Part shown: piece by piece, positions 1 to 40,370 of the stretch
Layout: each line of letters starts with the position of its first letter
How positions within the stretch are numbered: the stretch's first letter is position 1
IMG/VR virus record: IMGVR_UViG_3300019458_000016
Span: 1-40,370 of that record
DNA: 40,370 nucleotides
DNA from: a virus
Direction: 5' to 3' (one strand)
The notes under the pieces: model-generated
Databases searched by the model: none
Told to the model about the DNA's origin: nothing
What the model saw: only the letters and a program-made list of their open reading frames with translations
Made by a program: the position numbers and the translations under genes

Positions 1-123
1 GTAAGGGGAGATTTAAAATGGCAACAATTAGTTTATCAAGAAAGGCCCTGAGAATGGGTAAGGCGGGCGTACCTGTCAATGATTGGAATGATCTGATAAC
101 GGTACTTAATGCTATAGTAACAC
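1..123. repeat. Left copy of an exact 123-bp terminal direct repeat (identical to 40248..40370)
   Basis: Base-by-base identity of 1..123 with 40248..40370. The repeat starts 17 nt upstream of ORF 18..260 and ends inside it. Confidence 0.97.
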
Positions 124-260
124 TTAATACAGATTTGAAAACTCAGTATGCTGCTCTATTAGCCAAACTAGATGCTGATGGCGGTGTAACAGACACGGAT
201 TATGCTGCAACTGTAGGTACAACTGCTGCTACACCTGACAGTTTAGCATTGGTAAAATAG
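18..260 (+). CDS. Hypothetical 80-aa protein in the virion-gene arm
   Basis: ATG at 18 is preceded by the SD-like AAGGGGAG (3..10). Its 5' part lies inside the terminal repeat. No recognisable domain. Confidence 0.7.
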   Translation: MATISLSRKALRMGKAGVPVNDWNDLITVLNAIVTLNTDLKTQYAALLAKLDADGGVTDTDYAATVGTTAATPDSLALVK

Positions 261-298
261 TCTGTTCATAAAAATAGGTTGTACACAAAAGGTGAACA

Positions 299-1804
299 TT
301 GGATATTCTTGAACAAAAAATAAAGTCTGTTTCGGCTGAATCTAAAATAGCAGCACTTAGAGCCATTTATGCTAAAGATTTTAAATTATATTTAAAAAAT
401 TTAGTATATTCTTTAGATGAACATTCTAAAACAGGAGAAGCAATCAAAAGACTTCCTGATTGGGACTATCTATATGAGTTGGCTGATGATCTGTTAAAAT
501 ATAATTGGATATTTGTGTTGAAATCCAGACAGATCATGGCAACATGGTTATTGGTAGCTTATGAATTATGGATAATTCTTTTTCATAAAGGAAAAAAAGT
601 AGCATTTCAATCTAAAAAAGGAGATGATGCTGATTCTTTAATTCAGAGAGCCAAAATTATTTATGATAAATTGCCAGGTTGGAAACCCCAGGCAGATTTT
701 AGTTATTGCCGTATTAAAATACCTGAAATGTATTCTGATGGATTTGGAATTCCACAAGGGCCAGAACAGGCTAGATCATATACTTTTAGTAGTTTCTTTT
801 CAGATGAATTTGGTTTTCAAGAAAATAGAGAGAAAACTTTTGCTGCATCCAAGCCCGCTGTAGATGGTGGTGGACAGTTTATTGCTATTACAACTCCCCC
901 AGAAGAAACGGACTTTGTTTCAGTATGGGAAGGAAATGAAGTATTTCAAGAACCAAAAGGCAAGTTTGTTAAAATTCACTATAGTCGCAGACCAGACCGT
1001 GATGAGGCATGGAAACAGGAAGCAAAGAAAGGTTATACAGAAGATGATTGGAACCGCGAATATGAGTTAATCAGTGTTCCTAGAGGACTTCGTAGAGTAT
1101 TTAATTGTTTCTTCGTTACTAAACACGTTAATCCTTTTTTAATATACCAACCTGGCCGACCTGTATTAAGAGGTTGGGATTTTGGTTTTGTAAGACCAGC
1201 GGTAGGATGGAGTCAAATTACAGATAGAGATCATTGGAATGATTTATATGAATTGCTCGGACATAATGAAGATTTGGAAACATTTGTTCCTAAAATAATT
1301 AAAGAATCAAATTTACATTTTCCAGATGCTCAATTTATAGAGTATGTAGATTATGCTGGCAATCAGAGATCAGATAAAAGTAAATTAACTTCAATTCAAA
1401 TTATGAGAGATTTATTAAAAATTCCAACTAATCAACCTATTTATTGTAAACCCAGATTAGATATAGAAGAAGGACATAAGATTATTAGAAATAAAATGAT
1501 CACAATGAATGGAGACAGGCCTACTTATCAGATTCATCCATCATGTAAACACTCTATTGATGCGTATAGTTATGGCTATTTATACAAAGCTGACGGAATA
1601 GATATAGTGGCCGATAAAGGTCATGGTAAAGAAAAAGAAAAAGATTATTATAAACACTTAATGGACGCCCGAAGATACCGTATGCAGAATATCTATAGTC
1701 CTATAACAGGAGGGCATCTTAATATAATTACTAAATTAAATGCTCGTAAAACTTCTAGCCCTATAAGTATTACACAAAGACTTAATGCAAGAAAGGTGAG
1801 TTAA
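299..1804 (+). CDS. terL: Terminase large subunit
   Basis: 501 aa with a TTG start. Motifs seen: deviant Walker A-like LKSRQIMAT, Walker B-like FFSDEFGF, and nuclease-domain aspartate motifs RGWDFGF and HLMDARRY. The stop overlaps the next start (TAATG at 1802..1806). Confidence 0.9.
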   Translation: MDILEQKIKSVSAESKIAALRAIYAKDFKLYLKNLVYSLDEHSKTGEAIKRLPDWDYLYELADDLLKYNWIFVLKSRQIMATWLLVAYELWIILFHKGKKVAFQSKKGDDADSLIQRAKIIYDKLPGWKPQADFSYCRIKIPEMYSDGFGIPQGPEQARSYTFSSFFSDEFGFQENREKTFAASKPAVDGGGQFIAITTPPEETDFVSVWEGNEVFQEPKGKFVKIHYSRRPDRDEAWKQEAKKGYTEDDWNREYELISVPRGLRRVFNCFFVTKHVNPFLIYQPGRPVLRGWDFGFVRPAVGWSQITDRDHWNDLYELLGHNEDLETFVPKIIKESNLHFPDAQFIEYVDYAGNQRSDKSKLTSIQIMRDLLKIPTNQPIYCKPRLDIEEGHKIIRNKMITMNGDRPTYQIHPSCKHSIDAYSYGYLYKADGIDIVADKGHGKEKEKDYYKHLMDARRYRMQNIYSPITGGHLNIITKLNARKTSSPISITQRLNARKVS

Positions 1805-3921
1805 TGCCAACAGTAATAAATGATAAAGAAAACTATATGGGCGAATCAGACCAGGAGTTCACCATTGATCCAAAGAATTATGCTAGTGATGAAGAATTAT
1901 CTGGTCGAGCATTGGAGTTAGTACGAAGTATTGGTATAGAATTAGAAACTAGACGTTCTTCTTTAAATGAAAGATATCTTGAATACTACAATGCTTATCG
2001 TTGTCAATTCGACGTCCGTTATTATCAAGGAGAATCGCAAGTTTATATTCCAGAAATTCGTAAAATTGTAGAACAGTGGGTAAGTAGAGTTAAAAAAGCC
2101 TTATTTCCTACAGATGATGTTTTTGAAGTTGAACCTATTGATCCAGAGCAAGAAGATGAAGCTGAATTAATAGAAGATTATTTAAAATGGACTATTGATA
2201 AAAGAGTAAAATTAAAATCTTCTATAGATCGTTTTCTTAGAAATCTGGGACTATATGGGTGGGCATTGGTTGAATGTGGATGGGAAGAAGATATTAAAAA
2301 GGTGCTTGGCCTTGCCAAGAGACAGAAACCAATATTTATTACAGAAGTTGATCCAATTACAGGAGAGAAAACTCAAGTAGAAACTGGTGAAGTTGAGACA
2401 GAAGTTTATGAGACTGTAAAAGAAATTGTCAAAAAAAGAAATCCAACTTTTGATTCTTTAGATAATTTTGCTGCTTATATGTGGCCTAATACTGCCAATT
2501 CTATAGATGAAGTATATGGGGTTTTAACTTTTAGTAAACCTACATTGAATGATTTATTAGTCAAACAGCATAAAGGAATTTATGAAAATATTCCAGACCA
2601 TGTTTCAGAACGATTAGATATGATGGATCAATGGAAATGGGCATTAGAGGCAAGATTAAATGTTGATGGATTGTCTGATGAAGAATATAGAAATATTGTT
2701 CCTAGACTTACATTAATTAAATATTATGGACTATTCAATTGGGGAACAGAAACAAATCCAGATGAGCAAGAAACAGTTATTACAACTATTGGTGGGAATA
2801 TTTGTATTGAGCTAAGAAAGTGTCAATACTATGATCAGGATAAACCATATCTTTTAGCCAGAATTAATGAATTACAAAATGAAACTCATTCAATGGGTAT
2901 TGTAGCTCCTTTGATATCTATGCAGTGGTATTTGAATGATACAGCAGCACAAACATTTGACAGTAGTTATTACAGTTTAAATCCGATTGTCAAATATAAT
3001 CCTGGTATGGTTTTAAATATTGATTCTATTGCTTTTGCGCCAGGGGCTATGTGGGCTTTGAGCGATCCTACTGCTGCTGATATTATTAGACCACCGGAAG
3101 TTGCTAGTCTTGGTTTTCAAATTATGGGGGCTGTTAAAAGTTATATTGAAGAATATCCTGGTTTACAGAATGTACCTATTACTGGGCGAAAAGCTGCATT
3201 ACATATTCAGGCATTACAAGAACAATATTTAGTACCAATCCAACAGGTTGTAGAGAATTTAGAAGAAACTGTTATGTCCCCCTGGTTAAAGAAAGCATAT
3301 AATCGTATTCAACAGTTTTTAAATAAGGCTGAAATTGTAAAGGTTACAGGTAAAAATGGTATGAAATATTGGAGAACCATTTCGCCTGAGAATCTAGTTG
3401 GAGACTATAATTTTTATTGGCGTGGAGCAAATCAAACAACTAATCTTCATGTAAAGTCTCAACAGATAGCCCAATATTTAAATACATTGGCTCCTTGGGT
3501 TCCATTATTTTTACAGACACAGAAGATACCAAATGTTCAATGGTTATTTGAACAATACTGGTCAGATGGTTTGGGATTAAAAGGCAAAAATAAATTATTT
3601 GATAGTTTAGCTGATTATCCTAGTCTTGAACCTGAGATTGAAAACTTTATTATGTCTCTTGGTAAACCATTGCCTACTAGTGTTGCTGATGATCCACAAT
3701 ATCATATGCAGGTACATGAGATTCTTCTTCAACATGAAAGTCAAGAAGTAAGACAGATTGGACAGATGCATATTCAGAAACATAATGAAGATTTAGTAAA
3801 ATTGCAGAAGTTGATGCAGCAACAAATTCCTGCTCAAGACATACAGAATCAAAATGAGGCTGAAGCTAGCGGAGAAGAAGTACAAGGAGAAAGACAAATG
3901 GAATCTAACCAACCAGTTTAA
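1804..3921 (+). CDS. Portal protein (call rests on position and size)
   Basis: 705-aa ORF translationally coupled to terL and located upstream of the scaffold and capsid genes. It has a Q/E-rich acidic C-terminus. No motif-level proof by eye. Confidence 0.75.
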   Translation: MPTVINDKENYMGESDQEFTIDPKNYASDEELSGRALELVRSIGIELETRRSSLNERYLEYYNAYRCQFDVRYYQGESQVYIPEIRKIVEQWVSRVKKALFPTDDVFEVEPIDPEQEDEAELIEDYLKWTIDKRVKLKSSIDRFLRNLGLYGWALVECGWEEDIKKVLGLAKRQKPIFITEVDPITGEKTQVETGEVETEVYETVKEIVKKRNPTFDSLDNFAAYMWPNTANSIDEVYGVLTFSKPTLNDLLVKQHKGIYENIPDHVSERLDMMDQWKWALEARLNVDGLSDEEYRNIVPRLTLIKYYGLFNWGTETNPDEQETVITTIGGNICIELRKCQYYDQDKPYLLARINELQNETHSMGIVAPLISMQWYLNDTAAQTFDSSYYSLNPIVKYNPGMVLNIDSIAFAPGAMWALSDPTAADIIRPPEVASLGFQIMGAVKSYIEEYPGLQNVPITGRKAALHIQALQEQYLVPIQQVVENLEETVMSPWLKKAYNRIQQFLNKAEIVKVTGKNGMKYWRTISPENLVGDYNFYWRGANQTTNLHVKSQQIAQYLNTLAPWVPLFLQTQKIPNVQWLFEQYWSDGLGLKGKNKLFDSLADYPSLEPEIENFIMSLGKPLPTSVADDPQYHMQVHEILLQHESQEVRQIGQMHIQKHNEDLVKLQKLMQQQIPAQDIQNQNEAEASGEEVQGERQMESNQPV

Positions 3922-3937
3922 TAAGGGAGGAATAGTA

Positions 3938-4135
3938 ATGCCTATGCAATATAATACCTGGGAAAAAGCTGAAAAAAGATATAAAGAAATGGGAATGTCT
4001 GAAAATCAAATTGGACAATATAAAAAATCATGGATGAAGAAACATAAAAAAGATACTTCCATAGCTGGTAAAATTAAAAGTAGAAAGAAAACATTAGAAG
4101 AATTAGAGCAATCATTAGATGGGAAGGAATTTTAA
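3938..4135 (+). CDS. Small basic hypothetical protein (65 aa)
   Basis: ATG at 3938 lies 7 nt after the SD AAGGGAGG (3923..3930). The ORF-track start at 3854 would overlap the portal gene and has no SD. Confidence 0.6.
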   Translation: MPMQYNTWEKAEKRYKEMGMSENQIGQYKKSWMKKHKKDTSIAGKIKSRKKTLEELEQSLDGKEF

Positions 4136-4137
4136 AG

Positions 4138-4305
4138 ATGCCACTTACTAAAAAAGGACGAGAGATTAAAAAGGCTATGCAGAAACATTATGGTAAAGAA
4201 AAAGGTGAACAGGTATTTTATGCTTCTGAGAATAAAGGAACGATCAAAGGCGTAACTAGAAAAGAACGGAAACTTGAAAAACGACTAAAGAATAAGAAAA
4301 TTTAA
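4138..4305 (+). CDS. Small basic hypothetical protein (55 aa), below the ORF-track size cutoff
   Basis: ATG at 4138 follows GGAAGGA. Translation is MPLTKKGREIKKAMQKHYGKEKGEQVFYASENKGTIKGV... It fills an otherwise empty gap. Confidence 0.55.
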   Translation: MPLTKKGREIKKAMQKHYGKEKGEQVFYASENKGTIKGVTRKERKLEKRLKNKKI

Positions 4306-4306
4306 C

Positions 4307-4468
4307 ATGAAGATTGATCTAAATAAGTATGATTTTGGTATTGATGAAATTGAAGCAGAACCAAAAGTAAAGAAGTTTAAACTACATTTAAAACCAAAAG
4401 ATAAACAATTAGGTTATACCAAAAAGCCTAATACAAAAAGGGTGATAGATGGAAAAACCGATAATTAA
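4307..4468 (+). CDS. Small hypothetical protein (53 aa), below the ORF-track size cutoff
   Basis: ATG at 4307 lies 1 nt after the previous stop (TAACATG). It overlaps the next ORF by 20 nt. No clear SD. Confidence 0.4.
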   Translation: MKIDLNKYDFGIDEIEAEPKVKKFKLHLKPKDKQLGYTKKPNTKRVIDGKTDN

Positions 4469-4817
4469 AAAAATATCTGATCAAGCTAGTGAACATTGTG
4501 CCAAGATTCTTGAAAATATTAAAGCTGCCGAAGAGTTTGATGAATTGTGTAAAACAAGTCCTGATATGGTTAAACAAATATTTTTAGATGGTATGAGAAC
4601 AGATTTTTGGAGATTATTTAAAGGATTGCTTTATAGAACAAAGTATTCTATGGAGCAGAATCTACAAGCTAAGTCATGTAATACTTTAGATGATTTAGTT
4701 ATGTTAGGAAAATTTAATACTATTTATAAACAAACAGATGAGATAGTGAATATGCCAGAAGCTATTGTCAAAACACTATTACATCGTAAAGAAAAGCCAA
4801 TCGCCGGAGGGCGTTAA
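4449..4817 (+). CDS. Hypothetical protein (122 aa)
   Basis: ATG is preceded by AGGGTGA. The ORF sits in the head-gene block between the portal and scaffold genes. Confidence 0.7.
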   Translation: MEKPIIKKISDQASEHCAKILENIKAAEEFDELCKTSPDMVKQIFLDGMRTDFWRLFKGLLYRTKYSMEQNLQAKSCNTLDDLVMLGKFNTIYKQTDEIVNMPEAIVKTLLHRKEKPIAGGR

Positions 4818-4832
4818 TCTTAGGAGGAACAA

Positions 4833-5561
4833 ATGGCTAAAAACAAAACGTCAGAGACTGATCAGACGTTAAATGATGAAGTCGAAGAAACAGAAGAAAC
4901 TTCTGAGGAACAACCAAAAGAAACAGAGGAAGAAGTCGAAGAAGAAGAGGAAGTGGTTGAGGAAGAGCATGAAGAGAAAGTCCCTTATTCACGTTTTAAG
5001 GACGTGATTGAGGAACGAAATAATCTTCGTAGTCTAACTGAAACACTTACTCAAATTGCTTCACAAAATAAAAATCTAACTCCCCATGATAAAGGTTTTG
5101 AATGGCCTGAAGGTACTGATGTTGAAACTCGTAAAGCTATCGAAAGCTATTACGATAAAAAGACAGGTGCAGACAGGTCATCTACTGAACAGATTCTTGG
5201 TGGAGTATTAGATAAACTTGATGAAGTTAAGGCTTTTTCTAGCCGTCCTGACATTAAGAAACATCTTAATGCTGTAGAGACACTTAGGAAGGAATTTGCC
5301 AATAAAGGGGTCTATCTTACAAGAGAGGATGCGTTTGATATGTTAGTAGGACGTGGAACGATTAAATCTGATAAATCTGGAAAAACTATAAGCGTTAAGA
5401 AAACTAATGTTAAGGTTTCTACAGAAAAATCTGGGGTTCGTGGAGAATCTTCTGATACAACAAGTAATAAAAAGAAAGGCCTATCTAAAATGTCTGATGA
5501 GGAATTAACTAAACTCTCAGATAAAGATTTAGAGAAAGCTATGGAAAACGTAAGATTTTAA
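4833..5561 (+). CDS. Scaffolding protein (putative)
   Basis: Strong SD TAGGAGGA. The N-terminus is highly acidic and E-rich (EETEETSEEQPKETEEEVEEEEEVVEEEHEE) and the remainder is helical and charged. It lies immediately upstream of the capsid gene. Confidence 0.6.
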   Translation: MAKNKTSETDQTLNDEVEETEETSEEQPKETEEEVEEEEEVVEEEHEEKVPYSRFKDVIEERNNLRSLTETLTQIASQNKNLTPHDKGFEWPEGTDVETRKAIESYYDKKTGADRSSTEQILGGVLDKLDEVKAFSSRPDIKKHLNAVETLRKEFANKGVYLTREDAFDMLVGRGTIKSDKSGKTISVKKTNVKVSTEKSGVRGESSDTTSNKKKGLSKMSDEELTKLSDKDLEKAMENVRF

Positions 5562-5589
5562 AAAACACATTAAGGAGTGTGAGTAAGTA

Positions 5590-6999
5590 ATGTTTAATTG
5601 GTTAAAAAATGTGTGCCTGTCTCTTTTGATGCCTTCTATGTCTGGTAGTGCTGGTGAGACCACAAGTGCAGTATTAGGTAATTATACTGTTCAGTCTGGT
5701 TCTGATGCTATTCAGTATATTGCACAAAAGACACTTCGTATTGCACACAAGGTTCTTCGATTTTATGATTTAGCTGAAAAAGCCAAGTTGCCAAGTAGAG
5801 AATCTAAGACATTTCAGTATACTCGTTATGAGAGGTTGCCCCTTCCTATCGCTACTTTGATAGAAACGGTTTCGGGGACTCCTGCTACAATGGCTATTAC
5901 GACTGTCGAAGCAACTGCTGAACAATGGGGTACTTTTGTAACTATCTCAGACGTGGCCGAATTAACTATCAAACATAGCCCATTTATGAAAGCAAATGAG
6001 CTATTAGGGAAAAACTCTGGTGAATTGGTTGAACGGGAATGTTTTAATGTTCTCGTAACTGGTACATCTATTTTCTTCCCTGGTACTATTACGGCTAGAT
6101 CTTCAATAACTTCAACTGATGTTGTTGGGGTAGATACATGGAGAAGGATGGTTGCTGATATTCGCAATAAAGGTGCGGATGGTATGCAACGCAGTAAGGA
6201 TGCGGAAGATAATGAATTGGGAGACGAATATATTGCTGTTCTTGACCCATTCATGGAATTTGATGTTAGTTCCGATCCAGACTTTATTGATTCTGTGAAA
6301 TATGCTGCTGCAAAGCGACTTTGGAATGGAGAGATTGGTAAACTTGTAGGAACACGATTCTTGCGATCTAATTCTCTGCCCACTCTGATTAGCTCTGCTG
6401 CTCCAACACAGGCTACAAATGAGGGTGGTGGAAACATCCCTTTGCGATATGTACGGACAATTTGTGTAGGTTATGATACTACATTTAATTATCCTACATT
6501 GATCACACAAGCTGTAGAGAATGATTTGGGCGCTGGCGATACTGACGATTCAGTTAGCGTAACTACACCTAATAACTCTGCTTATCGGTGGAAGATTTTT
6601 ACAAGTAATAGTGCGTCTGCTGGTGCTGCTACTGCTACGAAATATCGTCAAGCAGGTAGTGGGTTTTTAGCACAAAATGTTACTGTAGAAATCGGTGATA
6701 CAGCTAATGCGAATGGTACTACTATCTTTGCACTTGTTACTTCTGGCGAATCTGCTGGCAGTATCTTGGCTGAAATGCAATCTTCTACTAGCAAAGTCCA
6801 CGTTGGATTTTTGTTTGGTAGGGAAGCCTATACTGTTGTTGATCTACAAAATCTAACTTCTACCTTAACCCCCCCTGGGGCATCTACAGGTGATGAGTTA
6901 GGTTTGAAGCGTAGTGTTGGTTACAAACTGATGTTTAAATGTGTAATCAATAACAACAATTTCTTTAGCCGTGTAGAGGCTGAATCTGCATTTGATTAA
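5590..6999 (+). CDS. Major capsid protein (HK97-fold type, putative)
   Basis: 469 aa directly after the scaffold gene. The N-terminal region AQKTLRIAHKVLRFYDLAEKAKLPSRESKTFQYTRYERL resembles the conserved N-arm/P-domain start of podoviral capsid proteins (from memory). It is followed by hairpins. Confidence 0.8.
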   Translation: MFNWLKNVCLSLLMPSMSGSAGETTSAVLGNYTVQSGSDAIQYIAQKTLRIAHKVLRFYDLAEKAKLPSRESKTFQYTRYERLPLPIATLIETVSGTPATMAITTVEATAEQWGTFVTISDVAELTIKHSPFMKANELLGKNSGELVERECFNVLVTGTSIFFPGTITARSSITSTDVVGVDTWRRMVADIRNKGADGMQRSKDAEDNELGDEYIAVLDPFMEFDVSSDPDFIDSVKYAAAKRLWNGEIGKLVGTRFLRSNSLPTLISSAAPTQATNEGGGNIPLRYVRTICVGYDTTFNYPTLITQAVENDLGAGDTDDSVSVTTPNNSAYRWKIFTSNSASAGAATATKYRQAGSGFLAQNVTVEIGDTANANGTTIFALVTSGESAGSILAEMQSSTSKVHVGFLFGREAYTVVDLQNLTSTLTPPGASTGDELGLKRSVGYKLMFKCVINNNNFFSRVEAESAFD

Positions 7000-7141
7000 T
7001 CTTAGCTGATGAAATGCTAATAGGCTAGGATTTGGGTGGAGTAGTACCAATTTATAAAATCTTTATAAGTGTTGGTGCGAGGATGATCACAAATAGCATG
7101 TGATGAGGGTTACTTTTGCTATACAAAAATAGAGGATAAAA

Positions 7142-7729
7142 ATGTCCAAAAAATTGTCAGATTTTGAAGAAAGTTTATTTGAACCAGAATCTATTGAATT
7201 AAAAGGAGTTATAATAAACGCTGGTGAAGTGAAAACTGGTTATATAAGCCCTTTAAAAAGACGGGGTAGACCAAAGGGTTCCAAGAATAAAGTAAAAGAT
7301 AGTGCCGGAGTAGCTCCAAAGGCAGAGCAGTTGCCTTGTAAGCAAACGGTTGAAGGTTCAAATCCTTCCTCCGGCTCCATTGATTCTAAGATAGAAAAAA
7401 TAGAAAAATCATTAGACTTATTAACTCAAATTGTTTCTGGATTAGTTGATACTAAAAAGAAAGAACAAGATGATGCTGCCAAACTTTTACTAGAGACTGC
7501 CAAATCTGTTCAAGATAAGATTGAAAATACAAATGAACCTAAAATAAATGTTAATGTTGATCCTGAAATTACTATAAATGGTGTACGATATTATGGTTTG
7601 GTTAATGTGCCAATTAGTTTAGCAAATAGATTAAAAGATATGATGAAATCTAGATCAGATATGAGAGCAATGGAACCTGTATTTGTTGATCATAGAACAG
7701 GACAACCATTAGCTATATTGAAAGGATAA
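7142..7729 (+). CDS. Hypothetical protein (195 aa) with an AT-hook-like KRRGRPKGSKNK; the ORF contains a complete tRNA gene
   Basis: SD AGAGGA lies 5 nt before the ATG. No alternative start codon exists downstream of the tRNA for the protein-like C-terminal half. Whether the whole ORF is translated is uncertain. Confidence 0.5.
   Translation: MSKKLSDFEESLFEPESIELKGVIINAGEVKTGYISPLKRRGRPKGSKNKVKDSAGVAPKAEQLPCKQTVEGSNPSSGSIDSKIEKIEKSLDLLTQIVSGLVDTKKKEQDDAAKLLLETAKSVQDKIENTNEPKINVNVDPEITINGVRYYGLVNVPISLANRLKDMMKSRSDMRAMEPVFVDHRTGQPLAILKG
7304..7379 (+). tRNA. tRNA-Thr (anticodon UGU) with encoded CCA
   Basis: Manual cloverleaf fold. Acceptor stem is 7/7 bp (GCCGGAG/CTCCGGC). D stem GCTC/GAGC has a GG-containing loop. 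Anticodon stem is 4 bp plus a G-A mismatch, with loop CTTGTAA. Variable loop is 5 nt. T arm is GAAGG-TTCAAAT-CCTTC. Discriminator T is followed by CCA. The only oddity is C at position 14. Confidence 0.85.
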
Positions 7730-7733
7730 TATA

Positions 7734-8003
7734 ATGTTTAATTTTTTTAAGAAAAAGCCTGTAGCCATTATTCAGGTTTCAAGACATACAGCACCAGAAG
7801 AATCTGCTTCAATAACAGTTAATGCTTATAAACTTGATCGTAATGACATTTATAAGGCTATACAAGAAGCAGGGGAAGCTATGAGACTCCGATTAATGGA
7901 AAATAATAAAATTGCTTTAGATTGTGCCAGAATAGATGAAGGTGAAGTTAGCAAAGAACGGGTACAAGATGTGCCTAATAAGCCAATAAGGAGAGTGAAG
8001 TAA
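7734..8003 (+). CDS. Hypothetical protein (89 aa)
   Basis: ORF packed between neighbours in the head/tail-gene block. No recognisable domain. Confidence 0.7.
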   Translation: MFNFFKKKPVAIIQVSRHTAPEESASITVNAYKLDRNDIYKAIQEAGEAMRLRLMENNKIALDCARIDEGEVSKERVQDVPNKPIRRVK

Positions 8004-8237
8004 TTGGCAACTTTTATTAGAAAGCATAGATCAGGGCCAATTAGACAAGGCCCTGTAGTTGGAACAATACAATCCCAGATTAATTTTTCTGGTAACGGGG
8101 ATAATATATTAGTTGCTGTTTCTTCTGGAAGGATTATTAGAGTACATAATCAACTATTTGGACAACAGGAATACCCAGTAATGATCCTGCTGGATATTTA
8201 GAGATTTTAGTTGGAGCAAACGCAAGATATATTCCAT
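8004..8237 (+). pseudogene. Short, frame-disrupted paralog of gene 36305..36673
   Basis: Frame 0 (8004..8201) reads ...QSQINFSGNGDNILVAVSSGRIIRV..., against QDQVNFNGNGDNVIIAAVPGRKILV in the paralog. The -1 frame from ~8148 to the TAA at 8235..8237 reads IPSNDPAGYLEILVGANARYIPFWV, against IVTNPGESLILNSSAVIQVGGFIVYNVL at the paralog C-terminus. Confidence 0.45.
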
Positions 8238-8257
8238 TTTGGGTATAAGGAGAATAA

Positions 8258-8458
8258 ATGTATAATCAAGAATATGTAGATCAATTAATTTATTTAATTG
8301 GTTTAAAAGAAGTAAATTTACAAATGAAAATGGCTGATGTTCTTAAATTATCTCCAATAGCACAACAATATGTTTTAGAACAAAAAAATAACAAAGAAAT
8401 AGAAGATATGGAACGTATGAAAAGATTTTTTAATCAATATATAGAGGAAGTGAAATAA
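8258..8458 (+). CDS. Hypothetical protein (66 aa)
   Basis: SD AAGGAG upstream. The stop overlaps the next start (TAATG). Confidence 0.7.
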   Translation: MYNQEYVDQLIYLIGLKEVNLQMKMADVLKLSPIAQQYVLEQKNNKEIEDMERMKRFFNQYIEEVK

Positions 8459-9159
8459 TGGCTGTAAGGATAGCCAAAACTAAGATTATTCAGATTGCTC
8501 AAGAGAATGTTGGTAGAGGCTCTGAATTAAATACTATTTGTGACGATAGGTTAAATCTTATTGTTAGTCAGTTATATGAAGTATATAAATGGCCGACTAA
8601 TCGTAAATCTGGTTCAGTTACACTTTCTGATAAGACTTGGACAGTTCCTACTGACTATTTAAAAGCAAATTTTCTGATGGTACAAAATCCTAATTCTGAT
8701 CCAATAACATTTTTTGAAGTACCGATAATAAATTATGATGATTATAAATTAGGGATTATTCCAAATAGCACTGGTAGACCACAAAGAGCCAGTGTGTTAA
8801 GAATAGTCGATACTACAGGTACTATTACATTAGCTGGTTATGTATATCCTAAACCAGATCAAAGTTATAATGCAACTTTAGAATATACAGCAATTCAAAC
8901 TTATGATGTAGCTGATGGAGATGCACCTGCATTTTTAGATTTACAAAGTTTGGTTGATCTTTTGGCAAATCAGTTAAGAGGAATGGGTTATGGTACAGAA
9001 TTAGGTACTCCATACGATCCTTTTCTATTAGAAAAAGTAGTTCGTAGGATGCGTAGTAATATGGAAGATGACGGAATTTATCCTAAGAGAGCCAGGTTGG
9101 ATAGACGAATTTTTAGAACAGGCATATATCGTGGAAGATTTTGGGGGAATTTTAGATGA
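8458..9159 (+). CDS. Virion structural protein (possibly adaptor or tail-tubular-A-like)
   Basis: 233 aa, translationally coupled, downstream of the capsid gene and upstream of a 585-aa ORF. The function is guessed from gene order only. Confidence 0.4.
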   Translation: MAVRIAKTKIIQIAQENVGRGSELNTICDDRLNLIVSQLYEVYKWPTNRKSGSVTLSDKTWTVPTDYLKANFLMVQNPNSDPITFFEVPIINYDDYKLGIIPNSTGRPQRASVLRIVDTTGTITLAGYVYPKPDQSYNATLEYTAIQTYDVADGDAPAFLDLQSLVDLLANQLRGMGYGTELGTPYDPFLLEKVVRRMRSNMEDDGIYPKRARLDRRIFRTGIYRGRFWGNFR

Positions 9160-9356
9160 TAGAAACTATATTTACATCAGGTATATTAATTGGCCTAATT
9201 ACAGGTTCATACGCATATACTTACAATAGCAATAAAAATAAAGCTAGTAAAGAAGATATTAAAGATTTACGGGATAGAGTCAATATTCTCTATAATCATT
9301 TGCTTAATAAAAATATAGATGAAGAATTAGAAAAGACAAATGGGGATAAAGATTAA
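9156..9356 (+). CDS. Small membrane-anchored protein (66 aa)
   Basis: N-terminal hydrophobic helix IFTSGILIGLITGSYAY followed by a charged tail. It overlaps both neighbours by 4 nt and 1 nt. Confidence 0.6.
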   Translation: MIETIFTSGILIGLITGSYAYTYNSNKNKASKEDIKDLRDRVNILYNHLLNKNIDEELEKTNGDKD

Positions 9357-11113
9357 TGGAAAGAGTAATTAAATCCCTTACTGGCGGTTTAAACCTTCTA
9401 GTTCATAGCACACAACTTAATGAAGATCAACTACAAGTTTTAGAGAATATGGAAGTTAGACCCACGTCTGTAGGAGACAATCTTACTTATCTTGCCTTGA
9501 CTGCTAGATTTAGTTATAAGAGACTTAATTCTTCCGATCTTAGTCTTGCGCCTGCTAATTTAATTGAATTTGTTCAACGAAATAGTGGTGTAGGAATAAC
9601 TACTTTCACTGGTGCTGGACTTAATGACGGGACATTTTCTGGTACTTATACTGGCAGTACAGTTTTATCTACTTATGAAGTAGAAATAGATAGCTCTGTT
9701 GCATCACCAGATACTTTTAAATGGCGTAAAGATGCAGGATCATATACAACAGGCGTATCTATTACCGCAGGAGTAGCACAAACATTAGCAGAAGGAGTAA
9801 AAATTACATTTGCTGCTGCTGATGGGCATACTTTAGGAAATAAATGGACAGTTAATGTGTCTCCATCAGGTACTAAATGGCTTGTAACAGGTGGATGGGA
9901 TGGATCAGCTAATTTTGTAGTTAAAGCATTACGGGACGGTCAAACATCACCAATAACAGTTAAATCTCAAGTTTCAAGCAATACGGCTATTTGTTCTTTT
10001 ATGATTTTTAATGATCAACTTTATTATACTAATGGAGCCTTAGCTTGGCGTAAATGGAATGGATTAGACGATGTGGCTAGTACATATACTACTATTACTA
10101 AGTATGCTATTCAACATAAAAATAAAGCTATTTATTTAAATGATGTAACAAATAATATTCCTAATAAAATATGGATTAGTAATACAGGAACACCTGAAAC
10201 TGTCTCTGCTAGTAATGGTTTTCTAATTGGTGATTATTCTGATGCTATTGTATTAGGTATTGATCAAAGAGAAAGAATAGTCATTGGTAAAGAAAAAAGT
10301 ATGTGGTTATTTGCTTTAGCTCCGACTATCACAGATTCTACATTATTGAAAGGAGAACAATTTAAAGGCACAATCAGTCCATTGGGGTCTATGTATGCTT
10401 CTGCTGGTACATTTATTTATGGAGATAGAACAGGCATACAAACCTTATCTGGTCTCTATATGGAACCAGTAGTTTTACAACTTATAAATCAATTAAGAGG
10501 ATTTAATAATTCCAAAGCTGCATTGTCATTTAAAGATGAGCAATTATTAATAAGCACATTATCTGATTCTGGACAAACTAGAAATAATAGAATATATTTA
10601 ATTGATTTGATAGATGAAACTCAAAAAGTGTGGCAATATAATTTATCTATTGGTTGTTTTTGTCAAAATATCGGTAGTTTGACTTTTGGCAAAAGATTAA
10701 AAGCAATGGAAGATGATGGGACTAATAGATATTTTATTGAATTAGATGAAGTATCAAGTCCACAAGAAACTAATATTTCGTGTGTTGCTCAAACTAAAGA
10801 CTGGATGGATTTAGAAAATGATAGAATTCCTAGATTACAAAAAGTAAAACATGTTATTGTTGATTTTATAGCTCCTAATACTTCTAATGCTTTAACTCTT
10901 AAAATTTATGGAGATGGGAGTTTAAAAGAAACTTTACCATTTACACCTTCTTCTACAGGGTTTAATAGACATATGTTCAAACCACGTTTAGATTTAAGTC
11001 GTGGATACCGTATAAGTTATCGTTTTGAATATACACAACCTGGATCAGATGCAACCAGGTTCTCAATTTTAAATTATAGTGATGAGATTATAGTAGAAAC
11101 GAGGGTAGAATAA
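9356..11113 (+). CDS. Large virion structural protein (possibly tail-tubular-B or nozzle-like)
   Basis: 585 aa and beta-rich, in the tail-gene position. The function is inferred from order and size only. Confidence 0.4.
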   Translation: MERVIKSLTGGLNLLVHSTQLNEDQLQVLENMEVRPTSVGDNLTYLALTARFSYKRLNSSDLSLAPANLIEFVQRNSGVGITTFTGAGLNDGTFSGTYTGSTVLSTYEVEIDSSVASPDTFKWRKDAGSYTTGVSITAGVAQTLAEGVKITFAAADGHTLGNKWTVNVSPSGTKWLVTGGWDGSANFVVKALRDGQTSPITVKSQVSSNTAICSFMIFNDQLYYTNGALAWRKWNGLDDVASTYTTITKYAIQHKNKAIYLNDVTNNIPNKIWISNTGTPETVSASNGFLIGDYSDAIVLGIDQRERIVIGKEKSMWLFALAPTITDSTLLKGEQFKGTISPLGSMYASAGTFIYGDRTGIQTLSGLYMEPVVLQLINQLRGFNNSKAALSFKDEQLLISTLSDSGQTRNNRIYLIDLIDETQKVWQYNLSIGCFCQNIGSLTFGKRLKAMEDDGTNRYFIELDEVSSPQETNISCVAQTKDWMDLENDRIPRLQKVKHVIVDFIAPNTSNALTLKIYGDGSLKETLPFTPSSTGFNRHMFKPRLDLSRGYRISYRFEYTQPGSDATRFSILNYSDEIIVETRVE

Positions 11114-12195
11114 TGAAAGGCTATGATTTTTCCAGAAAGGGGGCCACGCCAGATAGAAAAGATAAACAATGGGATTGGATTAATGAAGAACTTGAAAGGA
11201 TATGGGATGCTTTATATAACCATAGGTTTCAATATCCTAATCAAGTTGAGGGACAAGATTTATTATTAACTTTACCTCATCCAGAAAATAAATTATTTGG
11301 ATTAATTGTTCCTACATCTCCTGCTACCGCTGGTGGAGGCATGAATGGTTCTGGATTAATTGATGCTGTAAATTTAATTGGTGGAGTTACTACTAATCAA
11401 AGTTATGTAGAAGGAATGTATGGAGCAGCACAAACAGCAACAACAGCAGGTTCAACTGTTGGATGGAGAGCAGGACAAGGAGGTGGTGGAACTGTTGCTA
11501 ATCCTAATTTATTAAGATTTTCTCAAAATCCATATTTTTTAGCTATTATAAAAACAGGATCAACTTTAACTGGGTCGAGGGTTTTTTGTGGTTTTGCTAA
11601 TAGAAATGCTGCTTATAATAATACTGCTTCTGGTCATGATGAATCAATAGGTAGTAATGTAGCAGAATCTTTATGGTTTGGATGGTCAGATGATGGAACC
11701 ACTCCTTATTGGAGATTACATCATTCTAAATCTGGTAGTACAGGATCATTTTTTATAAGTAAAGATAGAGATACAGGAACAGGAACAAATCATTTATCAA
11801 CTGTAACTGCTAATACAATTTATATGTTAAGAATGTGGGTTTTATCCGATGCTTTTTTAAATGATGCTGATAACGTGCCATTTTCAGGAGTTTTAATAGT
11901 AGAAACTTCTATTCTTACTCCAAGAAATGATGCAATTACAGGAGTATATCCTAATGTTATTTACCCATTTACAAGAACAGATGTTCAAAGTTGGCAACAA
12001 ATTTTACAAGATGACAGCGGCAATTTAATAGATGTTTCACAATCAGCAGGAGTAGGATGTCAGACAATTCATATTGCAGCAGCAGGGTCTGCTAATCAAA
12101 TTTATTTAAATAGAATATATGTAGAACAATCTAATTTTCCATTAATTTATGGAAGCAATCCATCGGCAATATTTGGTAGTGCATATTATTTATAA
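11113..12195 (+). CDS. Virion structural protein (possibly a tail or fibre component)
   Basis: 360 aa, rich in G/S/T/N, coupled to the upstream gene (TAATG). Confidence 0.4.
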   Translation: MKGYDFSRKGATPDRKDKQWDWINEELERIWDALYNHRFQYPNQVEGQDLLLTLPHPENKLFGLIVPTSPATAGGGMNGSGLIDAVNLIGGVTTNQSYVEGMYGAAQTATTAGSTVGWRAGQGGGGTVANPNLLRFSQNPYFLAIIKTGSTLTGSRVFCGFANRNAAYNNTASGHDESIGSNVAESLWFGWSDDGTTPYWRLHHSKSGSTGSFFISKDRDTGTGTNHLSTVTANTIYMLRMWVLSDAFLNDADNVPFSGVLIVETSILTPRNDAITGVYPNVIYPFTRTDVQSWQQILQDDSGNLIDVSQSAGVGCQTIHIAAAGSANQIYLNRIYVEQSNFPLIYGSNPSAIFGSAYYL

Positions 12196-12204
12196 GGAGA
12201 TAAA

Positions 12205-12615
12205 ATGATACTTCGTAAACCAACATTTGAAGATATGTATAAAACACTATTTTTATTTAGTGAGGACGAAGAAGAAAGAAAACAGATATTATCAGAATGG
12301 ATAAATCAGTCTAATAATAATCCTCAATTTTTTTCCTGGGTTATTGTAAAAGAAAAGGATGTAGTAGCGGCTGTAACAGGATGGTACAATATGGAATCTG
12401 GTATTGGACATATGGGCAGAATAGAGGGGAAGGAACTATTAAAACAAAAATTATTCAATAAAATACTTAAAGAATTTGATCCTGAAAAAGTAACTATTAG
12501 TTTAGAAAAATTAGATAATTTCGCTGATCAATTTAAAGTTGACTCTTATAATTTATCTTGGATAAAAACAATAGAGGATATAGAAATTGAAGATATATCA
12601 GGCGAAGAAAATTGA
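12205..12615 (+). CDS. GNAT-like protein (weak similarity)
   Basis: The N-terminus MILRKPTFEDMYKTLF and the strand pair WVIVKEKDVVAAVTGW resemble the start of a GNAT fold. The acetyl-CoA motif A is not clear. Confidence 0.35.
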   Translation: MILRKPTFEDMYKTLFLFSEDEEERKQILSEWINQSNNNPQFFSWVIVKEKDVVAAVTGWYNMESGIGHMGRIEGKELLKQKLFNKILKEFDPEKVTISLEKLDNFADQFKVDSYNLSWIKTIEDIEIEDISGEEN

Positions 12616-13030
12616 AACAATTAAAGAAATTGGAGAGATACTTCATGCTCAGTTGGAACCAGAAATAGGGCAAGATTTGGAATATGTTGTAGAAGATTTT
12701 ATACATTTTTGGAAAGATAATAAAGAAGGTATAATCTATGTAATGAAAGATGGGGAGGAATTTTTAGGAACAATAGGGGGTTTTCCTATTTCTAATGTTT
12801 ACAATAAAAAAGATAAACAAGTATTGATAAGTTTCTTTTATGTTCTCCCTATACATAGAAATAAAAAAAGTAAAGTTAGTCTGAAACTATATAATTTATT
12901 TGAAAAGTGGTGTGTAAATAGAAAAATAATAGCTGCTAGTTCAACTAAGACAGCTAAAAATTTCTATAGAAAAAGAGGTTTTAAAGAAATAGAAACAACA
13001 TGGTTGAAAGGGTTGAATAAAAATGTCTAA
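12587..13030 (+). CDS. GNAT-family N-acetyltransferase (putative)
   Basis: TTG start after AGAGGA. ...FLGTIGGFPIS...ISFFYVLPIHRNKKSKVSLKLYNLFEKW...AKNFYRKRGFKEIE matches the GNAT beta4-alpha3 and C-terminal (F)Y.k.GF pattern. Confidence 0.6.
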   Translation: MKIYQAKKIETIKEIGEILHAQLEPEIGQDLEYVVEDFIHFWKDNKEGIIYVMKDGEEFLGTIGGFPISNVYNKKDKQVLISFFYVLPIHRNKKSKVSLKLYNLFEKWCVNRKIIAASSTKTAKNFYRKRGFKEIETTWLKGLNKNV

Positions 13031-13802
13031 AGTAGGGAAAGTTTTAAAAAAAGCCGCACCTGTATTAGGCGGTATTGGGGGATTTATGCTTGGCGGCCCT
13101 GCTGGTGCAGCTTTAGGTGCAGGATTAGGTACTGGTGCTGCAAGGGGTTTTAAAGGTACAGGTATTGGTACTAGAATGTTAAAAGGCGGTTTAGCAGGAT
13201 TTGGTGCAGGAACAGGACTAGCAGGATTGGGCGGATTAATGGGAGGAACTTTAGGAACATCATTAAGTAGTGGCGGTGCTTTAGGTTTGCCTTTTGGCAA
13301 TCCTTTAGGAACTTTATTTGGTGGGGGACTTTCTAATGCTGGTTTAGCTGCCAAAGGATTAGGATCATTCGGAAGCACGTTTGGTGGAGGTGGTGGAGGC
13401 AATATGTTAAGCACCTTGCTTGGACAAGGAGGATTAATGGGAACAGGTGGTTTACCTGGAATTGCTTCTATGGTATTAGGCACTCAAGGGCAAAGTCAGG
13501 CTTTGGGTCGTTTAGGACAATTACAAGATATGCAATTATCCTCTATTGGTGAGGCAAGAAACTTAGCTGGTCTATCCCCAGAAGCAAGAAAATCATTAAT
13601 GAATCAATATAGGGAACAGCTTAGGGCAGGACAAGCTGAAAGAGGAATTTATCAATCAGATGTTTCTGCTGCACAAGAAGCTGAATTAATGCCTATGATT
13701 GAACAACGATTGAGAGATCAGCAAGTACAACAGTTACTAGGAATTAGTGGGGCATATAATCCATTAATTCAATCACAAGCACAATTAGCCGGAATGTATT
13801 AA
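13023..13802 (+). CDS. Glycine-rich (glycine-zipper-like) internal virion or ejection protein (putative)
   Basis: About 150 aa of G/L/A repeats (GGIGGFMLGGPAGAALGAGLGTGAA...) followed by a Q-rich helical C-terminus. It sits just before two further large non-enzymatic ORFs. Confidence 0.5.
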   Translation: MSKVGKVLKKAAPVLGGIGGFMLGGPAGAALGAGLGTGAARGFKGTGIGTRMLKGGLAGFGAGTGLAGLGGLMGGTLGTSLSSGGALGLPFGNPLGTLFGGGLSNAGLAAKGLGSFGSTFGGGGGGNMLSTLLGQGGLMGTGGLPGIASMVLGTQGQSQALGRLGQLQDMQLSSIGEARNLAGLSPEARKSLMNQYREQLRAGQAERGIYQSDVSAAQEAELMPMIEQRLRDQQVQQLLGISGAYNPLIQSQAQLAGMY

Positions 13803-13819
13803 TAAGGGGGAATAAGTAA

Positions 13820-14734
13820 ATGGTTGCGCCTTTTTTGGTTCGTGCACTACAACAACGTGCTGCTGAAAATACTCAGTTATATATGCAAGATAGACAAATG
13901 CAGCAGCAGATGGAAATGCAGGAAAAAGTGAATCAATTAGCTCTAGAATCCAGAAAGAAACAAATGGAAATGGAAAAGGAAGCCGAATCTACATATAATA
14001 AAGAATATGGTAAAAGTATATTTGAAAATGCTTATTTACTCCCTGGCGATAATAAGGTGAGAGATCGTGCTAGATTTATGGGACAGATGATGATGGAAAC
14101 CGGTATGTCTCCTGAAATTATTGCTCCATTTATTAAACCTGGAATATCAGAAGAATTGGGGCAAGCTAAATTAGAATTAGAAAAACAGAAGGTAATACAG
14201 GCAGGACAAAGAATAAAACAATCTGAACGTAGAATGGATATCTCAGAGGGAGCGCAAGCACTAGCTAAACAGAGATTTAAGTTATCAGAAAAAATATATG
14301 GTGAAAAAGCACCTGAATCTGTTAAATCTGCTCTTATGAGTTACAGAAAACTTATTGATCTTGCTGCTCAGGACGTATCACAAGGTAGACAATCTGATAT
14401 GTCTGATGCTTTACAACAATATCAAGGAGAAATTGACACACATTCTGCTATTATTAATCAATGGGCAGATGAATTAGGATTCCCTACTGTACCGACAATA
14501 GAAGAAGAAACAGAGAACCCCGGTCTTATCAAATCATTTTTAATGAAATATGCTAATGTTCCAGCGGCAAAGAAAACTAAGTTAGGGACTAAAAATACAG
14601 CACAGAAACCTGTTGCCAATACAGTACAAAAAACTTGGAAAGAAAGAGCATCTCAATTAAGACAGGAAAATTCAAAAATAACACCACAAGAAATTGTTAA
14701 GAAACTTAAAGAGGAAGGGATTAAGATAGAGTAA
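13820..14734 (+). CDS. Q/M/E-rich coiled-coil internal virion protein (putative)
   Basis: 304 aa, SD AAGGGGGA upstream, low-complexity helical sequence. The role is assigned by position. Confidence 0.45.
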   Translation: MVAPFLVRALQQRAAENTQLYMQDRQMQQQMEMQEKVNQLALESRKKQMEMEKEAESTYNKEYGKSIFENAYLLPGDNKVRDRARFMGQMMMETGMSPEIIAPFIKPGISEELGQAKLELEKQKVIQAGQRIKQSERRMDISEGAQALAKQRFKLSEKIYGEKAPESVKSALMSYRKLIDLAAQDVSQGRQSDMSDALQQYQGEIDTHSAIINQWADELGFPTVPTIEEETENPGLIKSFLMKYANVPAAKKTKLGTKNTAQKPVANTVQKTWKERASQLRQENSKITPQEIVKKLKEEGIKIE

Positions 14735-17700
14735 TGCCAATTCCAAGGCCAAGTGAATTAGCAAAAGTAATTAAATATTTAAAAGAATTTGGAGAAGTTG
14801 GAATAACACAACAAACTCCCCAATTAGGTACAAAATTTGAAATTGCTAAAGCCACATTCGATCCCGAATCTGTAAAATATGGTGTTCGTACGCCATATTG
14901 GATTGATTCTAATACTGGAAATACTATTACTAAATTAGAACCAGGGCAAATGCACGCAGATATTTCTGCTGATAATTTTGCCAAAGTTAGTAAAGTTAAA
15001 AATCCCTTGAGAGTTTCAGAATATGATGATTTTGTTACATGGGAACCAGAAGATATATATTCTGCTACTCCTAAACAAGCTGAAAATATTGTCGAACAAT
15101 TACAAAAAAAATTTAATAAACCTATTGTAGTGCCTAGAGATCCTCAATATGGCAAATATGCAGGACAAGTATATGCTATTGCGCCTACCGGCCTGGCCGT
15201 ATCTGCTGATGATGATTTTCTTAATCAAGTTAAAGAAGCATCTGATCAAGATGAATTTTTAGTACAGGTTTATCTTGAATCTATTCAAGCAGATAATCCT
15301 ACCAATAATTTACCTGCCACTGTTCAGTCTGAAACCAAACTAGCTGATGAAGCCCATGATCAATCTATGTTGGATAAATGGGATAAAGTTAAAGAAGAAT
15401 TTTTTAATGATCCAGAATTAAAATATTATCCTGGTCTGGAAGCTATTGCTAAAGTAGCTGATATTTTTGATCCAGTTACATCTTTTAATAAATTAAAGAA
15501 GTGGGAATATTTTGATGAATTAAAAACTAAACAGCCAGCTGATTCAAAAGATATAAAAGCATATGCTAAAGAACGGTTAGATTATTGGCTTTCTGGATTA
15601 AATGCAGTTGGAGATATAGGCAATTTATTTTTGGTTGGTCAGTTAATTAAATTTACAGGTGAAGCTACAAAAATATCTAAAATATTTAAACATACTTCTT
15701 CTCCTAATAAAGTTATTATTCCTAATGAAACTCAAGCTGTTATGCAACAGGCTGATGCAATTAATATTGCTAAAGCTGATGAGATTAGAAACACTGTATT
15801 GGAGCCTACTGCATATCCACGAGAAGGAACAGTTCTTAAACCTATTGTTACTAGAGAACAACAATTACTTGAATTAGATGTAAAAGATTTAAATGTAGTT
15901 GAATTAACTCAATATGGTAAAACCCAAGTTATTCCTACTACAGAAATTAAAGATATTAAAAAACAAATTACTAAAAAGAATAGACTTGATACACCTGAGA
16001 ATCCTAATCCTACTGTATTTGAAAAAGTTAAACAAATTGAAGCTAAATATCCTGATCCATTTAAACAAACACCGCACCCTACTGTACAAGCTGCTGAGGA
16101 ATTAGATACTAGACTAAGTGCATTACAAAATTATGATGATTTAGGAGAAGTAGGGGCTAAAACACCCTTTATGAAAGGAAAATCAAGAAATTTAACTGAC
16201 ACTGAAAAGAGTTTTTCTGCATTTGTAAATACAGCATTAGCCAGGATAAACAATCCTTATTCAGAAGAAATACTACAACGTATGTATCAGTTTTCTGATG
16301 ATGCAGAACGTATGACTACTAGATATGCAGCACCATTAACAGAAAATATTTTAAGTAAACTGAGCCATAAAGAATGGAAAAATTATGTCGATGTATTAAC
16401 TGACCGATATAATATGACCCACCCCAATGAAAAATTTAGAACATTAGTTACTGGAATTAAACCTATTAATGATAAAGTGACTAAAGCTATTAATGAAACT
16501 TTTAGTAAAACTAAAGAAATATTCGAGATAGCTAAAAAGGAAGGTATTCCAGTAGCAGAAGAAGCCAGAGAATTTTTTCCTATGCAACCTGTATCTGAAA
16601 TACATGATGAAAAATGGTTAGACAAACTTGCCAAATATCTAGTAGATACTAAACAAGAAACCAATATTAATACAGCTAAATCATTGCTACAACAAAGATA
16701 TGCTCTTAAATATGTAGATCGTCAATATGCAGGTATTGAGAAACCTAGAGAATTTACTGTCAGAGGATATGATGATCTAAAAGCAAATGGCTATAATGTA
16801 GATCGTAATGCGTGGGAAAATTATTTTGATAAAGTCTCTCATAGACTTAGTGAAGTCAAACAATGGGGCAGGAACGGAGAAAAATTTGAATTTTTAAGAC
16901 AAAGACTTGCTACTACTCATCCTAATGAAGCACAGATAGCAGAAAGAGCATGGCGTAGATTAACTCATAGGGATCAGATTAATGTATATGCGAAGAAATG
17001 GGCAGATAGGGCAGTTAATTTTACTTATATGACATTTGGAGCGAAGATTGCTCTTATGCAGATTGCTTCAATTCCTTCTACTTTTGCCAGATTTGGATAT
17101 TTCAGATCATTGTTACAGATTCCTAAAACTTTAAAATCTAGTGCTTTTGCTGCTCAAAAGTTAGGCATGACTGAAAGGGAATTTATTCATGATACAGGAA
17201 CCATTTATACTAATTTTGTTAATGAAGCTAGGACTGTAATGTCCAGGACTAATAGATTGTCAGATAAATATACTCGATTTACAGGTATCAGTAAAATGGA
17301 TGAAATTACTAGAATCCATGCTACTTGGTCGGCCAAGAGCTATCTTGATAGAGGATTAAAACAATTACGAGCAGGAAAAGCTGAAAAGTATTGGGAACGT
17401 GCTTTAAGAGAAGTGTTTGTAGACATTAAAAAATTAAAGGCAAATGGTTATAAATTAGATAATGATCAATATATGTCTATCATTAAACGCATGACTGATT
17501 CAACTATTGGTAGAACCAGGACATTTGAATTGCCTATATGGGCATCTAGTCCTTATGCTAATACAGTTATTCTATTTAAAAAGTTTGCTGCTTTTCATAC
17601 AAAATTTATGAAAGATCAAATATTAAAACATCCTGAACGCTGGTTGCCGATGATGGTAGCACAATATCCGATAGGGGCAGGTATAGCTGAGATTAGAAGC

Positions 17701-18060
17701 AAATGGACACAAAGAGAAAGACCAAAAGGATTAATGTATCATATTGATAATCTGTCTATGGTTCAGGCTATGGGTTTATTAGGGGATTTTATTCTACAGG
17801 CAGATAAAGGCAGAGATATGTTAATGCGTACTGTTGCAGGGCCAGTGGTGGGTAATTTGGTAGATTGGGGTGCTATTAATACTCAAACTATACGAAAATT
17901 AATGGCAGGTGATCCTAAACCGTTTAAACAGTTTAATAATAAGTTTATAGATCAATGGATTGCCCCAGTACCTTTTATTGGGCCATATTTACAAACTGAA
18001 TTAAAAGATGTTTTATATCCAGAAATGAAAATTAAACGTAGACAAACTTTAAGAAGGTAA
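14734..18060 (+). CDS. Very large (1108 aa) internal virion or DNA-ejection protein (putative)
   Basis: It is the largest ORF, coupled to the upstream gene (TAATG), and is the last big gene of the virion arm, analogous in position to T7 gp16-type core proteins. No lysozyme motif seen. Confidence 0.45.
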   Translation: MPIPRPSELAKVIKYLKEFGEVGITQQTPQLGTKFEIAKATFDPESVKYGVRTPYWIDSNTGNTITKLEPGQMHADISADNFAKVSKVKNPLRVSEYDDFVTWEPEDIYSATPKQAENIVEQLQKKFNKPIVVPRDPQYGKYAGQVYAIAPTGLAVSADDDFLNQVKEASDQDEFLVQVYLESIQADNPTNNLPATVQSETKLADEAHDQSMLDKWDKVKEEFFNDPELKYYPGLEAIAKVADIFDPVTSFNKLKKWEYFDELKTKQPADSKDIKAYAKERLDYWLSGLNAVGDIGNLFLVGQLIKFTGEATKISKIFKHTSSPNKVIIPNETQAVMQQADAINIAKADEIRNTVLEPTAYPREGTVLKPIVTREQQLLELDVKDLNVVELTQYGKTQVIPTTEIKDIKKQITKKNRLDTPENPNPTVFEKVKQIEAKYPDPFKQTPHPTVQAAEELDTRLSALQNYDDLGEVGAKTPFMKGKSRNLTDTEKSFSAFVNTALARINNPYSEEILQRMYQFSDDAERMTTRYAAPLTENILSKLSHKEWKNYVDVLTDRYNMTHPNEKFRTLVTGIKPINDKVTKAINETFSKTKEIFEIAKKEGIPVAEEAREFFPMQPVSEIHDEKWLDKLAKYLVDTKQETNINTAKSLLQQRYALKYVDRQYAGIEKPREFTVRGYDDLKANGYNVDRNAWENYFDKVSHRLSEVKQWGRNGEKFEFLRQRLATTHPNEAQIAERAWRRLTHRDQINVYAKKWADRAVNFTYMTFGAKIALMQIASIPSTFARFGYFRSLLQIPKTLKSSAFAAQKLGMTEREFIHDTGTIYTNFVNEARTVMSRTNRLSDKYTRFTGISKMDEITRIHATWSAKSYLDRGLKQLRAGKAEKYWERALREVFVDIKKLKANGYKLDNDQYMSIIKRMTDSTIGRTRTFELPIWASSPYANTVILFKKFAAFHTKFMKDQILKHPERWLPMMVAQYPIGAGIAEIRSKWTQRERPKGLMYHIDNLSMVQAMGLLGDFILQADKGRDMLMRTVAGPVVGNLVDWGAINTQTIRKLMAGDPKPFKQFNNKFIDQWIAPVPFIGPYLQTELKDVLYPEMKIKRRQTLRR

Positions 18061-18073
18061 ATGGTGATAATAT

Positions 18074-18265
18074 TTGAAACATAAATGGACAGTATTAAAA
18101 GTTATATGGAATTTGGCTTTAATGAGTATGTTGGTTTGGATCAGTTTTCAAAATGATCTTCAAACCAGACTAATGGAATTTGGATTTACTATTACTACAG
18201 ATAATCAAGTTATTATAGAGCAACGGATTATAGACCATAATAAGTGTATACAAGAGAGAATATAG
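18074..18265 (+). CDS. Small membrane protein (63 aa), uncertain
   Basis: TTG start with no clear SD. Hydrophobic segment VIWNLALMSMLVWISF. It is the last ORF before the convergence point. Confidence 0.35.
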   Translation: MKHKWTVLKVIWNLALMSMLVWISFQNDLQTRLMEFGFTITTDNQVIIEQRIIDHNKCIQERI

Positions 18266-18389
18266 TATATTTCGAGTGTAGAAACCATGCTGTAGAAGTG
18301 AACTACTACACTTAAAATGTACTAGTTATTGATTAGAAATAAGGCTATTAAATAGTCTAAGTCATATCTTACCCTTACTTTTACTATTT

Positions 18390-18417
18390 AGGGGCTCCTA
18401 GAGGCAGCTAGGCCCCT
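18390..18417. terminator. Hairpin at the convergence of the two arms (putative bidirectional terminator)
   Basis: AGGGGCTCCTAG-aggcag-CTAGGCCCCT forms a 9-10 bp GC-rich stem with a 2-nt bulge. It has TTT on one side and AAA on the other. It lies 30 nt beyond the last minus-strand stop and 125 nt beyond the last plus-strand stop. Confidence 0.55.
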
Positions 18418-18446
18418 TTAAATGGCATTTTAGAGCTACTAATGAC

Positions 18447-18707
18447 TTATTTTCTATTAATCTCTTTAACAGTCTGACTACATTTCTCCAATTCCATTTC
18501 GGTAGTAAGAACATAGGCAAATAATTGTCTCATTTCCTCTACCGATAAACAGATAAACCGATCGTTTGATACACGAATTAATTGACAGTCTTTAAATACA
18601 AGGTTAGGTCTGACCGGAATAACAGGTTCAGGAAATAAGACTTTAGGTGTAACACAGCCAACTAATAACATAAAACTTACAGTTAATGTAAGGTATTTGT
18701 ATTTCAT
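18447..18707 (-). CDS. Lipoprotein, o-spanin-like (putative)
   Basis: Signal peptide plus lipobox MLLVGC, then the proline-rich VTPKVLFPEPVIPVRPNL. Confidence 0.6.
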   Translation of the reverse strand: MKYKYLTLTVSFMLLVGCVTPKVLFPEPVIPVRPNLVFKDCQLIRVSNDRFICLSVEEMRQLFAYVLTTEMELEKCSQTVKEINRK

Positions 18708-18922
18708 TTTCTATTACTCCTACATTCAGGACTACAATATTTAATTCGTGGTAAGCTCATACCAGCAACAGTTAAATCTGGATTCTCTATATCAAATTTA
18801 CCTTTTTTAAGTCTTTTAGCAATAATCTCTTTTATATGATAGGTTTTAAAGAAGATAGTTTTACAAACTTTACAAACATAACCTAACTCTATGGGTTTTG
18901 TAAGATCAAGAGTTTCTTGCAT
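18704..18922 (-). CDS. Zn-ribbon protein (72 aa)
   Basis: CKVCK ... CSPEC form two CxxC pairs. 4-nt overlap with the downstream gene. Confidence 0.65.
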   Translation of the reverse strand: MQETLDLTKPIELGYVCKVCKTIFFKTYHIKEIIAKRLKKGKFDIENPDLTVAGMSLPRIKYCSPECRSNRK

Positions 18923-18924
18923 TT

Positions 18925-19122
18925 TTAAATTAGATTTTCATAAAAATGTATCTGTTTTTTTGCTATATTTAATGTAGCCTCAGCTATCCAGTAACTAATC
19001 TCAGGCCAATTAACATCTTTAGCTTTCCAAATCTTTTTCTCACATACTAGACATTGAAATATAACTGTACTATTCCCTGAATCATTGGGTATCCTATGCC
19101 ATTTATGTCTACGATCTAACAT
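18925..19122 (-). CDS. Hypothetical protein (65 aa)
   Basis: ORF in the operon with tight spacing. It has a single CLVC motif. Confidence 0.6.
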   Translation of the reverse strand: MLDRRHKWHRIPNDSGNSTVIFQCLVCEKKIWKAKDVNWPEISYWIAEATLNIAKKQIHFYENLI

Positions 19123-19131
19123 GAATGATCC

Positions 19132-19359
19132 TCATATTTGAGAAAAATATCTCCCTAGACGTTCTCTCCTAAAATATACTTCAAATTCAGGGTTTTTTAA
19201 ATCTTCTTTTAATCGGGCTTGTAAGGTATGTACTTCCATTTTAACAGTTTGTTCAACTCTAAGCATTGTTAACCAAGTTTGGAAAAACAATCTGTTTTTA
19301 ATAGTGTTCTCCTTTTCCCCATTCATCATTAAAGTCCTTTGCTGATTCTGCCCTATCAC
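19132..19359 (-). CDS. Hypothetical protein (up to 75 aa; start uncertain)
   Basis: The ORF overlaps the end of 19298..19573. Internal Met codons at 19329/19326 are alternative starts. Confidence 0.45.
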   Translation of the reverse strand: MIGQNQQRTLMMNGEKENTIKNRLFFQTWLTMLRVEQTVKMEVHTLQARLKEDLKNPEFEVYFRRERLGRYFSQI

Positions 19360-19573
19360 TTGTTTTAAACTTCTCTGTATAATCTTTTTCTATTTCTTGG
19401 TGCTTTTCTTGTATTTTTTCCTTTTTCCTTCTTCCCTGTACTTCTGCTTCTAACCTTCTTGTTTTTGCTTTCATCAATTCTAAACGCAGATAAACCAGAA
19501 CCAGTAGTCCTGCTCCCAAAATCCATTTCCAAAACTTCCTCACCAATTCCATAATTACGAAAGAACTGAACAT
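19298..19573 (-). CDS. Membrane-anchored coiled-coil protein, i-spanin-like (putative)
   Basis: SD AAGGTGAG lies 6 nt before the ATG. N-terminal TM segment FWKWILGAGLLVLVYL is followed by the charged coiled coil LELMKAKTRRLEAEVQGRRKKEKIQEKHQEIEK. Confidence 0.5.
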   Translation of the reverse strand: MFSSFVIMELVRKFWKWILGAGLLVLVYLRLELMKAKTRRLEAEVQGRRKKEKIQEKHQEIEKDYTEKFKTSDRAESAKDFNDEWGKGEHY

Positions 19574-19892
19574 ATTTTCTCACCTTCTCTACTAATTGTT
19601 GATTAATTGTGTTTAATTGTGATAATTCTTTCTCTTGCTTTTCAATAATTTCAATTGCATTTTCAATAGTAGCTTGATAACAAATATGAGCCTCATTAGC
19701 TACAAGAGACATATTATAGTTATATTTCCAAGTAGGTAGGACAGTCCAGCGTATCCATCTGTGTAATATATGTTTAAAATGCCTAAACCTCATGCTCAGA
19801 GCTATATGAAATTCTTCCGGTATTTTAATGTATTTTTTCATTACCAAATACCACACTATTTTGTCCTTTAATGAACCCCTCTTGGAGACCAT
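19365..19892 (-). CDS. Hypothetical protein (175 aa; possible start at 19841)
   Basis: The N-terminal two thirds look protein-like (..ATIENAIEIIEKQEKELSQLNTINQQLVEKVRKY). The last ~70 aa are K/R-rich and overlap 19298..19573 out of frame. Confidence 0.5.
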   Translation of the reverse strand: MVSKRGSLKDKIVWYLVMKKYIKIPEEFHIALSMRFRHFKHILHRWIRWTVLPTWKYNYNMSLVANEAHICYQATIENAIEIIEKQEKELSQLNTINQQLVEKVRKYVQFFRNYGIGEEVLEMDFGSRTTGSGLSAFRIDESKNKKVRSRSTGKKEKGKNTRKAPRNRKRLYREV

Positions 19893-20079
19893 CTATATAC
19901 AACCCTTCTAGTTTAGCTATGTGTTGCCAAAGGTCTATTAAAACCTCATTAATTCCATTAGGCCAAACGGACGTATCTGCAAAATGTGTTCCTAGTCGGA
20001 TAGTCAAGTCGTTGATTAAATCTTTAGTAGTTTTTAAATTAATCTCACCTGTAGATGTTTCTTTAGTATTAATTGTCAT
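19825..20079 (-). CDS. Hypothetical protein (84 aa)
   Basis: ORF coupled to the upstream gene by a 1-nt overlap at 20079. Confidence 0.6.
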   Translation of the reverse strand: MTINTKETSTGEINLKTTKDLINDLTIRLGTHFADTSVWPNGINEVLIDLWQHIAKLEGLYIDGLQEGFIKGQNSVVFGNEKIH

Positions 20080-20321
20080 TATTTTCCTCTAAAAGCACTT
20101 ACAATCTCTTTAAACTCTTTTAGTCCTAATATAGATGCAGCTAAACAAACAAAAGGCCACGGGCCTAAACCATCAAACCAATAAAGAGCTACTAAAGCTG
20201 ATAATACTAAATTTTTAAAACTTGTTAATTCACAAAATAGATGTTTAAATCTATTATTCAAAACATCTATCCAATTAAGTTCATAATTTCTAGAATTTTC
20301 TAATGCTTTCATTCTACTCAT
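20079..20321 (-). CDS. Two-hydrophobic-segment small protein, holin-like (putative)
   Basis: The segments LVLSALVALYWF and WPFVCLAASILGL are separated by DGLGP, with a charged C-terminus. Confidence 0.4.
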   Translation of the reverse strand: MSRMKALENSRNYELNWIDVLNNRFKHLFCELTSFKNLVLSALVALYWFDGLGPWPFVCLAASILGLKEFKEIVSAFRGK

Positions 20322-20325
20322 TGGT

Positions 20326-20496
20326 CTAATCCCATCTTCTACTTCCTACTAAAAATGGCACTTCTCTGTCAGAATTAAATGTATATGATACAGCAGAATC
20401 AGGAATCCAGATAACTCCATTAGTCCCATCAATCTTTTCAGTTATTATACATTCTCTTGACAATCTGGGAATTTTAGCAAATGTTTTAAATTCCAT
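20326..20496 (-). pseudogene. N-terminal remnant (56 aa) of an RNA-ligase-type nucleotidyltransferase
   Basis: My own translation is MEFKTFAKIPRLSRECIITEKIDGTNGVIWIPDSAVSYTFNSDREVPFLVGSRRWD*. It contains motif I KxDGxN (EKIDGTN) and the downstream GSR.RW-type motif, then stops. Full-length enzymes are about 300 aa. Confidence 0.5.
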
Positions 20497-20498
20497 AT

Positions 20499-20666
20499 TT
20501 AATATTTCTTATCCTTTGCATCACCACCTATTTCAATGCAAATATATACACTACCTACTTTATGAATTTTACCATGCAAACATTCTCTATTCTGTTTCCA
20601 CACATCAGGTTTAGTAGCACAACCCAGCAAAATAAGGATAAATGATAATAAAATAAAGCTTCTCAT
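20499..20666 (-). CDS. Small lipoprotein (55 aa), below the ORF-track cutoff
   Basis: My own translation is MRSFILLSFILILLGCATKPDVWKQNRECLHGK..., a signal peptide with lipobox LLGC. It ends 2 nt before the next start. Confidence 0.55.
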   Translation of the reverse strand: MRSFILLSFILILLGCATKPDVWKQNRECLHGKIHKVGSVYICIEIGGDAKDKKY

Positions 20667-20771
20667 TCCTTTACCATCTTCCCATGACCTTTGGAATTAT
20701 ACACTTTAACTGTGTTACGTTTACCTGCAATAGACTTTTTCTGATCTTCTTCCATAGTCTTAGGATGGCTT

Positions 20772-20957
20772 TTATGAATGTTTCTTATTAGTTTTCCTAG
20801 TCCTTTTCCGCTCATATGTAGTCCTCACTCTTTTTACACCTAAATCATAAAATATATCAGAAGAAACTAACCATAATATGTTGTTTAAAGCAATCTTAGT
20901 CCCAAAAAGATGTTGATGTTCTTCAAACATTTTAACTACATGATTATTTAACTTCAT
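20772..20957 (-). CDS. Hypothetical protein (61 aa)
   Basis: ORF overlapping the upstream gene by 14 nt, with a basic C-terminus. Confidence 0.55.
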   Translation of the reverse strand: MKLNNHVVKMFEEHQHLFGTKIALNNILWLVSSDIFYDLGVKRVRTTYERKRTRKTNKKHS

Positions 20958-21321
20958 ATCTCTCCTTCTTTTTCATATAAAGGTCTAATAATTCTGCTGC
21001 CTTTCCTTTTAATGGTCTATCATCAATTAAATTATTAGTCGTTATAGCATCAATTAATACTCCTAAACAGGCTTTGGCATGAGCTAAATGTGGTTTCCCA
21101 CTATCAGATGCAACATCTTCACCATCTTGCCAGGCTAAAATATGTCTCAATAAAGCTGCTATATATATAGAACCAATTACTTTATTAGCTCTCCAATTAT
21201 AAGGCCCATATTTCTTTGCCCCCTCTTCAAAAGCTATAGCTTCATAAATGATAGAAGAAGGAGGGACTAAATTAAGTTGTACTTTTTTAATTCCTAATAA
21301 ATCTTTAGGGTTAGTAGACAT
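20944..21321 (-). CDS. dATP/dGTP diphosphohydrolase-like protein (DUF5664-type)
   Basis: NPKDLLGIKKVQLNLVPPSSIIYEAIAFEEGAKKYGPYNWR...LLRHILAWQDGEDVASDSGKPHLAHAKACLGVL matches my recollection of the family pattern (K..l.LiPp...l..Ga.KYg..NW...RH..aw..GEd.d..sG..HLaHa). Confidence 0.7.
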   Translation of the reverse strand: MSTNPKDLLGIKKVQLNLVPPSSIIYEAIAFEEGAKKYGPYNWRANKVIGSIYIAALLRHILAWQDGEDVASDSGKPHLAHAKACLGVLIDAITTNNLIDDRPLKGKAAELLDLYMKKKERYEVK

Positions 21322-21400
21322 TAGAATCTCTTTCTTAATTTATATTTTCCATTATATTCAATTAACTCCCATCCATTTTCTAAAAACTTTTTAACTATAA

Positions 21401-21685
21401 TCATCTATATCCACCAGGGTTAAAAGAATTGCCCGACTTGTCTCTAAAAAATCCTGGTATGGCACTATCTACTTTTTCCACCATTTTTTCAAGATCAATA
21501 CTTAATTCTAAATAAGGAAATGTAGGATTTTTAATCAATAAGCCTATTGTACGCAACTGACCTAGTAATGTATCAAGAGCAGATACTTCTTCAAAATTAA
21601 AATTAAATTCTTCTCTAGTATCGCCATTTTTAAAAGTAAAAACATATTGATTATCTGTATATCTAACTGTTAATGTTTTAGCCAT
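21401..21685 (-). CDS. Hypothetical protein (94 aa)
   Basis: SD AAGGGGGG upstream of the ATG. No recognisable domain. Confidence 0.7.
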   Translation of the reverse strand: MAKTLTVRYTDNQYVFTFKNGDTREEFNFNFEEVSALDTLLGQLRTIGLLIKNPTFPYLELSIDLEKMVEKVDSAIPGFFRDKSGNSFNPGGYR

Positions 21686-21686
21686 T

Positions 21687-21836
21687 CTAAATTGCCCCCC
21701 TTATGGTGCTATAAATAAAGTTGACAATAGCATATAATACAAAAATTATAGCTAATCTATATTCCCCTAATTGTGTATACTCTATTGCTGCTAGAATATA
21801 CATTATCCCTGCTAATATTAATGCTGGTGTAATCAT
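21687..21836 (-). CDS. Small two-TM membrane protein (49 aa), below the ORF-track cutoff
   Basis: My own translation is MITPALILAGIMYILAAIEYTQLGEYRLAIIFVLYAIVNFIYSTIRGAI. ATGA overlap with the upstream stop. Its own stop lies 1 nt before the next ATG. Confidence 0.55.
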   Translation of the reverse strand: MITPALILAGIMYILAAIEYTQLGEYRLAIIFVLYAIVNFIYSTIRGAI

Positions 21837-22027
21837 ATTTCCTTCCAATAATATCTCGATTCTATATCTGTCATACGGAAAATATAATCTTCCGCTTCCT
21901 TTCTTGAATTAAACGATAACATTGAATAAGTATATCCGCCTTTACACCATATCCAAAAGAAACAAAATCTTTGCTTTACAGCATACTCTTGTAAATATTC
22001 GTTGTAAAAAATCTTGTATTTATTCAT
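21833..22027 (-). CDS. Hypothetical protein (64 aa)
   Basis: ORF with a 4-nt overlap with the upstream gene. Confidence 0.65.
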   Translation of the reverse strand: MNKYKIFYNEYLQEYAVKQRFCFFWIWCKGGYTYSMLSFNSRKEAEDYIFRMTDIESRYYWKEI

Positions 22028-22431
22028 AAAGAAGCATCCTTTAAATCATATGTTTTATATTTAGTTTCTAATGTATTAAAACATTGTTCCCAAGTTTCAA
22101 ATACTTGATCAGCCAAATGGTGAAATATATGTTTCGGTTTCCCTACAACCCAAACTAATTTATAATGGAAATGTCCTAACGCTAAGCCTAGTTCTACTGA
22201 TTTTCCAGTGGATATATTTTCAGAATCCATAATAAATAGATCAGCAGATAATACTTCGGCCCTATCTTTTTCTGCTAGTTTTCGCTTCCATTCATATTCT
22301 GACAAAAAATCAGATTTTATTGTTTCATCTAACCAAGTAGAAACGACATTATGTCCTAATGACCATAGTTTGTCTCTAACTGGCCTCATTTTAACTCTAT
22401 TTGTAAAACTAGCACTAAGATATATTTTCAT
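22024..22431 (-). CDS. Nucleoside 2-deoxyribosyltransferase-like protein
   Basis: MKIYLSASFTNR...STGKSVELGLALGH..KLVWVVG fits the Nuc_deoxyrib_tr pattern (kiYlAG...G...E.G.A). The ATG at 22431 has SD AGAGGA. The ORF is open back to 22449. Confidence 0.7.
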   Translation of the reverse strand: MKIYLSASFTNRVKMRPVRDKLWSLGHNVVSTWLDETIKSDFLSEYEWKRKLAEKDRAEVLSADLFIMDSENISTGKSVELGLALGHFHYKLVWVVGKPKHIFHHLADQVFETWEQCFNTLETKYKTYDLKDASL

Positions 22432-22441
22432 TCTATATCCT

Positions 22442-22651
22442 CTATTCAAACGTTACTTTAAATCTCTTGCCATTTATATATTTGTAATATAGTCTTTTAA
22501 CAGCTTTATTTAAATCATCGAAATCAGTAAACTCATCTAAAGTTTCCCCATCACGTTCAAATCTTCCAGACCCATCACTGTAAATAACAATATTAACAAA
22601 ACTATCTCCCAATTTATTTTCAAGTAATTCTAAAAATTTTGTTATCTTCAT
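22442..22651 (-). CDS. Hypothetical protein (69 aa)
   Basis: ORF with a 4-nt overlap with the MazG-like gene. Confidence 0.7.
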   Translation of the reverse strand: MKITKFLELLENKLGDSFVNIVIYSDGSGRFERDGETLDEFTDFDDLNKAVKRLYYKYINGKRFKVTFE

Positions 22652-22983
22652 TTTCCATACCTTTTTTGTAATTTAACAATATTTGCTTCTGCAATTTCAT
22701 TTAATTTTAATCCACATTCAGTAGCTAATTGAGATAAGTACCAAAGTACATCTCCTAATTCATATTTAAGTTTTTCACGATCTACAGGGGAATCCGATCT
22801 TACTGCTTTTTTAATTAATTCTACTACTTCACCAGTTTCGCCAGCTAAGCCCAATACAGGATAAATATATGAACAACGGCCCTTGTCTCCAAATCCAAAA
22901 AAATCTTCATTATAAAAACTACTGTATAGACTAGGATATTGTGCAGTTTTTTTTGATTTTTTTTGATATTGCTCAAAATTCAT
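22648..22983 (-). CDS. MazG-like nucleotide pyrophosphohydrolase
   Basis: LAGETGEVVELIKK ... KYELGDVLWYLSQLATECGLKLNEIAEANIVKLQKRY gives the EXXE...EXXD all-alpha NTP-PPase signature. SD GGAG upstream. Confidence 0.8.
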   Translation of the reverse strand: MNFEQYQKKSKKTAQYPSLYSSFYNEDFFGFGDKGRCSYIYPVLGLAGETGEVVELIKKAVRSDSPVDREKLKYELGDVLWYLSQLATECGLKLNEIAEANIVKLQKRYGK

Positions 22984-23071
22984 TTTATCTCCTTATTCTG
23001 AATCCTTTAAAATAAAAAACATCCATACTAAACTTGTAATCCAATAAATTAATATACAGGCAATGATAAAA

Positions 23072-23614
23072 TTATCCAAGTAATTCCTTTCTTAGTTGTT
23101 CTAATCTAGCTAACCATCCTTTTAAAAATACTTTATTTTTACTAATTGATCGAACTAGAGAATAATAAACTGATTCTCGTTGTCTTAAATACCGTTCAAT
23201 AAGACTATTTTCTCCTGTTTGTTTTAATTCCTCATTAAATGCTATCAATGTCTTAGGCCCAAATTTACCATCCACAGGAGTACAAACAATTTTTTGTAAT
23301 ATTCTAATTGCCATAGTTACACCATGATTTATTGCTGCATCAAAATGAACAATAGCTAATTTTTCTGATAATTTATCTGCCCCAGAAGGATACCAATAAT
23401 CACGTTTATATATCGCTTTGGCTTCTTCTACTGTTAGATTCGGTATATCAATATCAGGATATGCTTTAGATGAAATACCATATTTAGTTTCTCCACCAGA
23501 ATCATGGGGATGGTTTGAATAACCACCTTCAAATTTTAAACTAGCTGCTACTGCTTTTTCAAAATTCATACACATCCCCAATATGAGTAGGATGATTACA
23601 CAAAATCTTTTCAT
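23072..23614 (-). CDS. Endolysin: GH108-type muramidase with a PG_binding_3-like C-terminus and an N-terminal signal or SAR segment
   Basis: FEGGYSNHPHDSGGETKYGIS is the GH108 signature and PVDGKFGPKTLIAF is the PG-binding signature. The N-terminus MKRFCVIILLILGMCMNF is hydrophobic. SD GAGAGGAAAG. Confidence 0.85.
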   Translation of the reverse strand: MKRFCVIILLILGMCMNFEKAVAASLKFEGGYSNHPHDSGGETKYGISSKAYPDIDIPNLTVEEAKAIYKRDYWYPSGADKLSEKLAIVHFDAAINHGVTMAIRILQKIVCTPVDGKFGPKTLIAFNEELKQTGENSLIERYLRQRESVYYSLVRSISKNKVFLKGWLARLEQLRKELLG

Positions 23615-23676
23615 ATATTTTAGACTTTCCTCTCCCTATATGTCCATTAAGGACACCCTCATATCGCCTCATCATC

Positions 23677-24072
23677 TTACTCATTGTACACAAATCCTGA
23701 CATTTTCAGTCTAGTCCTCAATATCTTTTCCATTTCAGGAAAAGGTTTTAAAAATTCTACTAATTTACTAAATTCTTTTCCAGTAAGGTTGCCTTTAAAT
23801 AAGTTACAATCAAGATCAATTATATCCAAATTATCTAATTCATTTGTCCCATTTCTGCTTAATGCGATATTATGATCAATAGAAAATGATCCAACTGTAA
23901 TGGGTTTCTTACAATATTTACATCTATTACAGATAGAATCTATAATTTTATTTTTTAGTTGTTCCTTCCACTCTTTAGTTACTTCTAGTTTCTTTTTCTT
24001 TCTGTTACATAAATTCCATATAGCCTTACTGATTCTGACATTTAACGTCTGCTGTTTTTTCTGTTTTCTCAT
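23677..24072 (-). CDS. HNH endonuclease
   Basis: CNRCKYCKK ... FSIDHNIALSRNGTNELDNLDIIDLDCNLFKG gives Cys pairs plus the H-N-N/H core. Confidence 0.8.
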   Translation of the reverse strand: MRKQKKQQTLNVRISKAIWNLCNRKKKKLEVTKEWKEQLKNKIIDSICNRCKYCKKPITVGSFSIDHNIALSRNGTNELDNLDIIDLDCNLFKGNLTGKEFSKLVEFLKPFPEMEKILRTRLKMSGFVYNE

Positions 24073-24820
24073 TTGTCGGCCACACCAAACTTTGTATGTT
24101 GTTATCTATTGTTTGTTGATCGCCAAAGCACCATAAATTACTAAACGTACAACCTTTACAAAAATGCTTATATTCAGCTGAATCTATAGCATATGGTTCC
24201 GGCAACAGTCTATTATCAAAACTTTCTTTTACTGAATCCCACCAATCTGTAACTTCTTGTACTAATTCAGGAGTAACATCTATCCAAAAAGACCTTCTTC
24301 CTTTATAATCCAAATCCTTTGCGATATATAATATCTTTACCTTGTCAATAGGATACTTGTTATTGATAATGAAGTATGTTATTTCCTGGTAAATATTGTG
24401 CTTGTGTGGCCTCTTTTCTTTTACGATATATCGCCAGAATGATCCAGGGTTGATAGATTTAATACTATAAAGAACATTTAATCCATTATCGTCTCTGACT
24501 ATTACATCTATTGCGCCATGAATAAAATCATGACCACTTAAAAAAGTTTCACAAGCTACTACTTTGCCTGATCCTTTTACAAGATTTTCAATAGCTTCAT
24601 GTATAATCTGTCCTAACCAGAATATCCATTTCTGATTTTCAGTATGTTCTTCTTCCTCAGCATTTAATCTATTTAGAATAGTAGCTCTTTTACAGTATCC
24701 GGCATTACTAGCACTAAACTTGGTTTTTGTTTTTCTTTTATTACGTCTTGCCTGATATGCTTTATCTATCTCTACATCTATTAACCATTCGAGAAGATCA
24801 TATTTTTTAATTTCAGCCAT
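24026..24820 (-). CDS. Cas4-like PD-(D/E)XK nuclease with a Cys cluster
   Basis: Motifs seen are FSASNAGYCKRA (N-terminal Cys), GQIIHEAIE, GAIDVIV...LYSIKS, QEITY and the C-terminal CKGCTFSNLWC. The residue in the (D/E)xK slot reads Ser. Confidence 0.7.
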   Translation of the reverse strand: MAEIKKYDLLEWLIDVEIDKAYQARRNKRKTKTKFSASNAGYCKRATILNRLNAEEEEHTENQKWIFWLGQIIHEAIENLVKGSGKVVACETFLSGHDFIHGAIDVIVRDDNGLNVLYSIKSINPGSFWRYIVKEKRPHKHNIYQEITYFIINNKYPIDKVKILYIAKDLDYKGRRSFWIDVTPELVQEVTDWWDSVKESFDNRLLPEPYAIDSAEYKHFCKGCTFSNLWCFGDQQTIDNNIQSLVWPTNEKTEKTADVKCQNQ

Positions 24821-25059
24821 TAATATACGTCTCCATTTTCTTTAATCTTTTCATCTTCATAAACTGCTACTGCACGTCTATAAAACTCCAATTTACAAGA
24901 TTCCAAAACACCTATTAATTTATTAAAATCCTTGTATCTTTTGGGTTCTGTTGCTAGTAATATTGAAGTTATTGTCCAATTTAAAATTCCTGGATCAGTT
25001 TCATTATTTAATTCAGATAATAGTGGAAATACTTTTTCTTCTCTTTTAATATATGGCAT
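24820..25059 (-). CDS. Hypothetical protein (79 aa)
   Basis: ORF with a 1-nt overlap with the nuclease gene. The C-terminus is ...LESCKLEFYRRAVAVYEDEKIKENGDVY. Confidence 0.7.
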   Translation of the reverse strand: MPYIKREEKVFPLLSELNNETDPGILNWTITSILLATEPKRYKDFNKLIGVLESCKLEFYRRAVAVYEDEKIKENGDVY

Positions 25060-25081
25060 TTACTTCTACCTTTAAAATTTT

Positions 25082-25213
25082 AATTGGATGACTGTATGTT
25101 GGAGATTTATCGGATCATTTCCTATCCGTACTCCCGCCATATACCCCACAGTTAGGTAGGTGCTCTATCCGTTTACAAAAGCAGATTGCATCCCGTTTTA
25201 GCACCATCCAATT
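25082..25213. ncRNA. Candidate structured RNA/DNA element (three-way junction); strand undetermined
   Basis: Closing helix AATTGGATG (25082..25090) / CATCCAATT (25205..25213). Arm B: ACTGT (25091..25095) / ACAGT (25148..25152) enclosing GGAG/CTCC and CGGAT/ATCCG. Arm A: GTGCT (25160..25164) / AGCAC (25200..25204). The element fills the whole 157-nt intergenic gap. Confidence 0.4.
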
Positions 25214-25216
25214 TGA

Positions 25217-25732
25217 TTATTCCCCTACTGCATCTTCAATCCTATCTGCTTCTTCTTTGGCTACTAAATCTAACACACCAGTTTTTAGATACACAAAAAA
25301 GTGATCTGATAAAACCACAGTTTCTTTTAAAACTTGATCGAGAGAAAATACTTTCTTGCCATTAGGATTTAATACTCTAGCCTTTACTAATTCTGCTGCT
25401 ACCTTTAGCGCATTGCCTCTAGACATAGCTTCATTAAATCCACCACCACTACTACCGGAATTGCTGGCCGATACAGGAGTAGTTACACCACTTACAGTGG
25501 GGGTAGAAACAACAGAACCAGATTTACTAATAGCCTTAATCTTTTCAAATCCCTTCTCATTAGTTTCTGAAACAAATTCGACATTATCACCTGGATTTAA
25601 TCCTTGAGCTAGTTTATCGCTCCATCCGATACTAAAAAACTTGTCAACACCTGCAACCGATATAACTACACTCCATGCCTTACCATATTGCCCTCTATCT
25701 TTACTAAATACTTTCTTAAATACCCCTGTCAT
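25217..25732 (-). CDS. Putative single-stranded DNA-binding protein
   Basis: 171 aa located between the polymerase and nuclease genes. It has a beta-rich N-domain, an S/T/G linker and an acidic C-terminus (KEEADRIEDAVGE). Call is by architecture only. Confidence 0.4.
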   Translation of the reverse strand: MTGVFKKVFSKDRGQYGKAWSVVISVAGVDKFFSIGWSDKLAQGLNPGDNVEFVSETNEKGFEKIKAISKSGSVVSTPTVSGVTTPVSASNSGSSGGGFNEAMSRGNALKVAAELVKARVLNPNGKKVFSLDQVLKETVVLSDHFFVYLKTGVLDLVAKEEADRIEDAVGE

Positions 25733-25794
25733 TTTATTCTCCTTCTGTTATTTTACTTCTTCTTTTTTATACCTATCTTCCCCTTACAGTTTTA

Positions 25795-25823
25795 TATATA
25801 TCATATCTGACTTTAAAAGTCAA
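25795..25823 (-). promoter_or_regulatory. Sigma70-type promoter P3 (TTGACT-17-TATATA, extended -10 TGa)
   Basis: The minus strand reads CTTGACTTTTAAAGTCAGATATGATATATA, nearly identical to P2. The -35 overlaps the polymerase stop codon. Confidence 0.6.
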
Positions 25824-27466
25824 GTGTCAATTTTTGTCAGAGAATACAAATTATTGCCAATTTTATGCTCTGCATTGTATTTGACCTTTAATTCTATGTC
25901 AAAATAATTATGGAAATATAAATCAAAATCATTATACACTGTTTTTACTATATCTATAACTTCTTTTTCCTCTTTTGGACAAACATCTACCGTTATGTCA
26001 TCATGTACGTCAAGACAAACATGGCTTTCAAAACCCTCTAAATGGTGGGCAAGTGTAATTGTCATGATCTTATTAAAGTCATGGCCTATGCCCTGAATGG
26101 GGGCATTTAACCCCTCATTGTAGTTTGATGTATGCCGACCTCTATGAGTGTATGGATGTTCAACATAACCTTTTTGACTAATCTCTTTTCCTCTCATTTC
26201 AAAAAATTCTGACATTTCTGGATATCGTACAACTATAAGATCGTGGACAAATTCTGTTGCTTGAGGCCAAGTGAAACCATACTCATTGACAAGACTATAG
26301 CCCCTACCACCAAATATAGTGCTAAAATTAGCGTTCTTAGCCCTAGTCCTATCAGGCAAGAATTTAAATCGTTGTAAGGTTTCATCATGTATATCATATC
26401 CATTCACTAAATCATCAGCCAATTTATGTTTACCTGTAAATATCCAAAACATTTCTGCTGCCAATAATGCTTCTAATCTTGACCAGTCGCTAGAAAGAAG
26501 TTTACCACCTGGAAACTTGCTTACTATACATTTTTTAAATTCACTGGTTTCTGGTCTGGGCATAACTTGTATAAACTTTTCACTTAATCTACCTGTAACT
26601 GTACCAGTTGTGGAATAATTTGGATAATAAATATCCTCTATCAATTCATTCTTAAACCCAATATTATATGTCCCTAACTGTTTATTCGCTTGTCTTAACT
26701 CTAGTAATAAATTAGCAACGGGATGATCTAAAATTTTAAGAGTATTTTTATTAATACAATCATTTCCTTTATCGGTTTTTGGTAACTTTACTTTTTCTCT
26801 TTTAAAAAAATCCCTTAAATCATTAGTTCCTATCAATGCCTTAGATTCAAAATCTACTTTCAAACCATAGTTTCTTAAGGCTTCCGCTGCCTTATTTCTT
26901 TTAACTTCCCAAATAGCTCCTTGTCTATTTAGTTCAATTATATCTACTTTTACCCCTTTCATTTCCATAGTAGTTAAAGCCTTGATATAGTCCATAAGCA
27001 TCATAAAAAGAGGCCATTTGTTCTTTTTTCTTAAAACTGGTTCTGTTAAATCTTTTAGCTGTTTAGTAAAGTAAAGATCATGGCGATTATATAGTTTAAG
27101 CAACTGAATATCGCCCACATAATCGCTGTTACTGAAATCAACCAAATACTTGTAATTAGGATATTGGTATAAGACATGAGCAAGGTTCTCCAAAGAATAA
27201 CTATTTAAATCCTCTCTCAATAAATGAAAAGCTATTTTAGTGTCATAAAGTTGTTTAGGCCATTCATCCCAAGTAGGAAATTGTTGAAATAAGCATTTAA
27301 GATCAAATTTTAAATTAAATCCGATTAAATTATCATAACTTTTTAAAGTCGGATATTCTAAATCTTGTGATAAACATTCATCACCTAAAAAACCATTAAA
27401 CAATACTCTAAAATCAGGATGTTTATGACGTAATCCTATCGTTTCTGCATCAAATGTAATATCCAT
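25820..27466 (-). CDS. Family A DNA polymerase with 3'-5' exonuclease domain
   Basis: Exo I FDAETIGL, Exo II NLKFDLKCL, Exo III YNRHDLYF. Pol motif A LLSSDWSRLEALLAA, motif B RTRAKNANFSTIFGG, motif C LDVHDDITV. Confidence 0.92.
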   Translation of the reverse strand: MDITFDAETIGLRHKHPDFRVLFNGFLGDECLSQDLEYPTLKSYDNLIGFNLKFDLKCLFQQFPTWDEWPKQLYDTKIAFHLLREDLNSYSLENLAHVLYQYPNYKYLVDFSNSDYVGDIQLLKLYNRHDLYFTKQLKDLTEPVLRKKNKWPLFMMLMDYIKALTTMEMKGVKVDIIELNRQGAIWEVKRNKAAEALRNYGLKVDFESKALIGTNDLRDFFKREKVKLPKTDKGNDCINKNTLKILDHPVANLLLELRQANKQLGTYNIGFKNELIEDIYYPNYSTTGTVTGRLSEKFIQVMPRPETSEFKKCIVSKFPGGKLLSSDWSRLEALLAAEMFWIFTGKHKLADDLVNGYDIHDETLQRFKFLPDRTRAKNANFSTIFGGRGYSLVNEYGFTWPQATEFVHDLIVVRYPEMSEFFEMRGKEISQKGYVEHPYTHRGRHTSNYNEGLNAPIQGIGHDFNKIMTITLAHHLEGFESHVCLDVHDDITVDVCPKEEKEVIDIVKTVYNDFDLYFHNYFDIELKVKYNAEHKIGNNLYSLTKIDT

Positions 27467-27471
27467 ATATT

Positions 27472-28983
27472 TTATCCAATAAAATTACCTTTATCCCATT
27501 CAACTTTAAGGCAATTAAAATAATCTTTCACATACCGCTTATGTTTTATACCTGTTATCCAGATATCTGTTTTGTTTTTATCTTGCACCATTCCGATAAT
27601 AGTATCTGCTATTGCTCCTTTATACATCTTAGCTTCTGATATCATATCATCTCTAAGTCTGTAACACCAGGGTTCTTTACTGTAATCTATATAAGAAATT
27701 AGAATATGGTCTAATACAAGAATATGACAGTTATTATTTCTTGCTATGTTTGCCAATGTCATTACGGTATCTCTAACTTCAAATCTGGATTCCCCTAATC
27801 CTCTTTGACTAGGTATTCTGAAAAAATAATCTATAATCACCAAACCTGGATTTATTTCTTTTATTTGTCTTTCAATCTCGTTCAGTGTTACAGGTTGTTT
27901 AGTAGCATCTAAAAAAAATATATCCGCATCATATTCTTGAGCAATAAATTTAGCATCATATTTATTTTTAATACTACCTAGCATATCTTCATAAAACACA
28001 TGAAGAACATTAAATCCTTTCTTTCTAGCATTACTTCCTATAAAACATGCTAGGTGGGTTTTACCTGTACCCTGTTTAGCTATAAGAAAAGAAGTCTCTC
28101 CAACACCTAACCCACCGTCCAAATAAGAATCCAGGCCATGTATTCCTGTGGGAATGGTTTCCACTTTTGGAAAAGACTGGTCTTTTAAACTACTGTATCT
28201 ATAAATTTGTGTGGGAATAGGACTGGCTTCCATTAATCTATCAGAATTATTTAAAGCATTTTCGCTGTCTGCCGAAACGGTATTATATACAGAAACCGAA
28301 TTAAAAGAAGGGGAATACTTTGATATGCTTTCTGCTATTGTTCTAACTTCACTTTCTGGTAATGGTGGGATACATCTTTCCATATTTGTTTCATATAAGG
28401 CCGTAAAAATGGCATTAAAACTTAACCCTTTTCTTCGCATACTGCCAGCAAGTGAAGTAAGATAATTATTTCTACCACCTTGTAAGATAGGTGTAGTAAA
28501 TTCTCTAAACCCTACAGATATTCGTGGTTCATTTAATTTTTCTTTCAATTCTTTTGGAAATTCTGCCAATTCACATTCCCAAGGAGCTATAGTCCATTGA
28601 TAGGGTTTACCTGTATCAGGATGTATGCTTGGCGGGATTACAACATACCCGTTATCGCTTCTAAGGTCTACTTTTTCCGCAATCTTTCCGACACTGTTTC
28701 TAATTCCCTCTTGATATTTAAAATAGTAATGAAACCCTCTTCCTGTAATAGCACAAGGAGTTAGGTAAAAAGCAACTTTGGAAAGTATCTCAGTATCTAC
28801 TTTATCAATGTCTACAACTATAATTCCTGATACTTTACCAGTTTGAACACCTATATTTCCTTCTTTTTCAATATTAAAAACATCTTTATTTTGCCATTCC
28901 TTGTTTATTGGTATTTTTCCATTTAAATTCAATAACTTCCATCTTAATTTTTGGTATTTCTCAATCAAAAAAGACTTATCCAT
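27472..28983 (-). CDS. Bifunctional prim-pol primase / PriCT / DnaB-RecA-like helicase
   Basis: IIVVDIDKVD, GRGFHYYF and DLRSDNGYVVIPPSIHPDTGKPYQW give the prim-pol part. GGRNNYLTSLAGSMRRKG is PriCT-like. Walker A AKQGTGKTH and Walker B LVIIDYF give the helicase part. Confidence 0.88.
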   Translation of the reverse strand: MDKSFLIEKYQKLRWKLLNLNGKIPINKEWQNKDVFNIEKEGNIGVQTGKVSGIIVVDIDKVDTEILSKVAFYLTPCAITGRGFHYYFKYQEGIRNSVGKIAEKVDLRSDNGYVVIPPSIHPDTGKPYQWTIAPWECELAEFPKELKEKLNEPRISVGFREFTTPILQGGRNNYLTSLAGSMRRKGLSFNAIFTALYETNMERCIPPLPESEVRTIAESISKYSPSFNSVSVYNTVSADSENALNNSDRLMEASPIPTQIYRYSSLKDQSFPKVETIPTGIHGLDSYLDGGLGVGETSFLIAKQGTGKTHLACFIGSNARKKGFNVLHVFYEDMLGSIKNKYDAKFIAQEYDADIFFLDATKQPVTLNEIERQIKEINPGLVIIDYFFRIPSQRGLGESRFEVRDTVMTLANIARNNNCHILVLDHILISYIDYSKEPWCYRLRDDMISEAKMYKGAIADTIIGMVQDKNKTDIWITGIKHKRYVKDYFNCLKVEWDKGNFIG

Positions 28984-29036
28984 AAGTTTAATCGTTAATC
29001 TTTTTAAAGTATTATAGTTTGTATGTAATAATTATA

Positions 29037-29243
29037 CTATACTACACTGCCTCTTTTTGATATATAATATGTCTCATCATCAAGAGTGTGGTTTCCTTTA
29101 TCTGAAAGGTAAAGAGGTAGATTAAAATATAGTCTAGATCTTAATTTTGCTTCTAAAACATCAACCCCTCTTTTCTTTAACAGCTTTTTAACCGTATCAT
29201 GTCCTGTCTTTCTTTTCCATTGGTTTTTATCGTCAATTAACAT
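29037..29243 (-). CDS. Hypothetical protein (68 aa)
   Basis: First ORF downstream of promoter P4. SD GGGGAGGG upstream. Confidence 0.65.
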   Translation of the reverse strand: MLIDDKNQWKRKTGHDTVKKLLKKRGVDVLEAKLRSRLYFNLPLYLSDKGNHTLDDETYYISKRGSVV

Positions 29244-29267
29244 CTATACCCTCCCCATACAATCTAA

Positions 29268-29296
29268 TATATACCAGTTTTAATTATTAAAGTCAA
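29268..29296 (-). promoter_or_regulatory. Sigma70-type promoter P4 (TTGACT-17-TATATA, extended -10 TGg)
   Basis: The minus strand reads CTTGACTTTAATAATTAAAACTGGTATATATTAGA, matching P1 in both hexamers and in TGGTATATATTA. Confidence 0.6.
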
Positions 29297-29530
29297 GAGA
29301 AAAAGATTAGTAAAAATGGATAATATTTTACCACTCCATTGAAAATTTTTCTCTTTACCAATAAAAAGAATCTATCTATTAAATATAATTCTAATAATAT
29401 AATACAAAATAATATTATTATTAGTATAGTATTTATATATAGATAGTTATTTATATATGTAATTATCTTTTTCATATATTATATTTATATATATAGTATA
29501 TATATTATATATACAATAATATATATAGAA

Positions 29531-29567
29531 TACTATATAGAGTATATATAATAGTATATATAGAGGG
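29531..29567 (-). repeat. Two CYCTATATA(T/G) motif copies inside an AT-rich island (29476..29568)
   Basis: The minus strand reads CCCTCTATATATACTA (29567..29552) and ACTCTATATAGTA (29543..29531). The same motif occurs at 34122, 34162 and 34451 on the plus strand. Confidence 0.5.
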
Positions 29568-29568
29568 T

Positions 29569-29817
29569 TTATATATCTATTTCTTCAGGTTCCTCTGTTA
29601 TACCATATTTTCTAACTATAAGCATATAGATAGAAGGCATTATCCCTATTCTATAAAATTCTTTCTCTCTTTCGCTTGTATAATAACCAAATTTATTTGG
29701 ATCATGTATTCTGTACCCACAAATAATACACCTGATATCTAGTGTCCATCCTTGATTAGAGAAATGCTTTAACGGCCCTTCTAAACTATTTTTAGCCTTA
29801 CATTTAGGACATTCCAT
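29569..29817 (-). CDS. Zn-ribbon protein (82 aa)
   Basis: ATG at 29817 lies 8 nt after GGAGG. MECPKCK...CIICG. The ORF is open back to a GTG at 29850 that has no SD. Confidence 0.65.
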   Translation of the reverse strand: MECPKCKAKNSLEGPLKHFSNQGWTLDIRCIICGYRIHDPNKFGYYTSEREKEFYRIGIMPSIYMLIVRKYGITEEPEEIDI

Positions 29818-29852
29818 TAATTTAGCCTCCATTTCTATTAAAATTGCCACAT

Positions 29853-29872
29853 AAAGGCCTCTAGCTGCCTTT
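29853..29872 (-). terminator. Hairpin after the amidoligase cassette, sharing the core CTAGCTGCCT with the 18390 hairpin
   Basis: AAAGGC-ctctagct-GCCTTT. Read on the minus strand, both sites share AAAGG..CC..TAGCTGCCT.T.AGG. Confidence 0.4.
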
Positions 29873-29940
29873 AGGGCGCTATTAATATAATAAGTAATAG
29901 TTTACCATTACTTTAATATTATAATCGTTTGTAAGGCAAT

Positions 29941-30102
29941 TTAATCCATTTCCTTTTCTATTGAAGGTTCTTGTGGTGGTGAAAGTAATACCCATTTTGT
30001 GTTACCACAGTATAAGTCAGGTGTACGCCAAATTCTTCCATATTGATCTAAGGCGAATAAATCCTCACTTGTTGCTGTTATTTGTTCAAATCGAATACTC
30101 AT
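29941..30102 (-). CDS. Small hypothetical protein (53 aa), below the ORF-track cutoff
   Basis: My own translation is MSIRFEQITATSEDLFALDQYGRIWRTPDLYCGNTKWVLLSPPQEPSIEKEMD. Its start overlaps the upstream stop (TAATG). Confidence 0.55.
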   Translation of the reverse strand: MSIRFEQITATSEDLFALDQYGRIWRTPDLYCGNTKWVLLSPPQEPSIEKEMD

Positions 30103-30467
30103 TATAAATATCTCCCTTCATTGTTAACAGTGTAAAACATTGATAGTTGATTTAAGGCCGATTTTAAATATAATAGAGTAGCTTCTAGCCCGTGTTTAAA
30201 TCCGTCATAAGAATCATTTCCATCTCTTACAATTTCAAATACCCAAACTGGTTCAGTTATATCTTTCCAATAGCCAATAGCATCATAGACAGTAAATCCA
30301 TCCGATAATCTGGATATTTCTTTTATTATACTTTCTAGGTTAGTATCATACAAAGAAGTATAATAAAATTCTTTACAATCGTCATTCCATCTTTTTTTCT
30401 TTCCAAATTTTTCTATATGTTCTTTTGTAGGTGTATATGTTTTTGGGATATATATTTTATATATCAT
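30102..30467 (-). CDS. Hypothetical protein (121 aa)
   Basis: ORF with an ATGA overlap with the upstream gene. No recognisable domain. Confidence 0.75.
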   Translation of the reverse strand: MIYKIYIPKTYTPTKEHIEKFGKKKRWNDDCKEFYYTSLYDTNLESIIKEISRLSDGFTVYDAIGYWKDITEPVWVFEIVRDGNDSYDGFKHGLEATLLYLKSALNQLSMFYTVNNEGRYL

Positions 30468-30652
30468 CCTGTACCATCCTTTCTTAATCCTGTCTGTGTT
30501 TCTGTTATTGTGCTAATCAATGATTTTAGAGATGTAAACAGATACACCAAGTCTCTTTCTACTAATTCATCTAACTCAGGCTGACTTAATGCGTTGCTTA
30601 CCACTTCTAAGGCTTCTTTAAGTTTCCTTTTATCGTGATGTGTAAATGACAT
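30464..30652 (-). CDS. Small helical protein (62 aa) ending in ...RKDGTG
   Basis: SD GGAGGG lies 6 nt before the ATG. Predicted all-helical. It sits directly downstream of the amidotransferase gene. Confidence 0.7.
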   Translation of the reverse strand: MSFTHHDKRKLKEALEVVSNALSQPELDELVERDLVYLFTSLKSLISTITETQTGLRKDGTG

Positions 30653-30670
30653 TTTGTTCCCTCCATGTTT

Positions 30671-31423
30671 TTAATTAAATGAATCTAACCATTCGCCACA
30701 AAACTGACAAACATAGTTATTTTGATCTGCTGATTTTTCATCATAATATCTTGAGCAAGTTGAACAGATCATGTCAAAACTATGTTCTTCCTTATCTTCT
30801 TTATCTGCATACCACCCTTTAAGATATTTAGTATAATCCCACTTATCCTCTTTATAAGTGTTATTAGAATAGAATGAACCGGCCACCTTTTCAAATCCTC
30901 CGTACATAAATATTTTGCCTTCTCTATTCATCAAAGCGAATTTAGAATGAGATTCTTTTGCTACTAAATCTAAAATGCTTCCAGCAGAATTGTGTATTTC
31001 TAGTTTAAATGGATCAATGACATGGCTTAATATATCCCTTACAAAAACCTGTGAATCGGACATATGGGTTGTTTTATCTTCCATTAAAAGTATACCATTG
31101 TGGGCGAATGACCATGTGGTATGAGTATAAATTGAATCTAATTCAGCTTTACTGTTTATGATAGGAAAAGGATGTGTCTGTTCCTTATTCACAAACCCGC
31201 TAGTGGCAATTCTAAAGTGTATCACTAGTGGTAGATTTTCTGCCTCTTTAAGATCATCATAGAAAGGGACTAAAGATTCATACCCTTTACTTATAACTAC
31301 TTTACCACTATCTTTATCAGGGAAACAGAATCCCGCTCCATGTGGATTATTATTCCAGCAAGTCTCTAATGTTTTAAAATCAGGTAGTTTAACATCTTCT
31401 GGTTTAGCTATTATTATACACAT
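30671..31423 (-). CDS. Class-II (Ntn) glutamine amidotransferase-like protein with a C-terminal Zn ribbon
   Basis: N-terminal MC (catalytic Cys2) in MCIIIAKPE, plus NPHGAGF, HFRIATSG..N.EQTHPF and AHNGIL. The C-terminus is CSTCS...CQFCG. SD GGAGGGGG. Confidence 0.8.
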   Translation of the reverse strand: MCIIIAKPEDVKLPDFKTLETCWNNNPHGAGFCFPDKDSGKVVISKGYESLVPFYDDLKEAENLPLVIHFRIATSGFVNKEQTHPFPIINSKAELDSIYTHTTWSFAHNGILLMEDKTTHMSDSQVFVRDILSHVIDPFKLEIHNSAGSILDLVAKESHSKFALMNREGKIFMYGGFEKVAGSFYSNNTYKEDKWDYTKYLKGWYADKEDKEEHSFDMICSTCSRYYDEKSADQNNYVCQFCGEWLDSFN

Positions 31424-32427
31424 ACATTTTCCCCCTCCGTTTTGTCTATTTGTTTTTTGGATATACCAAGGACCCTTACTAAATAATTCTCTAAATATTG
31501 TGTCTTGCCTGAGATAAACTCTATATACTTTAAATATACATTTTCTTCTAGTGATTGAATGACACTAATGGTATCTACAAACTTTACTAAAAGATAAATA
31601 TATTCTAAAGTAGCAAACAAAGTATTTTTGTTTAGTGTTCCTCTAAATGTTCTAAATTCTATTGTACTTTCATTTGTAAGATTTACAGCTTCATATCTAT
31701 CTGTAGTATTCAGATATTGGCCTACTTTAATACCCTGTTTCTTTTTACCTATAGCTCTACAATAACTATTTCTAGTTCGCCTTGACAATGCTTCTACAAA
31801 TTCTATATTATTTTCAGTAAAAAATTTAATTTTACTAGTTTGTAAGGCTGTTAGCTCTTTTTTACCAACATGGACGTGCAAACCACAGGTTTCAGTATCA
31901 TGAGACTTATAAAGTTTTTCTTTTAGAAATTTTAAAATCAAATCCCAGTATCCGCTTGTAAGATGATATTGTAAAGTAGCCGGATGAGATACTATCTCAA
32001 TACCATCTTCTAAAGATCCATCATCCTTACAATATATAAATGGGTTTGCAATATCTAAAATATGTTTAGCCGCATCTTTCCGAGATGTGTTTCCTGTATT
32101 TTCAACCTCTAACTCAATTCCCATAAAAATATCGTTAGTTTTTCCATTTTTACCATAAAATTTAAATCTTTCAGGTTTATATTCATAAAGGTGAATGTAA
32201 CAACTACAGCAACCCGCACAATTAGAACATTTATAACAATCTATTTCATATTCATTACAATTTCCGCAGTAATCTATTGGTGAAGTCGATTGCTCTTCAA
32301 AGCAAGCATTACAATAATCTTCTGAAAAAGGTGTTATACGAAAAGCACAATCCCTACAGTATAGATTAATATCACATCTCATACATCGTACTATACTTCC
32401 AGCGGGGTGATAACATAAATCAGGCAT
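31414..32427 (-). CDS. Amidoligase (Amidoligase_2-like carboxylate-amine ligase) with an N-terminal Cys-rich multi-CxxC region
   Basis: GIELEV, EDGIEIVSHP and CGLHVHVG resemble the putative-amidoligase family motifs. The first ~80 aa carry 15 Cys, mostly as CxxC pairs. 10-nt overlap with the amidotransferase gene. Confidence 0.75.
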   Translation of the reverse strand: MPDLCYHPAGSIVRCMRCDINLYCRDCAFRITPFSEDYCNACFEEQSTSPIDYCGNCNEYEIDCYKCSNCAGCCSCYIHLYEYKPERFKFYGKNGKTNDIFMGIELEVENTGNTSRKDAAKHILDIANPFIYCKDDGSLEDGIEIVSHPATLQYHLTSGYWDLILKFLKEKLYKSHDTETCGLHVHVGKKELTALQTSKIKFFTENNIEFVEALSRRTRNSYCRAIGKKKQGIKVGQYLNTTDRYEAVNLTNESTIEFRTFRGTLNKNTLFATLEYIYLLVKFVDTISVIQSLEENVYLKYIEFISGKTQYLENYLVRVLGISKKQIDKTEGENVCV

Positions 32428-32463
32428 GATTTTTTCTCCTATTTATTAGGATTTAGTATAACA

Positions 32464-32658
32464 CTATTCTGTTACTTTGTCAATCATTTTGAGTAAGTCA
32501 GAATCTTCAAAGTCAAGTAGTTGGTAGTGATATTTTAATCTAAATTTATATAATGCTTCCTCTTTACTACAGGCATAAATATATTTAGCCCAGTCTGGAA
32601 AAAGATAGTCTCCGGCTATAAATAAACAGTATTGATGTATTTTGTGAACAGGGTACAT
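32464..32658 (-). CDS. Hypothetical protein (64 aa)
   Basis: SD AAGGAG upstream of the ATG. Confidence 0.7.
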   Translation of the reverse strand: MYPVHKIHQYCLFIAGDYLFPDWAKYIYACSKEEALYKFRLKYHYQLLDFEDSDLLKMIDKVTE

Positions 32659-32661
32659 AGT

Positions 32662-32805
32662 TTACTTCTCCTTGTTTTTGTTAGGCTTAAACCTATCAAA
32701 CTCAGTATGATCTAATGATCTGTCTTTAGAGATACGTTTAAGAGTATCTAAAGGCTTCTTGTTAGCTTCTTTGACTACTTTTCTTATCATGCGTTTGTAA
32801 GTCAT
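32662..32805 (-). CDS. Small lysine-rich protein (47 aa), below the ORF-track cutoff
   Basis: My own translation is MTYKRMIRKVVKEANKKPLDTLKRISKDRSLDHTEFDRFKPNKNKEK. ATGA overlap with the upstream stop. It fills the gap. Confidence 0.45.
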   Translation of the reverse strand: MTYKRMIRKVVKEANKKPLDTLKRISKDRSLDHTEFDRFKPNKNKEK

Positions 32806-33164
32806 TTTGTCATTCCCCACAGTGAAATAAATGGTTCTGTTGGATTGTTTTTGATTAGCTGGTGCATTTTATCTAACCTGTTCTGGTATTCCACCAATTT
32901 GGCTAAGTTACTACTAATTAAATTGTCAGTAGATGTTTCTACCATACAAACACTATTAACCTTTGTCTCAGTGGGTAACACAACTGTACTTTGATCCTTA
33001 GTCCTGCCTGTGCGTTTACCAAAGGCTCTACTCTTGCCATTACACTTACCACATAATTTGTAGTCAGTTCTTACTTTATCACCAACCCTATAAACTGGGT
33101 TATGACATCTTACACAGTCAAATATTTTATTTTTGGTTCTCATGTTTATATACCATTCTTTCAT
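32802..33164 (-). CDS. Zn-ribbon protein (120 aa; alternative start at 33143)
   Basis: CVRC...CGKC form two CxxC pairs, followed by a helical C-terminus. It is an early-arm gene and a possible regulator. Confidence 0.65.
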   Translation of the reverse strand: MKEWYINMRTKNKIFDCVRCHNPVYRVGDKVRTDYKLCGKCNGKSRAFGKRTGRTKDQSTVVLPTETKVNSVCMVETSTDNLISSNLAKLVEYQNRLDKMHQLIKNNPTEPFISLWGMTK

Positions 33165-33282
33165 ATATCATGTCTGCTAATCTTTCCAAGGTTGTTTTTT
33201 GAGATACTAGCTTGATCTGGTTTACCCATAATAGATACTGAACATCATGTCTTGATAATCTTTGGAATTGAGATAGCTTCAT
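33127..33282 (-). CDS. Small hypothetical protein (51 aa), first gene of the leftward arm
   Basis: SD AAAGGAG lies 8 nt before the ATG. My own translation is MKLSQFQRLSRHDVQYLLWVNQIKLVSQKTTLERLADMIYERMVYKHENQK. Confidence 0.5.
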   Translation of the reverse strand: MKLSQFQRLSRHDVQYLLWVNQIKLVSQKTTLERLADMIYERMVYKHENQK

Positions 33283-33672
33283 GGTTATTTCTCCTTTATT
33301 TTAGTGTATTGGTTTGCATATTGTAGAGATATAGAAGCATAAAACGTGCCATACATATTCCAAATCCCATCCTATTGATATTATTAGCATCACTTACATA
33401 CTTTACATATATACCTATGTACAATATAGTACAAAACTATGTACTTGTTTACACATATTGGTATAAATAGCTTGACATAGTTAGTCCGGGCAAGGTACAC
33501 ATATATGTTTCAAATATGAAACAACCTATATATAACTTGATATAAGCCAATGGATATGTGTAGGATAGAGATAGAGTGGGTAAATGTTTACCATTAATGG
33601 ATATATATTTACATATATGTAAGGATATGTGAGGGAGCAGAAGGTTATGTAAAATTTGTGGGGGAGTGGGAG

Positions 33673-33723
33673 TTATCAACAGGTTATCAACATGTTAATA
33701 TCTTGTGGATAAACTGTGGATAA
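33673..33723. promoter_or_regulatory. Cluster of four DnaA boxes (putative origin or DnaA-controlled region)
   Basis: TTATCAACA at 33673 and 33684 (8/9 match). TGTGGATAA at 33704 and 33715 is the exact reverse complement of TTATCCACA. Each pair is spaced 11 bp, and the two pairs face each other. Confidence 0.7.
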
Positions 33724-33886
33724 GTATATATGTGTACAGAATTGCCCATTCCCATAGGTGGCCTGTCCCCATTTGCATAAGGGAAGGTAACTGGGGACTG
33801 AGTAAATTTAAAACTTTTGCATGGAGGGTAAAATGAGGCAATAACCTGTAAAGATTTGCATAGATAAAATTATTTTTACCAAGGGC

Positions 33887-33915
33887 TTGACTTTTAGGAA
33901 AGAATATGGTATATA
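33887..33915 (+). promoter_or_regulatory. Sigma70-type promoter P1 (TTGACT-17-TATATA, extended -10 TGg)
   Basis: CTTGACTTTTAGGAAAGAATATGGTATATATTAAG. Confidence 0.65.
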
Positions 33916-33998
33916 TTAAGATGTAAGGAGGGTATGGGTAAATAAGACCTGAATTACCCCCTACTTTGAAAGATTATATATCATTTCTTACAAAGTAC

Positions 33999-34027
33999 TT
34001 GACTTTTAAGAATAGATATGATATAAT
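33999..34027 (+). promoter_or_regulatory. Sigma70-type promoter P2 (TTGACT-17-TATAAT, extended -10 TGa)
   Basis: CTTGACTTTTAAGAATAGATATGATATAATAAG gives a consensus -10, a 5/6 match at -35 and the optimal 17-bp spacer. Confidence 0.75.
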
Positions 34028-34082
34028 AAGATTATAGGAATAGATATAGTAAAACAGCCAATTATTGATTTAGACTAGTATG

Positions 34083-34203
34083 TATATATATTAATATATA
34101 CTAGTATATAATACATATTAACCCCCTATATATTAATATATACTAATATATGATATAATAACCTCCTATATATAAATATATATACTATTAAATATAATAA
34201 TAT
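34083..34203 (+). repeat. About three tandem ~40-bp AT-rich repeats (..CCYCCTATATAT(T/A)AATATATA..CTA..)
   Basis: The units start near 34083, 34122 and 34162. A further CCCCCTATATAGTATATATT lies at 34451..34470, just upstream of the first rightward gene. Confidence 0.7.
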
Positions 34204-34513
34204 ATAATAATACATATGTCTATATATAAAAACATATATTATAAATTACTAAATATATATAATAACATATATAATAAATTTATATATAATATATATATTT
34301 TAAATAATAAATTAAATAATTCTAATATATTCTTAAAACTTATATACTTGATAGTATTTATTATAGTTTTCTATCCAGTAATTGGTTTATTGATTATTAT
34401 TAAGTTTTTAATATATTCTAGATAGTATACTAGGGCTTCTAATATAAAAGCCCCCTATATAGTATATATTCTTTTTATTGGCTAAAGTATTTTTATTGGT
34501 GGGGTTAGAATAT

Positions 34514-34960
34514 ATGTTCAGAATTAAATTTGATATTCCACTGTCTCTTCGTGAAAAGATAGAATCTCAATTATGTTTTGATAAAGTAAAACAAGTATAT
34601 ACAACTAAAAAACTGTATGATGATTTAATTAAAGTAATTGATTCAAAACCTATTTTACTTATAAAGAACTGTGGTGGTTATTTAGGACTGAATGATGAGG
34701 ATGATAAACATGATACCATTTCTATTGATCCTAGAGTAAGAGTGGGGGAATTACCAGGGGTTTTAATACATGAATTATTTCATAGTTTATTTCCCCAGTT
34801 AATTGAGCCAGAAGTATTAAAACTGGAATTTTGGTTTATGAAAAAGACTAATAGTAAACAAGTAAGTAAATTGGTTAGTCATGCGTTTAAGAAATGTGGA
34901 TTAAAGTTTATTAAGTATACAAAAAGGGTAGTCGTAGATGACATCGGAAAACGAAAATAA
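34514..34960 (+). CDS. HExxH-motif protein (putative Zn metallopeptidase)
   Basis: VLIHELFHSLFP contains HExxH. It is the first gene of the rightward arm. The ORF is open from a TTG at 34478, but the ATG at 34514 is the more likely start. Confidence 0.5.
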   Translation: MFRIKFDIPLSLREKIESQLCFDKVKQVYTTKKLYDDLIKVIDSKPILLIKNCGGYLGLNDEDDKHDTISIDPRVRVGELPGVLIHELFHSLFPQLIEPEVLKLEFWFMKKTNSKQVSKLVSHAFKKCGLKFIKYTKRVVVDDIGKRK

Positions 34961-35693
34961 GTCAGCGATTAGTCAAGATATTAGTCAAGTCGACCCTGAT
35001 TCTTCTAAACCTGTACGTTATCATGGCTTTGCTGACCCAAAAGTAAATGCTAAGGCCAGAGAAAGAAGTTTAGCTACTAGGAGAAAGAGACAACAAAAGA
35101 TTATGGATGTTTTACCTGGCCGTACACAAAACCTGGAATCAACTGAGTTGACTGGACAAGAAGTAGAACCGATGGCCGATCTAGTATCTGGTTTTACCCC
35201 TACCATCATTCAGATGCAGGTATTGGCTGTGGCTCTGTCTATGGAGCATGGTGATTCAATGCGCCATTGGTTTAAAGTAATAGGCCACAATAGAAACACA
35301 TGGTATCATTGGATTAAAAATCCTTTATTTGTTGAATGGTGGAATAAGGCGTGGGAAAAAGGACTAACTCAGTACAGGTCTGAATGGATTGCCATAGGGT
35401 TAAAGAATATGGCTATTGACAAGGATTATTGGAAGGAAATGGGGAGTCGTATATTTGATTTTATTCCTAAAATAGCTGTTAAGGAAGAAAAAACAGAAGA
35501 TGAAGAAAAGCTAACTAAGGAATTATTGGATTTATATACTGACATAAATAAAGAACGTAAAATGAAAACTGTTGATGGTGAAGTGGTAGAAGTTACACCA
35601 TTAACTGATGAAGAACAAGTTGATAAAGAATTAACTGAATTAAATAAGCACGTTTCAGATGAGGGGGATAAAAATGCAAGTAGTAACGCCTAA
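34938..35693 (+). CDS. HTH-like DNA-binding protein (possibly a terminase small subunit or regulator)
   Basis: FTPTIIQMQVLAVAL....SMRHWFKVIGHNRNTWYHWIKNPLFVEWW resembles the N-terminal HTH pattern of small terminases (L.p.q..F...G.s...a...G.s..T.Y.W...P.v). The C-terminus is acidic. The call is weak. Confidence 0.35.
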   Translation: MTSENENKSAISQDISQVDPDSSKPVRYHGFADPKVNAKARERSLATRRKRQQKIMDVLPGRTQNLESTELTGQEVEPMADLVSGFTPTIIQMQVLAVALSMEHGDSMRHWFKVIGHNRNTWYHWIKNPLFVEWWNKAWEKGLTQYRSEWIAIGLKNMAIDKDYWKEMGSRIFDFIPKIAVKEEKTEDEEKLTKELLDLYTDINKERKMKTVDGEVVEVTPLTDEEQVDKELTELNKHVSDEGDKNASSNA

Positions 35694-35937
35694 AGTAGTT
35701 GTAGATACAAATATATTATCTGGTATAAAGGTTCATGGAATATTAGTAACTGGTGATGGAGCAAATGTTGGTGTTGTTACATTAAAATATACGAATGATA
35801 GTGGTGCTGTTCTCGGCGTACTGCGAGTAGCAAGTACAGGAAGTTTTTTGTTCAATCCAGATTTTAAATTTACTATCGAAACTTTGTATTTTAATATTGT
35901 TGGGACTCCAACTGTAACAGTTTTTTACACTAAATAA
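35674..35937 (+). CDS. Small beta-rich protein (87 aa), paralog family member
   Basis: ATG at 35674 lies 5 nt after GAGGGGGA. IKVHGILVTGDGANVGVVTLKYTN...TLYFNIVGTPTVTVFY shares an alternating-hydrophobic pattern with 36305 and 38839. Confidence 0.6.
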   Translation: MQVVTPKVVVDTNILSGIKVHGILVTGDGANVGVVTLKYTNDSGAVLGVLRVASTGSFLFNPDFKFTIETLYFNIVGTPTVTVFYTK

Positions 35938-35948
35938 AGGATTTTAAA

Positions 35949-36293
35949 ATGGTTATTAATGCAGTTAAATCTGATGGATGGATAACTAAAATAACTGAAT
36001 TTATTTTTTGTAAAGTTTTTAGATTTAAGAGAAAGGCAAATGATATTGGATTACATCTTGATATTAAGATTAATCCTATTGCTGTTTTCTCAACAGAGTT
36101 ATATTATTTTAGAATCCGTTTATTTTTTCCTCCATATTGTAGTATTTCATTTGGTAAACAGGGTACGAAAGGTTTTCAGGTTTCATTTGGGTTAAAATAT
36201 GATCCTACGTCAAAAGACTATCTTCCTGGCATAAACGTCAGGATAAATCTATTGGGTCATTCAAAGCCCGCAGATGATCAAGCAAGTTTTTAG
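35949..36293 (+). CDS. Hypothetical protein (114 aa)
   Basis: ORF in the fibre block. No recognisable domain. Confidence 0.55.
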   Translation: MVINAVKSDGWITKITEFIFCKVFRFKRKANDIGLHLDIKINPIAVFSTELYYFRIRLFFPPYCSISFGKQGTKGFQVSFGLKYDPTSKDYLPGINVRINLLGHSKPADDQASF

Positions 36294-36304
36294 GGAGTAT
36301 AAAA

Positions 36305-36673
36305 ATGTCATTTGATTCATTTATTTTTAAACCATTTAGTAGATCAGTTGGACAAGGAGCTATTCAAGGAGCAACACAAGATCAAGTTAATTTTAATGGT
36401 AATGGAGATAATGTTATTATAGCTGCCGTCCCGGGCCGTAAAATTCTTGTTCGAAAGTTATTACTAATTGGTTCTGCTGCTTCTAATATAAGATTTTATA
36501 GTAATCCTAGTCCTACTACTCCTATAGGCGGCCAAATGAATTTTTCAGCGAATTGGGCACTGGCATTGGATCATGATGATTTTGCGATAGTTACTAATCC
36601 AGGCGAATCTTTAATCTTAAATTCATCTGCTGTGATACAAGTTGGCGGATTTATAGTTTATAATGTGCTATAA
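36305..36673 (+). CDS. Small beta-rich protein (122 aa), paralog family member
   Basis: SD GGGAG upstream. It shares QxQ(I/V)NF.GNGDN(I/V)..A...GR.I.V with 8004..8201. Confidence 0.7.
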   Translation: MSFDSFIFKPFSRSVGQGAIQGATQDQVNFNGNGDNVIIAAVPGRKILVRKLLLIGSAASNIRFYSNPSPTTPIGGQMNFSANWALALDHDDFAIVTNPGESLILNSSAVIQVGGFIVYNVL

Positions 36674-36748
36674 TGAAAAGTTTTGTGATAATAAATAATA
36701 AACAACCGATAATTTTCAAACAATCTATTTGGAAAAGAGTGAAAAGTT

Positions 36749-37363
36749 ATGTCCGATGTAGATATTGTTTCTGGAACAGGTAGTGAAGGCCAGCCTGGCT
36801 CGCCAGGCCCGTCTGGACAAGATGGAGATGATGGACAACCAGGCCCTCCAGGACAACAAGGACCAACTGGTTCTGTTGGAGCAACAGGAGAAACAGGACT
36901 TCAAGGGCCTCCTGGAATGTCAGGGGAAGATGGTATAGAAGGCATTTCTGGACCACCAGGACTTCCAGGATTACAAGGGATACAAGGATTTCCTGGAATT
37001 TATGGGCAAGCTGGTGATGACGGAATAGATGGTTTTCCTGGCCCTCCTGGGCCAATAGGTCCTCAAGGAGTATCTGGAAGTGGAAATGAAGGCACTGCTA
37101 TATTAGATTTTGGTTCTTCTCCTTCGGAAGAAGCAACTGTTACAGTAACAGGCCAAACTTCAATTCTTTCAACTTCTCGTGTTAGAGCTTATTTTATGGG
37201 TTCTACAACAATAGATAGTAATGAAATAGATCATTTACAAGCAGCACAATTTATTAGAGTAGTATGTGGAATTCCTACCGCCGGTTCTGGTTTTACTATT
37301 TATGCAGTTTGTGATAGTTTTCAAACAAAAGGATTATACAATATTATGTGGTCATGGAGTTAA
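36749..37363 (+). CDS. Collagen-like repeat protein (fibre component)
   Basis: About 30 uninterrupted Gly-X-Y triplets (GQPGSPGPSGQDGDDGQPGPPGQQGPTG...GPPGPIGPQG), followed by a ~95-aa globular C-terminus. Confidence 0.85.
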   Translation: MSDVDIVSGTGSEGQPGSPGPSGQDGDDGQPGPPGQQGPTGSVGATGETGLQGPPGMSGEDGIEGISGPPGLPGLQGIQGFPGIYGQAGDDGIDGFPGPPGPIGPQGVSGSGNEGTAILDFGSSPSEEATVTVTGQTSILSTSRVRAYFMGSTTIDSNEIDHLQAAQFIRVVCGIPTAGSGFTIYAVCDSFQTKGLYNIMWSWS

Positions 37364-37382
37364 AGGAGGATAATAAAAAATA

Positions 37383-38825
37383 ATGGCAAATTGGTTTATG
37401 AAATTAATTGGAAGTTTGTCTGGAAATGTTGCTGAGGTTGATGCTAATAATCAATTAAAAGTAGCACTTCCTTCACTATCTATAAACTCTGGATTTTCAG
37501 CACTTACAGTTGAAAATGATAACGGGAGTATAGTGGGAGTGAGAATCATGAAGAATTTGCGAGCATCTCCACTTCGAGGAACCACTGGAAAATTAAGTGT
37601 TGGCCTAGATGTATTATTATTTAATGAATATTTTCCAGGTTCGGCATTAAATTCAGCTTTATGGACTGCTCCGGTAACTACAATGACTGTGGCTGTAGCA
37701 AATAATGTTGTAACATTAAATAATGGATCATCTACTGCTAATGGTGCTGTCGCCCAAGTCCGTTCTTATAGACATTTTCCAAGTTATTTTTCTCCTGGAA
37801 TAATTTTTGAATGTGATGCTCAATTTACTCAAACACCAGTAACTAATAATGAATGTATTTGGGGTTATGTATTGATGTCTGGAACATCTGCTCCTACCGA
37901 TGGAGCATATTTTATGTTGAATACGGCTGGTCAACTTGTATGTGTTTATCATACGGCGGGCATTACTATAACATCTGGTCCTTTAAATTTTAATACTCTT
38001 ATTGGAACTAATGTTATAAATACATTTAGAATTGAAATAATAAATAATAATATTCGTTTTTGGATTAATGATGTATTGGTTTACAGTGTCGATAATTCTG
38101 GTACTATTGGATATAGCATGAATTTACCAATTGCATTTCGTGTTCAAAATACGGCAGTTACATCTGTTGCCCAACAAATGAAAATTACAGGGGTAAATAT
38201 TTCATTGGAAGATGGGATACATCATAAAGAATGGAGACATACTTTATGTGGAGCAGGAGGCCATTCTAGTCAGGGCCAAACTGGTGGAACAATGGGTAGT
38301 ACAGCAAATTATGCTAATAGTGCTAATCCAACAGCAGCAGTGCCTACAAATACGACAGCAGCTTTAGGGACTGGCCTTGGTGGTCAATTTTGGGAAACTG
38401 ATACATTAGCGGTAACTACAGATGGAATTATTTGTTCTTTTCAAGTACCAACAGGTACAGCAACACTTCCAGGTAAAACACTTTATATTACTCGTATCAC
38501 ACTGGATTCATTTGTACAGACAGTTTTGGTAGGCGGCCCATATGTAGCCAACTGGTCACTAGCATATGGTCATACAGCAGTTTCATTAGCTACTACAGAA
38601 ACAGCAACTAGCAAAGCACCTAGACGTATGACGATAGGCGCTCAAGCTGTAACAGCTGCACAGGCCGTAAGTACAAAAGTCGGTACTCTTATTGATTTAA
38701 ACTTCGATTCCCCAATTGTTGTTCAACCAGGAGAATTTGTAGCATTAGTAAAGAAAAAAGTGGGAACGGCTCCCACATCAGGAGTAATTGCACATCTGAT
38801 TAGCATTGGTGGATATTTTGAGTAA
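37383..38825 (+). CDS. Tail-fibre or receptor-binding-like protein with a jelly-roll (ConA/LamG-like) central region (putative)
   Basis: 480 aa directly after the collagen-like gene. ...ALWTAP...VVTLNNGSS...FECDAQF...WGYVLMSG...DGAYFML...NTFRIEIINNNIRFWINDVLVYSV resembles lectin-type jelly rolls. The C-terminus is T/A/G-rich. Confidence 0.45.
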   Translation: MANWFMKLIGSLSGNVAEVDANNQLKVALPSLSINSGFSALTVENDNGSIVGVRIMKNLRASPLRGTTGKLSVGLDVLLFNEYFPGSALNSALWTAPVTTMTVAVANNVVTLNNGSSTANGAVAQVRSYRHFPSYFSPGIIFECDAQFTQTPVTNNECIWGYVLMSGTSAPTDGAYFMLNTAGQLVCVYHTAGITITSGPLNFNTLIGTNVINTFRIEIINNNIRFWINDVLVYSVDNSGTIGYSMNLPIAFRVQNTAVTSVAQQMKITGVNISLEDGIHHKEWRHTLCGAGGHSSQGQTGGTMGSTANYANSANPTAAVPTNTTAALGTGLGGQFWETDTLAVTTDGIICSFQVPTGTATLPGKTLYITRITLDSFVQTVLVGGPYVANWSLAYGHTAVSLATTETATSKAPRRMTIGAQAVTAAQAVSTKVGTLIDLNFDSPIVVQPGEFVALVKKKVGTAPTSGVIAHLISIGGYFE

Positions 38826-38838
38826 AGGAGTGAAATAA

Positions 38839-39183
38839 ATGGCAGGAACAATAAAAAGAACATTTGGCCCTTTAGCTTTGACTACAACATTAACAACTAA
38901 TGTTTATCAGGGCGGGGGGGGGTCGTCATTAATTTATGATGTAATTCGTCATATTCATATCACAAATAAAACAGCATCAGCAGCTACATTTACTTTATAC
39001 TTAGGAGCTAGTGGAGCTAACGCCGCTGGTACGGAATTGTTTTTGGGAGTTAGTATTGCAGCCAATTCTTCATTTGATTATTATTGTATGTTAAAAATGA
39101 CTTCTAGTGATTATCTTGTTGGTGGATCAAATACATCTATAGCTTTGACAATTACTGCTGAAGGCGAGCAATATGTTGTATAA
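38839..39183 (+). CDS. Small beta-rich protein (114 aa), paralog family member
   Basis: SD AAGGAG upstream. VIRHIHITNKTASAATFTLYLG...DYLVGGSNTSIALTITAEGEQY shows the same pattern as 36305. Confidence 0.7.
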   Translation: MAGTIKRTFGPLALTTTLTTNVYQGGGGSSLIYDVIRHIHITNKTASAATFTLYLGASGANAAGTELFLGVSIAANSSFDYYCMLKMTSSDYLVGGSNTSIALTITAEGEQYVV

Positions 39184-39192
39184 GAGGAAAAT

Positions 39193-39336
39193 ATGTTTAC
39201 TATAAATGATTTAGTTTTTATTGTTGGGAAACAATATTTAGAAAATTTAGAATTACAAAAACAATTAAATGAAATGAAATTAGAATTAGAAAAATTAAAA
39301 GAAAATAAAAAGGAGAATGATTTGGAACGTGAGTAA
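39193..39336 (+). CDS. Small coiled-coil protein (47 aa), below the ORF-track cutoff
   Basis: SD AGAGGA lies 4 nt before the ATG. My own translation is MFTINDLVFIVGKQYLENLELQKQLNEMKLELEKLKENKKENDLERE. It overlaps the next ORF by 20 nt. Confidence 0.45.
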   Translation: MFTINDLVFIVGKQYLENLELQKQLNEMKLELEKLKENKKENDLERE

Positions 39337-40177
39337 TGAAATTAAAAATCATATTTTAAATGAGGAAGTATTAATTTTCAATCTTCCCACAATAGCCACT
39401 TTACCAAATTCGACATATACCCATAAAGAGACACAAAAATGGACTGGTGGAGAAGTTAAATTTGCCCCCTGGCGACAATATTTTAATGTTTTTGAAAAAG
39501 ATTGGCTACTAACTTATAATACCCCATTTAATGTAACTAATAATACTTTTGGCGGTAGAGATAGTGGTAATTCACAAGCCAATATTGCTATGGCAACTTT
39601 TTTTAATGTAGCCGAAGGAAACAGCGGCACTAATTCATTTAATATTTGGTTTGCCCCTCCAAGTACAGCGGGTACACCACCAGATTTTAATGCTGCTACT
39701 AGATATACCTGGTTTGATGGAAGAACAGGAGGCAGTCCTATAGCTGGAAGATTTAGAATTGAAACTGCTGCATCTATGCCCGCAGTTTTACAATTAAGGT
39801 CTCATGCCACTGTATCTCCTAGCGATTGGGCTTTAGTTTCAGAAATAGATAATACATGGGGAATTTATAGAGCATATGAATTAGCCCCAGTTAAAGTTAT
39901 TTCTGGAGACGCTAATGGAAATTTTAAAGCCATTGGACAGTTAGAATCAACTTTACCAACTGTTAGCGGCTTGCCTCCAATCAAAGTAACGAGCAGGATT
40001 AAAGTACAAAATTTAACTAGCGAACGGATTGAAATATTGCCTACTGCTTCTTTACCAGCGGCTTCTTCTGATAATGATGGTAGAGTTATAATTGAAGATG
40101 GGGGAGTAAATAGTGCAAATTTAATAATATATAAGGGCATACAGCGATTTAAGATAAATCAATGGGTAACTTTTTAA
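39317..40177 (+). CDS. Virion or fibre-associated structural protein (286 aa)
   Basis: Last ORF of the fibre block, beta-rich. The start is uncertain because the SD spacing to 39317 is very short. Confidence 0.5.
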   Translation: MIWNVSNEIKNHILNEEVLIFNLPTIATLPNSTYTHKETQKWTGGEVKFAPWRQYFNVFEKDWLLTYNTPFNVTNNTFGGRDSGNSQANIAMATFFNVAEGNSGTNSFNIWFAPPSTAGTPPDFNAATRYTWFDGRTGGSPIAGRFRIETAASMPAVLQLRSHATVSPSDWALVSEIDNTWGIYRAYELAPVKVISGDANGNFKAIGQLESTLPTVSGLPPIKVTSRIKVQNLTSERIEILPTASLPAASSDNDGRVIIEDGGVNSANLIIYKGIQRFKINQWVTF

Positions 40178-40247
40178 AAATAATTATAAAAAATTAGGAG
40201 CAAACTGACCGCTCCCTAAATTAAGGGTCAGAAACAATTAAATAAAA

Positions 40248-40370
40248 GTAAGGGGAGATTTAAAATGGCAACAATTAGTTTATCAAGAAAGGCCCTGAGA
40301 ATGGGTAAGGCGGGCGTACCTGTCAATGATTGGAATGATCTGATAACGGTACTTAATGCTATAGTAACAC
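40248..40370. repeat. Right copy of the exact 123-bp terminal direct repeat
   Basis: Identical to 1..123. It contains the SD and the first 106 nt of gene 18..260. Confidence 0.97.

Follow-up and report, generated by a model that had tools for sequence, protein, structure and literature searches.

A tRNA-Thr(UGU) gene lying in frame inside a capsid-adjacent protein gene of an uncultured phage, and the probable use of the same 76 nucleotides as linker codons

The window analysed here is the whole stretch of 40,370 bp, a complete virus record with terminal repeats, whose genes, by PHROG annotation, are those of a tailed phage of lytic type. Its structural genes encode a large terminase, an SU10-type portal, a scaffold-like protein, a major capsid protein, an internal virion protein and a tail fibre, and genes for DNA polymerase A, a primase-helicase, a Cas4-like exonuclease and an endolysin are found on the other strand. 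The best match of the capsid protein among deposited phages is only ca. 25% identical, so that no cultured relative can serve as a source of annotation. The capsid gene is followed by an ORF of 195 codons with a complete tRNA gene inside it, and then by a small partner gene (Table 1), homologues of which sit 3' of the nested-tRNA gene or of its homologue in four other contigs (L009, L004, L017 and L040). A scan of the + strand found no terminator-like site between the capsid gene and the ORF, and a simple promoter and terminator scan around the ORF rendered, for the same strand, nothing beyond the expectation from shuffled sequences. Since no terminator is detectable after the capsid gene, the ORF is probably carried on the same abundant late transcript.

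Table 1. Positions in the window of the features of the nested-tRNA locus and of the second tRNA slot of the clade
Feature	Position	Strand	Description
Major capsid protein gene	5590..6999	+	phrog_1357 major head protein, E 2.6e-33; immediately upstream of the 195-codon gene
Shine-Dalgarno sequence AGAGGA	7131..7136	+	5 nt ahead of ATG 7142
195-codon gene	7142..7729	+	variable N-terminus, AT-hook-like motif, tRNA-encoded linker (predicted disordered), C-terminal helix/beta-hairpin/helix
AT-hook-like motif KRRGRPKGSKNK	7256..7291	+	residues 39-50
tRNA-Thr(UGU), 76 nt	7304..7379	+	ARAGORN; Rfam RF00005; anticodon 7337..7339; CCA 7377..7379
Conserved C-terminal domain	7382..7726	+	helix 80-128, hairpin 134-157, helix 158-182
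Conserved partner gene, 89 aa	7734..8003	+	own start; begins 4 nt past the stop codon of the 195-codon gene
Primase-helicase gene	27472..28983	-	interdomain linker is the second tRNA slot of the clade; empty in the window

An earlier note, made from the letters of the window, had described a cloverleaf with an encoded CCA at this position, on the same strand as the ORF and wholly within it, behind the Shine-Dalgarno sequence AGAGGA. The cloverleaf is borne out by ARAGORN, which called tRNA-Thr(tgt) as the sole tRNA in the window, and by Rfam, where the RF00005 score is 62.4 bits against a gathering score of 29; the nesting follows from the agreement between the ARAGORN call and the ORF list. 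There is one non-standard pair in the Rfam alignment (27-43), the loops are canonical (CUUGUAA and GGTTCAAATCC), and the 3' CCA is encoded. A thermodynamic fold of 7254..7429 recovered the acceptor and T arms and failed to recover the D and anticodon arms, with a z of -1.2, which is uninformative for a tRNA. The tRNA begins at codon phase 0 of the ORF; in frame it supplies residues 55-79 and the first base of codon 80, with the translation AGVAPKAEQLPCKQTVEGSNPSSGS. ACA makes up 216 of the 519 Thr codons in the structural genes of the window, and a tRNA-Thr(UGU) would serve the A-ending Thr codons of the phage.

Upstream of the tRNA, the ORF encodes the AT-hook-like motif at the place where the earlier note had put it. 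R-G-R-P and G-S-K-N-K are unvarying across the related lineages described below, with codons that vary synonymously, and a profile of this stretch matches proteins with multiple AT-hooks, such as P0013, in which PF02178 is found at an E of 8e-6. The Pfam AT_hook model PF02178 itself reported no match for the ORF even at E<=10 (for the motif of P0016 the E was 0.32), because a lone motif of 13 residues scores too low. The label AT-hook-like is used here for the RGRP core and the profile matches to multi-AT-hook proteins, the Pfam model not being reached. An AlphaFold2 model of the ORF product, built with the family alignment, predicts residues 1-79 to be mostly disordered, with a short low-confidence helix at 4-13 and a pLDDT below 50 across most of the tRNA-coded residues (55-79); residues 80-182 are modelled as a long helix, a beta hairpin and a further helix, and for residues 81-120 and 131-180 the pLDDT is ca. 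82-94, with a dip to ca. 75 at 121-130. In every lineage, the T arm and the 3' acceptor strand encode a stretch rich in Gly, Ser, Ala and Pro (G-S-N-P, G-A-N-P, G-A-S-P or G-S-S-P), a composition that appears linker-like. The product has no Pfam or PHROG match, the C-terminal domain, used as a tblastn query, matched none of 50,697 phage records, and Foldseek with the AlphaFold2 model returned nothing at E<=0.001 from PDB and BFVD, the best matches being prefoldin-like coils and unnamed phage proteins.

Relatives were recovered through the capsid protein and an exhaustive profile search, which added five lineages from independent metagenomes to that of the window. Lineages A (the window), B (L009 and three more contigs), E (L016) and F (L017 and L018) carry a Thr(UGU) tRNA in the slot, and lineages C (L004) and D (L005 and others) carry one with a CAU anticodon. 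The lineages are diverged, with capsid proteins ca. 65% identical or less, and the nested-tRNA gene is always found just downstream of the capsid gene wherever the contig extends that far. In each of the six, the same ribosome-binding site and ATG head a frame that runs uninterrupted through the GRPxGSKNK motif, a complete tRNA and the conserved C-terminal domain; AGAGGATAAA followed by ATG is common to five of them, and lineage F reads GGAGAATAAA. The Rfam RF00005 scores of the slot tRNAs in the relatives range from 41.9 to 53.4 bits, including the CAU tRNAs of lineages C and D (41.9 and 46.6 bits, respectively), which ARAGORN missed; the CCA is encoded in lineages A-D and absent from the genes of E and F. 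These six lineages are not independent observations, and amount to about three independent frame-keeping events, namely the nesting itself, the swap from Thr to CAU, and a compensated indel in the D loop. Two separate genes around an intergenic tRNA, the arrangement that would, by the earlier note, speak against its reading, were found at the related locus in no tRNA-bearing relative.

Additional searches did not extend this set. A word-indexed protein search gave no lineage beyond those already recovered, a metagenome scan with the capsid alignment gave five loci and zero new lineages, and scans of viral contigs with the family alignments gave the same contigs plus one distant homologue that is tRNA-free. 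The profile search rendered 48 matches in the homologous protein family, stand-alone C-terminal domains included. The distant homologues, 90-131 aa in length, stand alone and share the C-terminal domain, and a KKKRGRPRK motif occurs in some of them; no tRNA was found in any of five genomic contexts, where they are single small genes, and two homologues (P0004 and P0051) are known as protein sequence alone. Because these distant homologues are tRNA-free, the tRNA can be taken as a feature of clade A-F, and the combination of an AT-hook-like motif and the C-terminal domain would be the older architecture. The slot may have originated by entry of a tRNA into an existing linker, or an upstream tRNA may have been absorbed when the gene gained an N-terminal extension.

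An open frame across a tRNA is by itself weak evidence of coding, as the earlier note had cautioned and as a control with the 23 tRNAs of phage T5 (AY543070) confirmed: nine of them (39%) lack a stop in the frame in which the anticodon forms a codon, and one and six, respectively, in the other two frames. With chance-open frames that common, and with an ORF that matches nothing in Pfam or PHROG, the ORF could be an artefact of gene prediction, a chance open frame around an intergenic tRNA. It is the comparative evidence that takes the nested frame beyond chance. By the Nei-Gojobori method, dN/dS is 0.07 (B-C) and 0.26 (C-D) for the N-terminal segment and 0.15 (B-C) and 0.10 (C-D) for the C-terminal segment, a range of 0.07-0.26 that covers lineages B, C and D, and differences in the flanks peak at third codon positions (for instance 0.14/0.06/0.33 between C and D). 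At the level of sequence comparison, these values demonstrate that both flanks are coding and under purifying selection on the protein. With coding signatures on both sides of the tRNA, a conserved Shine-Dalgarno sequence and ATG, a homologous protein family represented by the 48 profile matches, and a confident predicted fold for the C-terminal domain, the chance-ORF reading is highly improbable and, as far as the comparative data go, already refuted.

The tRNA segment shows a different pattern of change. No codon periodicity is found in it, and its third-position divergence is far lower than that of the flanks (0.23 vs 0.52 between A and B, 0.08 vs 0.33 between C and D, and 0.16 vs 0.56 between E and F). 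Across the six lineages, 95.2% of the cells of the cloverleaf are paired, with changes on both sides in 16 of the 21 pairs; none of 500 shuffles reached the observed cloverleaf score, and controls with slid partners were 36-53% paired. This segment of 76 nt evolves as a tRNA. Pairs 4-7 covary among the four Thr lineages, in which G1-C72 and C2-G71 do not change. G1-C72 and C2-G71 are identity pairs of the bacterial threonyl-tRNA synthetase (ThrRS), and their constancy would be the pattern expected from selection for charging. Together with the UGU anticodon, likewise unvarying in the Thr lineages, these two pairs are the sole indirect pointer to aminoacylation, and we infer that the tRNA-Thr(UGU) is processed and charged. 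As judged from the alignments, selection on tRNA structure and selection on the continuity of the ORF fall on the same DNA.

The serious rival to a working tRNA gene accepts that the protein is read through, and holds that the cloverleaf carries no amino acid. It would be either a cis-acting RNA element in the shape of a tRNA, such as an RNase P site at which the capsid message is cut from the genes downstream, or a structure governing mRNA stability or ribosome traffic, or else a recent relic in decay. Several features fit with this. Position 55 in the T loop, where U is nearly universal, is G in the tRNAs of lineages B, C and D; the CAU tRNAs reach only 42-47 bits and escape ARAGORN; pair 27-43 is non-standard in four of the six lineages and 13-22 is also mismatched in several; and the identity of the anticodon has been swapped without apparent harm, as would suit a role of shape only. 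However, the anticodon loops are canonical in all six lineages (U33 and a purine at 37), the first two acceptor pairs stay constant in the Thr lineages while their neighbours covary, and the CCA is encoded in A-D. Moreover, G55 is also present in an intergenic tRNA-Pro of the same phages that nevertheless scores 62.8 bits, so that it would be usual for tRNAs in this clade and no mark of decay, and a relic would not hold 95% pairing at such divergence. We therefore consider the cis-element or relic reading unlikely, although it deserves to be weighed.

The history of the slot bears on how the ORF is expressed. Between lineages B and C the flanks are close, only 0.33 different at third positions, and the tRNA segments differ at 50-62% of sites, which amounts to a replacement confined to the tRNA in which small flanking indels restore a multiple of 3. 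The alignments document the exchange of the tRNA within a single slot, its length staying similar and the frame intact. In lineages E and F the D loop is 1 nt shorter and the first base of the tRNA falls at codon phase 1, not 0, and the ORF is still open. The anticodon is read as a codon in every lineage, UGU as Cys and CAU as His. The nested tRNAs are 76 or 73 nt long, neither of which is a multiple of 3, so that excision of the tRNA and rejoining of the flanks would shift the C-terminal domain out of frame; an intron-like excision with re-ligation is ruled out on these grounds.

Initiation downstream of the tRNA was also considered. The earlier note had stated that there is no start codon after the tRNA, and this holds for the first 73 codons of the window past the tRNA, a stretch that contains the most conserved helix; beyond them it does not, with in-frame start-type codons at 153 (TTG), 156 (GTG), 167, 168, 174 and 177 (ATG) and 193 (TTG). 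In lineages A-D, the 19-73 codons that follow the tRNA contain no in-frame ATG, GTG or TTG, the nearest being a TTG of lineage D 19 codons on (codon 87, the tRNA ending at base 163), and neither a conserved start nor a conserved Shine-Dalgarno sequence was found after the tRNA in the lineages compared. Leaderless translation of the 3' cleavage product was rejected as well, since the TTG (window) or ATG ATG (C and D) that comes after the CCA is out of frame and its frame soon closes. Without a usable start after the tRNA, and with excision breaking the frame, the tRNA must be read as ca. 25 linker codons. Of the two options left by the earlier note, a tRNA translated as a linker or a C-terminal part that is not coding, the single open frame in six lineages and the purifying selection on the flanks decide in favour of the first.

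It might still be argued that there are two products, a short N-terminal peptide resulting from cleavage of the mRNA and a C-terminal domain translated from an unconventional start, the continuous frame being tolerated and unselected. In the JGI annotation the gene is split: lineage B has a 73-aa product that starts at an internal GTG (P0050), and lineage F has one of 126 aa (P0005), whose GTG lies within the 3' end of the tRNA. The distant stand-alone homologues, moreover, begin about where the tRNA ends. The annotated starts, however, lack conservation: the GTG of F is GTT in E, and the GTG of lineage B lies 40 codons into the conserved domain. There is no SD-like sequence ahead of any candidate start, the conserved helix comes right after the tRNA without a start in every lineage, and the frame has survived both the tRNA swap and the 1-nt change in tRNA length. 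An internal control is provided by the intergenic tRNA-Pro(UGG) of lineage D, located upstream of the scaffold gene and ending at 2719, after which the next gene, in contrast, has its own ATG at 2737, 17 nt past the tRNA. Two separate products are thus very unlikely.

Whole tRNA sequences in phage genomes can also be looked at from the side of integration. tRNA genes are the commonest integration targets, and differing tRNAs at one locus are typical of swapped integration modules. In the fusellovirus SSV1, the attP lies inside the integrase gene, so that there, as in the window, a tRNA-derived sequence is in frame within a viral ORF. The nested tRNA could then be an attP copy of a host tRNA gene that lies in the gene by chance, and the different tRNAs found at one locus in related phages would agree with this. 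Yet what SSV1 holds is a tRNA fragment used for recombination, with an integrase present, whereas the window has a complete covarying tRNA and no integrase was found: a six-frame search of the complete 40,370-bp genome found neither a tyrosine nor a serine recombinase (PF00589 and PF00239, E<=1), and the records of four relatives contain no tyrosine integrase (PF00589). In addition, the gene set is of the lytic type, the whole cloverleaf covaries including the 5' half that an attP core does not need, and the gene has no relative in the 185,579 bacterial and archaeal genomes that were scanned. An attP is scarcely credible for this locus, primarily because no integrase was found in the genome.

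The capsid-adjacent gene is not the only one in the clade to hold a tRNA. In the primase-helicase genes of relatives, the interdomain linker contains a tRNA(CAU) of 44.2 bits within a 504-aa frame (lineage B) and a tRNA-Trp(CCA) of 59.2 bits within a 515-aa frame (lineage D), both nested in frame, with the anticodon again read as a codon. The corresponding linker of the window is of similar length and gave no tRNA match even at E<=10. This second in-frame slot indicates, as far as can be judged from the sequences, that the nesting of tRNAs in linker codons is a habit of the clade and not a one-off.

Full-text literature searches found no phage report of such nesting, the only precedent found being selB-selC, which is the closest published case. 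A bioinformatic study of Alphaproteobacteria described selC, which encodes tRNA-Sec, nested in the selB ORF, and proposed that a transcript whose tRNA folds and is processed can no longer yield the full-length protein (Mukai 2021, Int J Mol Sci 22:4605, PMC8124441). Both there and in the window an entire sense-strand tRNA is found in a protein ORF and would be translated as extra residues, the layout is conserved in relatives, and the evidence is bioinformatic. The differences are several. In selB the tRNA forms a C-terminal extension and the core protein is complete before it, whereas in the window it is in the middle of the protein; since a conserved domain follows, translation through the tRNA would be obligatory, unlike in selB-selC. 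In the bacterial case tRNA and protein serve a single pathway, whereas in ours they are functionally unrelated. The nested selC tRNAs are 96 or 93 nt long, a multiple of 3, whereas in the clade of the window the tRNA has 76 or 73 nt and the flanks complete the frame. The identity of the tRNA has been swapped between relatives in the phage clade (from Thr to CAU), unlike in selB-selC. Finally, selB-selC is located on a bacterial chromosome and the window belongs to a lytic-type phage. In the phage, in sum, the tRNA is internal, exchangeable and unrelated in function to the protein, and reading through it would be obligatory.

A further example, taken from compact animal mitochondrial genomes and cited in the same study (PMC8124441), is the tRNA-Lys inside cox1 of Armadillidium vulgare, where, as in the window, a whole tRNA lies in direct orientation inside a coding region. 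As presented in that citation, the nested tRNAs of animal mitochondria are reduced, of 60 nt, and are found under extreme compaction, whereas that of the window is a full-size canonical cloverleaf placed in a tolerant linker predicted to be disordered. Among phages, the T5 record (AY543070) contains coding sequences that overlap tRNA ends by 6-24 nt (T5.057 with tRNA-Met, hegC with tRNA-Ser, and T5.069 with tRNA-Asn). These overlaps are partial, affect the ends of genes and involve mostly small hypothetical ORFs or homing endonucleases; unlike in the window, no whole tRNA is found in T5 between two conserved parts of one protein. Co-transcription of tRNAs with a protein gene is known from the thrU-tyrU-glyT-thrT-tufB operon of E. 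coli. In T5 and in this operon, as would be the case in the window, tRNAs arise by maturation of transcripts on which protein genes are carried as well.

Taken as a whole, the observations make it probable that 7304..7379 has a dual use, being a working tRNA-Thr(UGU) gene and also 25 codons of a disordered linker in a small protein of the virion module. Ribosomes starting at ATG 7142 would read through the tRNA and produce the protein of 195 aa. Alternatively, the cloverleaf would fold, and host RNase P together with 3' processing would release the tRNA. Since excision of the tRNA would cut the message, no full-length protein would be obtained from that molecule, and the downstream genes would keep their own starts. 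We infer that the two fates of the transcript, tRNA or protein, would compete, and that this competition would lower the yield of the nested-gene protein relative to that of the capsid protein.

It is possible, although we lean against it for the present, that disordered linkers of phage proteins are general landing slots for exchangeable tRNAs, of which the clade provides two, in the capsid-adjacent AT-hook-like protein and in the primase-helicase, and that the nesting acts as a working switch on the state of translation. Ribosome traffic would melt the cloverleaf, so that a translated message would give protein and an untranslated one would be cut by RNase P to give tRNA. If such a switch were true, the supply of tRNA and the dose of the protein would depend on the state of translation in the infected cell.

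In annotation practice, a stretch of DNA is taken as either a tRNA gene or a protein gene, and tRNAs are masked by pipelines ahead of gene calling, a practice that leads to shortened calls of 73 and 126 aa for the nested-tRNA gene family in public data. A tRNA that doubles as obligatory coding sequence would be a clean natural case of dual coding on 76 nt. It suggests that one late transcript could be shared, in a built-in manner, between a tRNA and a protein, and it may offer compact phage genomes a route to gain and exchange tRNAs without the need for intergenic space. Moreover, with a phage case in which the tRNA identity has been swapped and a second slot is present in the clade, the selB-selC precedent would grow from a curiosity into a pattern.

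The interdomain linker of the primase-helicase is a second slot that carries a nested, in-frame tRNA, as found in relatives' records of lineages B and D (see table). In lineage B this tRNA has a CAU anticodon and lies within an open frame of 504 aa, and in lineage D it is a tRNA-Trp(CCA) enclosed in an open frame of 515 aa. The window bears a homologue of the gene, with no tRNA in its linker (about 28190..28310); this linker terminates in a comparable Ser/Pro-rich stretch and may retain there a decayed remnant.

Lineage D has further tRNAs. A tRNA-Pro(UGG), missing in the window and in lineage B, is located upstream of the scaffold gene, and the gene that follows it has its own ATG 17 nt past the tRNA. 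The only open frame across a tRNA-Tyr(GUA) of this lineage amounts to 39 aa, and this tRNA is therefore probably intergenic. Position 55 of tRNAs is nearly universally U (pseudouridine). In lineages B, C and D, by contrast, T-loop positions 54-56 of the tRNAs read T-G-C rather than T-T-C, which places a G at position 55; this holds for the intergenic tRNA-Pro as well.

Features identified in the window and its relatives (L, locus; G, relative's record)
Feature	Source	Coordinates	Remarks
Nested tRNA, primase-helicase linker	G001 (L041)	28456..28528	
Nested tRNA, primase-helicase linker	G002 (L042)	3490..3562	
Nested tRNA, primase-helicase linker	G003 (L044)	19729..19801	
Primase-helicase homologue	window	27472..28983	(-) strand
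tRNA-Pro(UGG)	L007	2645..2719	lineage D; intergenic, ordinary; likewise in L005, L008, L010, L014
tRNA-Tyr(GUA)	L043	1039..1112	lineage D; weak, 40 bits
tRNA-Tyr(GUA)	G004	5338..5410	as above
tRNA-Tyr(GUA)	G003	28601..28673	as above
tRNA with T-G-C T loop	L009	5694..5769	
tRNA with T-G-C T loop	L004	3404..3479	
tRNAs with T-G-C T loop	L005	4127..4202; 1080..1154	
Small basic ...GK(K/S)F genes	L007	2022..2931	
Small basic ...GK(K/S)F genes	L009	2492..2847	
Small basic ...GK(K/S)F genes	window	about 3854..4817	
Additional 235-aa gene	L004	4110..4817	lineage C; between 86-aa partner gene and adaptor-like gene

The 235-aa gene of lineage C is missing in the window and in lineage B. The portal-scaffold interval holds a run of small genes for very basic proteins, every one of which has ...GK(K/S)F at its C-terminus; the number of these genes varies among lineages, and they look like tandem paralogues.

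Because of the tRNA, the nested gene is shortened in public gene calls, one of them a 73-aa product started at an internal GTG (P0050, lineage B) and the other a 126-aa product whose GTG start lies within the tRNA 3' end (P0005, L017 394..774). Two variants of the nested-gene product come from the protein collection and are known here as proteins only. P0004 (98 aa) is a lineage B form from which, as read from the protein, an in-frame deletion would have removed most of the C-terminal domain. In the D-like P0051 (127 aa), the tRNA-coded residues are identical to those of lineage D, the flanking helix differs at about one third of its positions, and the tail looks chimeric.

Follow-up and report, generated by a model that had tools for sequence, protein, structure and literature searches.

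An amidoligase and a class-II glutamine amidotransferase-like enzyme as a widespread two-gene unit in a phage genome from IMG/VR

Organisation of the locus

The window analysed here is the whole 40,370-nt stretch of the viral record IMGVR_UViG_3300019458_000016 (IMG/VR). An open reading frame (ORF) check of the window places five consecutive ORFs on the minus strand between positions 29941 and 32427. In the direction of transcription these code for a 337-aa amidoligase (31414..32427), a 250-aa class-II (Ntn) glutamine amidotransferase-like amidohydrolase, termed GAT-II here (30671..31423), and three small proteins of 62 (p62; 30464..30652), 121 (p121; 30102..30467) and 53 amino acids (p53; 29941..30102). 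The amidoligase and GAT-II genes overlap by 10 nt, with the GAT-II ATG at 31423 and the amidoligase stop codon at 31414-31416, and this overlap is preceded by GGAGGGGG. An 18-nt gap containing GGAGGG separates GAT-II from p62, while the p62/p121 and p121/p53 junctions are ATGA and TAATG overlaps, respectively. The five leftward ORFs and their junctions were thus found as a preliminary description of this DNA had given them. Tight coupling of the five genes is the genome-wide norm and nothing special, with 51 of the 67 same-strand junctions in the window overlapping or lying at most 20 nt apart.

A near-consensus sigma-70-like promoter (TTGACA, 17-nt spacer, TATACT, with TG before the -10 element; 11/12 matches) occurs on the minus strand at 32455..32483, 28 nt upstream of the amidoligase start. 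Its sequence suggests that it is possibly the enzyme pair's own promoter, but it is treated only as a lead because the scan as a whole was not enriched over shuffled sequences. The five genes had also been described as ending at a hairpin, and a 7-bp hairpin is indeed found after p53 (29852..29873, minus strand; z = -2.8 for the folded 106-nt intergenic RNA). It is possibly an RNA structure, but it has no T-tract, was not called by the terminator scan and is no canonical intrinsic terminator. The GC content of the enzyme pair is the same as that of the genome, suggesting that the pair was not inserted recently. The pair shares its leftward operon with a primase-helicase and PolA, and the phage also encodes MazG, a MazZ-like PF18909 protein and a deoxyribosyltransferase-like protein.

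The two enzymes and their cysteine-rich modules

The amidoligase is a member of the Amidoligase_2 family (PF12224), matching the Pfam profile with 38.3 bits against a gathering threshold of 22, and 682 homologues were found. It matches phrog_16683 (4.2e-49) as well as the 'amidoligase enzyme' PHROGs 2443 and 7469, and carries the motifs GIELEV, EDGIEIVSHP and CGLHVHVG, in agreement with its earlier assignment. The catalytic domain is modelled by AF2 with a pLDDT above 90, and a Foldseek search with the model returned YbdK (1r8g, E = 1.7e-4) as the best PDB match, followed by glutamine synthetase (GS), Dop and PafA, all with a probability of 1.0 but TM values of only 0.34-0.40. The protein thus has a GS/YbdK/PafA-like (GS/GCS2-like) fold, and is predicted from sequence and model to be an ATP-dependent carboxylate-amine ligase forming amide bonds. 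YbdK of E. coli, a GCS2 carboxylate-amine ligase, is a minimal GS-like ligase and, among solved structures, the one closest to the catalytic domain, but the two share only 14% identity (TM about 0.38) and YbdK has neither a zinc module nor a GAT-II partner. Ten residues are invariant among 36 sequences, namely E105 and E107 (ExE), D136, E144, H184, H186, R217, E257, R259 and R262, and these would map to the metal and ATP sites.

GAT-II belongs, as judged from sequence and model and as first proposed, to the class-II Ntn amidotransferase-like enzymes and shows their glutamine-binding signature (Cys1, Arg, Asn-Gly, Asp). Its catalytic domain spans residues 1 to about 197 (30833-31423, minus strand), in which M1-C2, R71, N109-G110 and D123 are invariant, and 110 of 128 relatives start exactly with MC. 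R71, T74, N109-G110 and D123 align with the HVRYAT (R-x-x-T), AHNG and SDTE motifs of Bacillus subtilis PurF. The family profile matches PurF at 4.7e-9 and also GlmS, and the AF2 model (pLDDT 84.6) matches the GlmS glutaminase (1.7e-6), EgtC (7e-5) and PurF in Foldseek. By itself GAT-II scores 20.6 bits against GATase_4, its best Pfam family, which is under the gathering threshold of 23, and PF13230 is carried by 14 of 62 GAT-II relatives among the matches listed. The N-terminal Cys nucleophile, the Arg/Asn-Gly/Asp glutamine site and the fold are shared with PurF, GlmS and AsnB. In those enzymes, however, the glutaminase is fused to a synthase (PRTase, isomerase or ATP-PPase), while the phage GAT-II is a separate protein with a zinc-ribbon tail and a GS-fold partner. 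No fusion of GAT-II to a ligase was seen among the approximately 180 homologues listed.

Both enzymes carry additional cysteine modules, as had been noticed previously. The N-terminal module of the amidoligase (residues 5-76; 32200..32415, minus strand) is a compact, acidic, zinc-ribbon/LIM-like region with 15 cysteines and a net charge of -6, with weak LIM-like profile matches and low AF2 pLDDT. Comparison with the sister phage L166 places 12 of the 17 amidoligase substitutions in residues 1-80, while all 15 cysteines are kept. The preliminary description held that this N-terminus stands out, but two or more CxxC motifs are present in approximately 80% of the amidoligase relatives (commonest counts 6, 8 or 10) and such a module, usually of three to five zinc ribbons, is typical for the family. 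The C-terminal zinc ribbon of GAT-II (30695..30766, minus strand) has the form CxxC-x15-CxxC (C220, C223, C239, C242) and gives weak matches to Zn_Ribbon_TF and Zn_ribbon_10. A CxxC tail occurs in 34% of the GAT-II relatives, nearly all of which have zinc modules on the partner ligase (41 with versus 1 without; Fisher p = 0.0014, uncorrected for phylogeny). An acidic zinc module is found in 91% of relatives, with a median of -0.16 charge per residue, and of the macromolecular targets proposed at first this strongly acidic character speaks, if only indirectly, for protein and against nucleic acid.

Conservation of the gene pair and its neighbourhood

The amidoligase is encoded in 79 of the 80 viral loci centred on GAT-II, bearing out the previously described association of this family with a glutamine amidotransferase-like thiol enzyme. 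Conversely, GAT-II was detected by HMM in 53 of the 80 viral loci centred on the amidoligase, with ten more added by BLAST clustering (63/80), and is nearly always located immediately downstream on the same strand. The amidoligase-GAT-II arrangement is also found in at least 55 of 76 loci from bacterial genomes, while four loci (L020, L043, L072 and L078) have two ligase paralogues around a single GAT-II. No third gene cluster is conserved beside the pair in 240 related loci, and p62, p121 and p53 have no homologue there. The co-occurrence check proposed at the outset thus leaves a conserved unit of two genes, amidoligase then GAT-II, rather than the five-gene cassette with small-protein partners originally envisaged.

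IMG/VR yields at least 557 matches, and bacterial contigs with one genome per species at least 581. Annotated members of the family come from a wide variety of phages, with Gram-positive, Gram-negative, mycobacterial and marine hosts, and in gut Clostridia the pair is also carried by integrative and mobilisable elements, where its neighbours include a relaxase, NikA, resolvase, integrase, D5 primase, DUF960 and DUF1643. The same two families occur in the same order, annotated but uncharacterised, in phiEco32, LUZ24/tf/UFV-P2-like phages, the mycobacteriophage Marvin (gp105-gp106) and the OM43 phages MEP401/402. Marvin gp105 and MEP401/402 are matched directly by tblastn with the window protein, and identity to any cultured-phage protein is at most 38%. 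The LUZ24-like phages have a GATase of 486 aa and, in addition, genes for an ATP-grasp enzyme and a further COOH-NH2 ligase (PF14395), while the window has two genes only, with a compact 15-Cys ligase module and a minimal 250-aa GAT-II. Related prophage amidoligases of the phrog_2443 clade, rather than phrog_16683, pair instead with a gamma-glutamyl cyclotransferase, and Aig2 partners are also mentioned in the Pfam description of PF12224.

The three small ORFs are all retained in the sister phage L166. The p62 protein adjoins the pair and is an orphan, matching only itself among 1.84 billion representative proteins. It is 76% identical in the sister phage with a dN/dS of 0.19, and may have come in together with the enzyme pair in this lineage. 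Its suggested role as a Pup-like tag finds little encouragement in its C-terminus, where the DGTG of this phage is replaced by DGTR in L166. The p121 gene (dN/dS 0.36) appears as an early backbone gene of this phage group, independent of the pair; it has three homologues only, and in L168 and L249 these lie between p52-like and DUF7417/p64-like genes without an amidoligase or GAT-II, on contigs of 1.1 kb from genomes that may carry the pair elsewhere. The p53 gene is a lineage-specific ORF outside the module, with a 6-aa indel and a weak dN/dS of 0.61. No excess of small coupled ORFs is seen downstream of GAT-II, and since p62, p121 and p53 are lineage-specific neighbours, they constitute no new five-gene tagging system.

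Possible functions of the pair

The reading favoured here, with a probability of roughly 0.45, is that the pair is a self-contained two-gene ligase/hydrolase module that handles a gamma-glutamyl or glutamine-type amide, is tethered to the protein it targets and is carried as accessory cargo. The ligase would use ATP to convert a carboxylate to an acyl-phosphate, which would be joined to an amine. By analogy with GS, Gsh/GCS2, PuuA and PafA, which to our knowledge, like all characterised members of this fold, point to the gamma-carboxyl of glutamate, the carboxylate substrate is most probably glutamate and the product would be a gamma-glutamyl amide. GAT-II has retained the Arg and Asp by which a free alpha-carboxylate and alpha-amino group are gripped, so its substrate would be glutamine or gamma-glutamyl-X, and it may cleave the gamma-glutamyl amide later on, as in the enzyme pairs EgtA/EgtC and PuuA/PuuD. 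Cleavage of such an amide would be what GAT-II and the gamma-glutamyl cyclotransferase/Aig2 partners have in common, and the presence of EgtC, a gamma-glutamyl hydrolase and itself a stand-alone class-II Ntn enzyme, among the structural matches of GAT-II is consistent with this logic, as are the conserved R71, T74, N109-G110 and D123 and GATase_4 as its best Pfam family. The role of the acidic zinc ribbons would most likely be to bring both enzymes to one and the same protein, probably a basic one, or to join the enzymes to each other. Docking on a protein is suggested by the acidity of the modules, the invariant cysteines in an otherwise drifting module and the matched zinc tails. The module would then be 'moron-like' accessory cargo aiding mobile elements in hosts new to them, with p62, p121 and p53 as neighbours rather than components, a view favoured by the p121 homologues that lie without the pair between p52-like/p64-like genes, by the promoter before the ligase, by the neighbours of the pair in Clostridia and by the variety of phages in which the family is annotated.

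The ergothioneine (EgtA/EgtC) and putrescine (PuuA/PuuD) pathways resemble the pair in combining a GS/GCS2-fold gamma-glutamyl ligase with a later hydrolase of the gamma-glutamyl amide. They differ in having intervening enzymes (EgtB, EgtD, PuuB, PuuC), small-molecule substrates and no zinc ribbons, and PuuD is a class-I GATase while the phage GAT-II belongs to class II. No enzymes acting on a gamma-glutamyl intermediate are conserved beside the pair, and the likeness to EgtA/EgtC is mechanistic only. This counts against the ligase/hydrolase reading: making and cleaving one bond would achieve nothing unless some step lies in between, and the neighbourhoods offered no third conserved gene. The low-confidence model of the N-terminal module and the unremarkable GC content of the pair also speak against it. 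The cyclotransferase-paired amidoligases, moreover, belong to another clade (phrog_2443, not phrog_16683), and the strict coupling and matched zinc ribbons would fit an ammonia-channelling complex equally well.

Such a complex is a possible, if tentative, second explanation. In a heteromeric glutamine-dependent amidotransferase, ammonia released by GAT-II would pass to the ligase for conversion of R-COOH to R-CONH2 on a metabolite, peptide or protein, with the zinc ribbons holding the two subunits, or the target, together. The full glutaminase signature, the true amidotransferases PurF and GlmS as best sequence matches, the 10-nt gene overlap with near-constant adjacency and the co-occurrence of zinc ribbons on both proteins are in line with this. 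So are the four loci with two ligase paralogues per GAT-II, and the observation that GAT-II essentially never occurs without the ligase while some loci have the ligase only, a pattern that an accessory ammonia donor would produce. Class-II enzymes are, however, normally fused to their synthase, which is at odds with the lack of fusions among the listed homologues, and the characterised stand-alone class-II proteins known to us (EgtC, Dug3 and YafJ-type) are gamma-glutamyl hydrolases. The pairing of related amidoligases with a gamma-glutamyl cyclotransferase would also be left unexplained.

More doubtful is a role of the pair as an establishment or counter-defence weapon of phages and mobilisable islands. 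Here a zinc array that possibly mimics DNA would dock on a basic host protein (nucleoid, ribosomal or defence), which would be gamma-glutamylated or amidated, with p62 as a lineage-specific adaptor. If true, this would represent a new kind of enzymatic modification of host proteins by phages.

Hypermodification of DNA or RNA bases, in which the pair would amidate or aminoacylate a modified base, a role suspected for amidoligase and GATase genes of thymidine-hypermodification clusters, is improbable. Amidoligase and amidotransferase genes are co-associated with 5-HMUDK/aGPT-Pplase thymidine-hypermodification clusters (Lee et al. 2021), and the location of the pair in the operon of the primase-helicase and PolA, as well as the MazG, MazZ-like and deoxyribosyltransferase-like proteins, would suit such a role. 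A scan of the leftward-operon proteins against Pfam, PHROGs and NCBIfam, however, detected no 5-hmdU kinase, aGPT-Pplase, dUMP hydroxymethylase, TET/JBP, DpdA or PurZ, an absence that is not absolute because several ORFs have no match at all, and no such enzymes are among the conserved neighbours in the 240 related loci. The acidic zinc modules are ill-suited for nucleic-acid binding, and the pair is also found on mobilisable elements without replication or modification genes.

Modification of the cell envelope, whereby peptidoglycan or another surface peptide would be altered to block superinfection, carries similarly little conviction. Later papers attribute such a prediction, for phiEco32-type phages, to Iyer et al. 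2009. Stem peptides of peptidoglycan are indeed substrates of amide-bond ligases and amidotransferases (MurT/GatD), but no scan finds a signal peptide, a membrane segment or a cell-wall-binding domain in the amidoligase or GAT-II, the hosts of the module differ in wall chemistry, and cytoplasmic zinc ribbons suggest an intracellular macromolecular partner.

Finally, a peptide-tagging or modification cassette of all five genes, with the Pup-sized p62, p121 or p53 as tags, substrates or adaptors, is highly improbable and, as a general system, largely refuted: the contiguity and translational coupling of the five genes, the purifying selection on p62, its occurrence, in this lineage only, inside a segment between p52/p64-like and p121-like genes that is absent elsewhere, and the ligase fold common to PafA and Dop, with the common notion of a macromolecule as the target of an ATP-dependent isopeptide ligase, are set against small proteins that are not conserved with the pair, p121 homologues without the pair alongside, coupling that is the genome-wide norm, a ligase partner of Ntn fold rather than a GS-fold ligase paralogue for deamidation or detagging, no conserved tag or proteasome context, and a p62 whose variable last residue (Gly to Arg) is neither the Glu or Gln required by PafA nor part of a Gly-Gly terminus.

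The window thus holds one more copy of a very widespread two-enzyme module and adds no new system. The amidoligase-GAT-II pair, annotated since 2009 and still described with 'function to be explored' in papers of 2023, is among the commonest phage enzyme modules still without a known substrate. The problem is narrowed here to a two-gene unit, with zinc-ribbon arrays that are family-wide, acidic and matched between both proteins, an Ntn partner that has kept its free-glutamyl binding site and a module that travels on integrative and mobilisable elements too. These findings direct attention to a protein target and to gamma-glutamyl/amide chemistry, and away from small-protein tags and DNA modification.

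Layout of the region and of the phage genome

The window corresponds approximately to a single complete phage contig (about 40 kb, 33% GC); the presence of genes for a large terminase, an SU10-type portal and an internal virion protein makes it podovirus-like. No close relative of this phage was found among deposited phages. Five minus-strand ORFs, as in the preliminary description, code for the amidoligase (31414-32427, 337 aa), a class-II Ntn amidotransferase-like protein (GAT-II; 30671-31423, 250 aa) and three small proteins, p62 (30464-30652, 62 aa), p121 (30102-30467, 121 aa) and p53 (29941-30102, 53 aa). The junctions are likewise as described: the amidoligase and GAT-II genes overlap by 10 nt, preceded by GGAGGGGG; GAT-II and p62 are separated by 18 nt that include GGAGGG; p62 overlaps p121 at ATGA, and p121 overlaps p53 at TAATG. 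The hairpin said to end the unit is present, with 7 bp at 29852-29873, but has no T-tract and was not called by the terminator scan. Tight coupling is a weak clue to function here, being found (as an overlap or a gap of at most 20 nt) at 51 of the window's 67 same-strand junctions.

The amidoligase/GAT-II pair is located near the head of a leftward operon, and its ligase gene is closely preceded by a near-consensus promoter (TTGACA, 17-nt spacer, TG-n-TATACT). The same operon continues with genes for a primase-helicase, PolA, a Cas4-like exonuclease, an HNH protein, an endolysin, MazG and a MazZ-like protein. No GC anomaly marking a recent insertion of the pair was found. The exonuclease, of the Cas4/PD-(D/E)xK type, is encoded at 24026-24820 (minus strand) in the replication module (TIGR00372 at 2.7e-8; phrog_1706). 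A nucleotide-pool gene set is found in the replication operon at 20944-21321, 22024-22449 and 22648-22983 (minus strand), where the MazZ-like protein (PF18909, dATP/dGTP diphosphohydrolase N-terminal domain, 89.8 bits) is accompanied by a weakly matching nucleoside 2-deoxyribosyltransferase-like protein and MazG. Such sets are of the kind met in phages with non-canonical bases. PurZ and DatZ were not found and a MazZ-like gene occurs near the pair in 2 of 160 loci, on which grounds a link to a Z-genome or to nucleotide amination was rejected.

Several other features were observed. A 93-aa Zn-ribbon ORF (29569-29850, minus strand) has a listed GTG start that overlaps the hairpin region; its true start is probably the internal ATG at 29817 (MECPKCK..., 82 aa), since GGAGG occurs 8 nt upstream of this codon. 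Between the divergent operons, an AT-rich stretch of about 1.1 kb (33300-34450) lacks convincing genes. A 41-nt promoter-like repeat (CTTGACT...TATGxTATA) occurs in it twice on the plus strand (33873-33913 and 33985-34025), AT-rich 29-nt repeats recur at 42-nt spacing (34085-34210), and the stretch is a possible control region or origin. A collagen-triple-helix-repeat protein is encoded in the rightward late region (36749-37363, plus strand), while a tRNA-Thr with anticodon TGT (7304-7379, plus strand; Rfam 62 bits) falls among the structural genes, where a mechanical ORF (7142-7729) overlaps it.

A glutamine synthetase-fold ligase and a class-II Ntn amidohydrolase inherited as a pair

Profile searches support the proposed amidoligase, which matches Pfam Amidoligase_2 (38.3 bits vs 22) and phrog_16683 (4e-49), contains the motifs previously named and has 682 homologues at 30-44% identity. 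Its best viral matches are dozens of proteins carrying the label 'amidoligase enzyme', in viruses that range from Pseudomonas phage tf to crAss-like and giant ones. The catalytic domain of the window ligase is confidently modelled by AlphaFold, with YbdK, glutamine synthetase, Dop and PafA as the top solved-structure matches, and an ExE motif, additional Glu and Asp residues, two His and three Arg are invariant. GAT-II alone falls below the GATase_4 threshold (20.6 vs 23), but a profile of 26 GAT-II sequences matches PurF (4.7e-9) and also GlmS, and its model (pLDDT 84.6) resembles the GlmS glutaminase domain, EgtC and PurF. The invariant residues M1-C2, R71, N109-G110 and D123 supply the nucleophile, the oxyanion hole and two positions holding the free alpha-carboxylate and alpha-amino group of a glutamyl substrate. 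From profile, fold and residues, both enzyme assignments are therefore right, and both active sites are intact. No match or model was found in PADLOC and NCBIfam for the ligase, GAT-II or the other genes of the proposed cassette.

A scan of viral contigs with the single window ligase sequence gave no match and was insufficient; the viral loci were collected by alignment-based scans. These yielded at least 557 amidoligase and 466 GAT-II loci in IMG/VR; one-genome-per-species bacterial contigs contributed at least 581 loci with an amidoligase. The amidoligase is present in 79 of 80 GAT-II-centred loci, while GAT-II was detected in 53 of 80 amidoligase-centred loci by HMM and in a further 10 by BLAST clustering, nearly always as the next gene on the same strand; most of the other viral loci are truncated. 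In bacterial genomes the arrangement is found in at least 55 of 76 loci, the rest being mostly ORF-start artefacts. No third gene family is consistently adjacent to the pair in the compared loci, within flanks of up to 10 kb. At loci L020, L043, L072 and L078, two divergent amidoligase paralogues flank or precede one GAT-II gene.

Both enzymes carry the cysteine modules previously claimed, comprising 15 Cys between residues 5 and 76 of the ligase and a C-terminal ribbon in GAT-II (C220-x2-C223...C239-x2-C242). The ligase module is not the unusual feature that had been supposed, since about 80% of 152 relatives have at least two CxxC motifs ahead of their catalytic GxELE sequence. The number of CxxC motifs is most often 6, 8 or 10, equivalent to three to five ribbons, which annotation sources name LIM, DZR or 'FmdE'; the window ligase has a compressed version (6 CxxC in 72 residues). 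The sister phage L166 keeps all 15 Cys, although 12 of the 17 substitutions occur in this segment. An acidic module is found in 91% of relatives (median -0.16 charge per residue; net charge -6 in the window), which argues against direct nucleic-acid binding and favours protein-protein contacts or nucleic-acid mimicry. A Zn-ribbon tail is found on GAT-II in 34% of relatives and almost only where the partner ligase also bears Zn modules (41 vs 1; Fisher p = 0.0014, uncorrected for phylogeny), so that the ribbons of both proteins appear to have a common purpose.

Small neighbouring genes and genomic settings

The pair had been placed in a five-gene cassette with p62, p121 and p53. Co-occurrence across genomes speaks against this unit, as phmmer recovered no homologue of the three proteins in 240 related loci, even with cut-offs as lenient as E = 1-10, and likewise none of the flanking small proteins p93, p64 and p120. 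Small coupled ORFs at first seemed overrepresented behind GAT-II in other loci, but nested out-of-frame ORFs had inflated the count, and the excess disappeared upon correction (25% vs 16%, and 12% vs 10%). Comparison with L166 establishes p62 and p121 as real genes (dN/dS 0.19 and 0.36, respectively). Three relatives of p121 were found, one of them in L166 with the same gene order. At the other two, on short contigs (41-43% identity), the order is p52-like, p121-like, DUF7417 and p64-like, and the amidoligase, GAT-II and p62 are absent from these contigs, whereas in the window p52 and p121 are separated by p64, the enzyme pair and p62. Judged by this order and by the promoter before the ligase gene, the pair resembles an accessory insertion among the small early genes that form the backbone. 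Across 25820-33164, L166 and the window are sharply mosaic, with the primase-helicase, PolA, p68 and p93 99-100% identical and synonymous divergence rising to 0.07-0.66 from p53 leftward to p120, implying a recent recombination boundary near 29.9 kb.

In phages, the pair occurs among early or replication genes or close to a genome end, as with gp105-gp106 at the right end of the Marvin genome. The closest relatives of the window ligase in the bacterial scan (at least 581 loci) belong to gut and rumen Clostridia (within L169-L248, e.g. L195, L209, L215, L173 and L182). There the pair neighbours genes for a resolvase, a tyrosine integrase, a MobA/VirD2 relaxase, NikA, a D5-type primase (D5_N), DUF960 and DUF1643, with DUF960 often directly upstream. 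These settings represent integrative or mobilisable elements, not prophages, and the pair is thus general mobile-element cargo. A clade from Clostridioides difficile (L003 and L165; a prophage and phage AR1086-1) has neither Zn ribbons nor an adjacent GAT-II and adjoins an RlaP nucleotidyltransferase, a KptA/Tpt1 2'-phosphotransferase and an RtcB ligase. It is treated as a separate case; a general link to RNA repair was rejected given these absences and the lack of RNA-repair genes among the conserved neighbours.

Possible functions of the pair

To our knowledge, all characterised members of the ligase fold form an acyl-phosphate on a glutamate-type carboxylate, and by analogy the phage ligase would activate such a group. 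The invariant Arg and Asp of GAT-II would require a free glutamyl head group. In the literature, related amidoligases are accompanied by a gamma-glutamyl cyclotransferase in place of GAT-II, and the chemistry common to all partners would be gamma-glutamyl amide cleavage. The amidoligase of the literature example belongs to another PHROG, and no such cyclotransferase was detected by Pfam as a substitute in the loci without GAT-II. The fold precedent, the Arg/Asp site and the cyclotransferase partners therefore favour, with a tentative probability of about 0.45, a gamma-glutamyl ligase working with a gamma-glutamyl or glutamine amidohydrolase in the manner of EgtA/EgtC, in which the acidic ribbons would dock the module on a protein.

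The main rival, a two-subunit glutamine-dependent amidotransferase converting a carboxylate to a carboxamide, fits the strict coupling of the two genes at least as well as the gamma-glutamyl reading does, and is possible though doubtful. The pair recurs in published descriptions of LUZ24-like phages, phiEco32, Marvin, OM43 phages, Clostridium prophages and a Planctomycetes phage, and no demonstrated function was found in the literature, including that on anti-defence, conjugative elements and glutamylation. Published proposals are limited to the 2009 predictions and a remark that amidoligase/amidotransferase genes co-occur with thymidine-hypermodification clusters; base hypermodification is considered improbable. 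Iyer et al. in 2009 reportedly predicted cell-wall, peptide or metabolite modification, of which the cell-wall option is given equally poor odds. Least credible of all is the five-gene tagging model, as p62, its Pup-like tag, matched only itself when 1.84 billion representative proteins were searched exhaustively with HMMER, and ends in ...DGTG in the window vs ...DGTR in L166, so that the terminal residue needed by a tag is not conserved.

The window pair is a divergent new member of a known and widespread phage and mobile-element module of unsolved function. The question it raises remains worthwhile at the level of the family.
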